In this document: piece by piece, positions 1 to 64,000 of the stretch
Numbering within the stretch: the stretch's first letter is position 1
Layout of the letters: each line of letters opens with the position of its first letter
Assembly: GCA_046758445.1 (NCBI GenBank)
Contig: JBHIAE010000001.1
Location: 32,001 to 96,000, forward strand
Length of the DNA stretch: 64,000 nt
Source: Candidatus Thorarchaeota archaeon
Lineage (GTDB): Archaea > Asgardarchaeota > Thorarchaeia > Thorarchaeales > Thorarchaeaceae
Direction: 5' to 3'
Program-made: the position numbers and the translations under genes
Notes under the pieces: model-generated
What the model was told of the DNA's origin: nothing
Seen by the model: the letters and a program-made list of their open reading frames with translations, nothing else
The model's database searches: none

Positions 1-2
1 GC

Positions 3-836
3 ATGACTGGCCTATCAGCCACTGACGTCTATGCAAACTACTTGATTATGAAACATTTTCAGGAGCTTGGAAGAGTAGATGGCTCGGTAACACTCTTACC
101 CGTTGCCAGCCCTTTGGCGTTCAGACTTGGTACAAGGGTTTCTCCCCTTGACTCGAAGGACTTGGACAGTGTCTTTCCCGGCGATGAGCACGGCACTGTC
201 ACTCAGAGAATCGCCTGGGAAATATGGCGTCGAGTGTCTCAAGCAGACTGTGTTGTTCATTTGAAGACCGGAGTGCAAGCGTGTGTCAGTCATGTGGTGG
301 CACTACATCGCGATTACATCCATGTCAGGAATCTAGCGTCTCAGATATCTTTGCCTATTGTCGCCCAGAGCTTGGGTCAGAGAGGTGCACTCTCAACGGA
401 AGCTGCGCACGAAGGAATCCCTGTGGCGACCATTGAGATGCGCGGAGAGAGAAGTTACACTGACACTCAGGCTGCTGTGGAAGTCAGAGAGGCAATTCTG
501 AACTATCTTAGAATCAGGAATATGATCCCGGGAGATAGTATTGAGGCGTCTAGCATCTTTACCGGAAGGATGCGACAGGTTAACGCCGAAACTGAGGGTT
601 TCTTCATACCGACTGCTCATCTTGGAGAAGAAATCAGAAGTGGGGACGTGGTTGGACACATTCAGGACAAGTCCGAAGTCACCTGCTCATATGATGGGAC
701 TGTTGTATCATGCAGCCGGATGACCTACGTGTTCGAAGGAGACTTGATTGCGCGAGTGGCAGCTCCATTGGCTGACCAGCCTCTCGAACGGGAAACCGAT
801 GTTAGTCCTTCAGAGCCCCCGAGGAGAAAGTGGTGA
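3..836 (+). CDS. Succinylglutamate desuccinylase/aspartoacylase (M14-like) family protein, probably 5'-truncated
   Basis: LPVASPLAF..R.SP.D.KDL..VFPGD..GT.T.R.A motif and C-terminal biotinyl-like hybrid domain; typical metal ligands look degenerate. Confidence 0.75.
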   Translation: MTGLSATDVYANYLIMKHFQELGRVDGSVTLLPVASPLAFRLGTRVSPLDSKDLDSVFPGDEHGTVTQRIAWEIWRRVSQADCVVHLKTGVQACVSHVVALHRDYIHVRNLASQISLPIVAQSLGQRGALSTEAAHEGIPVATIEMRGERSYTDTQAAVEVREAILNYLRIRNMIPGDSIEASSIFTGRMRQVNAETEGFFIPTAHLGEEIRSGDVVGHIQDKSEVTCSYDGTVVSCSRMTYVFEGDLIARVAAPLADQPLERETDVSPSEPPRRKW

Positions 837-1267
837 TGAGTTGCGGTTGTGAGATGTCCGACCACTTGATGTGTACAAATGTGGGAGACCTGCGTCTGAG
901 AGAGAAAGGATTCTTGGTCATCATAGGAAGCTGCATGAAGACTCGTCATCCAGAGATTGTAGATGACTTCAAGCAGAGAAACGGTGGCCAGATTGCCCTG
1001 TATGTCTGTTTGGAGGAAACACACGCCAACAAGGCAGGGTTCAAGATTGGATCTATGGTGAAACACTCTGGGATTAAGAAACTCACGGCCTTGACAGTTG
1101 ACGGAAGTCCGCATTGCGTACAGTTGCACTTCCTTGTTGACGACGTGAAACGTCATTTCGTGCCAGACGTGGAAACACTACACTACGTTGTGGAGAAGGA
1201 CCGCATTGTGGAGGTGTCTTCCGAAGAAGTGAAACTCGCAAGGCATCTTTCCAAGATCGGTGCTTGA
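830..1267 (+). CDS. Conserved archaeal Cys-containing protein (putative Fe-S protein)
   Basis: GSC, VCLEE.H and TVDGSPHCVQLH motifs; start may be 836 or 854. Confidence 0.55.
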   Translation: MVMSCGCEMSDHLMCTNVGDLRLREKGFLVIIGSCMKTRHPEIVDDFKQRNGGQIALYVCLEETHANKAGFKIGSMVKHSGIKKLTALTVDGSPHCVQLHFLVDDVKRHFVPDVETLHYVVEKDRIVEVSSEEVKLARHLSKIGA

Positions 1268-1272
1268 AGGTG

Positions 1273-1866
1273 TCATGCTTCAGATTTCCTCAGACGTGGA
1301 AGAATGAATCCAGTCTTTTCACGATAGTCCTGATACGCCTGACCATACTGGATAACCAGTTTCCTCTCCTCTAGCAACGTACCAACCAAGACGTATGCGC
1401 TGAGAAGCAGAGCGTAGACAACAACATTCGAAAATGGGTAGACTGAAGCCATTCCAAAAAGCAGTATGATTGTCGCAAGATAGAGCGGATGTCGAATTCT
1501 TGAGTAGATGCCAGCAGTAACGAGTTCTGGCTTCCTATCTGTACGCATGTCAGCAACTGTGCTCACAGATATCACCTGAGATGCCCTTGCGGCCAAGACC
1601 AATCCGAGAGCGATCAACCCCCAGCCAAGTAGGAATAAGGCAGGTTGAACAAGCTCGGGGCTTCTAATAAAGTAGAACCAGTCCCAGAAACCCATTGATA
1701 GGAATGAACCAAGAAGAGCCAGCACGCTTGTGAACTTGTAGATTTGCGCGTATCCAGTCTTTCCCCACCGGTCAATTATCCAATCCTTCACTCTAGGAGT
1801 CGAGAGTCCACTATGCTGAAGCCCAAAGACCGCCACTCCAACTAGGATTACAAAGTACTGAATCAA
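1273..1866 (-). CDS. Isoprenylcysteine carboxyl methyltransferase (ICMT/PEMT)-family membrane protein
   Basis: LVTAGIYSRIRHPLY and EERKL...YG..Y..Y motifs; several TM helices. Confidence 0.85.
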   Translation of the reverse strand: MIQYFVILVGVAVFGLQHSGLSTPRVKDWIIDRWGKTGYAQIYKFTSVLALLGSFLSMGFWDWFYFIRSPELVQPALFLLGWGLIALGLVLAARASQVISVSTVADMRTDRKPELVTAGIYSRIRHPLYLATIILLFGMASVYPFSNVVVYALLLSAYVLVGTLLEERKLVIQYGQAYQDYREKTGFILPRLRKSEA

Positions 1867-1943
1867 GACAGGACCTCCTTATTCCTTACAGAAATCTTAT
1901 AAGAGTATTAACAATAGTTAATTCAACTCTTAAAAGCTTTGAG

Positions 1944-2519
1944 TTGAGTAAGATGAGTAAGAACCCATTTACACCAGTAGTGTTATCAGAAGACACGATG
2001 GTCACTGTCAAAGAGGGTGACGATGAGAAGAAGGTCGATGCCAAGAGGTACTGGATTCGATACAAGGTGGGCGAATCGAGTGACATCCGGTATGTCGATG
2101 GTGGGGCTGACGACATAGCTACCGTGGAGGACAAGGCGCTCTTTCTTGTTCCATCAATCCATAGAGTGAACGGGGAGGCCTTCCACTACAACGCTGCCTC
2201 AACTGAGAGGATTGTCGGGAAGGATCGGATTGAATCAGAAACACATAACCTGAGCAGACATCCTGCTTGTGAGTCACACGAGATAATCGAAGTGACCTAT
2301 GAGAGTCCCGGGGTGGAGTGCTGTGAGATGACAAAGGAGGAGGCTGACGAGCAAGAAGTTCCTCTTCAATACTTGTCAGGGTATCTCCTAGGAAAGAGCA
2401 AAGGACTCGTAAAGGTGGCACTATCAAAGACTGTCTTAGATGAGTCTGGAGTCACTACCTACGACAACATCAGAATCATCCCCGAGGCAGTAGTCAAGGA
2501 ATGGAACTGTCTCGAGTGA
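1944..2519 (+). CDS. Hypothetical protein
   Basis: 191-aa ORF with upstream TTAAAA box; no family recognised. Confidence 0.65.
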   Translation: MSKMSKNPFTPVVLSEDTMVTVKEGDDEKKVDAKRYWIRYKVGESSDIRYVDGGADDIATVEDKALFLVPSIHRVNGEAFHYNAASTERIVGKDRIESETHNLSRHPACESHEIIEVTYESPGVECCEMTKEEADEQEVPLQYLSGYLLGKSKGLVKVALSKTVLDESGVTTYDNIRIIPEAVVKEWNCLE

Positions 2520-2551
2520 TACACACAGGAAGTGTTTCATAGTTTCTACTA

Positions 2552-2720
2552 AGAAAGAAAAGCGGCGGACGTCCTAGGCATCTCCCGAGTCTGGCTAACC
2601 CCACGCTGCCAGACACCTTTTCGTTGTGGGCGTCCGCCCACCTTCTGTAACGGTTCAACCAAGAACCCACCAGCTATCATATGCGTGGTAGTCAGTTGGC
2701 CTGATAGGGAGTACATCATT
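2552..2720 (-). ncRNA. Candidate structured non-coding RNA, class unknown
   Basis: Two GC-rich stem domains (GGCGGACG/CGUCCGCC, GUCUGGC/GCCAGAC, CUACCA/UGGUGG); AT-rich TATA-like boxes at 2729-2752; U-rich 3' end. Confidence 0.45.
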
Positions 2721-2853
2721 TCACCGATGCTTAAACTTATATGGAGATATAACAGCGCTTCGGGACACACTTCTCTTGGAGTGTAGTTTTACACCACCGT
2801 CTGGCGCCCACTATGTGTGCGGCCATATCCGAGAGAGCTGTTACAAGGTGAAC

Positions 2854-3801
2854 ATGATGGCGAAGCCAGCCCGCTCTATGAACGACCGCCAACGAGGCAT
2901 AAGGGTATGCACGATATGTGGCGACAATGACTTCTTTGAGGACCTAGCCAGAGGAGAGAGCATCTGCACATCATGTGGATGTGTAATCAATGAGAAACAC
3001 ATTGACTCGGGGCCAGAATGGAGAGCCTTTACTTCGGAAGAGAGAAACGCGAGAGCGCGAACTGGTTCCCCGATGACCCTGACCATGGCAGACAAAGGTC
3101 TCGCCACAACAATTGGGTGGAGCGACAGGGATGCCAATGGTCGCGCCATTGCTGCAAGCTCCCGGGCCGCTATATACCGAATGCGAAAGTGGCAGATCAG
3201 GACCATTGTTCATAGCTCCCAACACAGAAACCTAAGCATTGCAATGAGTGAGATGGACAGGCTTACGTCCCAGCTTGGTGTGCCAAGCGAAACTAAGGAA
3301 ACTGCAGCTCTCATCTATAGGAAGGCACTTTCTCGACGACTGGTCAGAGGACGCAGCATCGAGGGCATGGTTGCAGCAACCATTTACCTGTCTTGTAGAA
3401 TTCATAAGATACCCAGACAGCTCGATGAGATTGTCACTGAAGCTCGAGTCAACAGAAAGGAACTAGGGCAGTGTGTGAGGCTCATCCTAAGGAATGTTGA
3501 CGTGAAAGTTCCTATTCCGTCAGCAAACGATCTCATGCCTCGGATTTCTGCAGACCTGGGACTTGACGGTCAGACTGTTCAGACTGCCATGAAGATCATC
3601 AACGAAGCAAGGAGGGAAGGTATAACAGCCGGAAAGGACCCTGGTGGACTTGCGGCCGCTGCGCTGTATATTGCTGGTATCATCACGAATGACAGACGGA
3701 CGCAGAGGGAGATTGCTGAGGCCTCAAATGTGACCGAGGTCACGGTGAGGAACAGATACAAAGACCTCGCCAACAGCCTACAGATAACAATCAAACCGTA
3801 G
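2854..3801 (+). CDS. tfb: Transcription initiation factor IIB (TFB), copy 1
   Basis: CxxC..CxxC Zn ribbon, GPEWRAF B-reader, two cyclin repeats ending TEVTVRNRYKDL; start moved to ATG 2854. Confidence 0.97.
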   Translation: MMAKPARSMNDRQRGIRVCTICGDNDFFEDLARGESICTSCGCVINEKHIDSGPEWRAFTSEERNARARTGSPMTLTMADKGLATTIGWSDRDANGRAIAASSRAAIYRMRKWQIRTIVHSSQHRNLSIAMSEMDRLTSQLGVPSETKETAALIYRKALSRRLVRGRSIEGMVAATIYLSCRIHKIPRQLDEIVTEARVNRKELGQCVRLILRNVDVKVPIPSANDLMPRISADLGLDGQTVQTAMKIINEARREGITAGKDPGGLAAAALYIAGIITNDRRTQREIAEASNVTEVTVRNRYKDLANSLQITIKP

Positions 3802-3884
3802 TAGTGGGACCTGACCCACTGGCATTCTCATAGCAGCCCTCAGATCTTCGACAGCCAACTACGCTCTAGTTTAGAGGTTGCTGT

Positions 3885-4535
3885 TTAGAGATAGCGTGCT
3901 ATGACCTCGTGCGTTTCCTTCTTCCATTCTATACTCTTCTTGGCCAGTTCAGTAGCCACATTGCCGGGCATGGCCTCGTCACGAGGCATGGACTCAATCT
4001 TGCTCAGCCATCCGGAGGTTCCGAGCGGAAGTGACATCAGCTCTTCTCCTTCGGTTGCCTTGATCATCATTTCTCGTCCGTGTGCCAATTGGAAGTAGAC
4101 CGACTCGAGCGGGGCTTTCTTCAGGATATAGAATACAAGCCGATCCCAGCAGGTCTTTGCAACAAGGGCCCGCTTCAGTTTCCCTCTGTCATCTTCAGAA
4201 AGGGATTGATACTTCTTGACAGAGTTCTCAATGGTCGATGCGATCCCAGCTAAATACTCCTCAAGGGTTGAGGAATCCTCTCCCGATGCTGTCAGCTCGA
4301 CGAGCTTCTGTGCTCCCTCCACCCAGACGTTAATCGTTGCCGGTGAGTCATCAATTCTAACCGAGAAGGCGGCTTTCCCATTGAATATCTGGCTCTCAGC
4401 CTCACTGTAGTCATTCAGCAGAACGCCCGGCTTTGATGCAACTGCGTACCAGGCTAGTCTAAACACAACAGCAGACTCAGGTATCTTGAAGTTTAGAGCC
4501 TTAGTGGCCTCAGTCCTGTCACCACTTTCTTCCAT
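3885..4535 (-). CDS. Hypothetical protein
   Basis: 216-aa ORF with upstream GGAGG; no family recognised. Confidence 0.7.
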   Translation of the reverse strand: MEESGDRTEATKALNFKIPESAVVFRLAWYAVASKPGVLLNDYSEAESQIFNGKAAFSVRIDDSPATINVWVEGAQKLVELTASGEDSSTLEEYLAGIASTIENSVKKYQSLSEDDRGKLKRALVAKTCWDRLVFYILKKAPLESVYFQLAHGREMMIKATEGEELMSLPLGTSGWLSKIESMPRDEAMPGNVATELAKKSIEWKKETHEVIARYL

Positions 4536-4699
4536 CGCGTGTGGCCCTCCCTATAGCCAATCAGGACCTAGCGCGTGACCTCCTTATAGAGTTTGGTGGT
4601 GGCTCTCTCCAGACCGCCTCTTGACATTGAAGGGGCTGCACTCTCTAATAGTAGGCGAACAGCGGGCGGTTTATTGGGCGGATTGCAGAACTGACGAGC

Positions 4700-5110
4700 A
4701 TGGTTTCAAGGTCTCTTGAGAAAATGATGCTCATCGCCATTGGGCTCACAACTGCGGTAATCGTTGGAGTCCCCATTCTCATGTATGCTATTGATACGCT
4801 AGGGACAACTTCTCAACTAGAGAGAGCAAGGCAGGTCGCTGAGAGCATCCACAATGGTACTGCCAAAGTAGATGATGGCTTTGTGAACAGTACGGTGATA
4901 GAGATCACGGTGCCCGAGGGCGTCACAGTAGTTGCCGACAATTCAACTCTGACTATCTTCTTTGAGAAAGAGAGCATGGAACCTAGATCATGGAGCGAAA
5001 TCTATGATCATGAAATAATGCTCCATGGTCCAGTTGGGTCCGGGCCCTATGTTGTGAACATAGTGCTGGTTTCAAGCACCATCGAGATGTCCTTCAGCTC
5101 TGTTGTCTAG
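4700..5110 (+). CDS. Pilin-like/membrane-anchored protein
   Basis: Short basic N-terminus RS-LE followed by a hydrophobic helix (class III signal peptide-like) and a beta-rich C-terminus. Confidence 0.5.
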   Translation: MVSRSLEKMMLIAIGLTTAVIVGVPILMYAIDTLGTTSQLERARQVAESIHNGTAKVDDGFVNSTVIEITVPEGVTVVADNSTLTIFFEKESMEPRSWSEIYDHEIMLHGPVGSGPYVVNIVLVSSTIEMSFSSVV

Positions 5111-5200
5111 GTTGACTCACCAGTTTCATTTCAACACAAGCTTTTTAATGACGGCTCAGGTCTTCGCCGTCGATACCTCCAAGGCTGAGGTCTGAATGTA

Positions 5201-6259
5201 ATGGACGAGGACTCTGAATGGTCTGAAGACGAGGATGCTGAGGAAGCTGATCCAGAACAGATTCCTGAGGAAGACGAATCTATCCCGGAGGAGGAGGTCG
5301 TCAAGACTCCGAGAAGGCTCAGTCTGAAGAATCCAGTCGGTTTCATCTTCAATGTTCGAATGTTGAGAAGAGTCGTCCAGATACTGTTCTTCGTGGGCAT
5401 CAATGCTTACATTCTTGTCGCTTGGATGGGCGGGGAGCAGATTCTTGCATTCTGGGAGGGCTTCCGAGACCTTCTTCCGACGTTACCCATCATTGCACCG
5501 TTGGAGGCTCCATATGCTGTACTTGCTGGAACGTTCGACACGCTTCAACGCGAGTTCTCCGGAGGCATCTTCCCCTTCTTCACGCTGGGTGCAATGGTCA
5601 TCATCCTGACAATACTAGGCCGATCAGCCTGTGGCTGGGTATGCCCGATCGGTACCATACAGGACTTTGCAACATTGCCCAAAAGAGCCAAGGTACGTCC
5701 TGCACATACTACCGAAAAAGAACTGAGACGAATCAAGACGTACATCTTCGTCATTGTTATGGGCTTGGCACTCTGGGTAGGTATCAGTAGGGTCTTTGGA
5801 ACCGCAGAGAACCTAGTGGCAATACTCGGACCGTTTGCTTCAGCAGCATTCGACCCATTCAGTCCAGCCTACATATTGTTCTTCGAAGCCACAACACATG
5901 CCTGGCCTTATTCACTAGAAACTCTTTGGTTAGCAACCCAGTGGGGGTACTTCTTGGCGCAATTCGCGTTCGTAGTCCTGATTGTTATTGTTGGAATATG
6001 GGTACCAAGATGGTTCTGCAGGTGGCTGTGTCCAGCAGGGTGGTTATATGGAGTATTCTCGAGAGACGCTCTGATTAGTATCGGCAGGAATCCTGCCAGA
6101 TGCACGCCTGACACGTGTAGTGTGTGCGAACATGTGTGCCCAATGAATATACGGATTCGTCGCTTCCCCTACCAGCACATGCATTCACCGGAGTGCATAT
6201 TGTGTCTAGAATGCAAGAGCCATTGTCCCAATGGAGCGGTTGTCTTACGATTCTCATGA
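5201..6259 (+). CDS. Membrane 4Fe-4S binding protein (NapH/MauN-like)
   Basis: GRSACGWVCPIG and RWFCRWLCPAG motifs, C-terminal 2x[4Fe-4S] Cys motifs, TM helices. Confidence 0.9.
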   Translation: MDEDSEWSEDEDAEEADPEQIPEEDESIPEEEVVKTPRRLSLKNPVGFIFNVRMLRRVVQILFFVGINAYILVAWMGGEQILAFWEGFRDLLPTLPIIAPLEAPYAVLAGTFDTLQREFSGGIFPFFTLGAMVIILTILGRSACGWVCPIGTIQDFATLPKRAKVRPAHTTEKELRRIKTYIFVIVMGLALWVGISRVFGTAENLVAILGPFASAAFDPFSPAYILFFEATTHAWPYSLETLWLATQWGYFLAQFAFVVLIVIVGIWVPRWFCRWLCPAGWLYGVFSRDALISIGRNPARCTPDTCSVCEHVCPMNIRIRRFPYQHMHSPECILCLECKSHCPNGAVVLRFS

Positions 6260-6613
6260 TGACGTGACCGTGATTCTGTGACTGGCCTTCTCAAACCCCT
6301 CCTGAACACTAGCATAGAGATTCATAAGGCGGAGGCCGAACCTTGTGATCCTTGCACCACCACCCCCCTCAGTACCACCCTTGAATGTTTCTAGGAGCTT
6401 GACTCCAGTTTCTTGTTCAATCTTACGGACTACTCCCCAGGCGTATCGGTATGACATGCCAAGTGCTCTTGCTCCCTCTGTTATCGTGCCCTTCTCCCTG
6501 ATACTATTCAGTATTGCGAATGCCCCAGGACCAAATACATACTTGCCGTTGTGTTCGAGCCAAAGCTTCCAGTTTGGTTTCAACTTAGAGAATGCATCAT
6601 CTTCGATAGACAT
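6254..6613 (-). CDS. ModE-family winged-helix regulator (stand-alone)
   Basis: FGPG..IL..I...G.I...A..LGMSYRYAW and GG..GGGA.IT motifs. Confidence 0.9.
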   Translation of the reverse strand: MSIEDDAFSKLKPNWKLWLEHNGKYVFGPGAFAILNSIREKGTITEGARALGMSYRYAWGVVRKIEQETGVKLLETFKGGTEGGGGARITRFGLRLMNLYASVQEGFEKASHRITVTSS

Positions 6614-6674
6614 CAATGGACACTTCCGGAGCACACGTTGATTGAAAGGTAGGGAGCTCCTCATATGACACTTG

Positions 6675-6902
6675 CTAATGTCCCCAGCGAAGCCTCTCGG
6701 GCTTCGTTTCCTTCTTGTATGCCTTTTTTACCCTCTTCCAATGGTCTGAACAGAGGTAGACCTTTCTAGAACGGGAGTCCTTCACCTTCAGACCAGTCTT
6801 CGCAACACTCTCTGTGATGCGCACTGTCGCAAAAGATCTTTTCGACTCATTCTTACATCCAACGATGCTGCAGGTCTTCTTAGTGGATGACAAGTTCCTC
6901 AC
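6675..6902 (-). CDS. Small basic Zn-binding protein
   Basis: CSIVGC...YLCSDH ligand pattern; resembles a small conserved TACK protein (from memory). Confidence 0.65.
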   Translation of the reverse strand: MRNLSSTKKTCSIVGCKNESKRSFATVRITESVAKTGLKVKDSRSRKVYLCSDHWKRVKKAYKKETKPERLRWGH

Positions 6903-6954
6903 TTCACCTGAGAGCGTTCATGTCCTCATTTAACTATGACGGCCTGGGTCGACA

Positions 6955-7944
6955 TTAAACATCGCCTTTTGGGGTCAAAAGGGGTCCTCTTGAGTAGTCG
7001 AACATGACCTGTTCTTCATTGGCCATCCTGAGCCGCAGAGAGAGCGTGTCATCCACTTCGCCTACCTGAACTATCGTCATGCCACACTCTTGTGCAACAT
7101 TTGAAACAAATGGGAGGTTCTTGGGGTTGACAGTTACCAAGAATCCTAGTGAGATATACATCCGCAGCCAGTCTTCAAGTCCAATTCCTTCTGGAAGTGA
7201 TTCATCCACTGCATCAAGATCGAGAGTACCGCCCTTTCCTGAATACTCTAGAAGCATCCCAGCTGTGCCGACGAGACCCGCAACAGAAACATCCTTCGAG
7301 GCGGTAATCAGATGTTGTTGAGCCAAGGTGTTCATTACCGAGAGTCTTCGAACCACCTTGCTGGCCGACCTTCCTGTGACAGAGTCCCAGCCTAACTTGT
7401 AACTCGACCCTCTTTCACCAACTGGGTCAAAGACTAGAATCATCAGATCACCCTTCTCTGCACCTCCGGCGGTCAGGAGATCGCTCTTCCTCACAGTCCC
7501 TGTCGCCGAACCGACAACGTAGGTGGCATGTGACTTCGGGTTCGTGTGTCCTCTCACTATTGGAACTCGGAAAGTGTGGGAGCCATCAATTAGACCCTCT
7601 AGAATCTGCTCACCAATCTTGGCGTCTGAGTACGAAAGTGCGACGGCGAAGGAAGTCGGAGTGCCGCCTGCAGCGTAGATATCCATTACATTTGCTAGGA
7701 CTGCGTTGAATCCAGCCGCTCGGGGATGGTTGAGGCACAACTCCTGCACAATGGCGTCCGTAGTAAGCAATACAATCTCATCGCCGTCTGTCTGAATGGC
7801 TGCAGAGTCTTCACCAAGTCTATGTTCTTGATTGCCATTGTATGAGGTGGTTCTTAGCCTTCCGATTATGGAGGGAAGCACATACTTTCTTGATATTCCC
7901 TCAAACTCATGCAGGAGACCAACAATCCCCTCAAGACGCGTCAA
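6955..7944 (-). CDS. AIR synthase (PurM/SelD/ThiL)-superfamily protein
   Basis: GEDSAAI, ANVMDIYAAGG.P, GHT and KDVS..G motifs. Confidence 0.85.
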   Translation of the reverse strand: MTRLEGIVGLLHEFEGISRKYVLPSIIGRLRTTSYNGNQEHRLGEDSAAIQTDGDEIVLLTTDAIVQELCLNHPRAAGFNAVLANVMDIYAAGGTPTSFAVALSYSDAKIGEQILEGLIDGSHTFRVPIVRGHTNPKSHATYVVGSATGTVRKSDLLTAGGAEKGDLMILVFDPVGERGSSYKLGWDSVTGRSASKVVRRLSVMNTLAQQHLITASKDVSVAGLVGTAGMLLEYSGKGGTLDLDAVDESLPEGIGLEDWLRMYISLGFLVTVNPKNLPFVSNVAQECGMTIVQVGEVDDTLSLRLRMANEEQVMFDYSRGPLLTPKGDV

Positions 7945-7973
7945 ATAGAATCACTCTTGGCAGACCTAGTGGG

Positions 7974-8099
7974 TCATGGCGCACCGAGAAAGCCAAGTGC
8001 AAATGCAGTCTGTCCCAGTATGATACCAATCCCTAGCAAAGACAGGCCAACCATGAGGTAGATTAGGGCCCTCATCACTGGACGAACTTCATCTAACAC
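7974..8099 (-). CDS. Small single-TM protein (41 aa), not in ORF track
   Basis: GTG start preceded by AGGTGA; MLDEVRPVMRALIYLMVGLSLLGIGIILGQTAFALGFLGAP. Confidence 0.6.
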   Translation of the reverse strand: MLDEVRPVMRALIYLMVGLSLLGIGIILGQTAFALGFLGAP

Positions 8100-8177
8100 T
8101 TCTGGTCACCTAGCCGTACTGCGAGGACTTGTGTGTTGCTTATAGACGTTACGGGGCGGCTTCCACAGAGTCTTATC

Positions 8178-8513
8178 TCAGTCGAGTGCTCTCCTACCCC
8201 CTTGGTGCTTTGAGTATTCCTCAGGATCACCATCCCCAAGATCCTCACTAATGACATCGGCGAAGTCGGCATCGTCTAAAGAAACAACAGTGATCCTCTC
8301 AAGACCTCTACACTTGCCGGCTTCTGTCATTTTCCGTTTGGTGCAGATGCCAAACTTGCACCACGGACCGTCACACTCATCGTCAACCTCAGCGCACCAA
8401 ACCATCTTCTTTGAGCCCCTACGCCGAATCTTGAATGCGCTCGGCTGTCTATTACACTTGAACATCGTACATTGAGGTGTGCAATCAGTGAGAGATTCTG
8501 ACATCCGACTCAC
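8178..8513 (-). CDS. Cys-rich conserved archaeal hypothetical protein
   Basis: Eight Cys in the pattern CxPxC..C..WC..C..C..C..C, plus acidic tail. Confidence 0.65.
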   Translation of the reverse strand: MSRMSESLTDCTPQCTMFKCNRQPSAFKIRRRGSKKMVWCAEVDDECDGPWCKFGICTKRKMTEAGKCRGLERITVVSLDDADFADVISEDLGDGDPEEYSKHQGGRRALD

Positions 8514-8528
8514 TCACAACACATTGCT

Positions 8529-9323
8529 TCATTTCTTCTTCTTGGCTTCAATAAGAACCTCATCAAGAATGGACCGACTGACTTCGAGAATCATGATAGA
8601 CCTCTCAATCTTGGCCTTTGACCCTTCATAGTTGCGTGCTGATATGTCACCGATCTTGTGTTGAGCATCTAGGCGACTCCCTTCACGGTTCAAGGTGCGG
8701 CCTGTCTTCTTCATGCTCTTGAGCCAGTTCTCAGCCTGCTTCACGGAGTTCTTCAGTTCCTTCCGTAGAGTCTTGACCGTATCGATTATCTTTGTCTTCT
8801 GTTCCTTATAGACAGCCTGATCTAGAGACTCCTTCATCTCCTCAAGCTTCGTTCGCTTTTTTTCATACTCTTCAAGTGACTGGAGAATGCTCTCAAGACT
8901 GAGGCTTCCTCTGAATGAAGAGAGTTCCTCACGTCTGCTCTTGGTCTTGTCAAACGCGGTTCTCAGGCCCTCGGCCCTAGCCGTGAGTATGGCCTTGTCA
9001 GCGTGTCTGAGTTGCAGGGCTTGCCTTGTGGATTGGATTTGTTCGACGAGACCGTCCAGTTCCTTCCGTATAACCTGTAGTTCAGCCCTCGACATGAGAG
9101 TTGCGAACTCTCTCCGGTCCATGCCTTCAACCGTCATTCCAAACTCAGGCAGGTCAACTGACTCATCTTTGGATGGTACTACTGGATTATCAAGTATCTC
9201 CAGAGTTGTGTGCTCTGGTATCTTGTCTCCAGTCATGGACAGGGGCGTGCCACACGAATTGCAGTAGCGCCCCACAGGAACTTCCGAACCACATGATGGA
9301 CACGTGATGGATGCGTCAGACAT
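8529..9323 (-). CDS. Zinc-ribbon plus coiled-coil protein (CdvA-like coiled coil)
   Basis: CPSCG..YCNSCG N-terminus; long heptad region with L...HKIGDIS...YE. Confidence 0.6.
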   Translation of the reverse strand: MSDASITCPSCGSEVPVGRYCNSCGTPLSMTGDKIPEHTTLEILDNPVVPSKDESVDLPEFGMTVEGMDRREFATLMSRAELQVIRKELDGLVEQIQSTRQALQLRHADKAILTARAEGLRTAFDKTKSRREELSSFRGSLSLESILQSLEEYEKKRTKLEEMKESLDQAVYKEQKTKIIDTVKTLRKELKNSVKQAENWLKSMKKTGRTLNREGSRLDAQHKIGDISARNYEGSKAKIERSIMILEVSRSILDEVLIEAKKKK

Positions 9324-9391
9324 CAGGTTACTCCGTCCTATGCAGAGTTGGAGATGAAACGTAGGTGTTGTGTCATGGGTAGTCCTTGCTT

Positions 9392-9709
9392 CTATTTCAG
9401 AGTTCCAAGGCGAGCAGTCACTTCGTCTAGCTTCGCCTTTGTGGAAACAATGCTTTGAGCACCATACTCAGGAAGAACCTTCAGCTCCTCCACGAGAAGT
9501 GCTATCGCTCTTGCAGGGTCTATCTCCTTTGTTTCGAGAGAGCCATCAGGAAAAGTCAGTGATGCCTCAACCCACTTCTCTTTCGTTTCGTCAGCTGGAA
9601 ATAGAGTATAAATGTAGTCATCATTGCTGCATATGAAGGAGGGTGTGTGCTCCCAGGCCTTCGCCAACAATGCACCGAAGGTCTTAGCATTCTCAGCTTT
9701 GTCTGCCAT
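9392..9709 (-). CDS. Hypothetical protein
   Basis: 105-aa ORF with upstream GGTGA SD. Confidence 0.7.
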   Translation of the reverse strand: MADKAENAKTFGALLAKAWEHTPSFICSNDDYIYTLFPADETKEKWVEASLTFPDGSLETKEIDPARAIALLVEELKVLPEYGAQSIVSTKAKLDEVTARLGTLK

Positions 9710-9789
9710 TCAGAAATCACCCTCGTGGGCTGGATGAGATTGGGAAACGCTTGGTCTGGGTCCTTATTTGTTTTGCTCCGGTATGACCT

Positions 9790-10377
9790 CTAGGGTCGGT
9801 GCCAGACAAAGCTATAGTATGCAATCTGACCGTTCTCTTTGATTGTCGCTACTATGAACTTCTTCCGTACACTGGTTGCCAGCCTTCCAGCCCTCACAAT
9901 ATCGAGTGGGACCACACCTTTCCTTTGGGGAATCACGTGCACAAGAAATGGAGCATGATCCTTACCAGGACCATGTTCGTAGACTGCGAAATCGGTACCG
10001 AACTTCAGCCCAGGTCTTACAACGTATCCTCGCTCTCTTAACTGACTATACACCAAGAACCTATCTCTGAAGTCCTCTGACCTGCTTTCACCGAGTGTCA
10101 GAAGGTCATCCTGCGTGAGTGTACGTTTCTCTTGCCCACTGTGTACCTTGAGTCTTCCTGCCTCGCTCAGATAAACGCACTCAATCAGCGAGAGTTCTAA
10201 TGGCTTATCGAAGATAGCAGACTTCGGCTTCCGAATTCCAATTGGCTGACCAAAGTAACCCTCCCCGTATAGACGCATACCATGTTCTGGATTCCAGACT
10301 ATGCCTCGGTCACCAACCAGCTCTGCCTTAGCTATGTCGTCACGGGGACTTGACAATGCCTCCACCGGCCGTTTCAT
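9790..10377 (-). CDS. endA: tRNA-splicing endonuclease, catalytic subunit
   Basis: GLKFGTDFAVY, GPGKDHAP and SVRK give the Tyr-His-Lys triad; N-domain contains GYFGQPIGIRKPK loop. Confidence 0.95.
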   Translation of the reverse strand: MKRPVEALSSPRDDIAKAELVGDRGIVWNPEHGMRLYGEGYFGQPIGIRKPKSAIFDKPLELSLIECVYLSEAGRLKVHSGQEKRTLTQDDLLTLGESRSEDFRDRFLVYSQLRERGYVVRPGLKFGTDFAVYEHGPGKDHAPFLVHVIPQRKGVVPLDIVRAGRLATSVRKKFIVATIKENGQIAYYSFVWHRP

Positions 10378-11036
10378 GTATTGAGGGTCAGAGATAGGCC
10401 TCTGATTGTGTTAGCAGCATCCTCACTGAAGTTCGCGATCTCTTCTATCATGTTGATGAAGTCACGGAAACGTAGAAGCACCGGCAGATCCAATTCCAAA
10501 GAGTAGAGAATCGAAACAATATCTCTTTGGAGGATGTCAATCTCTTTCTCGAGTCTGCAAATCTCGTCGGCCTTCTTAATCGACTCCTCGATGTTTATGT
10601 GGAGAAACCTCACAGCCTCCCTCTGATGTGTTATCTGGTCGATGAATAGCTCGATGAATTTGGCGATCTTGCTCTTCAGGCCTCCATCGGGATTCCAAGA
10701 TTCAGCTACCGCTGCGAGATGATAACAGGCAATCTCTGCACCATCGATTAGTTTGTCATTATAGTTGACTAGACGCAATAGGTCTTCGCGCTGCATGAGT
10801 GTGTTTGCCTTGGAGAGTTCATTCAGAATAGCAAGTTTGAGGTCGTCAGCCTTCTCTTCGAGCTCAGTAATCTTCTTCAGCTGCTCTGGATTCACCGGCT
10901 TGCCTTCTTCAAGCCAGTCAATGATTGACCCCTTCACAATCTTGTTTGCCGAAAGTGCGAATCTGAAGTGTTCCTCAAGCATCTGAGTGATATGCGCCAG
11001 TTCAGAACTCATGTATCTATTGTTATCGAGGACCAT
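10374..11036 (-). CDS. DUF47/PhoU-like phosphate transport regulator
   Basis: LEEKADDLK, REDLLRL and LEKEID repeats; start may be 11012. Confidence 0.85.
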   Translation of the reverse strand: MVLDNNRYMSSELAHITQMLEEHFRFALSANKIVKGSIIDWLEEGKPVNPEQLKKITELEEKADDLKLAILNELSKANTLMQREDLLRLVNYNDKLIDGAEIACYHLAAVAESWNPDGGLKSKIAKFIELFIDQITHQREAVRFLHINIEESIKKADEICRLEKEIDILQRDIVSILYSLELDLPVLLRFRDFINMIEEIANFSEDAANTIRGLSLTLNT

Positions 11037-11124
11037 GCTGCAACATCCTTCTTCGGATGAATGTCGACCTCTGAGCTACCCTTTTAATTCTTTAGTACAA
11101 GCCTGGCCTGAGTGGATTAAACCT

Positions 11125-11922
11125 ATGGAACTCTGGCAGGTCATCGTGGCCGTGATTCAAGGCTTGGTTGAATGGTTGCCAATCAGCAGCGAGGGGCAAG
11201 TTGTCTTGTTCTTGTATAATTTCGGCTCAGTCCCTCCTGAGGATTTGGTGACGCTAGCAGTATGGCTGCACCTTGGAACTGCGATTGCGGTTCTCGCTCG
11301 TTATCCCCGGGTTATTCTTGACGTATTGACTTTGAAGGACAGACGCCTCTTTAGACTCCTATTGATTGCGACCGTCTGCACTGCTGCAACTGCAATCCCA
11401 TTCTATATCTTCCTGAGGAACAGTATTGCCGTCTTCCATGGAGAGATAATGAACATAGTCGTAGGGATTCTACTGCTAGCTACAGCGGTCATCCTCTATC
11501 TGCCGACGCGAAGCTCACTGACTGAGGAGTCCAATAATACTGTCAGAGAAGTTGGCGATCAAGAGGCAGTTACAACCGGACTTGTACAGGGACTCGCTGT
11601 TCTCCCTGGACTAAGCAGATCGGGTGTCACCATTTCAGCCCTGTTGATGCAGAAAGTCGACAAGGAAACTGCTCTGAGATTCAGTTTCTTGATGAGTGTT
11701 CCAGCTGTTATTGGAATCCTCGCACTCGAGGCACTAATCGGAGGTGCTATACCAGCATCTATGAGCATCATAGACCTAGCTGTGGCTGAGGTTATTGTCT
11801 TCATAGTTGGTCTAGGATCAATGGAGTTCCTACTTAGACTGGCAAGGACTACCTCTTTCTGGAAACTGTGCTTGGTCCTGGCTTGTGTAGCGATTGCATT
11901 CGGTATTCCAGCCTTACTCTGA
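11125..11922 (+). CDS. uppP: Undecaprenyl-diphosphate phosphatase (UppP/BacA family)
   Basis: QGLVEWLPISSEG and PGLSRSGVT motifs, FSFLMSVP. Confidence 0.92.
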   Translation: MELWQVIVAVIQGLVEWLPISSEGQVVLFLYNFGSVPPEDLVTLAVWLHLGTAIAVLARYPRVILDVLTLKDRRLFRLLLIATVCTAATAIPFYIFLRNSIAVFHGEIMNIVVGILLLATAVILYLPTRSSLTEESNNTVREVGDQEAVTTGLVQGLAVLPGLSRSGVTISALLMQKVDKETALRFSFLMSVPAVIGILALEALIGGAIPASMSIIDLAVAEVIVFIVGLGSMEFLLRLARTTSFWKLCLVLACVAIAFGIPALL

Positions 11923-12633
11923 ACGTTTCTGAAACATCATGGCAATTGGAGCGTTTGCTTTGCGCCACTCGGCTAGTTTTCCTTTGTAGTCTAGGGGAAC
12001 TGGATGTCTTCCATGGTTACCTATCACTATGAAGAGAGTGCCAACTCTAGCTTGCTTAAGCAGCACCTTGACCCAGTTGTCAGTTCTCCTCACAATCTTA
12101 TCCAAGAGAGTTTCTGGCGGAGTTCTGTGTCCGTACTGAGCATATAGGCTTTCGAAATCCAAGAAGTGAAGAAACATGAGTTCGTTCTTGAAGATGTGTT
12201 TCGTTGACTCTATGTAAGTCTGCATGTCATCACGTTTGTACACGGTGTAACCAGGATCAAATCCGAGAGCGTCCATATCGTCTTCTCTGCAGATTACCTT
12301 CACTGACTTCCCAAAGTCCCGAATGTGACGAATGAGATGGAAGTCAGAGCTTCGACCTTGGAGGAGCGTCTTCAGAAGTGGGATGGCGTATGGGTCGTTA
12401 GTTTCAATGAGAGCTAGCGCCTCCATGTTCTTGATTAGCGCCTCTGGCTTGTACACTACAGCCTCGAACAAACCAAAGTTATCTATGATAATGATGACGA
12501 CACCTGTTGGGCTGAACTTCTCAAGAAGTTCTTGATTGGGTGGAGGCATTCCCTCAGGGACCTCTATACCTAGTAGTCTGATGATTGTTGAGGGGAATTC
12601 AAGTGCGGTTGTTCTCACCTGCGGAAAGGACAT
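11914..12633 (-). CDS. Alkaline-phosphatase-superfamily-like protein (compact, degenerate)
   Basis: IIIDNFG and IVIGNHG resemble the AP-superfamily DG and DHG metal motifs. Confidence 0.5.
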   Translation of the reverse strand: MSFPQVRTTALEFPSTIIRLLGIEVPEGMPPPNQELLEKFSPTGVVIIIIDNFGLFEAVVYKPEALIKNMEALALIETNDPYAIPLLKTLLQGRSSDFHLIRHIRDFGKSVKVICREDDMDALGFDPGYTVYKRDDMQTYIESTKHIFKNELMFLHFLDFESLYAQYGHRTPPETLLDKIVRRTDNWVKVLLKQARVGTLFIVIGNHGRHPVPLDYKGKLAEWRKANAPIAMMFQKRSE

Positions 12634-12794
12634 TCAGTTGGCCTCGTAAACGTCATCCTCAGAAAGGAATTCGTGTCAATAAGAGTTCTCGTCCTACGTG
12701 TGTATTTCCGCTCCACCGTTTGTCCTGCTATCAGGAGCTAGTCTTATGGAAGCATTAATAGAGTCACAAGAGCCAGTGCCGCAGAGGTCCCATA

Positions 12795-13748
12795 ATGACT
12801 GTCAAGGACATCGTGTACAACGACAACATCAAATTCATCCTTTCAGGCGGCAAAGGAGGCGTCGGCAAGACCAGCTGCGCAGGAGCCATGGCAGTACTGT
12901 CAGCTCGACTGGGACTCAGGACTCTTGTGCTGTCAACGGACCCGGCCCACAGTCTCAGCGACAGCTTCGACCAGAATCTCTCAGGGGGAGAGATCGTGCC
13001 CATCAAAGGGTTTGACAACCTGTGGGGCATGGAGATTGACACAGCGAAAGGTATGAAGGAGTTTGAAGACTCCATAGGGTCGGGTGCTGCGGGACCGGAG
13101 ATGGAGATGGCCTCTCAACTTATGGGAGATATCAGTTCGATGTCCCCGCCTGGATCAGACGAAGCTATGGCATTTGGCAAGATGTTGGAGTTTCTGGAGG
13201 ATAGCTCCTATGATCGCGTGATCTTTGATACAGCGCCTACAGGGCACACTCTCAAACTGATGGAACTCCCTGGTCTTCTTGACAGCTGGCTGGGAAGGAT
13301 TCTCACACTCAGACAGAGATTGAGTTCGATGATGGCAGGAATGAGAGCCATGCTCGGAGGAGGAGAACGTGAGGAAAGTTCTTGGGACATGCTGCAGAAC
13401 ACAAAGGAGAAGATTAAGGCCGCACGGCTGGAGCTGTCCGATGCTGAGAAGACACAGTTCGTTATAGTCATGATTCCGGAAGCCATGGCAGTCTTTGAAA
13501 CTCAACGGTTGCTAGGAAGTCTTAATGCGTGGAATATCCCCGTGGATACTGTAGTTGTCAACCAGCTTGTTCCGGAGAGCCCTGATTGTGTGTTCTGCTC
13601 CACACGTCGCGAGATGCAACAAACCAATCTCATAGACATAAGGGAGCTCTATTCTGATTTGGATCTAGTCGAGGTGCCTCTTTTCGATAATGAAATAAGA
13701 GGAATAGAAGGCCTTGAGAAGCTGGGGAAAGTCCTGATAGGAGAGTAG
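12795..13748 (+). CDS. GET3/TRC40-like ATPase (ArsA superfamily)
   Basis: GGKGGVGKT, STDPAHSLSD, DTAPTGHT, Met-rich helical insert, C-terminal CxxC (CVFC). Confidence 0.9.
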   Translation: MTVKDIVYNDNIKFILSGGKGGVGKTSCAGAMAVLSARLGLRTLVLSTDPAHSLSDSFDQNLSGGEIVPIKGFDNLWGMEIDTAKGMKEFEDSIGSGAAGPEMEMASQLMGDISSMSPPGSDEAMAFGKMLEFLEDSSYDRVIFDTAPTGHTLKLMELPGLLDSWLGRILTLRQRLSSMMAGMRAMLGGGEREESSWDMLQNTKEKIKAARLELSDAEKTQFVIVMIPEAMAVFETQRLLGSLNAWNIPVDTVVVNQLVPESPDCVFCSTRREMQQTNLIDIRELYSDLDLVEVPLFDNEIRGIEGLEKLGKVLIGE

Positions 13749-13753
13749 CCATT

Positions 13754-13852
13754 GTGAGATTGGATACCAAGAAGAAACTTGTCACACTATTCTTGATCTT
13801 CCTGTTTTTGGGATCAATGTTTACTGCGATCTACTTGATGTACAGACCCTGA
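13754..13852 (+). CDS. Small single-TM peptide (32 aa), not in ORF track
   Basis: MRLDTKKKLVTLFLIFLFLGSMFTAIYLMYRP, starting 5 nt after the GET3-like stop. Confidence 0.55.
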   Translation: MRLDTKKKLVTLFLIFLFLGSMFTAIYLMYRP

Positions 13853-13875
13853 CCTGACATCAGGGCTGCAGAGAA

Positions 13876-14019
13876 CTAGGTGCCTTTGACTCGCTTCACG
13901 ACCGGCGGGCGAATCTTGTAGAGTATTCGGCCTCCACAATACGGGCATTTCACTCCGGGCAGAGTTCTAAGGCCCTCTGGAGTGACTTCTTTGTGACAAC
14001 TGTGACAAATGTAGACCAT
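13876..14019 (-). CDS. rpoP: RNA polymerase subunit P (Rpo12), not in ORF track
   Basis: MVYICHSC...KCPYCGGRILYKIRPPVVKRVKGT. Confidence 0.95.
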   Translation of the reverse strand: MVYICHSCHKEVTPEGLRTLPGVKCPYCGGRILYKIRPPVVKRVKGT

Positions 14020-14118
14020 TAGATATCGCCTCACAAAGCCCAACCACACAAGCTGGACTGTGTTGCATCAGTCCGGAGAACTGAGCTTATGAAGCTTTTC
14101 TTGTGGTGTGTCTAGAGG

Positions 14119-15717
14119 CTAATCCTGCATGGTATCAGAAACGACATCACCTTCAACGAGACCACTGCTCAGGACTCTTCTGATTACGATGTCACGAACT
14201 GTACCTGCTGAGAAACCGCCTTTGACTGTAATCAGGGGTCCTTCTTCTAGGGGATAGAACATCGTGTAGCCATGTTGCTCCCAGGAGGGCTCTGCAGCGA
14301 TTCCACGGACTCTCTTTGCGACATAGTCCCGCTTTCGGGCCCTATTGATGCTGGCAGCCTCTCTTCGAAGGCGAACGCCAGCTGGATCTCCATATTCTGG
14401 TTCGGGTAAGTCCGAGAAAGCGGAACCGGGTAGTGCTCTGAATCCATAGAGAATGATTCTCTGAGCACCAGCCTTCGCGGCCGAATGCATGAAGTGAATA
14501 GAATCTTGAATCGTTTCGGGCGTTTCTCCAGGCAGACCATAGATCAGGTATACGAATGGGGACATGCCATATGCCACTGCAGTTCTCACAGCAGTGAGGA
14601 CATCTTCAGTGCTTCCGCATTTACCGATTCTCCTCATGTGTTCATCTGAACCGGTTTCAACGCCAATGTTGGGTGATATTCCTCTCATGGACGTTGAGAG
14701 TACCGAGGCAACCTCCTCTGTGAAGAGACAAGCCTTGACGTTCTCCACTGAGATGTGAACGTCACCCTCTTCAACAGTTTCCAGAGCCGCTAGTCTTCTG
14801 ATCAAATCTGAGATGGCGTCGATATTAGCTGGGGGCTCGCATGGATTCGTCAAAGTATTGGTGCCCCGATAGTAGTCCAAGAAATCTGGGGCTTCTAGCA
14901 CTATTCTATGCACTCCCAGGTCCAAGAGCTCCCGCACTTCTCTTTCAATTGATTCCGGGGAACGACTCCTTGGCGGACCCCAAGTGCTAGGTACGCTACA
15001 GAAGCCGCATCCTGCTGGTATGTTCTCTGGACACTCCTGCCGTTCTTCAGGATCATCGGATTCGCAGTTATCGCACTCCGTACACTCCCGACCGTCAGGC
15101 AGAGGTATAGTCGTTCTCTTGAAGTTCGAACAGCCGCGTAGTACCTCGACATAGACTTTGGATGCTTGATAGGTCGCGTAGTCTACGATCCTCGTTGTGG
15201 ATGGAACGAATATCTCAGAAATCTCGCTTGGCGAAAGAGGAGGTCTGAGCGGGTTGATTATAGGTTTCTTACCTTGGAAATAGCCTATGCCCTGGACATT
15301 GGAACAGTCTGTTTCATCTTCGAAGAAACCAAGCTCAAGCAGGTCATTGAGAGTGCCTTCTCCCTCACCTACCACAAGAACGTCAGGTTTCAGTCCACGC
15401 AGGACTTTGGTGGAATCGGAGGCTAATGGTCCGCCAATGACCACTCTCCCAACCGGATTTGTTCTACGCCACTTCTGTACTATAGACTGCGTTACTGGTA
15501 AGTCCATGGTCATGGCGGTGATGGCAAGGTGCTCATAGCTTCGCATCTTCTTGGGTGTTGCAGCAATCTCCTCTGCCCTGGCTATTCGACAAGGCACTTC
15601 ATGTCTTTCTAGGACTCCTCCTACCGTCCGGGGGCCACAACCGATTGAGTCGCGGGAGCTAGTCCGTCGGCCGCTTCCTGCACTCAATGCATCTACAATT
15701 AGAACCCTGCCGACCAT
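14119..15717 (-). CDS. B12-binding radical SAM protein with TRAM-like C-terminus
   Basis: EVLRGC...GCGFC with a Cys-rich insert splitting the CxxxCxxC motif; GEGE B12-domain motif. Confidence 0.85.
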   Translation of the reverse strand: MVGRVLIVDALSAGSGRRTSSRDSIGCGPRTVGGVLERHEVPCRIARAEEIAATPKKMRSYEHLAITAMTMDLPVTQSIVQKWRRTNPVGRVVIGGPLASDSTKVLRGLKPDVLVVGEGEGTLNDLLELGFFEDETDCSNVQGIGYFQGKKPIINPLRPPLSPSEISEIFVPSTTRIVDYATYQASKVYVEVLRGCSNFKRTTIPLPDGRECTECDNCESDDPEERQECPENIPAGCGFCSVPSTWGPPRSRSPESIEREVRELLDLGVHRIVLEAPDFLDYYRGTNTLTNPCEPPANIDAISDLIRRLAALETVEEGDVHISVENVKACLFTEEVASVLSTSMRGISPNIGVETGSDEHMRRIGKCGSTEDVLTAVRTAVAYGMSPFVYLIYGLPGETPETIQDSIHFMHSAAKAGAQRIILYGFRALPGSAFSDLPEPEYGDPAGVRLRREAASINRARKRDYVAKRVRGIAAEPSWEQHGYTMFYPLEEGPLITVKGGFSAGTVRDIVIRRVLSSGLVEGDVVSDTMQD

Positions 15718-15816
15718 CTTGGACTACCTTGTGTCGTCAGGAGTTCTTTACTCTTGCTTAATGGCTCACATTAGTCAAAGGGCTGTGACTCCTCTTCAGA
15801 GAACTTATATGCACGG

Positions 15817-16200
15817 TTGAGCCAACACTCAAAAACGAAGACCGAAGGAGCTGAACCTAACATTCAGGAAGATGTAGTTTGTTCTCGATGCGGCCTCCCA
15901 ACTGACTTGTGCGTCTGTGAAACTATCGCACAGGAAGAGGCAAGGATTACCGTGACTGTTGAACGTAGAAAATGGGGCCGTCTTACGACTGTTGTAGAAG
16001 GCTTCGACAAGACCATCGACCTTGGTGATTTGGCCACTAAGCTCAAAGGTAAGCTTGCCTGTGGGGGAGCTGCAAAGCACGGCCATATTGAACTCCAAGG
16101 CGACCATCGCGGCGTTATCAGCGACGTATTGGCCAAGCTGGGTTTCCCAGAAGAAATGGTACAGATAGATTGGACCTTTCAGGGCGGCAGACGTAGGTAG
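15817..16200 (+). CDS. Translation initiation factor aIF1/SUI1
   Basis: CGLP.DLCVC and LKGKLACGG..K.G.IELQGDHR. Confidence 0.95.
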   Translation: MSQHSKTKTEGAEPNIQEDVVCSRCGLPTDLCVCETIAQEEARITVTVERRKWGRLTTVVEGFDKTIDLGDLATKLKGKLACGGAAKHGHIELQGDHRGVISDVLAKLGFPEEMVQIDWTFQGGRRR

Positions 16201-16269
16201 TGGTTCACCTCATCCTTGGTTGCTAGATGCTAGCTGGCGATTTCCTAGAGTGAGGACTATGATTTCTTT

Positions 16270-17241
16270 CTATGCAAGAGTCATTGTGTCTATGCCAAGT
16301 TTGCGAACAATCTCCTTGTACCTATTCCGGACTGTCACCTCAGTGACGCGCGCCACTTCTGCGATTTCACGCTGCGTTCTTCTCTCATCAAGCATGATTG
16401 ATGCAACATAAATAGCTGCGGCAGCCAGACCTAGGGGATCTCGTCCAATCGTTAGTCCTATGTCCCGGCTTCTCTGAAGTATCTCGACAGTTCTCAGTTG
16501 AACGGGACTGGATAGTGATAGCTGAGAGGCGAATCGTGAGATGTAGTCAATTGGATTGCTCAAAGGAATCTTGATGGCCAGGGACCGGAGAAGAAGTCTA
16601 TAGCACTGTCCAAGTTTCTTCTTGTCAACTCGAGAGGCGTCAGCCACTTCGTCAAGGGGCCTGGGTTTCTTCCTTATTCTGCAGGCGGCATACAACGTCG
16701 CAGCAACCATCGCCTCGATTGACCTTCCTCGAACCAGCTTCTTTAGGATGGACTTCCTGTACAGGAGTGCGGAAAGCTCTCTAATTGGCTTGGGAATCCC
16801 TAGTTGAGAGGCTAGCCTCTCAAGCTCAGACATAGCTTGGGCCAAGTTTCGATCCATTGAACTATGAACCCGAGACCTGATTTGCCACTTTCGCAGTCTG
16901 TATATCTCTGATCTTCGCGTAGGACTCAGCTTCCTCCCAGCAGTGTCTCTGTCACGCCAGTCTATGACTGTGGAGAGACCCTTGTCGTGGACCGTGTATC
17001 TGAGGGGTGCACCAACGCGGCTTCGGGCGTCAGCTTCTTCAGAACTGAACGCTCTCCACTCTGCTCCAGAATCGATTCGGTGATCAGAAAGGACCAGACC
17101 ACAACCACCACAAACACGTTCACCACGTGTTAGATCCTCGACCACAGCGTTAGAGCCACACTCAGGACACATCTGAGTCTCGCGCCCTACGCCGCTGGTG
17201 TGGCTACCCCTCTCTGAAGCATCACCACGCATACGATCCAA
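16270..17241 (-). CDS. tfb: Transcription initiation factor IIB (TFB), copy 2
   Basis: CPECG Zn ribbon, GAEWRAF, two cyclin repeats, TEVTVRNRYKE. Confidence 0.97.
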   Translation of the reverse strand: MDRMRGDASERGSHTSGVGRETQMCPECGSNAVVEDLTRGERVCGGCGLVLSDHRIDSGAEWRAFSSEEADARSRVGAPLRYTVHDKGLSTVIDWRDRDTAGRKLSPTRRSEIYRLRKWQIRSRVHSSMDRNLAQAMSELERLASQLGIPKPIRELSALLYRKSILKKLVRGRSIEAMVAATLYAACRIRKKPRPLDEVADASRVDKKKLGQCYRLLLRSLAIKIPLSNPIDYISRFASQLSLSSPVQLRTVEILQRSRDIGLTIGRDPLGLAAAAIYVASIMLDERRTQREIAEVARVTEVTVRNRYKEIVRKLGIDTMTLA

Positions 17242-17451
17242 AGCTGCTCCTCCGTGACGGTTCGAACCGGTAAGAGTATGCCAGAAGTCAACGGTCTAGT
17301 CAGTGCTTTAGAAGACAGTTTCCCGGTACTACATACACCAAAAGCAAAATCACGCTTTTAATTGTTCTGAAAAGATTCAATCTTTGCGGTTGACGATAGC
17401 GGACCTCTCGATAGACAGCGCGGTGCTTGTTTCTGCGTCGTGCAGCGAGTC

Positions 17452-18420
17452 TTACGTCGTCTGCTCGGTTCCATCGGCCGTGATGATGACTGTGTGCTCA
17501 GCCTGAGATACAAACTCACCCTCTTCCTCAGCAAGAATGTAGTGGGCAATGAGTGCTCCGTTCTTCTGAAGCTCTCTTATAGCTAGCTCCAGGTCCGCCT
17601 TTCTTAGCTGCTCTGCCATCCACCTCTTGGCAAATGGGAACTCCTTGAAGTCCCTTCGAGCAATGCTCAAGAATCGCTTTGTGCCCTTGAACCTTACTGG
17701 AACTCTCACAGGGAGCATCTGGAAGATGAGAGGATCAGGAAGGTCAGACACATTCCCTGATCCCGTGCTCGCGAAGGTTTCTACGGCATACACCTCACCT
17801 TCCTCAACCAGAACCTCGGACTTCCCTGAAACACAGGGCACCTGCTTCTCCCCATGCAGCTCGTACTCATTCAACTGATGGCCAGACAGCTGCTTGATGG
17901 GTTCGAATCCAGCACTCTTGATGGTGTCCTCAATCAGAGCTCCAATGGTGTTTAGCTTGGCGCCGGGTCTCAGCATCCTAATAGCAACCTTCGTGGCATC
18001 TTCAGATGCCTTTACGAGGCTCTCATACTCCGGGTCTAGTGCAACTGTGAATGCACCGTCTGATATACAACCGTCGACATGAGCTCCACAATCAACGGTG
18101 ACCAGATCGCCCTCCTGAATGACCGTTTCGTCAGCCAGAGGAGACGTGTAGTGTGCAGCAACGTGGTTGATAGCAACGTTACAGGGGAACGAGATTCCCG
18201 TGGCGTTCTCTCTGATGTGGTTCTCAACAGCGTCGACAATGTCTATCACTTTGGCGTCCGGTTTGACCATCGGTCGGGCAATTTCGAGTGCCTCTCTCGC
18301 CACGACTCCTGCCCGCCTCCATTTCTCCCACTCGTCTTCTGACTCTTCGGATTCCCTAGTCTTGGCTTCCTTGTCTTCGGACACTGTCTTCACCCTTCTG
18401 GTCTTCTCTGGTGTTCGCAT
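17452..18420 (-). CDS. map: Methionine aminopeptidase type II
   Basis: FPCN..AAHYT, DCGAHVDGCISD, GHQL, AVETF and QAEHT motifs. Confidence 0.95.
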   Translation of the reverse strand: MRTPEKTRRVKTVSEDKEAKTRESEESEDEWEKWRRAGVVAREALEIARPMVKPDAKVIDIVDAVENHIRENATGISFPCNVAINHVAAHYTSPLADETVIQEGDLVTVDCGAHVDGCISDGAFTVALDPEYESLVKASEDATKVAIRMLRPGAKLNTIGALIEDTIKSAGFEPIKQLSGHQLNEYELHGEKQVPCVSGKSEVLVEEGEVYAVETFASTGSGNVSDLPDPLIFQMLPVRVPVRFKGTKRFLSIARRDFKEFPFAKRWMAEQLRKADLELAIRELQKNGALIAHYILAEEEGEFVSQAEHTVIITADGTEQTT

Positions 18421-18456
18421 TTATGACAGATAAAAGAGTGACGGAATGAAGACCGT

Positions 18457-18849
18457 CTACAGGATGCTCGCTATCCGCTTTGCGACCCTTGTCATCATGA
18501 AGAACATGTAACCGATATTGGCACCCTTGGTTGTCAGCACAGATAGAATCGATTCCTCACCTGCATCGCAGATGATAACATAGCCAGAATCGCCTTCAAT
18601 GAGCATTCTCACAAATGGTCCCCGCTTCAGCTGCTTGAAGACTTTCCGGGTTTCTGACTCTATCTGAGTACACCTGCCTGCTATGACATCTTCCTCCGGC
18701 ACAACTGTAGAGTCAAAGCCTTCAGGAAAATGGGTGCAGATAGGAAGTCCTTGTGACCTCGAGATAATCACACTTGCTTGGACATTGCCCTGGGAGGCTC
18801 GACTCAGGTCTTCGAGGAGTTCAGTGAGCATTTCTGTCTTCGAGGACAC
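18457..18849 (-). CDS. Roadblock/LC7 domain protein
   Basis: ASVIIS..QGLPI, L.RG....MLIEG..GYVII..AG, NIG; GTG start with GGAGG SD. Confidence 0.88.
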   Translation of the reverse strand: MSSKTEMLTELLEDLSRASQGNVQASVIISRSQGLPICTHFPEGFDSTVVPEEDVIAGRCTQIESETRKVFKQLKRGPFVRMLIEGDSGYVIICDAGEESILSVLTTKGANIGYMFFMMTRVAKRIASIL

Positions 18850-18922
18850 GGTTCGTATTCCTCCGCTTCGAGGCCTTTCGGTGAAAGAACCTTTCCAAGT
18901 ATTTAAGGATTCACTGAGTTGA

Positions 18923-19696
18923 CTAGAGTTTCTTGGCCCCTGCATCCTTCAGGGCCTTCACTATTCTCTCGAGACCCTCGCCCTTGTCCTTCTGAACATG
19001 CTTCTCAAGGTATGTACCCTGTACCACGATTGAGGCACCTGCTTCCACTCCACGAACCACCGACTCCGCATCATTGAAACCTCCTCCAACAATGATCGGT
19101 GTGTCGCAGTATTGAGTGACGGCAGAGATCATTTCAGGAGGAACTCCTCCGCCCTCTGCGCCACTTCCAGCCTCAAGATATACTAGCTTGTAACCGAGTA
19201 GCTCTGCAGCCAGTGCATACATCATGACAAGTTTGGGCTTGTCACGAGGAAAGCATTTGGCCTCTCCGACCCATGCTGCTGTCTTGCCTGGTTCAATCAG
19301 GAGGTAGGCCATAGGAATTGTTTCGATACCGGAGAGTTTCACTCTAACTGCAGCAAGGGCTTGAGCGCCGACTATGTAGTATGGATTGGAGCTGTTGAGA
19401 AGGCTCATGAAGAACATAGCATCAGCATGCTCAGTCACTCCGGTGATGTTGCCTGGGAAGAGAATTGTAGGAATGTCTACAGCCTCACCTATGGTCTTCG
19501 CCGCATCATCGATACCCCCGAATATCGTACTCCCGCCGATCATGATAGCGTCTGTTCCCGCGTTCTCTGCTAGTCGCGCAATCTCAGCGACTTTTTCGTT
19601 CTTCACCGTGAGTGGATCAGGGTCGAGCAGCGAGAAGTGGCAAGCGCCCTCCTCTTCTAGCTTCTCAGTGATGTAGTTCCACACTTTACCAGGCAT
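18923..19696 (-). CDS. Geranylgeranylglyceryl phosphate synthase (group II)
   Basis: LLDPD, IMIGGS, LFPG, YLEAGSGA and IVGGG motifs. Confidence 0.95.
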   Translation of the reverse strand: MPGKVWNYITEKLEEEGACHFSLLDPDPLTVKNEKVAEIARLAENAGTDAIMIGGSTIFGGIDDAAKTIGEAVDIPTILFPGNITGVTEHADAMFFMSLLNSSNPYYIVGAQALAAVRVKLSGIETIPMAYLLIEPGKTAAWVGEAKCFPRDKPKLVMMYALAAELLGYKLVYLEAGSGAEGGGVPPEMISAVTQYCDTPIIVGGGFNDAESVVRGVEAGASIVVQGTYLEKHVQKDKGEGLERIVKALKDAGAKKL

Positions 19697-19893
19697 GATG
19701 GATTGCCTCCGTGAGTAGGACCTCGGCGTTGGGACATGCTTTTTACGGTTTTGGTGGCTAAACGATATTGAATGTCCCACTAGCATTCATAGTTGGCGTT
19801 CCTTAATGCTTATTACCCATTCTGTTCGAACTCCTCGAAATCCTCGACTGATGTCGTGAGGGTTGAAGACCTCTGTATCGGGAATGAAGCCGG

Positions 19894-22428
19894 ATGACCG
19901 CGAGTGATCACGTAGATGGCGACAATGCGGAAGTCACAGAGCCTGATGTCGTATCAGGAACTGAAGAGGTCCGAATCGGAGTCTTCCCTTGTATGTGTGG
20001 GAAGAACATTGGCGCGGTGGTTGACATCGATGCGGTAGCCGAATATGCAAGTTCTCTGTCAGGAGTTGTCTTCGTTCAGACAAATAGGTACACTTGCGCT
20101 GACCCGGGACAGAAAGAGATTCAGGATGCAATCAAAGAACATAGTCTGAACAGGGTTGTGGTGGCCTCATGTTCACCCACGATGCATGAAGACACTTTCA
20201 GAAAGACTGTCAAAGCAGCAGGTTTGAATCCGTACCTCTGCGTCATGGCTAACATCCGAGAACATGTCTCATGGGTTCACGCGCACGAGCCCGAGAAAGC
20301 CACGCAGAAGGCGATGGAGCTTGTGGCAATGTCTGTGGCGAAAGCCGCTACCCTAGAGGCACAACCAGAACTCGATGTCCCAGTGACACAGGCGGCCATG
20401 GTAGTCGGTGCAGGAGTGGCAGGAATGCAGGCGGCTCTTGATTTGGCAGAGGCGGGATTCAAGGTCCATCTCATTGAGCGCATGCCCACCATTGGGGGAA
20501 TCATGGCAATTCTTGACAAGGTCTTTCCGCAGAATGATTGTTCAATCTGTATTCTGGGGCCCAAGATGGTTGACGTCGCGAAACACCCCAATATCAATCT
20601 GATAACAATGGCTGAGGTCGATGAGATTTCAGGTTATGTGGGTAATTTCAGTGTCCGGGTAAAACAGAGAGCACGCTACGTCGATCCTGACACGTGTACC
20701 GCTTGTGGAGATTGCGTAGAGGTCTGCCCTGTCGACGTTCCAAGCAGAACAGACCAGAACCTGACTTGGAACAAGGCCATCAGCATTCCATTCCCACAGG
20801 CAGTTCCGTCCTCGTACTACATCGATCCAGACGCCTGTCTTGGCATGGACTTGATACGGTGCGGGAAGTGTATTGACAGGTGCGAACAAGAGGCAATCAT
20901 ACCCTCTGATAAGGACAGAATAATCGAGTTCGATGTTGGAGTTATCATTCTGGCAACCGGTTTCTCTCCCGCGGACCCAAACAAGATACCAAGGCTAGGC
21001 TGGGGCCGATATCCTAATGTCATAACTTCGCTAGAGTTTGAGAGATTGATCAATGCGGCTGGGCCTACGGAGGGACACCTCGTGAAGCCCTCTGATCTGA
21101 CAAAACCTGAATCAGTCGCCATTGCTCAATGCGTTGGATCAAGAAGTATCAGCACACGAACCGGTTGTTCAAATTTCTGTTGTGCAGAATCTGTGAAGTG
21201 CGCTCTACTGATAAAGGAGCATCATCCCGACACTGAAGTCACTATCTATTACCAGGACCTTCGAATGCACGGAAAGTACTTCGAAGACCAGTATCTAAAA
21301 GCGAGGGAAGAGGGCATCAATTTCATCAGAGGGCGAGTAGGTGAGATTCAGCAATATCCCAACACCAAGAATCTACGGATAAGTGTAGAAGACACCACGC
21401 ACAACAAGCTGCTGATGGTTGATTATGACTTGGTCATTCTTTCGATGGGCGCGGAGGGCACAGCAGGAAACTTCCCATTGCCGATATCCTGCACCTCTGA
21501 CTCTTTCTATATAGAATCACATCCAAAACTTAGACCGGTAGACACCAGCTCAGCAGGTGTATTCATCTGCGGCGGAGCCGAGTCACCGAAGGACATTCGA
21601 GACTCGGTGATTCAGGCGAGTGCCGCTGCAGGTCGGGCAGCAATCATTCTCCAGAAAGGACGATATCCAATCGAAGCCCTGAGCGCCAAGATTCTCCAGG
21701 ACAGATGCAATCGATGTGGAACCTGTGTGAAGAGGTGTCCTTATGGTGCTATACTAGTGGATGGGACCGACAAACATACCGTGATGGGCGCCCTCTGCCA
21801 GGCCTGCGGCACATGTGCTGGAGACTGTCCCAAGGGTGCCATCTACATGCCCAATTTCACTGATGAGCAGATTGAGGCCCAGATTGAGATGGCCCTGAAG
21901 GATGATGCTTCAGGAAAGATTATGGCCTTTGCTTGTGCGTTCTGCTCATATCGCGGCTCAGATCTAGCAGGAGTTTCGCGAATGCAGTATCCAACTAATG
22001 TTAGAATCATCCGCTCCATGTGTTCAGGACGGTTCCACACCAAGTTTGCACAGAAAGCGTTTGACCTGGGTGCAGGCGCAGTGCTCTATTCTGGCTGTCA
22101 TCTGCCCTCTGATTGTCACTTTCAGACAGGGAACCACTGGATGGCCAAACGTGAACCTCGAATCCGTGGGTGGATGAAAAGGAACAAGATAGCAGACGAG
22201 AGATTTCGTGTAGAATGGGTATCTGCAGGTGAAGGCAAGAAATGGCAGACAATAATGACGGAGATGTCAGACGTTGCCGAGAACAACATGAAGACACTCA
22301 TAGCGAAACCCAAACCAAAATCAAGCGCGAAGCCTCGCCCCAAGGCGAAAAAGAGGACTAAGACTGCATCTGCCGGAGCCAAGAAGAGGAGCCCGAAGAA
22401 GCGTCAACCCAAGAAGCAGGTGAGATGA
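19894..22428 (+). CDS. hdrA: Heterodisulfide reductase subunit A fused to MvhD, with Lys-rich tail
   Basis: CMCGKNI, GAGVAG FAD motif, DCSIC, ferredoxin inserts, QCVGSR..CSNFCC; C-terminal CAFCSY..DLAG..CSGR..GCH..DCH MvhD domain. Confidence 0.95.
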   Translation: MTASDHVDGDNAEVTEPDVVSGTEEVRIGVFPCMCGKNIGAVVDIDAVAEYASSLSGVVFVQTNRYTCADPGQKEIQDAIKEHSLNRVVVASCSPTMHEDTFRKTVKAAGLNPYLCVMANIREHVSWVHAHEPEKATQKAMELVAMSVAKAATLEAQPELDVPVTQAAMVVGAGVAGMQAALDLAEAGFKVHLIERMPTIGGIMAILDKVFPQNDCSICILGPKMVDVAKHPNINLITMAEVDEISGYVGNFSVRVKQRARYVDPDTCTACGDCVEVCPVDVPSRTDQNLTWNKAISIPFPQAVPSSYYIDPDACLGMDLIRCGKCIDRCEQEAIIPSDKDRIIEFDVGVIILATGFSPADPNKIPRLGWGRYPNVITSLEFERLINAAGPTEGHLVKPSDLTKPESVAIAQCVGSRSISTRTGCSNFCCAESVKCALLIKEHHPDTEVTIYYQDLRMHGKYFEDQYLKAREEGINFIRGRVGEIQQYPNTKNLRISVEDTTHNKLLMVDYDLVILSMGAEGTAGNFPLPISCTSDSFYIESHPKLRPVDTSSAGVFICGGAESPKDIRDSVIQASAAAGRAAIILQKGRYPIEALSAKILQDRCNRCGTCVKRCPYGAILVDGTDKHTVMGALCQACGTCAGDCPKGAIYMPNFTDEQIEAQIEMALKDDASGKIMAFACAFCSYRGSDLAGVSRMQYPTNVRIIRSMCSGRFHTKFAQKAFDLGAGAVLYSGCHLPSDCHFQTGNHWMAKREPRIRGWMKRNKIADERFRVEWVSAGEGKKWQTIMTEMSDVAENNMKTLIAKPKPKSSAKPRPKAKKRTKTASAGAKKRSPKKRQPKKQVR

Positions 22429-22914
22429 GTGACAGAGAAGACGCACATCGACAAAATCAAGGAGTCCGCCAGACCATGCTTTCAGTGTGGTATCTGTTCC
22501 TCATCCTGTCCTGTCTTCCGCGTTGCACCGGGAGTGAATCCTAGAGTAGCAATAGACTCCCTCGTTTCCAAAGGCGAAATCCCGGAGGAGGGAAACGAAT
22601 GGATGTGCGCATACTGTCTAATGTGCGACCAGCGTTGCCCGATGGGAGTTTCACTCACAGAGATACTGATAGCCGTCAAGAACATCTCTGCAGCGGAGGG
22701 AAAGGCTCCTCCTAGTATTGTGCAAGCAGTCGAATCATTCTTCGCAACGGGTGCAATCGCGCCTGGTTCTACTGGAGTGGAAAGAAAACGAAATGCGCTC
22801 GACCTCCCAGAACTACCCAAACCGAATGCCCAGCACATTCAGAAGTTGTTTGAGAATACTGGTGCCATGAAGATCCTAGAAGAGAACTTGGCAAAGGAGA
22901 GCTCTGTTAAATGA
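22429..22914 (+). CDS. hdrC: Heterodisulfide reductase subunit C
   Basis: CFQCGICSSSCP and WMCAYCLMCDQRCP. Confidence 0.92.
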   Translation: MTEKTHIDKIKESARPCFQCGICSSSCPVFRVAPGVNPRVAIDSLVSKGEIPEEGNEWMCAYCLMCDQRCPMGVSLTEILIAVKNISAAEGKAPPSIVQAVESFFATGAIAPGSTGVERKRNALDLPELPKPNAQHIQKLFENTGAMKILEENLAKESSVK

Positions 22915-23813
22915 AGTACGCGTTCTTCCCTGGCTGCACGATGGCATATCGACTGCCCTTTGCAGAGAAGTCTATCCGTATGGTTGCACCCAGTCTAGGC
23001 ATTGAACTTGTGGATCTCCCCTTCACTTGTTGTCCTGAGCCGAATGGAATAAGGTCCTTCTCTGATGACACTTGGCTTGTCTTTGCTGCTCGTAACATCG
23101 CTCTTGCTGAGGAGAAGAACCTGGACATCCTTGCGGCCTGTGCGGGCTGTCACGAGTCACTGTCCATGGCGAAGCATGAACTCGACACGAAATCGTTTAG
23201 GAAGGACCTTGCAAATGAGAAGCTCTCTGACATTGGTATGGAATACAAAGGCACTGCATCGATCAGCCATCTCCACCAGCTGTTGTTCGATAGCATTGGG
23301 ACTGAGGAGATAGCAAAGAAGGTAGTGAAACCAGTCTCCATACGAGTCGTCACGCACTCTGGCTGCCATTTGTTGAGACCTGAGAGCATCCTGCATGTTG
23401 ATAGTGCAGAAGCGCCCATCAAGCTGGACAAGCTTGTAGAAACCCTTGGTATGGAGTCTCTTGAGCACATGGACAAGACAATGTGTTGCGGAGCAGGAAT
23501 TCGAGGACAGGCCTCTGAAACCTCCTTTGCGGTTCTGAAAGAGAAACTCTCTAGTATGATGATGGTTGGTCCTGAGGCGGCGGTCGTCTTCTGTCCAACG
23601 TGCTTCATCTCTTTTGAGTCAGGACAGAGAATTGTGAATAGGATCTACAAGACTGACTTCAGACTGCCAGTATACTACTACACTGAGCTACTAGCAGTCG
23701 CACTGGACCTCTCTAATGTCGAGAGTGTGCTCGCCGAACATAGAATCAAGCCGGACATTCCGCTGATGAAGAGGGTACCTCAGGAATCAGGGAGTCCATC
23801 GACATCACCATGA
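22911..23813 (+). CDS. hdrB: Heterodisulfide reductase subunit B
   Basis: FPGC..CCP..CAGC and HSGCH..CCG..CPTC CCG-domain motifs. Confidence 0.92.
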   Translation: MKYAFFPGCTMAYRLPFAEKSIRMVAPSLGIELVDLPFTCCPEPNGIRSFSDDTWLVFAARNIALAEEKNLDILAACAGCHESLSMAKHELDTKSFRKDLANEKLSDIGMEYKGTASISHLHQLLFDSIGTEEIAKKVVKPVSIRVVTHSGCHLLRPESILHVDSAEAPIKLDKLVETLGMESLEHMDKTMCCGAGIRGQASETSFAVLKEKLSSMMMVGPEAAVVFCPTCFISFESGQRIVNRIYKTDFRLPVYYYTELLAVALDLSNVESVLAEHRIKPDIPLMKRVPQESGSPSTSP

Positions 23814-23838
23814 ATTCATGACCAGAACCTAGCCATGA

Positions 23839-24489
23839 GTGTGCAAGAAAACGATGATGAGCGGAGACCTAACCGTAGGCATTCTGGCTGGTGGCGAGTC
23901 CTCTCGTTTCAGGTCCGAGAAGAGTCTTGCTGATTTCAGAGGGAAGCCACTGGTTTCACGAATGATTGAGATTGCGAAGCAGTTGTCAGACAATGTGCTA
24001 GTCGTTGTGTCAAGTGAGGAAGGAAACAAAGCTGTCAAGGACATCATCGGCGAAACAATGGTTGTGGTAGACCCCGATGAGTCTATAAGATGTGCACTGA
24101 CCGGAGCGCTCACTGCTTTCGAACACACAGACACTTCCTATACGCTTCTTTTGCCTGTTGATACTCCTCTCGCAAACGTGCAACTTCTGAGAACCCTATA
24201 CGACCTGCGTGCAGGGCACGGTGCGGTAGTCCCTTCTTGGCCCTCGGGATACATTGAGCCTCTCCATGCAGTCTATCTGGCAGAACACGCCTACTCAAAG
24301 GGGATGAGAGTTTCCAGTGAAGGCAAGTACAGAATGAGAAACCTTCTGGATAGTCTGTCAAATGTAATGTATGTTTCAACAATGGTTCTGAAGGAGATAG
24401 ATCCGGATTTGCAGACTTTCACCAACATCAATACAGAGTCTGATTTGAGAGAGCTGGAAAGCAGAGCAAAAAGAAAGACTGGAAACTAG
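23839..24489 (+). CDS. mobA: Molybdenum cofactor guanylyltransferase
   Basis: ILAGGESSRF..EK, PVDTP, EPLHAVY, NINT. Confidence 0.92.
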   Translation: MCKKTMMSGDLTVGILAGGESSRFRSEKSLADFRGKPLVSRMIEIAKQLSDNVLVVVSSEEGNKAVKDIIGETMVVVDPDESIRCALTGALTAFEHTDTSYTLLLPVDTPLANVQLLRTLYDLRAGHGAVVPSWPSGYIEPLHAVYLAEHAYSKGMRVSSEGKYRMRNLLDSLSNVMYVSTMVLKEIDPDLQTFTNINTESDLRELESRAKRKTGN

Positions 24490-24528
24490 GTTCCTCGTGA
24501 GTTCTCACTCACATGAGCTTCTCAGATA

Positions 24529-24849
24529 CTAGATGTCCTCAGACTTGATGTCGTCAAGTATCACCATCGACACTCCGAGAGTGACGGACAGTCGACCAGC
24601 CAGTTCCTTCGGACTGATGTCTGGATTCTTTGACAGGATGACGTCCCTGGTATATCCTGCCAAGCTCGCATAGCGCGGGTTCTTTCTGGCGGTTTCGACC
24701 AGAATATCCCAGAGAGGATGTGTCTTGAAGTCTGTTAGATTGATCTCGATATGACGAGTCGATTTGGTCTTCCTACGATGACCAGGAGGGTTGTCTTCAG
24801 AATCAGACGTGCTATCATTGGTGTGTCTTGTGAGTCGCTCCTGCTTCAA
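24529..24849 (-). CDS. Hypothetical protein with C-terminal HTH-like segment
   Basis: PDISPKELAGRLSVT; start uncertain. Confidence 0.55.
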   Translation of the reverse strand: MKQERLTRHTNDSTSDSEDNPPGHRRKTKSTRHIEINLTDFKTHPLWDILVETARKNPRYASLAGYTRDVILSKNPDISPKELAGRLSVTLGVSMVILDDIKSEDI

Positions 24850-24949
24850 GTCTGCATCACTTACCTATTCCCGGCGAGAGTCTTGGGTAGAGGCTCTCTG
24901 ACCCAATGTGCTGACCTGTGATATAAGGGTTCGGACGTCAATCACGATT

Positions 24950-25032
24950 GAGTAGCGTTCGGCATCTGATGAACCCGAGGGCTACTTCGAAACCTGTGTT
25001 CTCCGTCATGATACACTTGACTTGCCCTGACG
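24950..25032 (+). ncRNA. Candidate box C/D guide sRNA
   Basis: C UGAUGA 24967-72, D' UCGA 24987-90, C' AUGAUA 25008-13, D CUGA 25027-30; 13-14 nt guides; TATA-like ATATAAG at ~24921. Confidence 0.6.
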
Positions 25033-25099
25033 TAAGGTTTAACAGGAGTCTCCCAGACCAGAAGGCCAAGAAACAAGACCCAAAGGTCAATTTCGGAGT

Positions 25100-25405
25100 A
25101 TGACTTTATTGCCTCAAGGCATTAGAAGAATTGTTCTTGACGTGCTTAAGCCTCACACACCTAGGCTCACTGACCTTGCTCTTATGCTCTCAAGATGCGA
25201 GGATGTAAACGGGTTGAACATCTCCTTGAAGGAGGTTGACCAGAACACGGAAAGCATCACCATCACTCTTGAAGGTGATGACCTGCAGTATGAAACCATT
25301 AAGGAGATTCTCGAGCAGGCAGGCGCTGTGATACACTCAATCGATCAAGTGGTTGCTGGAAAGCGATTTGTAGAGGAGGTTACTCTCCAGCCAGAGAACT
25401 CGTAA
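25100..25405 (+). CDS. DUF211 family protein
   Basis: IRRIVLDVLKPH.P and GAVIHSIDQV.AG. Confidence 0.92.
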   Translation: MTLLPQGIRRIVLDVLKPHTPRLTDLALMLSRCEDVNGLNISLKEVDQNTESITITLEGDDLQYETIKEILEQAGAVIHSIDQVVAGKRFVEEVTLQPENS

Positions 25406-26002
25406 TCAGGTCTTTTGTCGTCCATCAAGTTGGTCTAGGAGCCGCTTGCTTTCCTCCTCGATCTTTCGCTGCACAAGACGGTGCAGCTCGTGCTCAAAGG
25501 TAGGTGGAACTACCTTGACCACACTGCAAAGTCTGTCCACAATCTTGTCGGCCAACGCATTCGGTGACACAACGCTGCCTTTTACTATCCCCTGTACGAC
25601 TTCCTCTCCCACACTGCCCATCACAATGGAATCGACGACACTCAATATGGTGCCCCTAGGGTCGACATAGAACGGGTTGCGACTGCTGTCGTATAGGACT
25701 ATGAACCCAAGCTTCTCGATGATGCTGTCAGTATACCATTCAAGACTTGACTCCTTCATTCGAAGCCTGTTGGCGAACTCGGTCTTGGTGAGAGGATTGG
25801 GATGGCTCCAGGGGTGTCTTGTTACAACATAGAGGGCAGCCCCAAACAGTGGATCCACCTCACGAGGTGTGCCCTCTTGGGAAACGTATCTTCTGACAAG
25901 ATCAAGCGCCATGCTTTCGTATCGCTCATCTATCTTGTTCTCAGTGTAGAACTCGTGAGCGTCCCTGATCACTTCCACTATCACCTGTGGACTAACCACC
26001 AT
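25406..26002 (-). CDS. Hypothetical protein with TFB-like cyclin/HTH domain
   Basis: DPLFGAALYV..LTKTEFANRLRMKESSLEWY...IIEKLG aligns by eye to the C-terminal TFB repeat; start uncertain (up to 26083). Confidence 0.55.
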   Translation of the reverse strand: MVVSPQVIVEVIRDAHEFYTENKIDERYESMALDLVRRYVSQEGTPREVDPLFGAALYVVTRHPWSHPNPLTKTEFANRLRMKESSLEWYTDSIIEKLGFIVLYDSSRNPFYVDPRGTILSVVDSIVMGSVGEEVVQGIVKGSVVSPNALADKIVDRLCSVVKVVPPTFEHELHRLVQRKIEEESKRLLDQLDGRQKT

Positions 26003-26128
26003 GCTCTTCTCAAAGTGGGTCAAGGTCCTTGGCGCTCCTAACGTGCAAACCCGAAAACAAGACTGAGGGAACTGGACTGACATTAATACTTTTGCACATG
26101 AAGAACAGGTGAGTTGTTGTTGGCGCGC

Positions 26129-26695
26129 TCAACGTGCCCGATATGTCTTCTCAAGTGCCCACCTTAATGCCCTTTGGATTTCACCAAACCTATCCTCATT
26201 ACCGAAGTTGCGGATTGTCACTTCTTGGAGAATGCCATCCTCAGCCCGCACTTCGAAGTCGAAAGCTTGCTCCCATTCTATCTCTCCGTTCTCCACTCTA
26301 TGGCGATCCTCTTCCTGGAACTTCCCAAGGATTCTCTCCACAAAGAATCGAGCAAATGCGCCACGCTTAATGTCGTAAATAGCGTGAGATGCTGGATGCA
26401 CGGTCAGACTCTGGCCGTCAGTTTCTATTGTGGCAAGCTCCAATTCACGTGCCTTGTTCATTACGCTAACTGAACGGGCTTCACCAGCTTCAATCACAGG
26501 AGAGGTGGTAGCCGAAGGTGCTGCCTGGGTAGGAGCAATTGCAGAATCCGCTGTGGCAAAGCTGCTAGATCCTATCATCGAGTCGAGGACCTGGATGTAT
26601 TCCTGCAGCCTCTCCACCTTATCTCTAAGCTCAGCCAGTTGCTCATCAAGCTCTCTTCTCAGCTCGAGAAGAATGCGTATCTCTGGGTTCTCCAC
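26129..26695 (-). CDS. Conserved archaeal hypothetical protein with N-terminal coiled coil
   Basis: Heptad N-terminus, low-complexity linker, C-domain ending EIQRALRWALEK. Confidence 0.7.
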   Translation of the reverse strand: MENPEIRILLELRRELDEQLAELRDKVERLQEYIQVLDSMIGSSSFATADSAIAPTQAAPSATTSPVIEAGEARSVSVMNKARELELATIETDGQSLTVHPASHAIYDIKRGAFARFFVERILGKFQEEDRHRVENGEIEWEQAFDFEVRAEDGILQEVTIRNFGNEDRFGEIQRALRWALEKTYRAR

Positions 26696-26801
26696 TTGCC
26701 GACCTCAATCTAGTTCTGAATGGGCTACTTCGTATGTAGTCAAAGGCATTTTAGTTCATGTGTTATTGAGTTCTGAGCCAGTTTCACGAGAATGCCGAAG
26801 A

Positions 26802-27035
26802 CTAATCAGACACAACCGATATTGCAAAATCGGGACACTCAAGCTCACAAAGTCCACAGACCTTGCATGCATCAATATCAACCACAACCGGGAGAAAGAA
26901 ACCGCGATTGTCCACCTCACCGGACTTCTCTAGAACATCATGCGGACAGACGGAGATGCATATGTCACAGCCCTTGCATAGTTTCGTGTCTACAACGATT
27001 TCGCTGGCGGTCTTGGGCATTTGCCGGGTCTCCAA
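26802..27035 (-). CDS. 2x[4Fe-4S] ferredoxin (KorD/delta-like)
   Basis: CKGCDICISVCP and CKVCGLCELECPDFAI. Confidence 0.92.
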   Translation of the reverse strand: METRQMPKTASEIVVDTKLCKGCDICISVCPHDVLEKSGEVDNRGFFLPVVVDIDACKVCGLCELECPDFAISVVSD

Positions 27036-27137
27036 GCCCTCAGCTCATTTCGCAGAATATAACGATATTCATGTGCTCATAGAGAGGCGGTGTTAAATAG
27101 ACAGAGTGCGGACACATTGTAGGAGGCTCGTACACAT

Positions 27138-27854
27138 TTGCTGAAGTCGTTCCTCGTCTTCATGTGTCAGAAATGCAGGAACTTCACAAATGCTCCTGCA
27201 GGACAGAAACGCAGAAGATGCAGCTACTGCGGACATATCATCAACGTCACAAAGGCATCGTGTGCAGTATTTGACTCTCCAGAGATGGCCACGGCTGCTG
27301 TAAAGGAGTTTAACGCGTCCAGGGGAGGCGACGAGTTTGAAAAAGCGGTTGAGATGAGTAGAGACAAGGTTCGCGCACTTCTTCCTTCTGAAACAATACT
27401 GGCTGAGGATGTTGTGGAGAAGAGCAGGACTACACCACCTGCGGGGAAGAATAAGCGGCTCATTCGACTCCTCGAGGAGAATGCAACAGACGGCGAGTGT
27501 TCGCTAGATAGATTGGCTGGATTATCCCCCAAGTATCATTTGGAGTGGTCGTGGGTGGAGAAGCAGCTCACTAAGCTATCCAATCAAGGGACGTTGATAT
27601 TCCCCAGACCCTGGTCCGTTCGGTTCATCCGAAGTGCCGGAGACAGACCGAAGAGAGCAAGTGAAAGTGTTGATGTTTCCGAAGATATCCTAGAGCTTCT
27701 CGCGCAGTTGGGAGGAAAGGCCAGGCTTGAAAGACTGGCTGAACACTTTGAGAAACAAGGAATCTCGCAGGATTCTGTGGAGAAGTCACTAGATCGATTG
27801 ATGAGGAGCGGACACCTCTACGAGCCCAGTCCAGGATTGCTTAGTCTAGCGTGA
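27138..27854 (+). CDS. Zn-ribbon (DUF1922-like) protein with two winged-helix domains
   Basis: CQKC..CSYCG; two wHTH-like ends (KLSNQGTLIFPRP, RLMRSGHLYEPSPG). Confidence 0.7.
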   Translation: MLKSFLVFMCQKCRNFTNAPAGQKRRRCSYCGHIINVTKASCAVFDSPEMATAAVKEFNASRGGDEFEKAVEMSRDKVRALLPSETILAEDVVEKSRTTPPAGKNKRLIRLLEENATDGECSLDRLAGLSPKYHLEWSWVEKQLTKLSNQGTLIFPRPWSVRFIRSAGDRPKRASESVDVSEDILELLAQLGGKARLERLAEHFEKQGISQDSVEKSLDRLMRSGHLYEPSPGLLSLA

Positions 27855-27866
27855 CCATTCGATTGA

Positions 27867-28292
27867 TTGAATAGCAGAAGCTTCAAAGGAGCTGTGGAAG
27901 CAATGCCAATTGTAGAGCTTGTAGCAAAGAGAACTCTTCAGAGTAACCCAGAGTTGGGGCTTGAAGTCATTGACCTGATCGTTCTCCTTTGGCTCTATTC
28001 GAACCCCTATGAAAGCAAGAGAAGACAGCTAAGCAGTATGAGAACCGTGTTGAAGATGACTGAGACCCTTCAGACACCCGGCAAGGGGATAGAGCTTACA
28101 GATGATGACTTGACTCAGATTGTATTGGCAAGTCTGCAGAAGCTTAAGCAAAGGGGCCTTGTATACGTAAGGTCGGCGGGAGTACACTTCATAAAAGCAA
28201 CAATGACCGATTCTGGCATAGACTTGGTCAAGGAGTCTGTCACAACTCCAGTGTTGAGACGAATCACAGCCGAGTTCGGTGACAATCCCTGA
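27867..28292 (+). CDS. Winged-helix hypothetical protein
   Basis: SLQKLKQRGLV....MT.SG wing motif; start may be 27903. Confidence 0.6.
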   Translation: MNSRSFKGAVEAMPIVELVAKRTLQSNPELGLEVIDLIVLLWLYSNPYESKRRQLSSMRTVLKMTETLQTPGKGIELTDDDLTQIVLASLQKLKQRGLVYVRSAGVHFIKATMTDSGIDLVKESVTTPVLRRITAEFGDNP

Positions 28293-28323
28293 TGCTCAGT
28301 TAGAAATGATTTCTTTCGCAATG

Positions 28324-28539
28324 TTTAAATTGACAGTTCTCACGGCGGACACCTGTCGCTCTAGCATGACGACTGTTTCAGAACCGATGGATTCAGTGCA
28401 GGCCTCTAGTTCTGCGCGCGGAGTTTGCCTGCAGACGTGTGCCGGAAGGTTCTGGAGTGGTTGTATAGCGTGTGACACCACTTTGGCAACTTGAGAGTCA
28501 AGTAGCTAGGTGAAACTTGAGCACCGGATGTGAGTCGAT
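28324..28539 (+). promoter_or_regulatory. Promoter and long structured 5' leader of the rpl22 operon
   Basis: TTTAAAT at 28324; extended hairpin 28354-28477; small hairpin ACTTGA/TCAAGT 28489-28503. Confidence 0.5.
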
Positions 28540-29004
28540 ATGCCGACATATGGATACTCAATCATAGGCATTGACCCGGATAAGACGGCCGTTTCTAGTG
28601 GTCGAAACATGAGATGTTCTCCCAAGCAGTGCAGGGAGGTCTGCAATGCCATACACGGCATGATGCTAGACAAGGCCATCGAACTCCTTGAGAATGTCAT
28701 TGAAGAGAAAGCATGGATCCCATTCAGACGTCACAAGAAGAAGAGAGGACACCATTCTGGGATGAAGAAATGGGCTGCTGGAGGCCATCCAGTAAAGGCC
28801 TCTCAGAATATCCTCAAAGTCCTAAGAAATGCGGAGGCCAATGCTGACAACAAGGGTCTGGACATAGACCGACTGAGAATCATCCACGCTGCTGCAAATA
28901 GAGGAACCACATACAAGAAGTACATCGAGAGAGCATTTGGAAGAAGCACACCATACTTCGAGAATACAACACACGTGGAGATTGTGCTGGAGGAAGTGAT
29001 GTAG
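28540..29004 (+). CDS. rpl22: 50S ribosomal protein uL22
   Basis: SPK..REVC, PFRRH and RAFGR..HVEIVL. Confidence 0.97.
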   Translation: MPTYGYSIIGIDPDKTAVSSGRNMRCSPKQCREVCNAIHGMMLDKAIELLENVIEEKAWIPFRRHKKKRGHHSGMKKWAAGGHPVKASQNILKVLRNAEANADNKGLDIDRLRIIHAAANRGTTYKKYIERAFGRSTPYFENTTHVEIVLEEVM

Positions 29005-29005
29005 A

Positions 29006-29911
29006 ATGTCGGCGGTCAAGTACTTCATTGATTTGAACTCGCGCAGGCTGAGAGTCGACGAGTTCCTTGCACGGGAGTTGAACTCCGCAGGGTATGGTGG
29101 AGTCGAGATTCGCAAAATGCCAATGAAGACAGAGGTTGTCATCCACGCCTCCCGGCCCGGTGTAGTGATTGGAAGAAGAGGATCGAAGATTCGAGAACTG
29201 ACCGAGATTCTGGAGTCGGAATTTGGTATCGAGAACGTCCAGGTCGAGGTGAGTGAGATTGAGAATCCGTGGCTCAACGCACAGGTCATGGCCTCAAGAC
29301 TTGCAAGACAACTAGAGCGTGGGGTTCGATTCAGAAGGATGGCATATTGGATCCTCAGACGTGTTATGCGTGCAGGTGCTTTAGGGTGCGAGATCATAGT
29401 GAAAGGCAAGTTGTCCAGCAGAAGAGCAAGATATCAGAAGTTCAAGCAAGCAACTGTGGCCAAGACGGGGGAGCCAGCAGACTTGTTTGTAGATGAGGCA
29501 GATGACACAGCGGTTCTGAAACCCGGAGTAATCGGAGTTAAGGTCAGAATCATGCGGCCGGACGCAAAGCTTCCCGGAGTAATAAAGGTGAAGCAGCCGA
29601 AACCACGAAAGGCCGAAGAGCCTGACGTCCTCAAGCGAGTTGAAGAAGAGGTAGAGATTGAGGAAGAAGTCAAAGAGGGGCTTGAAGGGATTACTGACAT
29701 TGAGGAACTTCGAGAACTTGAAGAGCTAGACGGACTGGAGCTTGTCACTGAGCCCGTGGAGTCGGAAGAAACCCCACCGACCGAATCTGAAGAGCCTGAA
29801 CCTGTTGAGGAGCCCGTAGAGAAAGAGGAGGCTCCGGCTCCTCCTGATGCAGAGGCCACTCTAAAAGAGCTAGAAGAGATAGAGGGTCTTGAGGAAGTAG
29901 AGGAGGAGTAG
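29006..29911 (+). CDS. rps3: 30S ribosomal protein uS3 with acidic C-terminal extension
   Basis: RPGVVIGRRG KH motif, GVIGVKVRIM. Confidence 0.97.
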   Translation: MSAVKYFIDLNSRRLRVDEFLARELNSAGYGGVEIRKMPMKTEVVIHASRPGVVIGRRGSKIRELTEILESEFGIENVQVEVSEIENPWLNAQVMASRLARQLERGVRFRRMAYWILRRVMRAGALGCEIIVKGKLSSRRARYQKFKQATVAKTGEPADLFVDEADDTAVLKPGVIGVKVRIMRPDAKLPGVIKVKQPKPRKAEEPDVLKRVEEEVEIEEEVKEGLEGITDIEELRELEELDGLELVTEPVESEETPPTESEEPEPVEEPVEKEEAPAPPDAEATLKELEEIEGLEEVEEE

Positions 29912-29913
29912 AC

Positions 29914-30120
29914 ATGGCAAGACTCACAGCAAAGGACATCCGCAAACTTACGCCAGCCGAGCGCCAGAAGAAACTGGAAGATCTGTACAACGAGCTCTCA
30001 GAGATTAGAATTCAGTTGGCGACAGGCGGAGGCACAGAGAACCCATTCAGGATCAGGAATGTCAGGAGAGCCATTGCAAGACTCCTGACGATTGAGAGCG
30101 AAATGGAGCGTGAGAGGTAA
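29914..30120 (+). CDS. rpl29: 50S ribosomal protein uL29
   Basis: NP.RIR.VRRAIARLLT; synteny. Confidence 0.96.
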   Translation: MARLTAKDIRKLTPAERQKKLEDLYNELSEIRIQLATGGGTENPFRIRNVRRAIARLLTIESEMERER

Positions 30121-30122
30121 TC

Positions 30123-30407
30123 ATGAAGACCACGCCAAGCATTCTAACAAGACATGAGCTCCTTGGACTCCAGACTCACGTTGTGAGCTCGTCCGACCCA
30201 GGACTAGTCTGCAAGAATGGTACAATCGAGCATGAGTCGAGAGAGATGATACATCTGTCTACAGAAAGAGGCCTCGTTAGGCTGCCAAAGAAAGTGTGCG
30301 TGTTTAACATTAGCCTCACAAATGGAACTGTCGTCAGAGTTGACGGTAGCTTGTTGAGAGGAACTCCTGAGGATAGGCTGAAGAAGCGCAAGAGTCGGAG
30401 ATGGTGA
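30123..30407 (+). CDS. rnp1: RNase P protein subunit 1 (Rpp29)
   Basis: HELLGL..V..S.DP, VDGS.L.G.PEDRLK. Confidence 0.93.
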   Translation: MKTTPSILTRHELLGLQTHVVSSSDPGLVCKNGTIEHESREMIHLSTERGLVRLPKKVCVFNISLTNGTVVRVDGSLLRGTPEDRLKKRKSRRW

Positions 30408-30410
30408 TCA

Positions 30411-30773
30411 ATGTCGGAAACCAAGGTACGCAATATAGGAATTCCAAATGTAGAGCCGCCTGAAAGAGTCTGTGACGACCCGCATTGTCCATTTCATGGC
30501 AATCTTCCTGTGAGGGGTCGTGTCATGGAGGGTACAGTCACTAGTGTGAAAATGCGCAAGGCAATCACATTCCAGCAAGACTATCTTAGTCTAATCAAGA
30601 AGTACTCAAGATACGAACGACGTAGATCGAAGAAACACGCCCATCTTCCACCATGTATTGATGTGAGCATTGGCGACTTTGTCAAGACTGTCGAGTGTCG
30701 ACCCATAAGCAAGACCGTATCCTGTGTAGTGGTGGGAGTTACAAGGAAGAAAGACGAGAAGGAGGAGGCATAG
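30411..30773 (+). CDS. rps17: 30S ribosomal protein uS17
   Basis: CDDPHCPFHG, ECRPISKT. Confidence 0.97.
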   Translation: MSETKVRNIGIPNVEPPERVCDDPHCPFHGNLPVRGRVMEGTVTSVKMRKAITFQQDYLSLIKKYSRYERRRSKKHAHLPPCIDVSIGDFVKTVECRPISKTVSCVVVGVTRKKDEKEEA

Positions 30774-31196
30774 TTGTCAAGGAAGGTTGGCAGAGGCATC
30801 AAGAAGTTCATGCCAAGGATTGCACGGGGCTTGCCAATTGGAGCCAAAATTCTTTGTACTGACAACTCCGGTGCCCGAGAGCTCCAGATTATTACTGTAT
30901 TTGGATACAAGGGAAAGCTCAGGAAGCTCGGAAAGGCTGGCATCGGAGATAGAGTCAACGTTTCAGTGACCAAGGGCAAGCAGGACCTGCGAAAGCAGGT
31001 ATTGCAGGCGGTCATAGTTAGACAGAGAAAATCGTACCGCCGGCCTGATGGTACGTGGATGCAGTTCGAAGACAATGCAGCAGTCCTGATTAAACCAGGC
31101 GGAGAACCTCAGGGCTCAGAACTGCGGGGCCCGATGGCGAGGGAAGTTACTCTGAAATGGCCACGAGTGGCGGCCATAGCGTCGAAGATAGTGTGA
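30774..31196 (+). CDS. rpl14: 50S ribosomal protein uL14
   Basis: DNSGA, FEDNAAV; TTG start. Confidence 0.97.
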   Translation: MSRKVGRGIKKFMPRIARGLPIGAKILCTDNSGARELQIITVFGYKGKLRKLGKAGIGDRVNVSVTKGKQDLRKQVLQAVIVRQRKSYRRPDGTWMQFEDNAAVLIKPGGEPQGSELRGPMAREVTLKWPRVAAIASKIV

Positions 31197-31200
31197 GGTT

Positions 31201-31593
31201 GTGACGATGACAAAGAAACCGAGTTCAAAGGCCCCAAAGAAGCAGAGACGACGCATCTACAAATCGCCCCTACACTCGCGACGAAACATGCTGAAGTGTA
31301 GACTTGACGAGTTCCTTCAAGAAGAGTATGGCATGCGCTCCATGAGGATCAAGAGGGGCGACCTGGTGCGCATCATGAGAGGGCAGTTCCGGGACACGGA
31401 GGGAAAGGTCATCGCAGTGGACTACCGTAACATCCGGGTCCATCTTGAGAACGCAACCGTTACGAGAGCTGATGGTAAGGAGGCCCAGATTCCGATGCAT
31501 CCTTCCAATCTAATGTTGGTCAAGCTTGAGCTTGACGACGACAGGAAGAGGATACTTGAGAAGAAGGTTGTTCAGCTTGAGGAGAGTGAATAG
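31201..31593 (+). CDS. rpl24: 50S ribosomal protein uL24
   Basis: GD.VRIMRG KOW motif, HPSN. Confidence 0.97.
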   Translation: MTMTKKPSSKAPKKQRRRIYKSPLHSRRNMLKCRLDEFLQEEYGMRSMRIKRGDLVRIMRGQFRDTEGKVIAVDYRNIRVHLENATVTRADGKEAQIPMHPSNLMLVKLELDDDRKRILEKKVVQLEESE

Positions 31594-32346
31594 ATGACGA
31601 GAAGAGGGCAGAAGAAGCACCTGAAGCGGTTGCCGGCTCCAAGACACTGGCCGATCAAGAGGAAACATGGAAAGTTCGCCACAAAACCAGTTGCAGGACC
31701 TCATCCAAAAGAGCACTGTCTGACACTTACTATTCTCCTCAGAGAGATCCTAGGCTATGCGGAGAACATGCGAGAAGTGAAAGCGATTCTGTCAACAGGC
31801 CAGATACTTGTCGATGGAAGAACTCGCAAGGACCCCCGATATCCTATAGGGATGATGGATGTCATCGAGGTCAAGGGTTCTGGCGAGCGTTTCAGACTAC
31901 TGCCTAGAACTCGAGGAGGACTCCGACTTGTTTCGATTGATGAGAAGGAAGCCGGTTTCAAGCTGTGCAGAATTGAGAAGAAGATGATGGTCCCAGGAGG
32001 AACCCTTCAGATGACTCTGCATGATGGAAGAAACCTCTTCCTTCCAGAGGGAGCCAAACCTTCTGACTTCAAGACACTAGACACGGTGAAGGTGTCTATA
32101 CCGGAACAGAAGTATATGAAGACACACCCACTTGAGAAGGGAGCCTATGCAGTGGTTAGTCGTGGCAAGAACATTGGCATCGAGGGGAAGATCATCGAGG
32201 TTGAGAGGCGCTTCGGCACTCATGCCAGCACAGTGACTCTGGAAGATCCAGAGGGAACTCGGTTCCAGACTGCTTTGGAATATGTGTTTGTGCTTGGTAA
32301 GAAAGCCTCTGAAGTGAGCCTTGAATCAGGAGGGGCGGAATCATGA
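31594..32346 (+). CDS. rps4e: 30S ribosomal protein eS4
   Basis: KHLKRL.AP..W, GPHP, LHDGRN. Confidence 0.97.
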   Translation: MTRRGQKKHLKRLPAPRHWPIKRKHGKFATKPVAGPHPKEHCLTLTILLREILGYAENMREVKAILSTGQILVDGRTRKDPRYPIGMMDVIEVKGSGERFRLLPRTRGGLRLVSIDEKEAGFKLCRIEKKMMVPGGTLQMTLHDGRNLFLPEGAKPSDFKTLDTVKVSIPEQKYMKTHPLEKGAYAVVSRGKNIGIEGKIIEVERRFGTHASTVTLEDPEGTRFQTALEYVFVLGKKASEVSLESGGAES

Positions 32347-32921
32347 GCGTCACACCAAACGAGGACCTCTTCTTGGCTGATTGGAGGGATAACCCCATGA
32401 AACAACCCTTCATAGCTAAGGTCGTAGTTGACATGTGTACGGGAGGTGGCGAGCCACTGAACAGGGCATCTACGATTTTGGAGCAGCTCACTGGACAGGC
32501 TCCTGTACAGTCGCGAGCTCGTCAAACAGTTCGCGATTTCGGAATCAGAAGGAAGGAACCAATTGCTGTCAGAGTCACTCTGCGAGATGACAGAGCACAA
32601 AAGTTCCTCACCCGTGCACTTGAAGCAAAGGAAAACAGCCTCTTGATTCGCAACTGGGATGAAGACGGCAACTTTGCGTTCGGAATTGGCGAACATATCA
32701 ACATACCTGACGTGAAGTATGACCCTCAGTTGGGCATCCAGGGGATGAACATCACAGTCTGTGTTGAGCGACCTGGATTCCGGGTGAAGAGAAGAAGAAG
32801 ACGCAGAACAAGAGTTCCGTACCGACATCGGATAACCCCCGAGGAGAGTATGGTCTTCATCAAGAACAAATTCGGCATAGAGATTCTCGAGAAGGAGCGA
32901 GAACGCACTTACTTGTTCTGA
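32343..32921 (+). CDS. rpl5: 50S ribosomal protein uL5
   Basis: NPM, FGIRR.EPI, GNFAFGI.EHI. Confidence 0.97.
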   Translation: MSVTPNEDLFLADWRDNPMKQPFIAKVVVDMCTGGGEPLNRASTILEQLTGQAPVQSRARQTVRDFGIRRKEPIAVRVTLRDDRAQKFLTRALEAKENSLLIRNWDEDGNFAFGIGEHINIPDVKYDPQLGIQGMNITVCVERPGFRVKRRRRRRTRVPYRHRITPEESMVFIKNKFGIEILEKERERTYLF

Positions 32922-32932
32922 GGTGATATGTG

Positions 32933-33103
32933 ATGAGCACTAGGAAAGACAGGAGCAAGAAGCGCAAGAAGATGGGTAAAGGCAGTAGGAACTGTGTCCG
33001 CTGTGGTACTCATCAGGCCATAATACGATCTTATGGTCTCAACATGTGCCGTCGCTGCTTCCGGGAAACAGCGGAGAAGCTAGGGTTCCGTAAGTATAGT
33101 TGA
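32933..33103 (+). CDS. rps14: 30S ribosomal protein uS14 (Zn-type), not in ORF track
   Basis: [32 protein letters not shown]. Confidence 0.97.
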
Positions 33104-33119
33104 AGGAGGCCAAAGAGAG

Positions 33120-33512
33120 ATGACACTACTAGACCCATTGGCTGATGCAATGTCGAGCATCTACAACAGCGAAATAGTTGGAAAGCCTGAGGTAATTGTA
33201 GCGCCGGCTTCCAGTCTTATTGAGCGTGTGCTGCAGGTAATGCAGACACAGGGATACATTGGCGAGTTCGAGCGCATTGACGATGGAAAAGCAGGAAGGT
33301 TTCGCATTCAGCTCATGGGACGCACTAACAAGTGTGGCGTAATCAGACCCAGGTTCCCGGTGAAACGAGACGGATTCGAAAGATTCGAGAAGCGCTTCCT
33401 ACCAGCGTACGATTATGGAGTTCTGATTGTCACAACTCCTCAAGGAGTAATGACACATCGTGATGCCAAGAACCTAGGGATCGGAGGAAGATTACTGGCG
33501 TTTGTGTATTGA
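33120..33512 (+). CDS. rps8: 30S ribosomal protein uS8
   Basis: [23 protein letters not shown]. Confidence 0.97.
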
Positions 33513-33525
33513 ATGGAGGTCTGAC

Positions 33526-34092
33526 ATGATGTCTTCGAGTTACGTGTACGAGAAACGGATTGAGGTACCGAGTGAATGTCAGGTTTCCTTGGACGGGAAG
33601 ACTGTCACAGTCAGCGGCCCAAAGGGGTTTCTTCAGCGGGGTTTCCCAGAGCCTCAGACGACCATAGCAATCGATGGGAACGAGTTGGTTGCAACCACCA
33701 ACTTCAATCGGAAAAGAGCGAGGGCACTAGTGGGCACTGCCATTGCGCACGTGCGTAACATGATCATCGGCGTCCAGCATGGCTACACATACGAGATGAA
33801 GATAGTCTACAGCCACTTCCCGATGTCAGTCGAGGTCCAAGACAGAGAAGTGATAATCAAGAACTTTATCGGTGAACGCGGTGTTCGGAGGGCTAGACTG
33901 ATCGGAGATGTGGAGGTCAAGACCACAGAGGACGACGTCATCATCAGTGGAATAGACATCGATGCAGTTTCCCAGAGCGCAGCCAATATTCAACTAGCGA
34001 CCAAGATTCGTGGTAAGGATCGACGTGTGTTCTTAGACGGAATATACGTGATTAGAAAACGCAAGGGCGAGGATGTGAAATCGATAGTATAA
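33526..34092 (+). CDS. rpl6: 50S ribosomal protein uL6
   Basis: YSHFP, NFIGE, KDRRVFLDGIY. Confidence 0.97.
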   Translation: MMSSSYVYEKRIEVPSECQVSLDGKTVTVSGPKGFLQRGFPEPQTTIAIDGNELVATTNFNRKRARALVGTAIAHVRNMIIGVQHGYTYEMKIVYSHFPMSVEVQDREVIIKNFIGERGVRRARLIGDVEVKTTEDDVIISGIDIDAVSQSAANIQLATKIRGKDRRVFLDGIYVIRKRKGEDVKSIV

Positions 34093-34105
34093 GGAGGCGA
34101 GATGA

Positions 34106-34900
34106 ATGTCTAAGAAAGCTGCAATTACTGACGTGCCCGGACTGGGACCAAAGATGGCCGAGAAGCTCGCCGAGGCAGGAGTGAAGACTGTGGCCAAGCT
34201 CTCAAAATCTAAGCCGGACAAGCTGGCTGCCAAGGTCGATGGACTCAGTGAGGCCGGTGCGGCAAAGTTCATTGCCGCGGCTCAGAGGCTCGTCCCTGTA
34301 CCAGAGGTGAAGAAGCCCAAGGCCAAGAAACCGAAGAGGAAGGCCGAGGAAGAGAAACCGAAGCCCAAGAAGAAGGTGAAGAGGCCAGAGGCCAAGCCTA
34401 AGAAACCTCGCAAGAAGAAAAGAAAGAAGAAACCAGAACCAAAGCCCGTGCTAGTGCGGGACACGCTCATAGACCAACGTCTTCTTAGAGTTGCCAAAGA
34501 GAAAAGACGGAGGCAGCCGAAGTTCCGTCATGAACAGGCCCACCGTTGGGTGCGAGTGAGTGACTCTTGGCGAAAGGTTCGTGGAATTGACAATGCCACA
34601 CGAGAGAAGCGGAAGGGCCGCATTGCAATGGTATCAGCAGGATATCGAAAACCGAGATCTGTCAGAGGACTCCACCCATCTAGATTCATCGAAATCTATG
34701 TAGAACGACCATCTCAGGTTGAAGGTCTTGACCCTGATATTCATGCGATTCGCATCGGCTCAACAGTGGGTCTGAGGAAACGCCAGGAAATAATCAGAAA
34801 GGCGGATGCCTTACTTGTGAGAGTCTTGAATCCTGGGGCACCTGAAACTATTGGTGAGGAGGATCTTTTCACAGATCTTGAAGACTTGGAGGTAGACTAG
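34106..34900 (+). CDS. rpl32e: 50S ribosomal protein eL32 with N-terminal HhH domain and Lys/Pro linker
   Basis: VPGLGPKMAEKL HhH; SWRK.RGIDN, RGLHPS. Confidence 0.95.
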   Translation: MSKKAAITDVPGLGPKMAEKLAEAGVKTVAKLSKSKPDKLAAKVDGLSEAGAAKFIAAAQRLVPVPEVKKPKAKKPKRKAEEEKPKPKKKVKRPEAKPKKPRKKKRKKKPEPKPVLVRDTLIDQRLLRVAKEKRRRQPKFRHEQAHRWVRVSDSWRKVRGIDNATREKRKGRIAMVSAGYRKPRSVRGLHPSRFIEIYVERPSQVEGLDPDIHAIRIGSTVGLRKRQEIIRKADALLVRVLNPGAPETIGEEDLFTDLEDLEVD

Positions 34901-34902
34901 AT

Positions 34903-35358
34903 ATGAAGCTCACTACCCAGAAGAGAATCGCTGCTGACGTGATGAAGGTTGGCATATCCAGAGTCTGGATGGATCCTCAGTTCGAGGACGAGATATCTCT
35001 GGCAATCACTCGAGAGGACATCAGGCGTCTTGTGGATGAGGGTGCAATCCAGAAGAAGCAGAAGATTGGAGTAAGCCGAGGACGAGCACGTTACAAGATG
35101 CAGCAGAAGCGAAAGGGTCAGAGAAGAGGACCCGGAAAACGGAAGGGCAAGCACACTACAACCCTATCGCAGAAGGATCGCTGGATGATGAAGATAAGGC
35201 CGATGCGGCGCGAGCTCCGAAGGCTGAGAGAGGAAGGTAGGATAACCAGGCGAGTCTATCGAGATTTGTACCTGAAGGCCAAAGGAAACGCCTTTAGAAA
35301 CACAGCACACCTTCGGACTTACATTGCCGAACACAAGCTGGAGGCGAAGAGGAGATGA
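34903..35358 (+). CDS. rpl19e: 50S ribosomal protein eL19
   Basis: QKRIAA, RVW.DP, RRGPG.RKG, Y.KAKGN.F. Confidence 0.97.
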   Translation: MKLTTQKRIAADVMKVGISRVWMDPQFEDEISLAITREDIRRLVDEGAIQKKQKIGVSRGRARYKMQQKRKGQRRGPGKRKGKHTTTLSQKDRWMMKIRPMRRELRRLREEGRITRRVYRDLYLKAKGNAFRNTAHLRTYIAEHKLEAKRR

Positions 35359-36128
35359 AAGAAGGTCCTACCTACAAGGTCAAATTCAGACGCCGGCGGG
35401 AAGGGAAAACGAACTACTACAGACGACGACGGCTCCTGCAATCGAGGAGTCCCCGTCTAGTTGTGAGAAAGACAAACACTCGTGTGATAGTACAACTGAT
35501 AGAGGCAAAGGTAGTCGGTGACACAACTGTGGCCACGGCCGTGTCCTCAGAGCTAGGTGGCTTCGGTTGGCGAGCTGGGATTGGCAATCTACCGGCCGCC
35601 TACCTCACTGGACTATTGGCGGGACTGAGAGCCAAGGCGAGAGGCCTGAAGGAGGCAGTACTAGACGTCGGCCTTCATCCTCCTGTTCGTGGTTCAAGGC
35701 TATACGCGGCACTAAAGGGAGCCTTGGATGCAGGTCTTGAGATACCTCACAATCCAGAAGTACTCCCTGACGAGAACAGAATGTCAGGAGAGCACATCGT
35801 ATCTGCGTACAAGCACTTCACGGAGAAGCCGAGCGAAGGACATCTCTTTAGCTCATTGGGAAAGAAGAAGACCACGATAACGACAATCCCAAAGCAGTTC
35901 AAGGCGACAAAGAAAGCGTTGCTTGAGATTCCACCTGCCCAGCTGAAGAAGAAGAAGAAACCGGCGGCTAAGAAGCCGAAGGCGGCTCCAAAGAAGCCAG
36001 CTAAGAAGGTGAAGAAAGAGAGACCTGCTGAGAAACCGCCTCGTGCCGTTCCAAGAAAACCGAAGCCCAAGAGGCTAGTGTCTCGAGGCAAAGGCAAGAA
36101 AGGAAAGAGAGGAGCCAAGAAGGGATAG
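35355..36128 (+). CDS. rpl18: 50S ribosomal protein uL18 with Lys/Pro/Ala-rich C-terminal tail
   Basis: RRRREGKTNY..R, N.PAAYLTG. Confidence 0.96.
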   Translation: MKEGPTYKVKFRRRREGKTNYYRRRRLLQSRSPRLVVRKTNTRVIVQLIEAKVVGDTTVATAVSSELGGFGWRAGIGNLPAAYLTGLLAGLRAKARGLKEAVLDVGLHPPVRGSRLYAALKGALDAGLEIPHNPEVLPDENRMSGEHIVSAYKHFTEKPSEGHLFSSLGKKKTTITTIPKQFKATKKALLEIPPAQLKKKKKPAAKKPKAAPKKPAKKVKKERPAEKPPRAVPRKPKPKRLVSRGKGKKGKRGAKKG

Positions 36129-36138
36129 GAGAGGATTC

Positions 36139-36819
36139 ATGATGAGTAGGAGACGACGTCGGCCACCACGCCGACAGGAAACAAGCCCGCTTGATGATTG
36201 GGTTCCCAAGACAGCTCTAGGGAAACTTGTCAAGGAAGGACATGTTAACAACATTGAGGAGATATTTCTCAACAACTACCTTATCCGTGAGCCTGAGATT
36301 ATTGATGTTCTGATCCCGGAGCTTCGGCAGGAAGTCGTGGATGTGACTATGGTTCAAAGACAGTCAGACAGTGGACAGCAGAAGAGCTTTCGAATCACTG
36401 TAGTGGTAGGAAATGGTGAGGGAGTCATTGGAATCGGAATTGGTAAGGCTCCAGAATTCGTTCCAGCAGTAAGGGCTGCCGAAGCCAGAGCAAAGCTGAA
36501 CGCAACTGTGTTCCGTAGGGGGTGTGGTTCATGGGAGTGTCGATGCCACGACCCGCACAGTATTCCATTTCAAACAAAGGGCACTTCAGGGTCTGTTTCC
36601 GTGACGCTCCGGCCTGCCCCCAAGGGTACTGGACTGGTCACTGCCGATGTTGGCAAGATAGTCCTCCGAATAGCGGGGCTGAATGATGTCTGGTCTATCA
36701 CGAAGGGGCGCTCAAGAACTTCCTCCAATTTCGCAAAGGCCTTTGTCGATGCTCTCACACAAACATACAAGATGCTACCTCCACAAGAATGGATGTCGTC
36801 AGGAGTGCCAGAAGAATGA
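36139..36819 (+). CDS. rps5: 30S ribosomal protein uS5
   Basis: WVPKT.LG, RGCGSWEC, PAPKGTG. Confidence 0.97.
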   Translation: MMSRRRRRPPRRQETSPLDDWVPKTALGKLVKEGHVNNIEEIFLNNYLIREPEIIDVLIPELRQEVVDVTMVQRQSDSGQQKSFRITVVVGNGEGVIGIGIGKAPEFVPAVRAAEARAKLNATVFRRGCGSWECRCHDPHSIPFQTKGTSGSVSVTLRPAPKGTGLVTADVGKIVLRIAGLNDVWSITKGRSRTSSNFAKAFVDALTQTYKMLPPQEWMSSGVPEE

Positions 36820-37298
36820 GCTCGGAGGAGAAAGTTGTATTAGCAATACGCGTCAGGGGACAGGTGAGAGTTAGACCCCAGATAGAAGACACTCTCGACA
36901 AGTTGCTCTTGGGCAGAGTACATCAAGCTAGAGTTCTGAAGCTGAACTCAAGTCTGCAAGGGATGATTATCAAGGCCAAGGACTACATCACATGGGGTGA
37001 GATTGATGAGAAGACTGCTACGATGCTTTTGTCCAAGCGTGGTCGCCTTCCTGGCAACAAGAAACTCAGCGATAGTTATGTGAAGAAGAACTCGAGCTAC
37101 AATACTATCAAGGCCCTTGCCAAAGCGATAACCGACGGCAAGGCTACAGTAAGTGACGTCGAAGGACTGAAGCCTGTGTTTAGGTTGACACCGCCACGGA
37201 AGGGATTCCGGGGCAAGAAACATCTACCAGTGGGGATGGGTGGAGTAACAGGGTACCGAGGACCCGAGATTAACGCCTTGGCCCAGAGAATGATTTGA
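36816..37298 (+). CDS. rpl30: 50S ribosomal protein uL30
   Basis: AIRVRG, DYITWGE, FRL.PPRKG. Confidence 0.96.
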   Translation: MSSEEKVVLAIRVRGQVRVRPQIEDTLDKLLLGRVHQARVLKLNSSLQGMIIKAKDYITWGEIDEKTATMLLSKRGRLPGNKKLSDSYVKKNSSYNTIKALAKAITDGKATVSDVEGLKPVFRLTPPRKGFRGKKHLPVGMGGVTGYRGPEINALAQRMI

Positions 37299-37308
37299 GG
37301 TGATATGA

Positions 37309-37854
37309 GTGAGTTGGGACGACCCATTTGATGACTCTGAAGATCCGCGAAAGAGACTCCGAAGGTGGCTAGGGGATTTTCTTCCTGAGGAAGTCTTCGA
37401 CCAGATTGATGAGATGATGCGACGAATGATGGATGACATGCAAGAAGGCGATATGTTCGACATGGATTCCATTGAGGAGTTCATGAGAGAGAACCCTGAT
37501 GGGGCTAATCCATTTGTGTTTGGCTTCTCTATGCGAATTGGCCCGGATGGCAAACCCATTATCCAGAGGTTCGGCAATGCTCCAAGTCCGGATGGCGCTA
37601 GGATGCTCCCCCAGCTAGAGCCGCTTGTCGACATTATTGAAGAGAACGATAAGATAATCGTGGTTGCTGAACTGCCTGGAGTGGAGAAGGATGAGCTAAA
37701 GGTCCGTGTTAAGGGCCAGACGCTCACTATAGATGTAGATAATCCGGAGAAACCCTATCATAAGGAGCTGAAGCTCCCGGCGAAGGTACGGAAGGAAGAG
37801 GCCAAGTCATCTATGCGAAACGGTGTACTTGAAGTGCGACTAAAGAAGGCATGA
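37309..37854 (+). CDS. hsp20: Small heat-shock protein (Hsp20)
   Basis: PFVFGFSMRIGPDGKP.I..FGN, EPLVDI, AELPGV.K, NGVLEV. Confidence 0.95.
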   Translation: MSWDDPFDDSEDPRKRLRRWLGDFLPEEVFDQIDEMMRRMMDDMQEGDMFDMDSIEEFMRENPDGANPFVFGFSMRIGPDGKPIIQRFGNAPSPDGARMLPQLEPLVDIIEENDKIIVVAELPGVEKDELKVRVKGQTLTIDVDNPEKPYHKELKLPAKVRKEEAKSSMRNGVLEVRLKKA

Positions 37855-37871
37855 GATAGGAGCAATCTGCA

Positions 37872-38324
37872 ATGCAGAAGAGGAAATCAAAGAAGATCCA
37901 TAAGATGCGGGGACGCAGATCTGCCGGCTACGGCTTCAGTGCAGGCCACAGAGCATCAGGGCAGAGAGGCGGCAAAGGAATGGCCGGCTCAAGGAAACAT
38001 CATTACATCAAGGTGATGCAGGAAGACCCCCGCTACTTTGGCAAGTGGGGCTTCAAGAGGCCTCAGAATCTCATTGATGATGTTGTTGCTATCAACATCG
38101 GTGACATAGACGAGGCGCTTGAGAGGCTTGTTGAGAGAGGAGGCGCTACCAAGAAGGGGCGCAAGTACACTGTTGATGTGTCATTACTTGGCATAGACAA
38201 GATCCTGGGCTCCGGAAAGGTGACTCAGAAGATTGACCTAGTTGGTGTGAAAGCTATCTCAGCCAGAGCACGTGAGAAAGTATTGGAGAAGGGTGGCTCG
38301 GTGGACCTCCCGAGGGACCAGTGA
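37872..38324 (+). CDS. rpl15: 50S ribosomal protein uL15
   Basis: RGG.GMAG..KHH, FGK.GF, KILGSG. Confidence 0.96.
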   Translation: MQKRKSKKIHKMRGRRSAGYGFSAGHRASGQRGGKGMAGSRKHHYIKVMQEDPRYFGKWGFKRPQNLIDDVVAINIGDIDEALERLVERGGATKKGRKYTVDVSLLGIDKILGSGKVTQKIDLVGVKAISARAREKVLEKGGSVDLPRDQ

Positions 38325-38443
38325 GGTCCACAAAGGGTGTGATTTGATTTCCACGCAAAGTGAAATGTTGATATCGAAGAACCACTAGCTTTAAAGGCAT
38401 AGCCAGGCTCGACGTCGAAAAACCCTGCAGGAGACAACAATTC

Positions 38444-39943
38444 TTGCCATCAGCATTCCTTAGGGCTCTATCACCGTTCGTACGGGTGATGCCAGAGGTA
38501 AGGACACCTGACAGAGAGGTATCCTTCCGCGAGAAGTTAGTGTGGACGGGAGTAATCCTCGTTCTCTTCCTTCTCATGTCGCACATCCCCTTGTATGGTG
38601 TCGATAAGACAGTCGGGACTGACTATCTCTGGGCACTGCGAGTGATTCTCGCGAGTAAGAGAGGGACTCTGATGGAGCTGGGGATAGGGCCAATAGTCAC
38701 TGCAGGTCTGGTCATGCAGCTACTCTCGGGCTCAAAGATCATCGATGTTGACTTCAGCGACCCAGATGACAGAGCACAGTTCACCGGTGGGCAGAAGGTT
38801 CTAGCCATGGTAATGACAGCCTTCCAGTCCATCGCATACATCATTGGTAATGCCTACGGAACTCTGGGACCAGAGGCTGCACTACTGGTGTTCATGCAAT
38901 TGTTCATTGCGGGAATCGTTGTGATTCTAATGGACGAACTCATCCAGAAAGGATGGGGCCTTGGTTCGGGTGTTTCACTGTTCATCATGACGAACGTTGC
39001 CGGTCAAGTGATATTCAACGCGCTGAACTTCGTTGACCTAGAATCCGCGATAGCACCTGGCTACACAGATCCGACTAACCTTCCACGTGGTATCATCGCC
39101 GCTCTGCTAGCAAACACCATCAGGTTCTTTGGAATCGGCACGGATGTGGGTCCATTCATTGACTGGGGTTGGCTTCTGATTCGAGATGGTGTCAATCCAA
39201 GTCTGTTCACGCTCGCAATAACCCTGGTAATCGTGGTCGCAGTGGTATGGATGGAATCTGTCAGAGTTGAAATCCCACTACAGTATGCCAAGTATAGAGG
39301 AATGAAGGCTAGGTATCCCATCAAGCTGCTATATACCTCAAACATCCCAGTGATCTTGGCTCAGGCGCTATTCGCCAACATTCTGTTCTTCGGACAGATT
39401 ATCTCCACGAACTTCAACCCGACGGGCACAAATCCTCTGCTGAGCTGGATAGGAATCTTCCAGCAAGACCCTGACAGTGCGCGAATGATTGCGACGTTCG
39501 GCCTGTCTCGTTACGTGACTCCACCTCAAGGCATATTCAACGTCTTCGAGCAGCCTGACGGACTCTTACATATCGCGGTGTATTCGTTCTTGATGATCCT
39601 GTTATGTTGGGGCTTCTCTCGTGTTTGGACGGATATTGCTGGCATAGCCCCACGAGACGTGTCGCGCCAGCTTCTAGATAGCGGATACATTGTTCCTGGG
39701 TTCAGGAGAAGCGAGAAAGTGCTTGAACGTCTGCTGGATAGGTACATCCCGATTGTAGCGAGCCTTGGCGGTTTCCTCGTCGGAGTGTTAGCAGCTGCGG
39801 CAGATGTGGCAGGTGCACTTGCGAGCGGTACTGGTATTCTGCTTATGGTGTCAATCATCAAGCAGTACTACGAGCAGATTGCAAAGGAGCAACTAGCCGC
39901 TATGGGCGGCGAAGGCGTTGCTGGACTGCTTGGAATACTGTAG
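38444..39943 (+). CDS. secY: Preprotein translocase SecY/Sec61alpha
   Basis: GTLMELGIGPIVT, GLGSGVSLFI, YPIKLLYTSNIP, GTGILL. Confidence 0.98.
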   Translation: MPSAFLRALSPFVRVMPEVRTPDREVSFREKLVWTGVILVLFLLMSHIPLYGVDKTVGTDYLWALRVILASKRGTLMELGIGPIVTAGLVMQLLSGSKIIDVDFSDPDDRAQFTGGQKVLAMVMTAFQSIAYIIGNAYGTLGPEAALLVFMQLFIAGIVVILMDELIQKGWGLGSGVSLFIMTNVAGQVIFNALNFVDLESAIAPGYTDPTNLPRGIIAALLANTIRFFGIGTDVGPFIDWGWLLIRDGVNPSLFTLAITLVIVVAVVWMESVRVEIPLQYAKYRGMKARYPIKLLYTSNIPVILAQALFANILFFGQIISTNFNPTGTNPLLSWIGIFQQDPDSARMIATFGLSRYVTPPQGIFNVFEQPDGLLHIAVYSFLMILLCWGFSRVWTDIAGIAPRDVSRQLLDSGYIVPGFRRSEKVLERLLDRYIPIVASLGGFLVGVLAAAADVAGALASGTGILLMVSIIKQYYEQIAKEQLAAMGGEGVAGLLGIL

Positions 39944-39951
39944 TTTGTGTT

Positions 39952-39970
39952 GGCGAGGCTGCTCCTCGCC
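39952..39970 (+). terminator. GC-rich hairpin just after secY
   Basis: GGCGAGG-ctgct-CCTCGCC; no clear U-tract follows, so function is uncertain. Confidence 0.35.
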
Positions 39971-40104
39971 TCGCATTCCCTTCTTGGACTAGCCGAAATC
40001 ATGGACAGGATTTGGCACCAGGATTTGAGGCAAACCTATTATGTGATTTTGTATTCGCAGAGGACCTACAAACGAAGAGAAAGAGAAGCGCTGTGGTGTC
40101 AATA

Positions 40105-41145
40105 ATGGCGTCAAGCAGGGTTAGGTATGCACTTCCCGCACTATTCTTTGCAGCTGGCGTATGGGGAGCTATTCAGCTAATAGTAGATGTGACTTCTACG
40201 GCTGCTGTGAGCGATATTCTATCGGTATGGGGAGGCAGCGCATACGAAGACATCCTCTTTGTCATTGTATTGGGCTTGCCGATGTTGCTTCTTGAGTACA
40301 TAGGACTCGCAGTGCCAATGGCGATTCTGTTCTTGGTGATTGCGAAGGCCTTCAAGTCTGCCTCGTATGAGATGAACATCATGAACATTGGTGCCGAATT
40401 CGGCGGCATTCGCATGGTCCGAAGGGCAGCAACGCCAGCGTTGTTCAGTGTTAGTACGTCAGCATTTCTACAAGGGTGGATCCAGAGCAACTGGTTCAGC
40501 GTCACTGGAACGCTAACTACAGAGGATCAACTCATGTATGACCTTGCGCTGTCCTTGATTGCCGCACTTGTATTTCTCATTGTGGCCCTTCCGTTGTTCA
40601 CACCGACTTGGGTTTTGAACGATGCAGGGATAGTGACTCATCTGAAGTCAGACAAGATGAAGGTACGTCAGTGTCCTGACACACAAGGCGTAGGTCGATG
40701 GGTCGGGAATATTCTGGGAGGGTACGCCCTGATAGCATTCCCGATTGCAATGTTCATCACTCAATTCTGGGAGCCATACTTCGTTGAGCTTTCTAGACCA
40801 CTCACTAACACCAATCTTCTCATCAGCTTCCTCTGGATTCTGGGACTGCCACTCTTGGTGATGGCCTTCATTATGCCTGTGGTTGTGCTCAATGAGGCCT
40901 ATCAGAAGAGAATACGGCGCCGCCTAACAAGAATCGCCGTTAGGTTGGGTGCAACCGTCGTTTTGAAAGAGAAGATCGAAAAGGTTGAGAAACCCGAACT
41001 CCTGACAAAGAGAAGAAGAAAGAAGGAAGACTTGGGAATACTGGAGACACAAGAGGTAGTAGAGATTGTGACTTCAGCGAAGGGAGTCAAGACATACAAG
41101 AGGAAGAACGGCAAGAAGAAGAAACCCTCCAATAAGAAGAAATGA
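40105..41145 (+). CDS. Multi-pass membrane protein of unknown function
   Basis: About 6 hydrophobic segments and a basic C-terminal tail. Confidence 0.75.
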   Translation: MASSRVRYALPALFFAAGVWGAIQLIVDVTSTAAVSDILSVWGGSAYEDILFVIVLGLPMLLLEYIGLAVPMAILFLVIAKAFKSASYEMNIMNIGAEFGGIRMVRRAATPALFSVSTSAFLQGWIQSNWFSVTGTLTTEDQLMYDLALSLIAALVFLIVALPLFTPTWVLNDAGIVTHLKSDKMKVRQCPDTQGVGRWVGNILGGYALIAFPIAMFITQFWEPYFVELSRPLTNTNLLISFLWILGLPLLVMAFIMPVVVLNEAYQKRIRRRLTRIAVRLGATVVLKEKIEKVEKPELLTKRRRKKEDLGILETQEVVEIVTSAKGVKTYKRKNGKKKKPSNKKK

Positions 41146-41272
41146 ACAGCCCTTCTCGACTGACTTCGAGAGAATCTGACTCCCTGAAAGCCCAAGAGCC
41201 TACAGAACCTATATAACGAGCAGAGTAGGACCAACGGCCAGTCGTGCAAGAAGTACGATGTGGTCGGTCCTC

Positions 41273-41863
41273 ATGACGGAAGAAAGGAACGTGGTCATTG
41301 TCACTGGGATTCCAGGCGTTGGTAAGACCACAGTCATTGACACTGCTGTGGAGATAGTCAAGAGCCAGCACGGTGAAGAAGTCCTCGTTCTGAATATTGG
41401 TACAGAGATGTTTGAGATTGCTTCAAAGAAGGGACTCATACAAGACAGAGATGAACTTCGAAAGATGCGAACAGCCAATCAACGTGAGGTCCAGAGGTTG
41501 GCAGGAGAAGCCATCGCAAGGAAAGCGAAGACAGCCAGAGTCATTGTAGATACTCATACTCTCATACAGACTAAGAACGGTTTCCTCATTGGGCTCCCAG
41601 AGTGGGTAGCGAGGGCAATACAACCGAAGACCGTGGTCTTGGTTGAGGCCGACCCGGACAAGATAGCTAGTCGTAGAAGCTCAGACGGTACCAGGACTCG
41701 TGATGACCAGTTGATAGAGGAGATTGACACACATCAGAGGATGTGCCGTGCAGCTGCTGTTTCAGTCGGGACATTGACTGGAGCAACCGTCAGAGTAATC
41801 AAGAACCGCGAGGGAAAGGTAGAAGAGGCGGCTACCGAACTAGCGTCAACACTGATGGAGTAA
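41273..41863 (+). CDS. adkA: Adenylate kinase (archaeal type)
   Basis: GIPGVGKTT, RDELRK, VDTH, GLP. Confidence 0.95.
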   Translation: MTEERNVVIVTGIPGVGKTTVIDTAVEIVKSQHGEEVLVLNIGTEMFEIASKKGLIQDRDELRKMRTANQREVQRLAGEAIARKAKTARVIVDTHTLIQTKNGFLIGLPEWVARAIQPKTVVLVEADPDKIASRRSSDGTRTRDDQLIEEIDTHQRMCRAAAVSVGTLTGATVRVIKNREGKVEEAATELASTLME

Positions 41864-41869
41864 TGTCTG

Positions 41870-42448
41870 ATGCAAGATCCGTTTGGTGACTTCATGGCAT
41901 GGTTCAACGTAGTCTTCGCCATTTTCAAGACGCCACCATTCTCCGCCCTCTTCATAATGGCAATCTCAATGAGCATCACAACAATCAGTAACCTTGCGAT
42001 GAGGCGGTTCTCTGATATGCGACGCCTGAACAGATACCAGGCTGAGATCAAGCAGCATCAGGAGATGCAGAAAGAGGCCGAGAAGACACAGAATGAGAAG
42101 TTGGCAAGGAAGGTGAAACGGAGAAAGGCCTATATCGAGCGGATTCAGCGGGAGATGATGACCCAGCGTTGCAAGCCCTCCTTGATGTTCTTCATTCCAT
42201 TCATCATACTGTTTGCAGTCTTGCGGGCTTTCTACTTCATCATAGATGATCCCATCACGGGTGCAGGTCACGACCAAGTTGTCGCGGTTATTCCTTTCAG
42301 TGTGCACAAGCTTCTACCCTTCCTTGTCGGCTGGCTTGGCGTTCCCACACCATATGGATTCGGCATGACATTCTTTGGATTCTATATGCTAGTTGGACTC
42401 GGCCTTGGTCAGATACTCCAGCGAGTAATGGGAGTTTCACTTACCTAG
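41870..42448 (+). CDS. DUF106/EMC3/TMCO1 (Oxa1-superfamily) membrane protein
   Basis: TM1, cytosolic coiled coil, KP-TM2, TM3; conserved position after adk. Confidence 0.9.
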   Translation: MQDPFGDFMAWFNVVFAIFKTPPFSALFIMAISMSITTISNLAMRRFSDMRRLNRYQAEIKQHQEMQKEAEKTQNEKLARKVKRRKAYIERIQREMMTQRCKPSLMFFIPFIILFAVLRAFYFIIDDPITGAGHDQVVAVIPFSVHKLLPFLVGWLGVPTPYGFGMTFFGFYMLVGLGLGQILQRVMGVSLT

Positions 42449-42540
42449 CGGCTGTTCAGAGATGCAATGTACCGGTTTCCTTAAATGTGAAGACCGAGGG
42501 CTCAAAGGAAAAGCCCCTGAGTATAAATTGGGTGAGTGTA

Positions 42541-42810
42541 ATGCCACGTCCAGGTCTACTTACCAAAGGAAGAGCAGGTCGTACAATAAGGACTCCTGGA
42601 GGAAGACATGCTTTCCATCGCCAGAAGTCCTACAAAGCCGCAGGCACCTGCGCATTGACCAGCAAGAAGATGCAACTCCCACGAGGGGCTAAACAGCGAC
42701 GAACTGGAAAATCAAGTCGCTCCTCCAAGAGACCCAACCGCCCATATGGTGGCTTCGCCACTTCAAGGGCTGTAAGAAGGGGAATAATACGCAAAGCACG
42801 AGAACAGTAA
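42541..42810 (+). CDS. rpl34e: 50S ribosomal protein eL34
   Basis: MPRP, RTPGG, S.RP.RPYGG; synteny. Confidence 0.92.
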   Translation: MPRPGLLTKGRAGRTIRTPGGRHAFHRQKSYKAAGTCALTSKKMQLPRGAKQRRTGKSSRSSKRPNRPYGGFATSRAVRRGIIRKAREQ

Positions 42811-42811
42811 G

Positions 42812-43357
42812 ATGAAGCGCGTTGTGACGATCGGCGGGCTCCATGGGACAGGAAAGAGTTCCGTGGCAGACAAGATTTCAAAGAAATTCAATCTGAGAAG
42901 AGTTTCGGCGGGAATCATCTTTCGTAGGCTGGCTGATGAAAGAGGACTCACACTTGAGGAGTTCAGTAGAATAGCCGAACAAGACGAGGAAATTGACCTT
43001 CTTCTGGATGATACGCTCAAGACTGAGGCTGAAAAGGGCAATGTCGTAATCGATGGACAGCTTGCTGCATGGATGGCTGGCGAGCATGCGGACTTCAAGA
43101 TCCTTCTGACAGCTCCTCTTGACGTTCGAATAAAGAGAATCTCAGAGCGAGATGGTACGGAATACGAGTATGCCAAACGTGAAACGATTGCACGCGAAGG
43201 CAGTGAGAGTGCAAGATACAAGGAGTTCTACGGAGTGGACATCTCCGACCAGTCAATCTATGACCTTGTTCTGCGCACGGATAGGTACGACCTTGATGGA
43301 GTAATCACCATTCTTACAACAGCAATCCGGACATTCTTTGAGCAGAATGATAAGTAG
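42812..43357 (+). CDS. cmk: Cytidylate kinase
   Basis: G..GTGKSS, SAG.IFR, YDLV. Confidence 0.93.
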   Translation: MKRVVTIGGLHGTGKSSVADKISKKFNLRRVSAGIIFRRLADERGLTLEEFSRIAEQDEEIDLLLDDTLKTEAEKGNVVIDGQLAAWMAGEHADFKILLTAPLDVRIKRISERDGTEYEYAKRETIAREGSESARYKEFYGVDISDQSIYDLVLRTDRYDLDGVITILTTAIRTFFEQNDK

Positions 43358-43479
43358 TCTGAAGCGTAAGGCTGATATGGCAATCCGAGGTCCAGAGTCT
43401 GTTCTCCCTGTCCAAAGGGATGAGTCTGTGAGGCGACTTGCGGTTTCAGCTAGACCGAGGACCGGCGAGGTGTGTTGAA

Positions 43480-43761
43480 ATGACTTTGTACAAAGTTGGA
43501 CGTGTTTGTGTCAAGACAGTGGGTCGGGAAACCGGAAGCTACTGCGTGATAGTAGATGAAATGGAGGGTAGATTCGTGGTGGTGACCGGGCCTAAGCACA
43601 TTAGCAATGTGCGTAGACGTAAGTGTAACACTCGTCATCTTGAGCCTCTTGAGATAGAGCTGCCGATAGAGAAAGGAGCAGAAGACAGTGCAGTGGAGAG
43701 GGCACTTTCAGAGGCGGGACTGACGGAGAGATTCAGGGAGAAGATTAGGCTGCCACAGTAG
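43480..43761 (+). CDS. rpl14e: 50S ribosomal protein eL14
   Basis: GRVCVK..GRE.G..CVIVD, VRRRK.N..HLEP. Confidence 0.95.
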   Translation: MTLYKVGRVCVKTVGRETGSYCVIVDEMEGRFVVVTGPKHISNVRRRKCNTRHLEPLEIELPIEKGAEDSAVERALSEAGLTERFREKIRLPQ

Positions 43762-43801
43762 TTGAGGGTCATAGTGTGGGCGTCGTTGGGGGGGAGAAGC
43801 G

Positions 43802-44812
43802 TTGAAGGGCCTTCTGCCAGCAGACGAACCGCGAGAAACTATCCTCAAGTCCAGTGAGACGTCTAATCAAGACTACGGATTCTCATCACTGGATAGTCTT
43901 CCAATCGAATACTTGCTTGAGAACAGTGTGATTACCATAGACAAGCCTTCTGGGCCAACGAGTCACGAGGTAGCTACATGGGTTCGCAGAATCTTGCATG
44001 CTGAACGTGTCGGACACGGTGGAACTCTCGACCCGGCAGTAACTGGAATACTGCCCACTGGAGTTGGCAATGCTACCAAGGCGATGCAGGCATTATTGCC
44101 TGCAGGGAAGGAGTACGTCTGTGTGATGGAACTCCACCGCTTAGTGGATCATGAAGAAATCCGTAGAGTCATCAACGAGTTCGTTGGCAAGATCTATCAG
44201 AAGCCTCCCCTGAGATCATCTGTCAGAAGGGTCCTCCGGGTGAGGGAGGTCTACTACAACGAGATAATCGAAACTAAGGGTCGTCTTGTTCTGTTCAGAG
44301 TGGGATGCCAAGCTGGAACGTACATTCGTAAGCTCTGCTTCGACATTGGAGAGGCCCTGGGCTCGGGGGCCAATATGAGAGAACTCCGCCGAACTCGTGT
44401 TGGACCGTTTCGAGAGGATGAGCATCTTTGCTCGCTCTATGACCTCAAAGATGCCTACAGTTTCTGGAAAGAAGAGGGCGACGAACATGAGCTTCGGAAG
44501 TACCTCCTGCCACTTGAGTTCTGTTTCAGCCATCTTCCTTCAATAGAAGTTCGTGATAGTGCAGTAGATGCAATCTGCCACGGTGCGAATCTCGCGGCCA
44601 ATGGAATTGTTAGTCTGAGCAGTGGTCTGAGAAAGGGCGACATTGTGGTTCTGAAGACCTTGAAAGGCGAGGCAATTGCCATTGCAAAGAGTTCTGCTAC
44701 ATCAGATTCAATGGCCAAAGCGAAGAGTGGCATCGTTGCGACAATTGACCGAGTGTTGATGGAGAGAGGGCGTTATCCTTCGATGTGGAAGAAGCGAGCT
44801 GCCGAGAAGTAG
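43802..44812 (+). CDS. cbf5: H/ACA pseudouridine synthase Cbf5
   Basis: DKPSGPTSHEV, GHGGTLDP, GTYIRKLC, PUA domain. Confidence 0.96.
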   Translation: MKGLLPADEPRETILKSSETSNQDYGFSSLDSLPIEYLLENSVITIDKPSGPTSHEVATWVRRILHAERVGHGGTLDPAVTGILPTGVGNATKAMQALLPAGKEYVCVMELHRLVDHEEIRRVINEFVGKIYQKPPLRSSVRRVLRVREVYYNEIIETKGRLVLFRVGCQAGTYIRKLCFDIGEALGSGANMRELRRTRVGPFREDEHLCSLYDLKDAYSFWKEEGDEHELRKYLLPLEFCFSHLPSIEVRDSAVDAICHGANLAANGIVSLSSGLRKGDIVVLKTLKGEAIAIAKSSATSDSMAKAKSGIVATIDRVLMERGRYPSMWKKRAAEK

Positions 44813-44864
44813 TAACACATCAGAAGCTGACCATCTTTTTATGCAGACGTTCAGATGATTGATT

Positions 44865-45213
44865 GGCCTTGGAGCAGAAGCGCAACTGACGGTACTCGTC
44901 CCTCGGGATGAGAGCTGAGGAAGCTCCCGACTCCTATCGACACCAGTCCTGCGCGAGCAGGGAGGCGAGAGCCTTGCTCTGGGAACAGAAACGACACCCC
45001 CGAGCCGGAGATGACAATGATGCAGCATCTGAAGCTGCTGAGGATTGGTTCGGACCGGTTGAAACGGCCCAACACTGGGGAGCAATCTCAAGAATACATC
45101 TGTGAGTGTCGATGTGAGATGTAGGGTAGAGAGCACAGTTTGATGTTGCAAGATCCCGTTTTGGCAACAAAGCGGAATGGAACAGAATCGGGGCTACTCT
45201 CTGCACCAAGGCC
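44865..45213 (+). ncRNA. rnpB: RNase P RNA
   Basis: P1 GGCCUUGG/CCAAGGCC; GAGGAAGCUCCCGA pairs with UCGGGGCU (P4 with bulged U); ACAGAAA, UGAAACGG and AACAGAA conserved regions; TTTTTAT promoter at 44836. Confidence 0.93.
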
Positions 45214-45223
45214 ATTCATTCGC

Positions 45224-45793
45224 CTATTGATCTGGTTTCTCGTGCTCTCTCATTATCTCCTTTTGGATCTCGACAACCTCGCTACTGGTGCCACATGCTG
45301 AGTACGCTTCTAGCCACTCCTTGTTTAACGCGATGAAGGAGGGTCCCCACTTGAAGACGGATATGACGTCATCTGCACTTTCTCTCAAACCCAGGATGTA
45401 GAGCGCTGCTGCAACCGCTTCAGCAGTGGAGAGTTTGATTGGCTTGTATGTGTTGATGGGGTTTGCAGCCAGCAAATATGGTAGTGCTCTCTGGTTTCCA
45501 GTCTTGGATCTCATGAAAAGACCCTCAGCTTGCTTCCATGAGCAATCAAGAGCCACGAGACCAGAGCCGAGGGCGGAGTTTCTATCAGCTACAGAAAGGG
45601 CGGTTTCAGCCGCCGGGTTCAGCACAACAGAACCGGATGGAATGCGCTGTAGAGTACGGATGACGTTCGCCTTCTTCATCCTCTCAAGGCGAGTTCCCGT
45701 ACACTTCTTGGGATCACACTGTCCAGCATGGTAGATCATGATACGCGGAAGGTTTCTAGGGTTGTCGGTCACGATTAGTAGTACCATACACAA
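45224..45793 (-). CDS. tsr3: SSU rRNA aminocarboxypropyltransferase Tsr3
   Basis: CDPKKCTG, LDCSW, RALP.L.AANP.N, F.WG..F. Confidence 0.95.
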   Translation of the reverse strand: MCMVLLIVTDNPRNLPRIMIYHAGQCDPKKCTGTRLERMKKANVIRTLQRIPSGSVVLNPAAETALSVADRNSALGSGLVALDCSWKQAEGLFMRSKTGNQRALPYLLAANPINTYKPIKLSTAEAVAAALYILGLRESADDVISVFKWGPSFIALNKEWLEAYSACGTSSEVVEIQKEIMREHEKPDQ

Positions 45794-45836
45794 CAGATTT
45801 CAGGCTTCCCATGAAGCACGTCATCAGTGGAACGAT

Positions 45837-46112
45837 TTGATTCGGTTTTCTCCTGGCGATCTGTGCGAGTTGTGTGGCTCTCACAACCTCAGCCCAAACC
45901 TATGTAATATGTGCGGGGCGGTAGTCTGCTCCGACTGCAGCACAAAAGACAATTACATCTGCCTTGCCTGTTTCGAGGCGCGGTGCTCCATCTGCGGGGA
46001 GTATCTATCATCGCGTGCTTGCAACCGATGTGGGAGATTAGTCTGCGAGGATCACGGAGTCAAAGAGGGAGAAGCGACTATCTGCAATGTTTGTCAGGCG
46101 GAGTTGGAATGA
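45837..46112 (+). CDS. Tandem zinc-finger protein
   Basis: Two repeats of CxxC-x7/8-CxxCG-xx-VCxx(C/H)-x-ICxxC; stop overlaps the tiaS start; TTG start inferred. Confidence 0.75.
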   Translation: MIRFSPGDLCELCGSHNLSPNLCNMCGAVVCSDCSTKDNYICLACFEARCSICGEYLSSRACNRCGRLVCEDHGVKEGEATICNVCQAELE

Positions 46113-47443
46113 CAGTCACTTCGATTCACATTGGAATGGACGACATCGATAGTCCAAGAGGTGGTTGTACAACCCACTTCGCGAGCCTGATTGTTCAGAA
46201 ACTCTCATCCCTTGGAGCTGACTGGCAGGACTATCCGAACTTGATTAGGCTCAATCCTAACATACCATTCAGAACGCGTGGCAATGGCGCAGTAGCAATC
46301 AGGTTTGAAATCGACGGAGGAGAAGTCGAGAACGTACTATCAATTCTTGAGAGAATGATTCAAGATTACGTGGAGATGGACTATTCAAACACCAATCCGG
46401 GAGTTGTGTTGGTTCAGGGGAAAGTCCCTCAGGATGTCGACATCTTCTCACAGCGAGCAATGTGGAGGACTATTCCGATTGACGTAGGGGAAAGAGTTGT
46501 TGAGAGAAATGACATTCAACATATCAAGTGGGGGAACGGAAGAGGTCTAGTAGGCGCTTTGTCGGCTGTAGGGAATCCATTGGATGATGACCACACATAC
46601 GAATTCATCGCTTATCGCTCAGTCGATTCGATTTCCCAGCCAAGGGGGGTTCACAAGGAGTCAGTCATTGAGATGGACAAGCAGATGAGTGATAGTCTGT
46701 TCTCAAACGTGGATGAGAGAACGGGGCGGGTTCTCATCGTCCCACATGGTCCAGATCCAGTGCTCTATGGAATTAGGGGTGAGCAACCTGAGAGTGTGAA
46801 GAGGGCATCGTCCAAGGTCGAGAGCGATCAGAAAGTCGACAGATGGATGATATTCAGAACAAACCAGGGCACTGGAGCACACCTTAGGAATTGTGTCTAT
46901 GTGAATGACTTGAGAGCATACATGGCAGTAGTCGTGCACGGCATAGTTGACAAGAAGCCCAGAATATTCGAGGGGGGACATGTCTTATTCGGTATAGGTG
47001 ACTGTTCAGGTAGGGCGGACTGTGCCGCGTACGAGCCATCTGGAGAATTCAGAGAGGTAGTAGGAAGCCTTGTCGAAGGCGATCAGGTCATGGTTCAAGC
47101 TGGAGTCCGTCCTGCATCGAGAACACATGGACTGACCCTGAATGTGGAGGGCCTTGATGTGTTGAAACTTGCAGAAACTTTCAATGTGATTAACCCCCTT
47201 TGTCCACATTGTCTAAAGCGAATGAAGAGTGCTGGAAAGGACAAAGGATACAAGTGCTTCAATTGTGGGTTCAAAGACCCGAAGGCTAAGAGAACCGAAA
47301 CGCCTGTGAAACGCAAACTCAGAGAAACAGTCTATCTTCCTCCGCCGAGAGCACAGAGACACCTGACGCGTCCCTTGGTAAGGATGAATCGGAGAAACCA
47401 AGGTGTCCCAGACCGACTAATCGCTGAATGGCATAGACCCTAA
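46109..47443 (+). CDS. tiaS: tRNA(Ile2) agmatinylcytidine synthase
   Basis: IG.DD.DS..GGCTT, RLNPNIP..TRGN, P.GPDPVLYGIRG, TNQGT, RHLTRP. Confidence 0.96.
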   Translation: MTVTSIHIGMDDIDSPRGGCTTHFASLIVQKLSSLGADWQDYPNLIRLNPNIPFRTRGNGAVAIRFEIDGGEVENVLSILERMIQDYVEMDYSNTNPGVVLVQGKVPQDVDIFSQRAMWRTIPIDVGERVVERNDIQHIKWGNGRGLVGALSAVGNPLDDDHTYEFIAYRSVDSISQPRGVHKESVIEMDKQMSDSLFSNVDERTGRVLIVPHGPDPVLYGIRGEQPESVKRASSKVESDQKVDRWMIFRTNQGTGAHLRNCVYVNDLRAYMAVVVHGIVDKKPRIFEGGHVLFGIGDCSGRADCAAYEPSGEFREVVGSLVEGDQVMVQAGVRPASRTHGLTLNVEGLDVLKLAETFNVINPLCPHCLKRMKSAGKDKGYKCFNCGFKDPKAKRTETPVKRKLRETVYLPPPRAQRHLTRPLVRMNRRNQGVPDRLIAEWHRP

Positions 47444-47474
47444 TCTATGACAGTCATTATGCAGTCGGATAGTC

Positions 47475-47876
47475 CTATACTCGTCGGCCTCGACGTCCGC
47501 CAGGCTTCCTTGTTCCGTCGTGCGGAATTGGTGTGACCTCGTCGATGATTCCAATCCTTAGGCCAGCTCTGCTAAGGGCACGAATCGCTGCCTGCGCACC
47601 GGGCCCTGGAGTCTTTGGACCACTGCCACCAGGAGCACGCACACGTATGTGAATACCATAGATGCCTTTGTCCTTGGCTTCTCTCGCTGCCTGAAACGCT
47701 GCCTGCATTGCCGCATGAGGTGACGATTCGTTGCGATCGGCCTTCACCATCATGCCACCGCTGTACCGTGCAATTGTTTCCGCACCTGTGATGTCGGTGA
47801 CATGAATGATGGTGTCGTTATATGACGCAAAGATGTGTGCAATTCCCCACTTTGTGCGCTCTTCGCTCCTACTCAT
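47475..47876 (-). CDS. rps11: 30S ribosomal protein uS11
   Basis: [31 protein letters not shown]. Confidence 0.98.
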
Positions 47877-47887
47877 TGCTCGACACC

Positions 47888-48520
47888 TTACCTCCGGTTA
47901 TTCCTGTTAGTTGAATCAATTTGCTCGCCTTCATTAGACGCAGGGACGTCATCCACGCCCTCAATGGCCGCGACAGCCTTAGCAGCAATCCGCTGTGCAG
48001 CTGCAGACGCTGCAATTCTCGCGGGGTGTGAGTCATCATTGAGGGGAGATTTAGCAACGTAACTCATTCTCGCCTCTTCGTCGAGAGTAATCAGCCTAGA
48101 AGGTGTACTCAGCTTTGCCCCATCGAGGGCGATATGACCATGCGTGACAAGCTGCCGGGCATGATAGGCCGAGCTTGCCATGCCCTTCCTGAAGACTATA
48201 GTCTGTAATCTGCGTTCCAAGAGATTCTCCAGAGTAAGATCAAGAACGCTATCCAAGGTGGGCTCTCCAGTGAGGATTCCCAGCCGTACAAGCTTGTCTA
48301 CGAGTTCTCGCTCGAACGTGGCCCTCTCTGCCGCTGTCAGTGCTAGCAAGTTTCTGGCTTGTCTTCTGTATCGGGAGAGCTCTGTTCTGTGCCTCCACAG
48401 CTCTCTCTTGTTGCGAAGACCATATGACCCTATCAACTGGAGTTCACTCTCGAATCTTTCGCTGTCATAGGGACGCTTCGGCGTCACGTACTTCTTCTTC
48501 TGTCGACGAGGGTCACCCAT
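47888..48520 (-). CDS. rps4: 30S ribosomal protein uS4
   Basis: [28 protein letters not shown]. Confidence 0.97.
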
Positions 48521-48540
48521 TCTCTCATAACCTCACAGTG

Positions 48541-48993
48541 CTACTTCACTCTCTTTCTGGACACGCCAACAGCTACACCGCCACGGCCAGTCGTTCTCGT
48601 ATGTTGTCCTCTGACTTTCAATCCTAAGGAGTGTCTTACTCCTCTCCATGACCTGATACGCTTCAATCGGTCGATGTCGCTCCTGTGAGCAAACTCCAAG
48701 TCAGAACCAGTCAGATGGAGCATCCTTCCGCTTGTGCGATCTCGCGGTCTGTTTACATACCAGTCGGGCATCCCAGCAGATACAGGGTCCTTCAATATCT
48801 TCTCAATCTTGGCTATCTGAGTATCCGTCAAGTAACCCAGTCTATCTTTTGGATCAAAGCTTAGCTGGGTCAATATTGCCTTCGATAGCCTGAGACCTAT
48901 ACCCCGTACCCGGGTGAGACCCTGGAGTAGATTCTCCTGGCCATCGATGTCATGGCCTGCGATACGTACGATATGTCGATAATCCTCGGACAT
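48541..48993 (-). CDS. rps13: 30S ribosomal protein uS13
   Basis: GIG, RG.RH..GLKVRGQ.TRTTGR. Confidence 0.97.
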   Translation of the reverse strand: MSEDYRHIVRIAGHDIDGQENLLQGLTRVRGIGLRLSKAILTQLSFDPKDRLGYLTDTQIAKIEKILKDPVSAGMPDWYVNRPRDRTSGRMLHLTGSDLEFAHRSDIDRLKRIRSWRGVRHSLGLKVRGQHTRTTGRGGVAVGVSRKRVK

Positions 48994-49191
48994 GGTCTAC
49001 AACCTCATCCTGACTGATCTGAGGCTTGTTCGCCTCTTGAAGACGCCTTATAATAGTTATCATCCAGCCCGACGCTTTCTTCGATTTCTCCCTATGTTGT
49101 CGGAGAAGCTAGGGGCACCTTTCGCTAGAGCATTCAACAGAGTTGGAAGGGTTAATCTGCGAATGCGTCTGTGCCATTCAGGGGTATCTCC

Positions 49192-49458
49192 ATGAGTGAT
49201 CTATCACGAGGGCAGGTCCACATCATGAAAGGAGACAATGTCATCCATATAGCCAGCAAGTGGAGAAGACGTGGTGAGGACGGAATACACACCACTTTTT
49301 GTGGCCTAGTAGTATCTAAAAGTGCCGAATAATCAAGGACTGCACATGTAGGGTGCCGAGTCATCAAGGCAAAGCAGACTACCTGCAGCAAATGTCGTGA
49401 GCATTTCTATAGGGCAAGCATAGACCGGGCCACACGCAAACTGGGTGGACATGCATAG
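49192..49458 (+). pseudogene. Probable small Zn-finger gene interrupted by an in-frame TAA
   Basis: MSDL..IH..TFCG..AE*(49330-32)SRT..TTCSKC..HA*; the ligand set spans the stop. Confidence 0.45.
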
Positions 49459-49484
49459 TCCATAGAAATCGGCAGTAAAGCAGC

Positions 49485-50114
49485 CTATAGAGAAGTTGGA
49501 GCCTGGGATGAGATTGTTCCGCCCGGTCCTATCTGCCGCTTAGTCATCATGGTTCGCACTTCGAAGGCCAGGACCGACAATACTAGTGCTGATAGCCCGA
49601 TTGTCACAGATAGAGGCATGGGACCATAGATTGGGTAGTTGACTACATAGGTACCCACTGAGAGCATAACAGAACCGAGACAGGCTAGTCCTAGAAGGAA
49701 GCCTACTCCTTCTTCCTTCTCAGAACTAAGCCCAAGCCTTTCCAGTAACGAGCGGGTCCAGCTCGGCGGCACAACGATGTATGCAATTCCTAGTGCCATC
49801 CAGAGGCCCCAGATGCCACCTCTGAGGAATAGAACGTAGACTATTGCTTCCAATAGAGAGAGGGGTGTGATTACCGTTATGGCTCTATAGGAAATATATG
49901 GGATGGGGAATAGCCTGAATCCACCATATGGACAATCGAGCCAGTAATTGGACCCCTCACTGACAAACCTTGATACGTCGACCAAAACGGGCAGATACAA
50001 TAGCAAGAGCCCGACCGTCGCACGTTTTATCAGAGTCACTCTATATCTGGCTATCGTATTTCGAAGGCTCTGAGAGGACCGAGTTTCGCCCTGCTCGATC
50101 ACGCTTTCTGTCAA
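49485..50114 (-). CDS. Membrane protein of unknown function
   Basis: About 5 hydrophobic segments. Confidence 0.65.
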   Translation of the reverse strand: MTESVIEQGETRSSQSLRNTIARYRVTLIKRATVGLLLLYLPVLVDVSRFVSEGSNYWLDCPYGGFRLFPIPYISYRAITVITPLSLLEAIVYVLFLRGGIWGLWMALGIAYIVVPPSWTRSLLERLGLSSEKEEGVGFLLGLACLGSVMLSVGTYVVNYPIYGPMPLSVTIGLSALVLSVLAFEVRTMMTKRQIGPGGTISSQAPTSL

Positions 50115-50315
50115 TACTGCCCCCTACATTGCAATAGCCATCTTCTCAGATAAGAGTTGAGAACTGAGAAAGGAATCCAAACGATAACCATCTCATCTGC
50201 GCCACGACTCAAGAGCCTTACAGCTGTGAATGACCTGGGTTCTGAAGCCAATATTCTTGTCGTACTATTGTTTCAGGGAAAAAGTGAAAAGCACGACAAT
50301 ACAGTGACTGTCCAA

Positions 50316-50485
50316 GCCCGGATAGCCAAGCGGTTCGCTCATGACATTCCGTCACGAACCTGCAGACGGCGGCAGCCTGGAGCAGGCCAACTGGTCGAAC
50401 AGGCAGCTGCTCTCCTTCTAGGAGGCATGAAGGTCGATCATTCGTGGTCGGTCTGGCTAGAGTTCGAATCTCATTCCGGGCGCCA
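50316..50485 (+). tRNA. tRNA-Ser(GGA) with three introns (50336-50365, 50383-50404, 50430-50460)
   Basis: Spliced 87-mer: acceptor GCCCGGA/UCCGGGC, D arm GCC-AAGCGGUUAC-GGC, anticodon stem GCAGC/GCUGC with loop CUGGAGA, variable arm CUCCU/AGGAG, T arm AUGAG-UUCGAAU-CUCAU, G73, encoded CCA. Confidence 0.93.
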
Positions 50486-50487
50486 CT

Positions 50488-50703
50488 TCATTCCTTTCTG
50501 CCAATCCTCAAACCGATGAATATCAGGGCAAGAGTAAGTGCTGTCAGTCCAGTCGCCAGCACAGGAGGTAGTGCCCTCTCTGGATAGAGTGGGCCTTCGA
50601 CTGCTGCGGTATTAATAGTCCAAAGGAGAAAGCCTGCAATGAGGAACAAGATGATTGAGTCAATCACTTGACCCATGCTGACCTTCCTGTTTCTCTGGCT
50701 CAT
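50488..50703 (-). CDS. Small two-TM membrane protein
   Basis: Two hydrophobic helices; upstream GGTGA SD. Confidence 0.7.
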   Translation of the reverse strand: MSQRNRKVSMGQVIDSIILFLIAGFLLWTINTAAVEGPLYPERALPPVLATGLTALTLALIFIGLRIGRKE

Positions 50704-50886
50704 TTCGAATTGTCACCCTCAATCATTCTTGGCTACCCAGACATAGCAGGGCCTTCGGGGGGACGGGCGGATATAAGGCTGACGCTGGCTATGTCCCCCA
50801 ATGTCCAGTTCGCCCAGAACTCCACATCTCACCAACTTGGTCCTCTCACTTTGAACTTAGGCGGCCTCGTCGCTTTTATAGTGGAT

Positions 50887-51351
50887 TCACATACCCTCGG
50901 GCATTTCTAGGAGCAGAAGTTTGCCAAAGTATCCGTATATCGGAGCAAGGAGAAGCACCCTTGGACCAATATTGAAGAGCCAAAACAATGCACTTGAAAT
51001 CATAGGAATTGAGGGCCCTCCTAACCAGATAAAAGCAGGGTTGGATATTTGATCTTCAATCATGAAGATGCCATAGAGCACAAGCCCTTGAAATCCAAGA
51101 CGGAGTGGATTCTTGGAGAAGGGGGTCTTCCAGAGTGCCCTTGAGATTGAAGAGTTCGCGGCACCAAACACCAATACAATCGGAATATGTGCCACGATTC
51201 CGATGATCACGCGGTCTGGATGAATTGAATAGTTTGGAATGATTGTTGTAAATAGAATGGACCAGAACAAGTATACGAAGGCATACTGGAAAACCACGTA
51301 GGCTAGACCATGATGATAGAAGCGGACCAATCGACTAGGGATTGTATTCAT
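50887..51351 (-). CDS. Membrane protein of unknown function
   Basis: About 4 TM helices; start uncertain (ORF extends to 51507). Confidence 0.6.
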   Translation of the reverse strand: MNTIPSRLVRFYHHGLAYVVFQYAFVYLFWSILFTTIIPNYSIHPDRVIIGIVAHIPIVLVFGAANSSISRALWKTPFSKNPLRLGFQGLVLYGIFMIEDQISNPAFIWLGGPSIPMISSALFWLFNIGPRVLLLAPIYGYFGKLLLLEMPEGM

Positions 51352-51503
51352 CAACAACGTTCCTAGTTTCCAACTGTCAGAAAAATGTCTTTCGACTCTG
51401 CCTGCACGGAGAACAAAGTTCTGTAGGAAGACCTTTAGCTTGTGACCCTGAGGAGATTGTACAGGGTCAATAACTTCTTGGCATTCTAACTGGGATTGCC
51501 ATC

Positions 51504-52577
51504 TCATGTCCCACGGTGTCCAGCCTGAGCGGGAAACGACATCTCACCAACCAAGTTCGTTGCCATCAACTCCCTGACCTTGCTGGCACTAGTGGTATGA
51601 CCCAGTACCCAGGCAAGTTTCACGACGGCGGCTTCAGAAGTCATATCGAATGCACTCATCGCCCCTACATCTGCTGCCGCACGTCCAACTTCATACATTG
51701 ATAGGTCAGCTTGGCCAAATGTGCATTGCGAACTGATGACAACAAAACAGCCTCGATCCACAGCCTCTCGAATCGCCTCCGTCAAAGCGTTCTCTTCAGT
51801 GGGGATGTTGCCAGAGCCAAACCCCTCAATGACAATTCCGCGATACCCCATATCCAGTACCCTCATGAGTATCTCGGGTGGAAGTCCTGGAAAGACCTTC
51901 AGAAGCCACACTTTGTCATCAAGAAGAGAGTCAAACGTAGGGACTAGATCGGCCCTGCTTCTTCTTCCTTCGTACAAGACGATGTTTCTAGCTAGTACTC
52001 CAAGCGGTGTCGGGTCCATGGAGTCAAATGCATCATAGGAGTTGACTCGCAACTTCTTGGCTCTAGTAGCACGATGAATCTCACCATTAAACACGATACA
52101 TGTTTCACCAATGTCTCCAAAGGCTGCAACTCTTATCGCATCCAACAGGTTTCTCGGTCCGTCGCTCCAAGGAACTGTCGCCGGAATCTGCGAGCCGGTG
52201 AAGATGATTGGCTTGCCGGAATCTTGGACCATGAAACTGACTGCTGCGGCCGAATACACCATTGTGTCAGTGCCGTGAGTTATCACGATGCCCTGGAGAT
52301 CCGGCATTTCATCGTTCACATCTTTGATAGCGCTAGCAATCTCCTGCCAATGATGAGGTTGTGCGTTAGCTGAGTCGAGTTGGAATAGCTCCTTCTGACA
52401 TACGTCAACATTGCCCATGCCTTTTGGTAGTCTCTCTAGAAGTGTTTCAACAGAGAGTCCAGGCCTTAGCACTTCAGTCTGTGAATCGTAAACGCTGGAG
52501 ATAGTCCCTCCCGTTGTAATCAGACACACCTTTGCTGTTTCCGGCTGCGTCAAGGTCATCACCACGCGTCCTGTCAT
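51504..52577 (-). CDS. ansA: L-asparaginase type I
   Basis: TGGTIS, HGTDTM, TGSQ, G.G.GN; lacks the GatD N-terminal domain. Confidence 0.9.
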   Translation of the reverse strand: MTGRVVMTLTQPETAKVCLITTGGTISSVYDSQTEVLRPGLSVETLLERLPKGMGNVDVCQKELFQLDSANAQPHHWQEIASAIKDVNDEMPDLQGIVITHGTDTMVYSAAAVSFMVQDSGKPIIFTGSQIPATVPWSDGPRNLLDAIRVAAFGDIGETCIVFNGEIHRATRAKKLRVNSYDAFDSMDPTPLGVLARNIVLYEGRRSRADLVPTFDSLLDDKVWLLKVFPGLPPEILMRVLDMGYRGIVIEGFGSGNIPTEENALTEAIREAVDRGCFVVISSQCTFGQADLSMYEVGRAAADVGAMSAFDMTSEAAVVKLAWVLGHTTSASKVRELMATNLVGEMSFPAQAGHRGT

Positions 52578-52630
52578 GAGGATGATTTATTGGTGTTGCG
52601 ATGAGTGGAATAGTCATTCGGTGATTTTGA

Positions 52631-53830
52631 ATGCACGACCTTGTGATTGTTGGCGGAGGACCAGCAGGAGCAACATGTGCAAGAAGAGCAGCACTGAATG
52701 GTCTAGACGTGCTGTTGGTGGAAAGAGAAGTTCATCCGAGACCCAAGCTTTGTGGGGGAGCGTTAACCCATCGCGTTGCAGACCTGGTCGATTTCAATTT
52801 CTCTCATGTCGTGCAGGCGGAATCCAGCGGGGGGCGTCTATACTCTCACTCAGGAGAATGTTTGGAACTCAGCCGAAGCGACTACATTGGTTATCTCGTC
52901 AATCGCCCGGACCTCGACACCCTCCTCATCCAGAAGGCAAAGGAGGCGGGGGCAGAAGTACTCGAGGGTACCAAGGTCTTGGCAGTTGAGCAGCTAAGGT
53001 CGGGAGTCAGAGTCCTCACACATGGCGACTCCCACAGAGCCCATCTGTTAGTGGGTGCAGATGGAGTCAATGGAGTCGTTGCAAAGCAGATGCGGATTCG
53101 TGACAAGTGGTCACCGGAGAGTGTCGGTCTGTGCATCGCTGCCGACTTTCAACTGGATCCGGACGAGGTCTTCAGAGTGATGGCTCTAACCGATTCAAAG
53201 TCAATGGGCATCGACCTTCACTTGGGAATCCTGACCTGGGGATATGGTTGGTGTTTTCCCAAGAAGGACATACTGAATATCGGCATTGGATGCAGGGTGG
53301 ACCACGCATCTAACCTTCGTGGTCATTGGAACCCGTTTGTGAAGAGAGTAGAGAGTCTGAAGGGGGTCAAACTCTCCACTTCAGAGAGGAGTGCATTTCG
53401 TATTCCCCTGGGAGGTGCTATGGCAAGGTATGTGGCCAGAAGGACTATACTTGTCGGAGATGCTGCTGGGTTGGTTTCACCAGTGACGGGAGAGGGGGTC
53501 TACTACGCAATGAAATCGGGAATGATCGCAGCCGACGTTGCATCAGAGGCCGCGGAGATGAAACAACCTCAACATGTCCTGTCCTATGAGAAACGCTTGA
53601 GGGAGTCGATCTTGAGCGAACTTCGCGCCGCCCGCAACATCGCCAAGATCCTGTTCAAATCAAAGAAGAACATGAGTATTGTATTCAGGATTGCAGAGAA
53701 AGACCCCGTGATGAGAGAGTACATCATCGACTTTGTTACAGGAACTCAACCCCTTCCTCAGGTGCGCAAAAAGATGACCAGAAGAATGCTGAGCCGTCAC
53801 CCCATGATGGCCTTGAGATTGAGGCTCTAG
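52631..53830 (+). CDS. Geranylgeranyl reductase family flavoprotein
   Basis: GGGPAG, K.CGG, GADG, YGW.FPK, GDAAG..P.TGEG. Confidence 0.92.
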   Translation: MHDLVIVGGGPAGATCARRAALNGLDVLLVEREVHPRPKLCGGALTHRVADLVDFNFSHVVQAESSGGRLYSHSGECLELSRSDYIGYLVNRPDLDTLLIQKAKEAGAEVLEGTKVLAVEQLRSGVRVLTHGDSHRAHLLVGADGVNGVVAKQMRIRDKWSPESVGLCIAADFQLDPDEVFRVMALTDSKSMGIDLHLGILTWGYGWCFPKKDILNIGIGCRVDHASNLRGHWNPFVKRVESLKGVKLSTSERSAFRIPLGGAMARYVARRTILVGDAAGLVSPVTGEGVYYAMKSGMIAADVASEAAEMKQPQHVLSYEKRLRESILSELRAARNIAKILFKSKKNMSIVFRIAEKDPVMREYIIDFVTGTQPLPQVRKKMTRRMLSRHPMMALRLRL

Positions 53831-53844
53831 CCAATCATGAACGG

Positions 53845-54780
53845 TCATGGAGGGACTACTTTGGTTGACCCATCCAGATTCAACTGAATCCTCATGAAAT
53901 CCGTGGCTAGGATTGAATTCGGCAGGATTGCACGGGCCTCCTCCAGAATCTGTGTCCCATCCCCGTAACGCGGGCTATAGTGCGTGAGTACGAGCAATCT
54001 GACATCAGAATGCCTTGCAAGTTCAGCAGCCGAAAGAGCAGTCATGTGACCTCTCTCCTCAGCAAGATCAGAGTGTTCCGAGGTATACATCGCCTCGGAG
54101 ATTAGGACATCGGCATTCCTTGCAGCCTCTCTAAGACTATCACATGGTCTGGTGTCTCCGGTGTATACAACTTTCAGTGGGCGTGGCTTTGAACCAGTAA
54201 CATCCTCTGGTCGGACTTCTCTACCATCGTCCAAGACTACTGCTTCACCATTCGACAGTTTCCCCCATAGCGGCCCCTTCGGCACTCCCAGACTCTTCGC
54301 TCTATCAGGCAGGAATTCTCCTGTCGGTCTGCTGTATGTCACCTCATATCCAAAGGCGAGACCCCGATGGTCCACTTCAAAAGCTCGAACTGCGATATCG
54401 TCATTCTCGAAAAGCACTCCGCCCTCAATCCCGTACACAGTCGTCTTGAAAGTCGTTCCAAGATTGATGGTCTTTTGGTTCACCTTCACATACTCGATTA
54501 ACTCAACCGGCCCATAGATGTCCAGAGGCTTGATTCGGCCCAGCAGGGAAAACCTGAGTAATAAGCCTCCCAGTCCGAGTAAATGGTCTGCATGCGTATG
54601 TGTTATGAAGACGGCCATCTTCTTGTTTTGTCCTAATCCAGCCCGCTCGAACTGCCTCTGTGTGTCTTCTCCACAGTCGAACATCAGGTTCCATCCGCGA
54701 TGTCTAACCACTATGGCCGGATGGTTCCTTCCTTCAGTAGGGATACTTCCGCCACTGCCAAGTATCACTATCTCTATCAA
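53845..54780 (-). CDS. rnz: Ribonuclease Z
   Basis: DCGE, THTHADH, GP.WG exosite, YTGDT, THYSPRY. Confidence 0.96.
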   Translation of the reverse strand: MIEIVILGSGGSIPTEGRNHPAIVVRHRGWNLMFDCGEDTQRQFERAGLGQNKKMAVFITHTHADHLLGLGGLLLRFSLLGRIKPLDIYGPVELIEYVKVNQKTINLGTTFKTTVYGIEGGVLFENDDIAVRAFEVDHRGLAFGYEVTYSRPTGEFLPDRAKSLGVPKGPLWGKLSNGEAVVLDDGREVRPEDVTGSKPRPLKVVYTGDTRPCDSLREAARNADVLISEAMYTSEHSDLAEERGHMTALSAAELARHSDVRLLVLTHYSPRYGDGTQILEEARAILPNSILATDFMRIQLNLDGSTKVVPP

Positions 54781-54845
54781 GTTTCGATTGCCACCATACC
54801 GGCCGTTCTGTTTCAGTCAAGATATGGATTGCGACTCCGAAGTTG

Positions 54846-56234
54846 CTAGGCTAGATCGACTGGAATCTCTCCCTGCTCTGCCTCTCTTCGCACAATACCG
54901 AATGATCTCGCATCGAAGAAGTCTCCGTGGCCCCACTTCCACGCCCTGCCACGTCGGCTAAACATTGCAGCAGTTGTGAGCCGACTGCCGTGTCCGGCAG
55001 CGATCATATGTGCAGAGTAGTCATCAACACGCGACATCCAAGACCCCAGTGCTCTGATGAGCTCACGAGCAGTGCCGGGCGGCAGAGCTGCAAGCTGAAG
55101 CACTCTCTTCTCATCTGTTTCCAGATTCACAATTCGTGTCAGATACGTGACAGGCAGGAAACTCCATGCCCCCAGTACGCTGCCAGCTGTTTCAACGCTG
55201 GAGAGAACAAGCATGCGTTCGGATAGCAGGGGGACTCTCACTCTAGTCCTAGGTACTACAACCTGATCCTCTATCAACTGTGCTCTTCTTCTGAATACTG
55301 TACTCTCGGACAAACCGGTACTACTCACAATCTCAGATGCTGTTGACTCGAAGTCTTCTGTCAGCTGATCAATTATCTTCAAATCAGCAGCTGTGAGGTG
55401 CACATGCTCTGAGCTCCTCATTGGCGAGTCGCTCACCACCAGATGATTCTCACCCTTTCTCAACTGAGTGGACCAATGAAACACGTCTAGATTCCATCCG
55501 GCCTTGGGGACACTATACGAACCATTGAAACTGGATTTGCCAGTCGAAAGCTGCCACGCAGAAACACGAATGGAGGTTGTTCTCAATCCTCGTACAATGT
55601 TGAGCAAGTCCTCTATTCTCTCTTTCGGGATGGTGGCAACGTGAAGTGCCATCTGCTCACTACCGTCGATAAAGAGATTCTTCGTAATATATGGTGACGA
55701 GAGAACAAGCTTCGGGGATTCCAAGATAATCAACACTCTTAGAAGGCCGAGCTTGCCTGCGTTAAGTAGACCCTCCATTCTCAATACGTCAGCCCTTCTA
55801 AGTCGCTGGACAGCACGTCTTGCTTGTGAATAGCTTAGTCCGCTCTTCCGAGCAAGACTCCTGAGGCCGAGACTAGGCTCATTTAGAGTTTCACTGAGAA
55901 TTGCTAGCTCAGTGTCTGAGAAGACAGAAATGTTTGCGCGCCAGACGGCTTCAACGAGATTCCATAGATCCTTCTGGGTGATGACTTCCACGCCACCCAG
56001 CTCGCGGACTCGTTGAACTCTTCGCTCAAGCGCTGTATAGAGGCTGCCGCGGTGACTCTCAACCATTTGTTTGAGCCGCGTCATCTCAGGGCCGGGCTGG
56101 AAAACTTCAACCTGTCCTCCCTCGTGCAACTCGTGAATGAACCGGAGAAGTGCTCTCGCATCTGTTGTTAACAGGTTCCTCCAGTCCGAGCCATCATTGC
56201 CTGACATGACACTGTCCTCGTGCGACAAGACCAT
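54846..56234 (-). CDS. Tandem Lrp/AsnC-like winged-helix regulator
   Basis: Two HTH units (LRSLARKSGLSYSQARR; ASEIVSSTGLSESTVFRR), each followed by a RAM-like region. Confidence 0.7.
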   Translation of the reverse strand: MVLSHEDSVMSGNDGSDWRNLLTTDARALLRFIHELHEGGQVEVFQPGPEMTRLKQMVESHRGSLYTALERRVQRVRELGGVEVITQKDLWNLVEAVWRANISVFSDTELAILSETLNEPSLGLRSLARKSGLSYSQARRAVQRLRRADVLRMEGLLNAGKLGLLRVLIILESPKLVLSSPYITKNLFIDGSEQMALHVATIPKERIEDLLNIVRGLRTTSIRVSAWQLSTGKSSFNGSYSVPKAGWNLDVFHWSTQLRKGENHLVVSDSPMRSSEHVHLTAADLKIIDQLTEDFESTASEIVSSTGLSESTVFRRRAQLIEDQVVVPRTRVRVPLLSERMLVLSSVETAGSVLGAWSFLPVTYLTRIVNLETDEKRVLQLAALPPGTARELIRALGSWMSRVDDYSAHMIAAGHGSRLTTAAMFSRRGRAWKWGHGDFFDARSFGIVRREAEQGEIPVDLA

Positions 56235-56309
56235 GAAGTGTAGCTCCTTTCTTACTTTGTAATATACAGAGTTGCGTTCCAGCTGAGCAATAAAAGGCTA
56301 GAGAGAAAC

Positions 56310-57074
56310 CTACAGAGGAGTGGAGTCACTCCAAAGACTCTCAAAATAGGCTGATGCCATTGCTGCAAAAACAGGTGCCGAACTAAAGACACCTAGAAAC
56401 TCTCCCTTTGTGTCCCCACCAGCTAGCATGATTAGAGTCTGTCGCGCGTCGGTCACCAGACCAGCCCCGAAGACACGATCTCGGGTTCGGACTTCAAAGT
56501 CAGCTGGAATCAGAGACCTCAAGGAGGCATCTACACCGGATGTCAAGACTCTAGTTTTGCTTGCTCTGGCAGAGAGGGCTCTCTCTATTACAGGATTCAG
56601 ATCCTCTAGTTCTAGGGTCAAAGCCGGCACTGACAGAATGACCTCCTCCCTAGCAGCATCAAGCATCTCAAGAGCTTTAGCCAAAATGGCAGCCCTTCCA
56701 TGCAGCAACCAGACATCCCGTGTCGTGGCCGTGGTTTCCCGCTCGAATAGGGGTTGAAGCTCCTCCACTACGAGCTTGGTGGCACTCTCGATCCGGTGTT
56801 CCCAGTCAAGTCGAACGAGTCGCACCACCTCTGTTGGAGACTTGGCCGTGTAGAGAGTGGGTCTCCCTTTGCTCACAGTTATGAATCCCTTCTCCTCCAA
56901 GCGACCAAGTACATCATATATTCTAGAGTAAGGAACCTGAGACTTGCTGCTGATGTCAGATGCTGCCATCTGTCCTCCTTCAACTAATGCAAGATAGGCG
57001 GAAGTTTCATACTCTGTGAGCCCAAGCTCCTTTAACGCCTTCAGAGTCGTGTCACTGACCAGCATTGTCACCAC
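56310..57074 (-). CDS. TrmB-family transcriptional regulator
   Basis: LGLTEYE..AY.AL, VPYSRIYDVL..LE.KG. Confidence 0.93.
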   Translation of the reverse strand: MVTMLVSDTTLKALKELGLTEYETSAYLALVEGGQMAASDISSKSQVPYSRIYDVLGRLEEKGFITVSKGRPTLYTAKSPTEVVRLVRLDWEHRIESATKLVVEELQPLFERETTATTRDVWLLHGRAAILAKALEMLDAAREEVILSVPALTLELEDLNPVIERALSARASKTRVLTSGVDASLRSLIPADFEVRTRDRVFGAGLVTDARQTLIMLAGGDTKGEFLGVFSSAPVFAAMASAYFESLWSDSTPL

Positions 57075-57139
57075 TACGAGTGGTGAACAGTTCTAGCTTA
57101 TTAAGTGGTGCCAATATGCGAGTTGAAGAGAGGTATTAT

Positions 57140-57712
57140 CTACGTCTTCTGGCGATTCTCAACGTACCATTCTAGGAATTTGCGAAAGGCCTCGGACCGG
57201 TGAGAAACCTTCACCTTCTCATCAAGTGACAATTGGGCATAGGTGCGTGATTCTCCGTCTGGCACGAAGATTGGGTCATAGCCAAATCCACCCTCTCCAG
57301 CTGGCGCCTTGGCAATGTCCCCGTACATGGTACCAATGAAGTAGCGAAACACCCACCCATCTGCGTAACCAACTCCCGTATCGAATCGGGCATCTCTGTC
57401 CTCAACACCTTCCATCAAACGCAAGAGGCCCTCGCATCCGATGGACTCGAGAACGAACGCTGCGTAAGGGCCGGGGAAGTCGTTGAGCGACTCGACATAT
57501 AGACCCGTGTCATCAACTACAACGGGACGCTTGAGAACCTTGTAGGCGTTCTTCGCGGCTTCCATAGCGACCCTGCCAATGCTGTTTGCTCTCACCTCAT
57601 ACTTCTCGAGATCCGATGTTTCAAAGGGAACGCCAAACTCATCAAACAGGGGAGTGAGTTCCGCAACCTTATGTTCATTCCTGGTAATCAGAATCAACTT
57701 ATCCTTTGACAT
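57140..57712 (-). CDS. rdgB: Non-canonical purine NTP pyrophosphatase (RdgB/HAM1)
   Basis: T.N.HK, DDTGL, FPGPY, GFGYDPIF, SHR. Confidence 0.95.
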   Translation of the reverse strand: MSKDKLILITRNEHKVAELTPLFDEFGVPFETSDLEKYEVRANSIGRVAMEAAKNAYKVLKRPVVVDDTGLYVESLNDFPGPYAAFVLESIGCEGLLRLMEGVEDRDARFDTGVGYADGWVFRYFIGTMYGDIAKAPAGEGGFGYDPIFVPDGESRTYAQLSLDEKVKVSHRSEAFRKFLEWYVENRQKT

Positions 57713-58826
57713 AGTTCAAGACCTCTTTCAGCACCTTGTAGGAGCTTCTGATATGCTCCAGATCGAACATACCGGTTGCGTTCCAAAGTATCATGTGTGT
57801 CAGACCAGCTCTCCTATACTCCTCAAGCATCTTTATGATAGCCTCAGAGCCTCCAGACATGTAGAAGTCATCTAAGATCTCTTTTGGTACTTGATCCATT
57901 GCCTTGAGAGTGGTTTCACGATCATAGCGCATTGGTATGTAGTCAGTAAGTGAGTAGAAGTCCTTCCCAAAGGGATGTTCATAGCCAAGCCTCGCCCACT
58001 CGTTAGACGGGTACAACAATGCAAATGCCTTAGCAATCTTGCTCTGCTTCAGCCGATCGCAGACCGACTCGTCCTCGTCTAGGATACACCAGTTCCAAAG
58101 AGCAGCAGTGAATGGGCCGGTCTTGTCTAGCCTCTGTCTGTGCTTCTTAATCGTGTTCAAGCGGTCCGCATACTCGTTAGGTGGAAGAAGTGTGGGGATC
58201 CAGCCGTCACCAAATTCAGCCGTAATCCTCAGCATCTTCGGTCCCATGGCCGCTGTCCAGATTGGAGGAGGTCTTTCTGGGTCCAGCGGTCTAAGGGACA
58301 TGACTGCATCTCTGAGCTTCCAGAACTTCCCATCATAGTTGAAGGGTTCATGGGACTTCCAAACTAGCTGAATAATCTCAAGAGCCTCTCTCAGCTTTCC
58401 GACTTGACCTGAGAACTTCAGCCCATAGGGCTCAATATTCTCTAGCTCTCCAGCACCGATTCCCAGGACTGCTCTCCCGTTGCTGATGTGGTCAAGAGTG
58501 AGAAATGTCTGGGCCAACAACACCGGATGTCGTCTGATGGGTTCTGTGACTGCTGAAACCAGCTTCACTCTTTCTGTCACAGAAGCACATGCTGCCATAA
58601 TAGTCCCGAGTTCATAGTAAGTATGCGGAGACTGTTGTAAGAGGGAGAGGGGTGTGACATCAGGAACCCAGACGCTTTCAGGAATGAATCCCGCGAAATG
58701 GTCAGGAAACGCCATACTATCATAGCCCAGAGAATCAATCGTCTTCGCGTTTCTAATTGCATTCTCAATGGGTGGAAGGAATGGCCCTGGAGCCCCAATC
58801 TCCAGATCATGAATGTCTGTCATCAA
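57699..58826 (-). CDS. LLM-class (luciferase-like) oxidoreductase, possibly F420-dependent
   Basis: PDH, RRHPVLLAQ..TLD.IS.GR..LGIGAG, GPKML....GDGW. Confidence 0.9.
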   Translation of the reverse strand: MMTDIHDLEIGAPGPFLPPIENAIRNAKTIDSLGYDSMAFPDHFAGFIPESVWVPDVTPLSLLQQSPHTYYELGTIMAACASVTERVKLVSAVTEPIRRHPVLLAQTFLTLDHISNGRAVLGIGAGELENIEPYGLKFSGQVGKLREALEIIQLVWKSHEPFNYDGKFWKLRDAVMSLRPLDPERPPPIWTAAMGPKMLRITAEFGDGWIPTLLPPNEYADRLNTIKKHRQRLDKTGPFTAALWNWCILDEDESVCDRLKQSKIAKAFALLYPSNEWARLGYEHPFGKDFYSLTDYIPMRYDRETTLKAMDQVPKEILDDFYMSGGSEAIIKMLEEYRRAGLTHMILWNATGMFDLEHIRSSYKVLKEVLNYVKG

Positions 58827-58829
58827 TGA

Positions 58830-60005
58830 TCACTTCTCGGAAAAACAGATGAGAGCGTCTTTGACCTTTTCGAAGTCCTCAAGATGCATGAACTCATCCA
58901 GTCCATGGTAGTTGTTGTCGTCACGCAGCGTGCCGTAACACGCTGTTGGTATGCCGACTCCAGTAAAGAAGTGGCCATCATTTCCACCCAAGTCTGCAGC
59001 AATTGGAATGTCAGGACTTACGGCCTCTTGGACTGCCGCGTGGAATGTCTTGATGAATCGGTCTTCTGGGTCTGAACTCCAGCCGTGTGCTTTGAGCTTG
59101 AACTCCACACTGGCCTCTACTCCTGTTTCTTCAGTTGCATTCTCAAGAAATCTCTCGATGTCCTTCTGTATATCCTCAGGTTTCTCCTCTGGAATCAATC
59201 GACAATCAAAGGTAATCTCCGCTTTTCCAGGTATGACATTGAATTTGCTGCCAGCTTCATACATTGTCATTGAGAATCTTCCCCATAGGTTCCTATGGGG
59301 CAATCCCGGGGGTGCAGGCAAGTTCGATTCAACTTTACGTCTAACATCGACGAAATCCAACATCACGGTGAGTAGGGGGATAGACAGATGAATCGGGTTG
59401 GGATAGGCAAAGGGATAGCCTGCGTGTCCCTGTTTCCCGTGGACTGTGATTGTTCCAGCAACTACGCCACTGGCGCCAATGCTTACATACTCAGGGCCCG
59501 AATCCACCACAATGCCAAAGTCGCCTCTGATTTTTGGTGGGCCGTTAATGAGGTAGTCGATACCCCAGACTCCTCCGATCTCCTCGTTGGGTGAAATCAG
59601 GAGCTTCCAGTTGACTTTCGAACTTCCTCGCTTGATCAATTCCTTTGCCGCGCTAACACATGCTACGATGTTACCTTTGTTGTCAGACACTCCACGGCCG
59701 TAGGCCTTACCGCCTGCAACTGACATCTTGAAGGGGGGCTTCTTCCAGCCTTCGACGTCGCCTGCAGGTACGACATCGTAATGAGTGCAGAGAAGGACTG
59801 TTTCCTTCGCACCTACGTCCATCGTCGCCACGATGTTCGGTTGGGGCTTATCGTCGCTCTTCGAGTCGAATACTTCAACGGTAAGACCGACCTCTTCACA
59901 GTACCTCTTGATGATATCAGCACATTCGGCGTAGTTCTTCTTCTCATCACTGTTTGTGTCAAGCTCTACTATCTCACGGAGGAAATCCTCTTCCCATTTG
60001 TCCAT
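58830..60005 (-). CDS. M20 metallopeptidase (ArgE/DapE family)
   Basis: HYDVVP, YGRG.SD.KG, EEIGG, GHA, H..DE. Confidence 0.92.
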   Translation of the reverse strand: MDKWEEDFLREIVELDTNSDEKKNYAECADIIKRYCEEVGLTVEVFDSKSDDKPQPNIVATMDVGAKETVLLCTHYDVVPAGDVEGWKKPPFKMSVAGGKAYGRGVSDNKGNIVACVSAAKELIKRGSSKVNWKLLISPNEEIGGVWGIDYLINGPPKIRGDFGIVVDSGPEYVSIGASGVVAGTITVHGKQGHAGYPFAYPNPIHLSIPLLTVMLDFVDVRRKVESNLPAPPGLPHRNLWGRFSMTMYEAGSKFNVIPGKAEITFDCRLIPEEKPEDIQKDIERFLENATEETGVEASVEFKLKAHGWSSDPEDRFIKTFHAAVQEAVSPDIPIAADLGGNDGHFFTGVGIPTACYGTLRDDNNYHGLDEFMHLEDFEKVKDALICFSEK

Positions 60006-60070
60006 GAGTCTTCTCTCCCGGTGGCAGTTGTAGGACATGTGTTCGCTATAGATTAGTATTATGCATTGTT

Positions 60071-60874
60071 TCATTTCTGACATGTCTGGCAGTAGTAAGT
60101 CTTGAAACGGTTGGCAGTCACCTTAGAAACGCGACCGCCGCACAGAGGACAGATGACCTTGCCCTTGCCGTGAATCATGAGAAAGTCCCTTCTCTCACTT
60201 CCAAGCTGGTGTATATCACGGTCTGACAGAATGTCGAGAACTCGAGAGAGAACATTCCGCATCGAGTGATAGAGACCTTCTACCTCCCCCGTGCTCAAAG
60301 AGCTACGCCGTCTGAATGGGAGAATGCCTGCGTACAGCAGAATCTCATCCGCATAGGCATTTCCGATGCCCTTGACGAATCTTTGGTTGCGCAGGACGTT
60401 CTTAATCTGGCCTCTATGCCGCCGAATCCTCTGTTTGAACACCTCAAGAGTGAGCTCTGGGTCCAATGCCGAAGGACCTCGATCGGAAAAGCCTGCAACG
60501 ACAGAATAGTCGCCTTTCGGTACAAGATAGACTCTTCCCATCCTCTTCTTGTCGTAGTACCACAATGAGTAGTTCTTTGTCTTCACTGAGAACATGTCAG
60601 ACTTGATTGGGGGTCTGGGACCTTCAACGAGTCGAAATCTTCCTGTCAGCATTGGGTTGATCACCAGATCATGATTGACAAGTTCCATTATGATGAATTT
60701 GCCGTCGGGCCTGAATGATTGAAACGATTCGCCAATTGATTCGGATTCGAAGTGGTCTACCGGCTGCCCATGAATCACGATGTGATCATAGACCTTTATT
60801 CTCTTGATGACCTCTCCTTTTAGCTGCTCAGTAAGTCTGCGTGCCAGTACTTCGATTTCTGGCAGTTCAGGCAT
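60071..60874 (-). CDS. Fpg/Nei family DNA glycosylase
   Basis: N-terminal PELPE, H2TH GIGNAYADEIL, C-terminal CPLC..CQTCQ finger. Confidence 0.93.
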   Translation of the reverse strand: MPELPEIEVLARRLTEQLKGEVIKRIKVYDHIVIHGQPVDHFESESIGESFQSFRPDGKFIIMELVNHDLVINPMLTGRFRLVEGPRPPIKSDMFSVKTKNYSLWYYDKKRMGRVYLVPKGDYSVVAGFSDRGPSALDPELTLEVFKQRIRRHRGQIKNVLRNQRFVKGIGNAYADEILLYAGILPFRRRSSLSTGEVEGLYHSMRNVLSRVLDILSDRDIHQLGSERRDFLMIHGKGKVICPLCGGRVSKVTANRFKTYYCQTCQK

Positions 60875-61017
60875 GATTGCGCACCACGTCTAACTTGGTC
60901 CTCTGTTTCTTCCGGATTTGGGGAGTATCTGATATAGGCATCGACAATCTATTCCTAGACGGTATTCGACCCTAGACGCCGGATAATGCTTATCAACGTC
61001 AGTGGTAATCTCGACGC

Positions 61018-61980
61018 ATGAAGAGAAGAATAGGGAAAAGAGAGGTCAGTGCTCTTGGGATGGGTTGTTGGGCAATTGGAGGGCCCTTTCAAACTCAAGA
61101 TGGACGGTTCTTCGGATATGGCAATGTGAAGGACGAGGAATCGATAGCTACAATTCACAAAGCAATAGAAATGGGAATCAGCTTCTTTGATACTGCGGAC
61201 GTATACGGAGCAGGGCATAGCGAAAGGATTCTTGGACAGGGCTTGAGGGAATTCCGTGATGATGTCTTTATCGCCACAAAGTTCGGAAGTATGTTCGAAG
61301 AATGGAATCGAATCATCCCGGACAAGCATACATCTTCTATAGATTACCTTCGTAGTGCGGTTCTGGATAGTTGCAGGAAACTCGGCACTGATTTCATCGA
61401 TCTCTACCAGTACCACTGGTGGGAATGTCCGATGGACGAAGCAGAAATCGTCCGAAACGCATTAGATGATCTTGTTTCAGAAGGCACAATTGGAGGATAT
61501 GGCTGGAGTACCGACAATGTTGAACGTGCTGCACTATTCGCAGAAGGCAAGCACTGCACCGCCATTCAGTATGTACTGAACCTGGTCACAGACAATCCAT
61601 CGATGAGGAAACTCTGTCATGAAAGGGGGCTTGCCAGTATCATTAGAGGCCCTTTGAGCTACGGGATTCTCACAGGGAAATACAGCGATTCCTACTCACT
61701 TCCAAAGAACCATTGGGTGAACGCATTGAACTGGAAGGAAGGGAGATTTGCTAAGGTGAGAAGACTAGTGGATGAGATTAGAGAAGTGCTGATTGAGGAT
61801 GGCAGAACATTGGTACAAGCCGCGCTTGGATATATCTGGGCGATTGAACCGACTGCTATACCGATACCGGGTGCCAAGAACATTGCACAGATCACTGAGA
61901 ATGCTCAGGCAATGGAATATGGGCCCCTCAACAAAGCTACCGTAAGTAGGGTAGACGAAATGGCTCGGGAACGACTATGA
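61018..61980 (+). CDS. Aldo/keto reductase
   Basis: LGMGCWAIGG, FDTADVYG.G.SE, IATKFG, PIPG. Confidence 0.95.
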   Translation: MKRRIGKREVSALGMGCWAIGGPFQTQDGRFFGYGNVKDEESIATIHKAIEMGISFFDTADVYGAGHSERILGQGLREFRDDVFIATKFGSMFEEWNRIIPDKHTSSIDYLRSAVLDSCRKLGTDFIDLYQYHWWECPMDEAEIVRNALDDLVSEGTIGGYGWSTDNVERAALFAEGKHCTAIQYVLNLVTDNPSMRKLCHERGLASIIRGPLSYGILTGKYSDSYSLPKNHWVNALNWKEGRFAKVRRLVDEIREVLIEDGRTLVQAALGYIWAIEPTAIPIPGAKNIAQITENAQAMEYGPLNKATVSRVDEMARERL

Positions 61981-62047
61981 GGTGAGCCCAAAGACAGAGG
62001 TGGTGTTTATTCTAGGTGAGTGCTACGTCACCTCTGGTTCGACTCAA

Positions 62048-63064
62048 CTAGAGGACGACCCTCGAATCTTCCAAGTTTGTACAGGATTTGAGAGGAGTGA
62101 GGTCTAAACTCTCAAGCGGGTTGAAAGATAACCATAGTTCGTAAAGGTTTCTGCAGGAGCTTAGAGGTGTGAGGTCAACGGACCGCAGGTTATTCTGACT
62201 TAGGCGAAGTGAACCTAGATTGCCAGAAGAGCTGAGGGGTGTGAGATCAATACTATCAAGCTGGTTTGTCCATAGTTCGAGCATCTCTAGCTTAGGGCAA
62301 TTGCTGAGAGGCCGCAAATCGATGGTTCTCAACTGATTTTGCCACAATTCGATTGACTTTAGGTTTGCTGCAGAACAGAGATTTATCGACTGTAGTTGGT
62401 TCCTTGACAGATCAATCCATTCTAAGCTAACACAGGAGCTAAGTAGGGTCAAGTCGATATTCTTGAGTAGGTTATGGAATAATCGAATCGACTTAAGGTC
62501 AGTACACGAGCTGAGAGGCGATAGGTCGATCTCCCGAAGTTGATTGTCATACAGGTCAAGTTCCTGTAGGCTGGAGCAGGAACTCAGGGGAGTAAGGTCG
62601 ATAGTTTCGAGCTGATTCATTCCCAACCCCAGGTCCTGTAGATTGGCGCATGAACTTAGAGGAGTGAGATCGATTCGCCGAAACTGGTTCTGACCCAGAA
62701 ATGACCTTTGCAGGTTAGGATGCGAACTCAAAGGTGAGAGGTCGATATCCTGAAGATGGTTCTGATTCAACCAGAGTTCCTGGAGACTAGGACAAGATTT
62801 CAGGGGAGTGAGATTGACGTCCTTAAGCTTGGTTCCACTTAGAATGAGTTTCACCAGATTTGGACATGAGATTAAGGGAGACAAATCAATGCTTGCAACT
62901 GTCCGACGGCGGAGATCTATCACTGTGATCTCAGACTCATAATCAAGAATGCGATTTTTCCCCATATCATCAGTGTAGTGAATCTGAACGGCATCGTCAA
63001 TCCAGTCATCATCGGCATCATATTGGTGTTCATCTTCTAAGTCATTGATGCGCTTTCTTCTCAC
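62048..63064 (-). CDS. Leucine-rich-repeat protein (~12 x 24-aa repeats)
   Basis: Consensus LxxLxLxxNxLxxIDLTPLSSCxN; one 21-aa unit. Confidence 0.92.
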   Translation of the reverse strand: MRRKRINDLEDEHQYDADDDWIDDAVQIHYTDDMGKNRILDYESEITVIDLRRRTVASIDLSPLISCPNLVKLILSGTKLKDVNLTPLKSCPSLQELWLNQNHLQDIDLSPLSSHPNLQRSFLGQNQFRRIDLTPLSSCANLQDLGLGMNQLETIDLTPLSSCSSLQELDLYDNQLREIDLSPLSSCTDLKSIRLFHNLLKNIDLTLLSSCVSLEWIDLSRNQLQSINLCSAANLKSIELWQNQLRTIDLRPLSNCPKLEMLELWTNQLDSIDLTPLSSSGNLGSLRLSQNNLRSVDLTPLSSCRNLYELWLSFNPLESLDLTPLKSCTNLEDSRVVL

Positions 63065-63456
63065 ATTGCATCACTTTCCGACGTGTCCTTGAAGATTAGT
63101 TGCTTCTCAATCGGATTTCTTAGCCTCATATAATCCCAATCCACTCCAAATGAATAGATAAGGCTCCCATGAAGAAGAGAAGTGAAAAGTGTTTCTTCAC
63201 TTATTCGAATTCAAGGGCTCGGCCAGAATGCAAGAGAGGGAGATACTCTATTTCTAGAGATAATTCTTGGCAGAGTAAGTATACTGGCACTGAAGAAACC
63301 GGAGGACTACCCCGATAACTGGTTATCGACAGTCTGCCAGAGATGTCATCCCGGAACTGACAAACAAGATGGCGATTTCAAGTATCCAAAGGCACCTCGC
63401 TCATGAAATTAACGTCAGGCATTAGTTTATTGATGAAGTTGAACACCTAAACCGAT

Positions 63457-64000
63457 ATGTCGGAACCGGTTGTTTACCACATCCAGAAGGGCCGTTTGGT
63501 GAGAATGCCTGACCCAGGCGCGTTTGGAAGGGGCGACTGCTATCTCGTAGATGCAGGTGCAAAGATCTACCTGTGGATAGGCCCCAGCTCGACAGCAGAT
63601 GAGAAGTTTCTAACCGCCGCGTCCGCAGTCTTTAGGGATACGGAGAGGAAAGGTCACGCAGACATAGATCGCATTGAAGGAGGCAATGAACCCGAAGAGT
63701 TCAAGGCCCTCTTTGACGACTTTCAATTGACTGACGAAGACACTGAAGGGATTCTCAGGAGAGTCCAGATGGAGAAACACGAGTACAAGCTCTGGCGGGT
63801 ACATCACGAGGGTGATGAAACCTTCTTCGCTGAAGTCCCGGTTTCGCGTGACTCCCTCAGGAGTGACGATGTATATCTGCTGGACACCTGGGAAGACATT
63901 TTCGTCTGGCGAGGCAGGGATGCCACAGCGCGAGAGAAGTTCGATGGAACCATGCTAGCCCGAAGGTATGATGCTGAGCGTGTTGGAGTGCAGGAGATAG
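63457..64000 (+). CDS. Gelsolin-domain protein (at least two domains), 3'-truncated by the window edge; not in ORF track
   Basis: GDCYLVDAG..IYLWIG..S..DEK..GNEPEEF; second domain KLWRV..SL.SDDVYLLDT..IFVWRG..A..REK. Confidence 0.92.
   Translation, partial: MSEPVVYHIQKGRLVRMPDPGAFGRGDCYLVDAGAKIYLWIGPSSTADEKFLTAASAVFRDTERKGHADIDRIEGGNEPEEFKALFDDFQLTDEDTEGILRRVQMEKHEYKLWRVHHEGDETFFAEVPVSRDSLRSDDVYLLDTWEDIFVWRGRDATAREKFDGTMLARRYDAERVGVQEI

Follow-up and report, generated by a model that had tools for sequence, protein, structure and literature searches.

A tRNA-splicing endonuclease of probable (alpha-beta)2 type with a CSL-bearing catalytic subunit in a Thorarchaeota archaeon

Among the solved tRNA-splicing endonucleases (EndA), the closest relative of the catalytic protein described here is the alpha subunit of Aeropyrum pernix (3P1Z chain B). 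It is a single-unit protein of about 186-195 aa with the catalytic triad, and it works together with a separate non-catalytic subunit (PMC3241643). The Crenarchaea-specific loop (CSL) of such enzymes, also named L1, was defined by Hirata et al. 2011 with its conserved basic residues K44 and R46 (PMC3241643; review PMC6379350). Cleavage is almost lost in the A. pernix K44A mutant, and grafting of the CSL into the EndA of A. fulgidus leads to broad specificity (PMC3241643). The (alpha-beta)2 EndA of M. kandleri (5X89) has a full-length beta subunit, as do the Thorarchaeota, but its alpha subunit has no L1/CSL and its specificity is constrained (PMC5829648), whereas the Thorarchaeota alpha carries the loop. 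Eukaryotic TSEN shares the fold of the catalytic domain and the logic of a heterotetramer built from catalytic and structural subunits. It comprises four kinds of subunits, Sen2 and Sen34 being catalytic and Sen15 and Sen54 structural, in comparison to two kinds in the Thorarchaeota, and the eukaryotic subunits are without a CSL (PMC6379350).

For the Asgard archaea, Kaneta et al. 2018 reported an (alpha-beta)2 EndA with an L1 (CSL) insert from four genomes, including that of Thorarchaeota SMTZ1-83 (PMC5829648). According to a preprint from 2026, two full-length paralogues are encoded by 44 of 60 Asgard genomes, the catalytic and recognition residues are broadly conserved, and the Asgard EndA enzymes are so far neither assayed nor structurally solved (10.64898/2026.10.13.758758). 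The CSL loop and the two-subunit build are therefore already published for Asgard archaea, and the assignment given here is a correct but ordinary annotation. The architecture of these enzymes bears on the origin of the four-subunit eukaryotic TSEN and on the tolerance of heavily interrupted tRNA genes.

The window, a stretch of 64,000 nucleotides from one contig of a Candidatus Thorarchaeota archaeon, contains the catalytic subunit gene. Its features, in window coordinates, are the following.

9790..10377, minus strand: endA alpha, catalytic subunit of the tRNA-splicing endonuclease, 195 aa (from the ORF and domain profiles)
9862..9981, minus strand: catalytic triad region of alpha, with Y133 at 9979-9981, H141 at 9955-9957 and K172 at 9862-9864
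10201..10242, minus strand: CSL/L1 loop IGIRKPKSAIFDKP, residues 46-59 (from the translation and the A. pernix alignment)
10228..10230, minus strand: codon of K50, the equivalent of the RNA-recognition lysine K44 of A. pernix (from the A. pernix alignment)
10374..11036, minus strand: upstream PhoU_div/DUF47 gene, whose stop overlaps the start of endA alpha by 4 nt (ATGA)

The protein is a single-unit EndA in which both EndA domains are complete. The N-terminal domain is matched by PF02778 (1.1e-15, 57.3 bits, cut-off 21) and the catalytic domain by PF01974 (5.5e-31, 106.9 bits, cut-off 27), and the NCBI equivalog model for endA, TIGR00324, is passed with 102.8 bits, its cut-off being 59.6. When 35 single-unit alpha-type sequences are aligned, Y133, H141 and K172 do not vary. 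H141 aligns with the position which is His in A. pernix 3p1z_B and Ala in the mutant 3ajv_B. The original prediction, a single-unit EndA with an intact Y/H/K triad, is thus borne out by the 195-aa ORF. The closest proteins come from metagenome-assembled genomes of Candidatus Thorarchaeota, including SMTZ1-83 (P0003, 88% identity). The ATGA overlap suggests that the PhoU_div/DUF47 gene and endA alpha are probably co-transcribed. The PhoU_div/DUF47 gene has no known connection to splicing.

The best solved relative, A. pernix alpha (3p1z_B), is matched with E 3.2e-45 and 46% identity. It is followed by 3ajv_B, a version of this subunit with the catalytic His mutated, and by the alpha subunits of P. 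aerophilum (2zyz_B) and S. tokodaii (2cv8_A). An AlphaFold2 model of alpha (mean pLDDT 90.1) predicts the EndA fold. The alpha subunits of S. tokodaii, A. pernix and P. aerophilum hold the top ranks in a Foldseek search with that model, with TM values of 0.84-0.91 and an rmsd of 1.8-2.3 A over ~180 columns; for the A. pernix subunit the rmsd is 1.8 A. In the model, residues 46-59 have no secondary structure and form a confidently predicted loop (pLDDT about 95). Sen34 and Sen2 are matched by alpha at E 1e-11 to 1e-12 and are also found by Foldseek. The E-values against the PDB indicate no specific affinity of alpha, or of the beta paralogue described below, to one particular Sen subunit.

The segment GYFGQPIGIRKPKSAIFDKPLELS, in which a CSL-like insert had been proposed, corresponds to residues 40-63 of alpha. 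Across the loop, GYFGQPIGIRKPKSAIFDKPLELSLIE of the Thorarchaeota alpha aligns without a gap to 27 residues of the A. pernix subunit, so that the CSL has the same length in both proteins, and K50 and K52, two residues further on, stand opposite K44 and R46. The loop is also gapless against the alpha subunits of S. tokodaii and P. aerophilum. The match to A. pernix is residue for residue, and the proposal holds when the loop is compared with the Aeropyrum and Sulfolobus subunits. By its alignment the loop is the CSL (L1), with an inserted core of about residues 48-56. Among the 35 single-unit alpha-type sequences K50 is conserved in at least 90%. The 150 cluster representatives which were scanned fall into one group with a full-length G-x-x-KPK loop and another with a gap of about ten residues at the CSL site, the latter being mostly two-unit proteins of 340-380 aa of the euryarchaeal type.

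The EndA of SMTZ1-83 is of the same type and carries the same loop. Its alpha (P0003) and beta (P0122) are 88% and 80% identical to the proteins described here; it differs in species only, and no functional difference is visible. In comparison to A. pernix, a hyperthermophilic crenarchaeon, the host is an Asgard archaeon of sediment-type metagenomes.

The original prediction had seen no structural beta subunit in the window and had left the choice between an alpha4 and an (alpha-beta)2 enzyme undecided, naming a genome search for a second EndA paralogue as the way forward. We searched the whole assembly (3.25 Mb, 92.7% complete) with the PF01974 profile. The genome contains exactly two real EndA homologues, the gene in the window and one on contig C7, so that the two genes are unlinked and the beta candidate indeed lies outside the window.

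L002:1057-1809, identical to G000:C7:9156-9908, plus strand: beta paralogue, ORF of 250 aa with both EndA domains

A third match (L003, E 0.024) is a chorismate mutase/aminotransferase encoded beside a prephenate dehydrogenase and was discarded as a false positive. The beta protein scores about 77.8-80.3 bits with PF01974, which is well above the cut-off. Aligned with M. jannaschii EndA, it keeps the Tyr and Lys of the triad and has Ala at the His position. Among the eight Thorarchaeota beta sequences that were aligned, this position is variable and occupied by A, V, E, N or S. The CSL is missing as well: an alignment of five alpha and eight beta sequences has a gap of nine residues in beta where alpha reads IRKPKSAIF. 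An acidic L10-type loop, VDQNGEV, is invariant in the eight Thorarchaeota beta sequences, while alpha has KENGQ there. The elements of the EndA fold appear to be kept in the beta sequence. The orthologues from Thorarchaeota have 207-244 aa, are 60-90% identical and share many invariant columns. Together with the presence of beta in nearly every sampled Asgard genome, this conservation argues for a gene under selection and not for one in decay.

Translation of beta probably begins about 30 codons downstream of the annotated GTG, and the true length would then be about 210-230 aa. Residues 1-65 of the ORF have a pLDDT below 50. An acidic N-terminal tail of about 45-60 aa (e.g. DDELEHLTPEDLEEEVLEEVLEPEEEPA), which is predicted to be disordered, is conserved in all Thorarchaeota orthologues, and shorter acid-rich N-termini are found in the beta proteins of other Asgard families. 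The AlphaFold model of beta is of low confidence (pLDDT 58.6) and its C-terminal domain is too poor for a fold search, so beta was identified by its sequence. Downstream, a gene for a PilT/T2SSE-type ATPase of 425 aa (L002:1806-3083, on the same contig) shares 4 nt with the beta gene. ARAGORN places intron-bearing tRNA genes on both sides of this locus, at C7:7893-8000 and C7:11233-11367.

The best PDB match of beta is M. kandleri EndA (5X89, E 5e-25), and M. jannaschii EndA is matched at E 1e-17, whereas the crenarchaeal beta subunits are reached only at E 0.003 to 0.75. Since beta is much closer to alpha4-type EndA and to that of M. kandleri, its likeness to the crenarchaeal beta subunits is a functional one and not a close match in sequence. 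Unlike the beta subunit of A. pernix, the Thorarchaeota protein is a full-length two-domain protein which keeps Tyr and Lys and carries the acidic N-terminal tail, and its resemblance to the enzymes of M. jannaschii and M. kandleri is far stronger than that to the A. pernix subunit.

The same pair of genes is found throughout the phylum. Two PF01974 matches are present in 137 of the 151 sampled genomes, one in 13 and three in a single genome; incomplete genomes make up most of those with one match. The alpha proteins from all 20 other Asgard families examined have the full-length loop, the lysine equivalent to K50 and the Y/H/K triad. In the beta proteins from nine genomes of eight other families, the His is absent (A, S or E in its place) and the Tyr is kept, and the CSL loop is absent from all nine. 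Judged from these sequences, the pair is a property of the whole phylum, as a loop-bearing alpha occurs in 20 of 20 families and a beta without His and loop in eight.

A candidate substrate of this enzyme lies in the same window, where a tRNA gene with three introns had been proposed at 50316.

50316..50485, plus strand: tRNA-Ser(GGA) with three introns (from in-silico splicing and ARAGORN)
50336..50365, plus strand: intron 1, 30 nt, position 20a/21 in the D-loop, relaxed bulge-helix-bulge (BHB) motif of the HBh' type
50383..50404, plus strand: intron 2, 22 nt, canonical position 37/38, relaxed hBH-like motif
50430..50460, plus strand: intron 3, 31 nt, position 51/52 in the T-stem, relaxed BHB motif of the HBh' type

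With the unspliced sequence ARAGORN reports no tRNA in the window and Rfam none at 50200-50600. Removal of the three segments in silico yields an RNA of 87 nt, which ARAGORN identifies as tRNA-Ser(gga) and folds into a full class II cloverleaf. In the spliced form the acceptor stem comprises 7 bp, the variable arm is long, nucleotide 33 is U and the CCA end is encoded. The triple-intron gene is therefore a real tRNA-Ser(GGA).

In a canonical BHB motif, the central helix H precedes each bulge of 3 nt, and the cut follows the second nucleotide of the bulge. Read in that way, intron 1 has an H of 4 bp with one G-U, the bulges UUC and AGA, an inner helix h' with 7 of 9 pairs and no outer helix h in register. 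Intron 2 has an H of 3 bp plus a G.A mismatch and the bulges AGC and GCA; there is no h' in register, and its outer helix is the anticodon stem. In intron 3, an H of 3 bp plus an A.G mismatch with the bulges UGA and AGA is combined with a perfect h' of 10-11 bp closed by a UUCG loop, and the outer helix is weak. All three motifs are relaxed.

The boundaries of introns 1 and 3 are fixed by orthologues which do not have these inserts. Within the same family, the D-loop intron is missing from L005, L007, L008, L010 and L011 and the T-stem intron from L007, L008, L010, L011 and L013. The 37/38 intron is found in all relatives seen, and it is the only one in the tRNA-Ser(gga) genes that ARAGORN reports for L010 and L007. 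An alternative 37/38 intron with a strict-looking BHB motif (cuts after positions 66 and 90) would give a class II product that combines a Pro anticodon with C33 and has no nucleotide 26, and was rejected; this rejection leans partly on general tRNA rules. For the T-stem intron, the registers 50/51 and 52/53 have no central helix, and only 51/52 yields a motif.

A genome-wide ARAGORN run with intron search returned 36 tRNA candidates, 20 of them with introns, some of which are implausibly long. That run gave no tRNA for Asn, Asp, His, Thr, Trp or Tyr and one for Ser. The low number of candidates and the missing isoacceptor families suggest that the genome probably has many tRNA genes which escape detection owing to multiple or non-canonical introns.

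Taken together, we regard it as highly probable that the EndA of this archaeon is an (alpha-beta)2 enzyme with a CSL-bearing catalytic alpha subunit, which would be of broad specificity and would cleave the introns described above. The active site Y133/H141/K172 would be supplied by alpha. The CSL/L1 loop would adjoin the active site, and the positive charge of K50, and of K52, would hold the phosphate beside the bulge. Such a grip may permit the cutting of relaxed BHB motifs at non-canonical positions. The paralogue on contig C7 is most likely the structural beta subunit, which would pair with alpha by C-terminal beta-strands, and its acidic L10-type loop VDQNGEV would bridge the two heterodimers. 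Every BHB intron in the cell, the three of tRNA-Ser(GGA) among them, is expected to be cut by this enzyme, and the exons would be rejoined by RtcB with archease. Both of the latter proteins are encoded in the genome, so that the pathway of cutting and rejoining is complete.

Because the genome encodes a paralogue without His and loop, the architecture is most likely (alpha-beta)2 rather than alpha4, which gives a direction to the question that the window had left undecided. A homotetramer built by the window protein alone would leave the C7 paralogue with another job or as a decaying duplicate. The window protein has both domains of a complete single-unit EndA, the S. tokodaii alpha was crystallised alone (2cv8), and the location of the two genes on different contigs would also suit such an enzyme. 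However, the M. jannaschii type of alpha4 enzyme does not fit a genome with two paralogues and a CSL, beta shows the 60-90% identity and near-universal occurrence of a selected gene and retains the EndA fold elements and the acidic L10-type loop, and the known loop-bearing single-unit alpha subunits all work with a beta (PMC5829648, PMC6379350). We therefore consider the homotetramer very unlikely. That both paralogues are catalytic and cut one splice site each, like eukaryotic Sen2 and Sen34, would agree with the retained Tyr and Lys, the full two-domain architecture and the PF01974 score of 77.8 bits. The general-acid His is, however, missing in every beta examined, the residue at its position varies among A, V, E, N and S, and beta has no CSL, which sits beside the active site; two catalytic subunits are extremely improbable here.

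A further reading accepts the loop as a homologue of the CSL but has the substrate range in this lineage set by other features or factors. It draws on the fact that the loop is found in every Asgard family sampled, whatever the intron load, and on the 2026 preprint, in which loop length and intron burden were not associated within families (10.64898/2026.10.13.758758). The mutagenesis in A. pernix and the chimera of A. fulgidus EndA with the CSL speak against it, as they show that loop and lysine confer broad specificity (PMC3241643), and the specificity lysine is conserved in the Thorarchaeota alpha. An invariant feature may moreover still be necessary for the broad range, though it is unable to explain differences between lineages. 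We hold it to be unlikely that other determinants replace the loop. As the loop is invariant across the Asgard families sampled, a correlation of its presence with intron counts, as had been suggested, is uninformative, and the loop cannot account for the intron differences between lineages.

Returning to the loop-bearing (alpha-beta)2 enzyme, the relaxed motif types seen in tRNA-Ser(GGA) need a loop-bearing endonuclease according to the cited papers. The original prediction went further and called the enzyme and this tRNA a matched pair. That alpha would serve the tRNA stands, but "matched" is overstated: the genome encodes no catalytic EndA other than alpha, which must serve every BHB intron, so the link between the two is generic. 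Among these introns are the HBh'-type ones at 20a/21 and 51/52, which have to be taken out of tRNA-Ser(GGA).

The locus adds a further well-documented case, with a loop-bearing alpha, a beta without the His, RtcB and archease, and it introduces no new concept. Its practical value is a defined enzyme pair together with a triple-intron substrate with set splice sites, which could serve for the first assay of an Asgard EndA. The mildly unusual points concern beta only, which is little diverged and carries the conserved acidic disordered N-terminal tail. As only the His and the loop were lost and Tyr and Lys were kept, one might speculate that beta reflects an early split into catalytic and structural subunits and stands nearer than any crenarchaeal beta to the ancestor from which the structural or the second catalytic TSEN subunits of eukaryotes arose, with the tail acting as a nucleic-acid mimic that gates the broad substrate range; we consider this unlikely.

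Besides the separate subunits, a fused form is seen among the cluster representatives. P0242, P0243, P0248, P0254, P0256 and P0313 are two-unit EndA proteins of 350-420 aa, in which a non-catalytic N-terminal unit is followed by a C-terminal unit with the full CSL (GIRKPK) and the triad. They resemble beta-alpha fusions, a form which was reported for Korarchaeota.

The presence of the introns in tRNA-Ser(GGA) also varies at short evolutionary distance. A comparison of L013 (G010:C344) and L015 (G007:C84) with L005, L007, L010 and L011 shows that within one genus and family the D-loop and the T-stem intron are present or absent independently of each other, a pattern indicating recent gain or loss of introns at these two sites.

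Follow-up and report, generated by a model that had tools for sequence, protein, structure and literature searches.

Structure of the tRNA-Ser(GGA) gene

The window analyzed here is a stretch of 64,000 nucleotides from the genome of an Asgard archaeon of the Thorarchaeota (positions C1:32001-96000 of assembly G000, which comprises 3.25 Mb in 113 contigs and is 92.7% complete). Positions 50316-50485 on its forward strand, 170 bases in all, consist of four exons of 20, 17, 25, and 25 nt and three introns of 30, 22, and 31 nt. Exon 1 (50316-50335) contains the 5' strands of the acceptor stem and of the D-stem and the D-loop through U20a; its sequence is the same, or almost the same, as in the orthologous genes whose 5' part is uninterrupted. 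Intron 1 (50336-50365, 30 nt) interrupts the D-loop at position 20a/21. Exon 2 (50366-50382) comprises the 3' strand of the D-stem, the 5' strand of the anticodon stem, and the anticodon loop through G37 including the anticodon GGA, and is followed by intron 2 (50383-50404, 22 nt) at the canonical position 37/38 of the anticodon loop. Exon 3 (50405-50429) starts with A38 and continues with the 3' strand of the anticodon stem, the long variable arm, and T-stem positions 49-51. Intron 3 (50430-50460, 31 nt) splits the T-stem at position 51/52, and exon 4 (50461-50485) provides T-stem positions 52-53, the T-loop, the 3' strands of the T-stem and the acceptor stem, the discriminator G73, and an encoded CCA (50483-50485).

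Upon removal of the three introns, 87 nt remain, which were called as tRNA-Ser(gga) by ARAGORN. The intron coordinates and the type II tRNA-Ser(GGA) given in a preliminary description of this DNA thus proved to be exact. The joined product has an acceptor stem of 7 bp, a D-stem of 3 bp, the anticodon loop CUGGAGA, and the T-loop UUCGAAU; it belongs to class II, with a variable region of 16 nt containing a 4-bp stem, and shows the anticodon GGA, the discriminator G73, and the encoded CCA in the ARAGORN drawing. A long variable arm, a 3-bp D-stem, G73, and a Ser anticodon are known as identity elements of SerRS.

An open reading frame of 120 aa with a TTG start (50157-50519, forward strand) spans the entire tRNA gene and has no match in Pfam. 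It is probably spurious and could be annotated by a gene caller as a hypothetical protein. The tRNA gene is neighbored by an asparaginase gene, and about 5 kb upstream lies the archaeal RNase P RNA (RF00373; 44870-45208, forward strand; 175 bits, full-length match to the model). For a downstream ORF of 206 aa, no homologue was found in the orthologous loci described below.

Intron borders in orthologous genes

The spliced tRNA was aligned, with an intron state allowed, to about 45 loci from the family to which G000 belongs, most of them syntenic; almost all have flanking coding sequence in common with the locus in G000. The exons are almost invariant among these orthologues, whereas the introns are divergent. 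Intron 2 is present in every orthologue examined; its length varies from 21 to 34 nt and its sequence differs apart from the 3' strand of the central helix H of the splice motif. Most orthologues carry this intron alone, and their other two sites read exactly as the predicted exon joins, with AAG(C/T)GGTT-ACGGCGG at site 1 and GGAGGCATG-AGTTCGAATC at site 3. The joins GGTT|ACGG in genes lacking intron 1 and GGCATG|AGTTCG in genes lacking intron 3 correspond to the prediction. Hence, the borders are fixed independently of the splice motif, a bulge-helix-bulge (BHB), and the three introns proposed in the preliminary description at 20a/21, 37/38, and 51/52 are confirmed by relatives that lack intron 1, intron 3, or both.

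Most of the roughly 45 loci lack intron 1, and about two thirds lack intron 3. A homologous intron 1 of 30 nt was found at the same site in G007 and G010 (genus of G000), G027, and G074, and a homologous intron 3, likewise of 30 nt and at the same site, in G003 (genus of G000) and five further genera. Introns 1 and 2 are combined in G007, G010, and G027, introns 2 and 3 in six genera. In G074, a member of another genus, introns 1, 2, and 3 are present, the third being cut off by the end of the contig; the complete intron 3 and exon 4 are found in G072 from the same genus. Within the genus of G000, all four states occur: three introns, introns 2 and 3, introns 1 and 2, and intron 2 alone. Four states in one genus require several gain or loss events at the tRNA-Ser(GGA) locus, where gain and loss are argued from genus labels only.

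Some orthologues deviate in other respects. Those of genus g3 (L010, L011, L054, L055, and L056) are devoid of introns 1 and 3 and contain a 29-nt insert in the T-loop after GTTCGA, which adds a fourth site to the intron positions of this tRNA. In the G027 orthologue (L007:1598-1673, L026:7870-7945) no CCA directly follows the discriminator, as GGGCGC is followed by TCTATTT. In the alignment, 26 additional bases precede a CA in this gene, but no BHB motif was seen there; the gene is probably one without encoded CCA. Four bacterial contigs matched in a scan with 20-mers were discarded, as they did not align to the tRNA outside the seed.

Splice motifs and covariation

Each of the three splice sites comprises a helix H of 4 bp and two bulges of 3 nt, with one non-Watson-Crick position per helix in G000. 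All helices and bulges listed in the preliminary description were found at the three junctions.

At the canonical site (intron 2), helix H is CUGG/ACAG with the bulges AG|C and GC|A, and the anticodon stem serves as helix h. The 3' strand of H occurs as NCAG, NCGG, and NUAG in the orthologues, and all of these variants preserve pairing with the invariant CUGG. In several of them, a C stands opposite G35 and forms a G-C pair.

Intron 3 has the helix GGCA/GGCU (G-U, G-C, C-G, A·G) with the bulges UG|A and AG|A and lacks helix h, thus corresponding to an HBh' motif, a relaxed form. Directly after the bulge, a 10-bp hairpin capped by UUCG is formed; this hairpin, already noted from the sequence, is contained within the minimum-free-energy fold, and the precursor has a z-score of -3.26. 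Among 12 distinct orthologues, 7 of the 10 hairpin pairs show compensatory changes on both sides. In total, 85% of the cells are paired as compared to 13-58% for slid registers, and the covariation score was reached by no shuffle. The A·G position of H is an A-U pair in 3 of the 12 orthologues, which identifies it as part of the 4-bp helix. The preliminary description had pointed to a purine-purine mismatch in the central helices of introns 2 and 3. The helices are present as listed, but the mismatch is not a conserved feature, as A-U replaces it in the three intron-3 orthologues and G-C in several intron-2 orthologues.

Intron 1 forms the helix GCGG/CUGC with the bulges UU|C and AG|A; helix h is interrupted, resulting in a relaxed BHB. 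Its hairpin consists of nine positions, two of which are mismatched in G000, and it is perfect in G027. Compensatory changes were detected in 4 of the 9 hairpin pairs and 1 of the 4 pairs of H when five orthologues were compared. The minimum-free-energy fold of the intron-1 region of G000 is a continuous helix instead of the BHB; in this alternative helix, 92% of the cells pair across the five orthologues, and the covariation does not exceed that of shuffles. The BHB of intron 1 is therefore the better supported fold, though not the only possible one.

Detection by tRNA search programs

When the unspliced DNA of the whole window was submitted to ARAGORN, no tRNA was reported. The search of the window against Rfam at gathering scores returned the archaeal RNase P RNA as its sole match and no tRNA. 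The locus was also not among the matches of the Rfam tRNA model to the whole genome at E ≤ 10, and an Rfam scan of a 301-nt stretch around it at E ≤ 10 gave zero matches. An orthologue carrying the canonical intron alone reached 48.1 bits in a full-model match to the Rfam tRNA. Hence, introns 1 and 3 conceal the gene. The expectation that standard scans may miss it was therefore borne out for ARAGORN and Infernal/Rfam, the scans covered here.

Splicing enzymes

The window itself encodes the catalytic (alpha) subunit of the tRNA splicing endonuclease EndA (9790-10377, reverse strand; 195 aa; Pfam PF01974 and PF02778). Its best match in the PDB is chain B of Aeropyrum pernix EndA (3P1Z_B) with an E-value of 3e-45 over 179 aligned residues. 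The alignment covers the Crenarchaea-specific loop, where the Lys of the A. pernix motif VEKPRG aligns with IRKPKS, and conservation extends to the motifs of the catalytic Tyr, His, and Lys. A second EndA paralogue of 250 aa is encoded outside the window (C7, L022:1057-1809, forward strand). It has the EndA fold and lacks the catalytic His, which fits the expectation for a structural beta subunit, although it is closer to the Methanopyrus kandleri fusion and to alpha-type chains than to crenarchaeal beta chains. This beta-like protein carries an acidic N-terminal extension of about 70 aa, and its gene is followed by a 425-aa ORF with overlapping stop and start codons. RtcB is encoded at C6:22854-24164, also outside the window.

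Asgard archaea were assigned an (alpha-beta)2 EndA with an L1 loop, and the cutting of relaxed motifs that lie outside the anticodon loop was linked to the loop lysine (PMC5829648). Based on this work and on homology, the EndA of G000 is predicted to be of the broad-specificity type. Helix h is missing at intron 3 and interrupted at intron 1; hence, both introns need an enzyme of this type.

Copy number and tRNA genes of the assembly

A BLAST search with the spliced sequence against the G000 assembly returned only the four exon pieces at C1:82316-82485. A second Ser(GGA) gene, uninterrupted or spliced, was not found by BLAST in this 92.7% complete assembly. Candidates for att-like or spliced partial tRNA copies at C8:45225-45243 and C71:3582-3596 are short matches that do not extend and were attributed to chance. 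Additionally, BLAST with the precursor and the spliced form against the whole assembly revealed no similar copy of introns 1-3 elsewhere in G000. With other introns of this genome they share only the length of about 30 nt and the hairpin geometry.

The genome was furthermore searched for tRNA genes by T-loop, acceptor pairing, and CCA, which yielded 38 tRNA-like genes, all 38 with encoded CCA. At least 23 of these exceed a mature tRNA in length, the excess being about 30 or 60 nt in most cases, and two or more inserts are apparent in at least 6; these numbers are based on gene lengths alone. An automated census by excision of BHB hairpins combined with ARAGORN was too permissive, and it overlooked intron 1 because of the two hairpin mismatches. 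The many elongated tRNA genes indicate that the triple-intron gene is one of many interrupted genes in G000. The search did not find anticodons for Tyr, Asn, Ile, initiator Met, Thr(TGT/CGT), Ser(CGA), and Pro(GGG); the respective genes are probably more heavily interrupted or unassembled. Most of the tRNA-like genes found in G000 are preceded by a CTTTWAWA-like box at about -35. Upstream of tRNA-Ser(GGA), no clear TATA-like box was found and the sequence is A-rich only, which is a weak point for expression.

Proposed processing of the precursor

We are highly confident that positions 50316-50485 on the forward strand represent a functional, single-copy tRNA-Ser(GGA) gene with three protein-spliced introns of the BHB type that is processed by EndA and RtcB. 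We infer that the gene is transcribed, that cleavage takes place at exactly the bonds described above, and that the exons are ligated. The following route is proposed on the basis of homology and established knowledge of EndA cutting and RtcB joining. The gene would be transcribed as a precursor with a body of 170 nt carrying introns in the D-loop, anticodon loop, and T-stem. At each site, bases of the 5' exon and the 3' end of the intron would form the 4-bp helix flanked by the two 3-nt bulges, and this arrangement would be offered to the (alpha-beta)2 splicing endonuclease, a heterotetramer whose Crenarchaea-specific loop would permit relaxed motifs outside the anticodon loop. On each side, EndA would then cut behind the second base of the bulge; the four exons would be ligated by RtcB to the 87-nt class II tRNA.

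The missing TATA-like box and the invisibility of the gene to standard tRNA models would also be expected for a decaying tRNA pseudogene, with insertions that are never removed and with the Ser codons UCC and UCU read by another tRNA. We regard this as highly improbable: the assembly contains no other Ser(GGA) gene, all four of its exons are intact and almost identical to those of orthologues throughout the family, and several genera have retained the same combinations of introns. Moreover, the insertions are located at exact conserved sites, and compensatory changes have kept the BHB pairing. Very little credence can likewise be given to the possibility that only the canonical intron is spliced and the D-loop and T-stem inserts stay in an unusual tRNA as expansion hairpins. 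Both inserts are indeed compact hairpins, and intron 1 can adopt a non-BHB helix as an equally pairable fold; however, the T-stem is divided between pairs 51 and 52 by the 31-nt insert, which would keep a T-arm from forming. The two inserts also preserve the 4-bp helix and the two 3-nt bulges that are the recognition features of EndA, relatives function with the exact insert-free sequence, and G000 possesses the predicted broad-specificity type of EndA.

Removal of the introns at shifted bonds or by a different activity, for example via the alternative helix of intron 1, appears very unlikely as well. A shift of both intron-3 borders by one base (50/51 instead of 51/52) would give the same product, and the relaxed BHB of intron 1 competes with another fold. 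Nevertheless, it is only at the proposed bonds that each of the two cuts would follow the second base of a 3-nt bulge, and only GGTT|ACGG reproduces the D-loop of orthologues devoid of this intron. Self-splicing group I or II introns are far longer than 22-31 nt. The inserts are far too short for such elements, which rules out this type of activity. An assembly artefact was ruled out because the same introns occur in independent assemblies. Splicing of three BHB-type introns by EndA and RtcB hence remains the reading that we favor.

Comparison with known systems

Intron-containing tRNA genes are common in Asgard archaea: a study from 2024 reported that 92-95% of the tRNA genes contain introns, with many non-canonical positions among them and with more than one intron in many of the genes (PMC11291895). 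A 2026 preprint covering 90 Asgard genomes described up to five inserts per tRNA gene, enrichment at BHB motifs, and D-arm inserts that are systematically missed by tRNAscan-SE; patchy presence was read as repeated gains, for which no route of arrival was identified (10.64898/2026.10.13.758758). An earlier survey of tRNAs and EndA had covered one genome of the Thorarchaeota (PMC5829648). The suggestion that an Asgard lineage possesses a fragmented tRNA system that is missed by scans is therefore correct but was already in print (PMC11291895; 10.64898/2026.10.13.758758; PMC5829648). The tRNA-Ser(GGA) gene resembles the published Asgard tRNA genes in having several short introns (median about 22-23 nt in the published set) at D-arm and T-arm sites in addition to 37/38, in the BHB motifs, in the failure of annotation to detect the D-arm intron, in the two EndA paralogues of its host, and in the patchy distribution among relatives. 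The published work centers on Atabeyarchaeaceae, Freyrarchaeaceae, and Jordiarchaeaceae, whereas the host here belongs to the Thorarchaeota. Neither Thorarchaeota nor Thorarchaeia occurs as a word in the main text of the preprint (10.64898/2026.10.13.758758), and no description of this Ser(GGA) gene and its intron polymorphism in one Thorarchaeota genus was found in the searchable literature.

In Thermoproteales, three introns in one tRNA gene are classical and include the 20/21 site; tRNA-Pro(UGG) of Pyrobaculum islandicum, for instance, has introns at 25/26, 37/38, and 56/57 (PMC4090602). The gene described here shares with these the set of three BHB or relaxed-BHB introns, one canonical and two non-canonical, as well as the known 20/21 site, and both hosts have, or here are predicted to have, an (alpha-beta)2 EndA with the Crenarchaea-specific loop. 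The host, in contrast, belongs to a different phylum and to a mesophilic, sediment-type lineage. Furthermore, near-identical introns in different tRNAs of Thermoproteales were taken as transposition, whereas introns 1-3 have no similar copy in G000 and thus do not show the near-identity between different tRNA genes that marks such a transposed intron family. The (alpha-beta)2 endonuclease of Aeropyrum pernix (PDB 3P1Z, 3AJV) corresponds to the predicted enzyme of G000 in the loop Lys, the Tyr, His, and Lys motifs, and a second paralogue devoid of His; the beta-like paralogue of G000 differs in being longer (250 aa with the acidic N-terminal extension).

Significance and additional observations

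As multi-intron, non-canonical tRNA genes of Asgard archaea have already been published, the present gene is a further, cleanly delimited example, and it leaves the knowledge of how such introns are spliced unchanged. Its importance lies in the fact that a single-copy, essential tRNA depends on three splicing events and is recognized neither by ARAGORN nor by the Rfam tRNA model; in addition, several gain or loss events are visible at one locus. Annotation of Thorarchaeota MAGs that omits a search for non-canonical introns will yield tRNA sets that look incomplete.

The four states found in one genus, together with the three-intron state in a second genus, suggest a wider reading, which we put forward tentatively and regard as possible but rather doubtful: introns 1 and 3 might belong to a Thorarchaeota-wide class of uniform hairpin mini-introns of about 30 nt that are still gained and precisely lost. 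If this were true, the gene would provide a natural system in which the gain and loss of archaeal introns could be observed while under way, and it might allow a test of whether such introns shield tRNA genes against integrating elements or RNA-guided nucleases.

A separate observation concerns two tRNA-Arg genes of G000 that are located 3 kb apart, tRNA-Arg(TCG) at C7:7893-8000 on the reverse strand and tRNA-Arg(CCT) at C7:11233-11367 on the forward strand. Both contain nearly identical D-loop inserts of about 28-30 nt with the sequence TTTCGGGGCTT(T/C)GACCCCT(A/G)AGAGGTTC, located at the same position after GGAC. This intron could have been inherited via gene duplication or copied between the isoacceptors.
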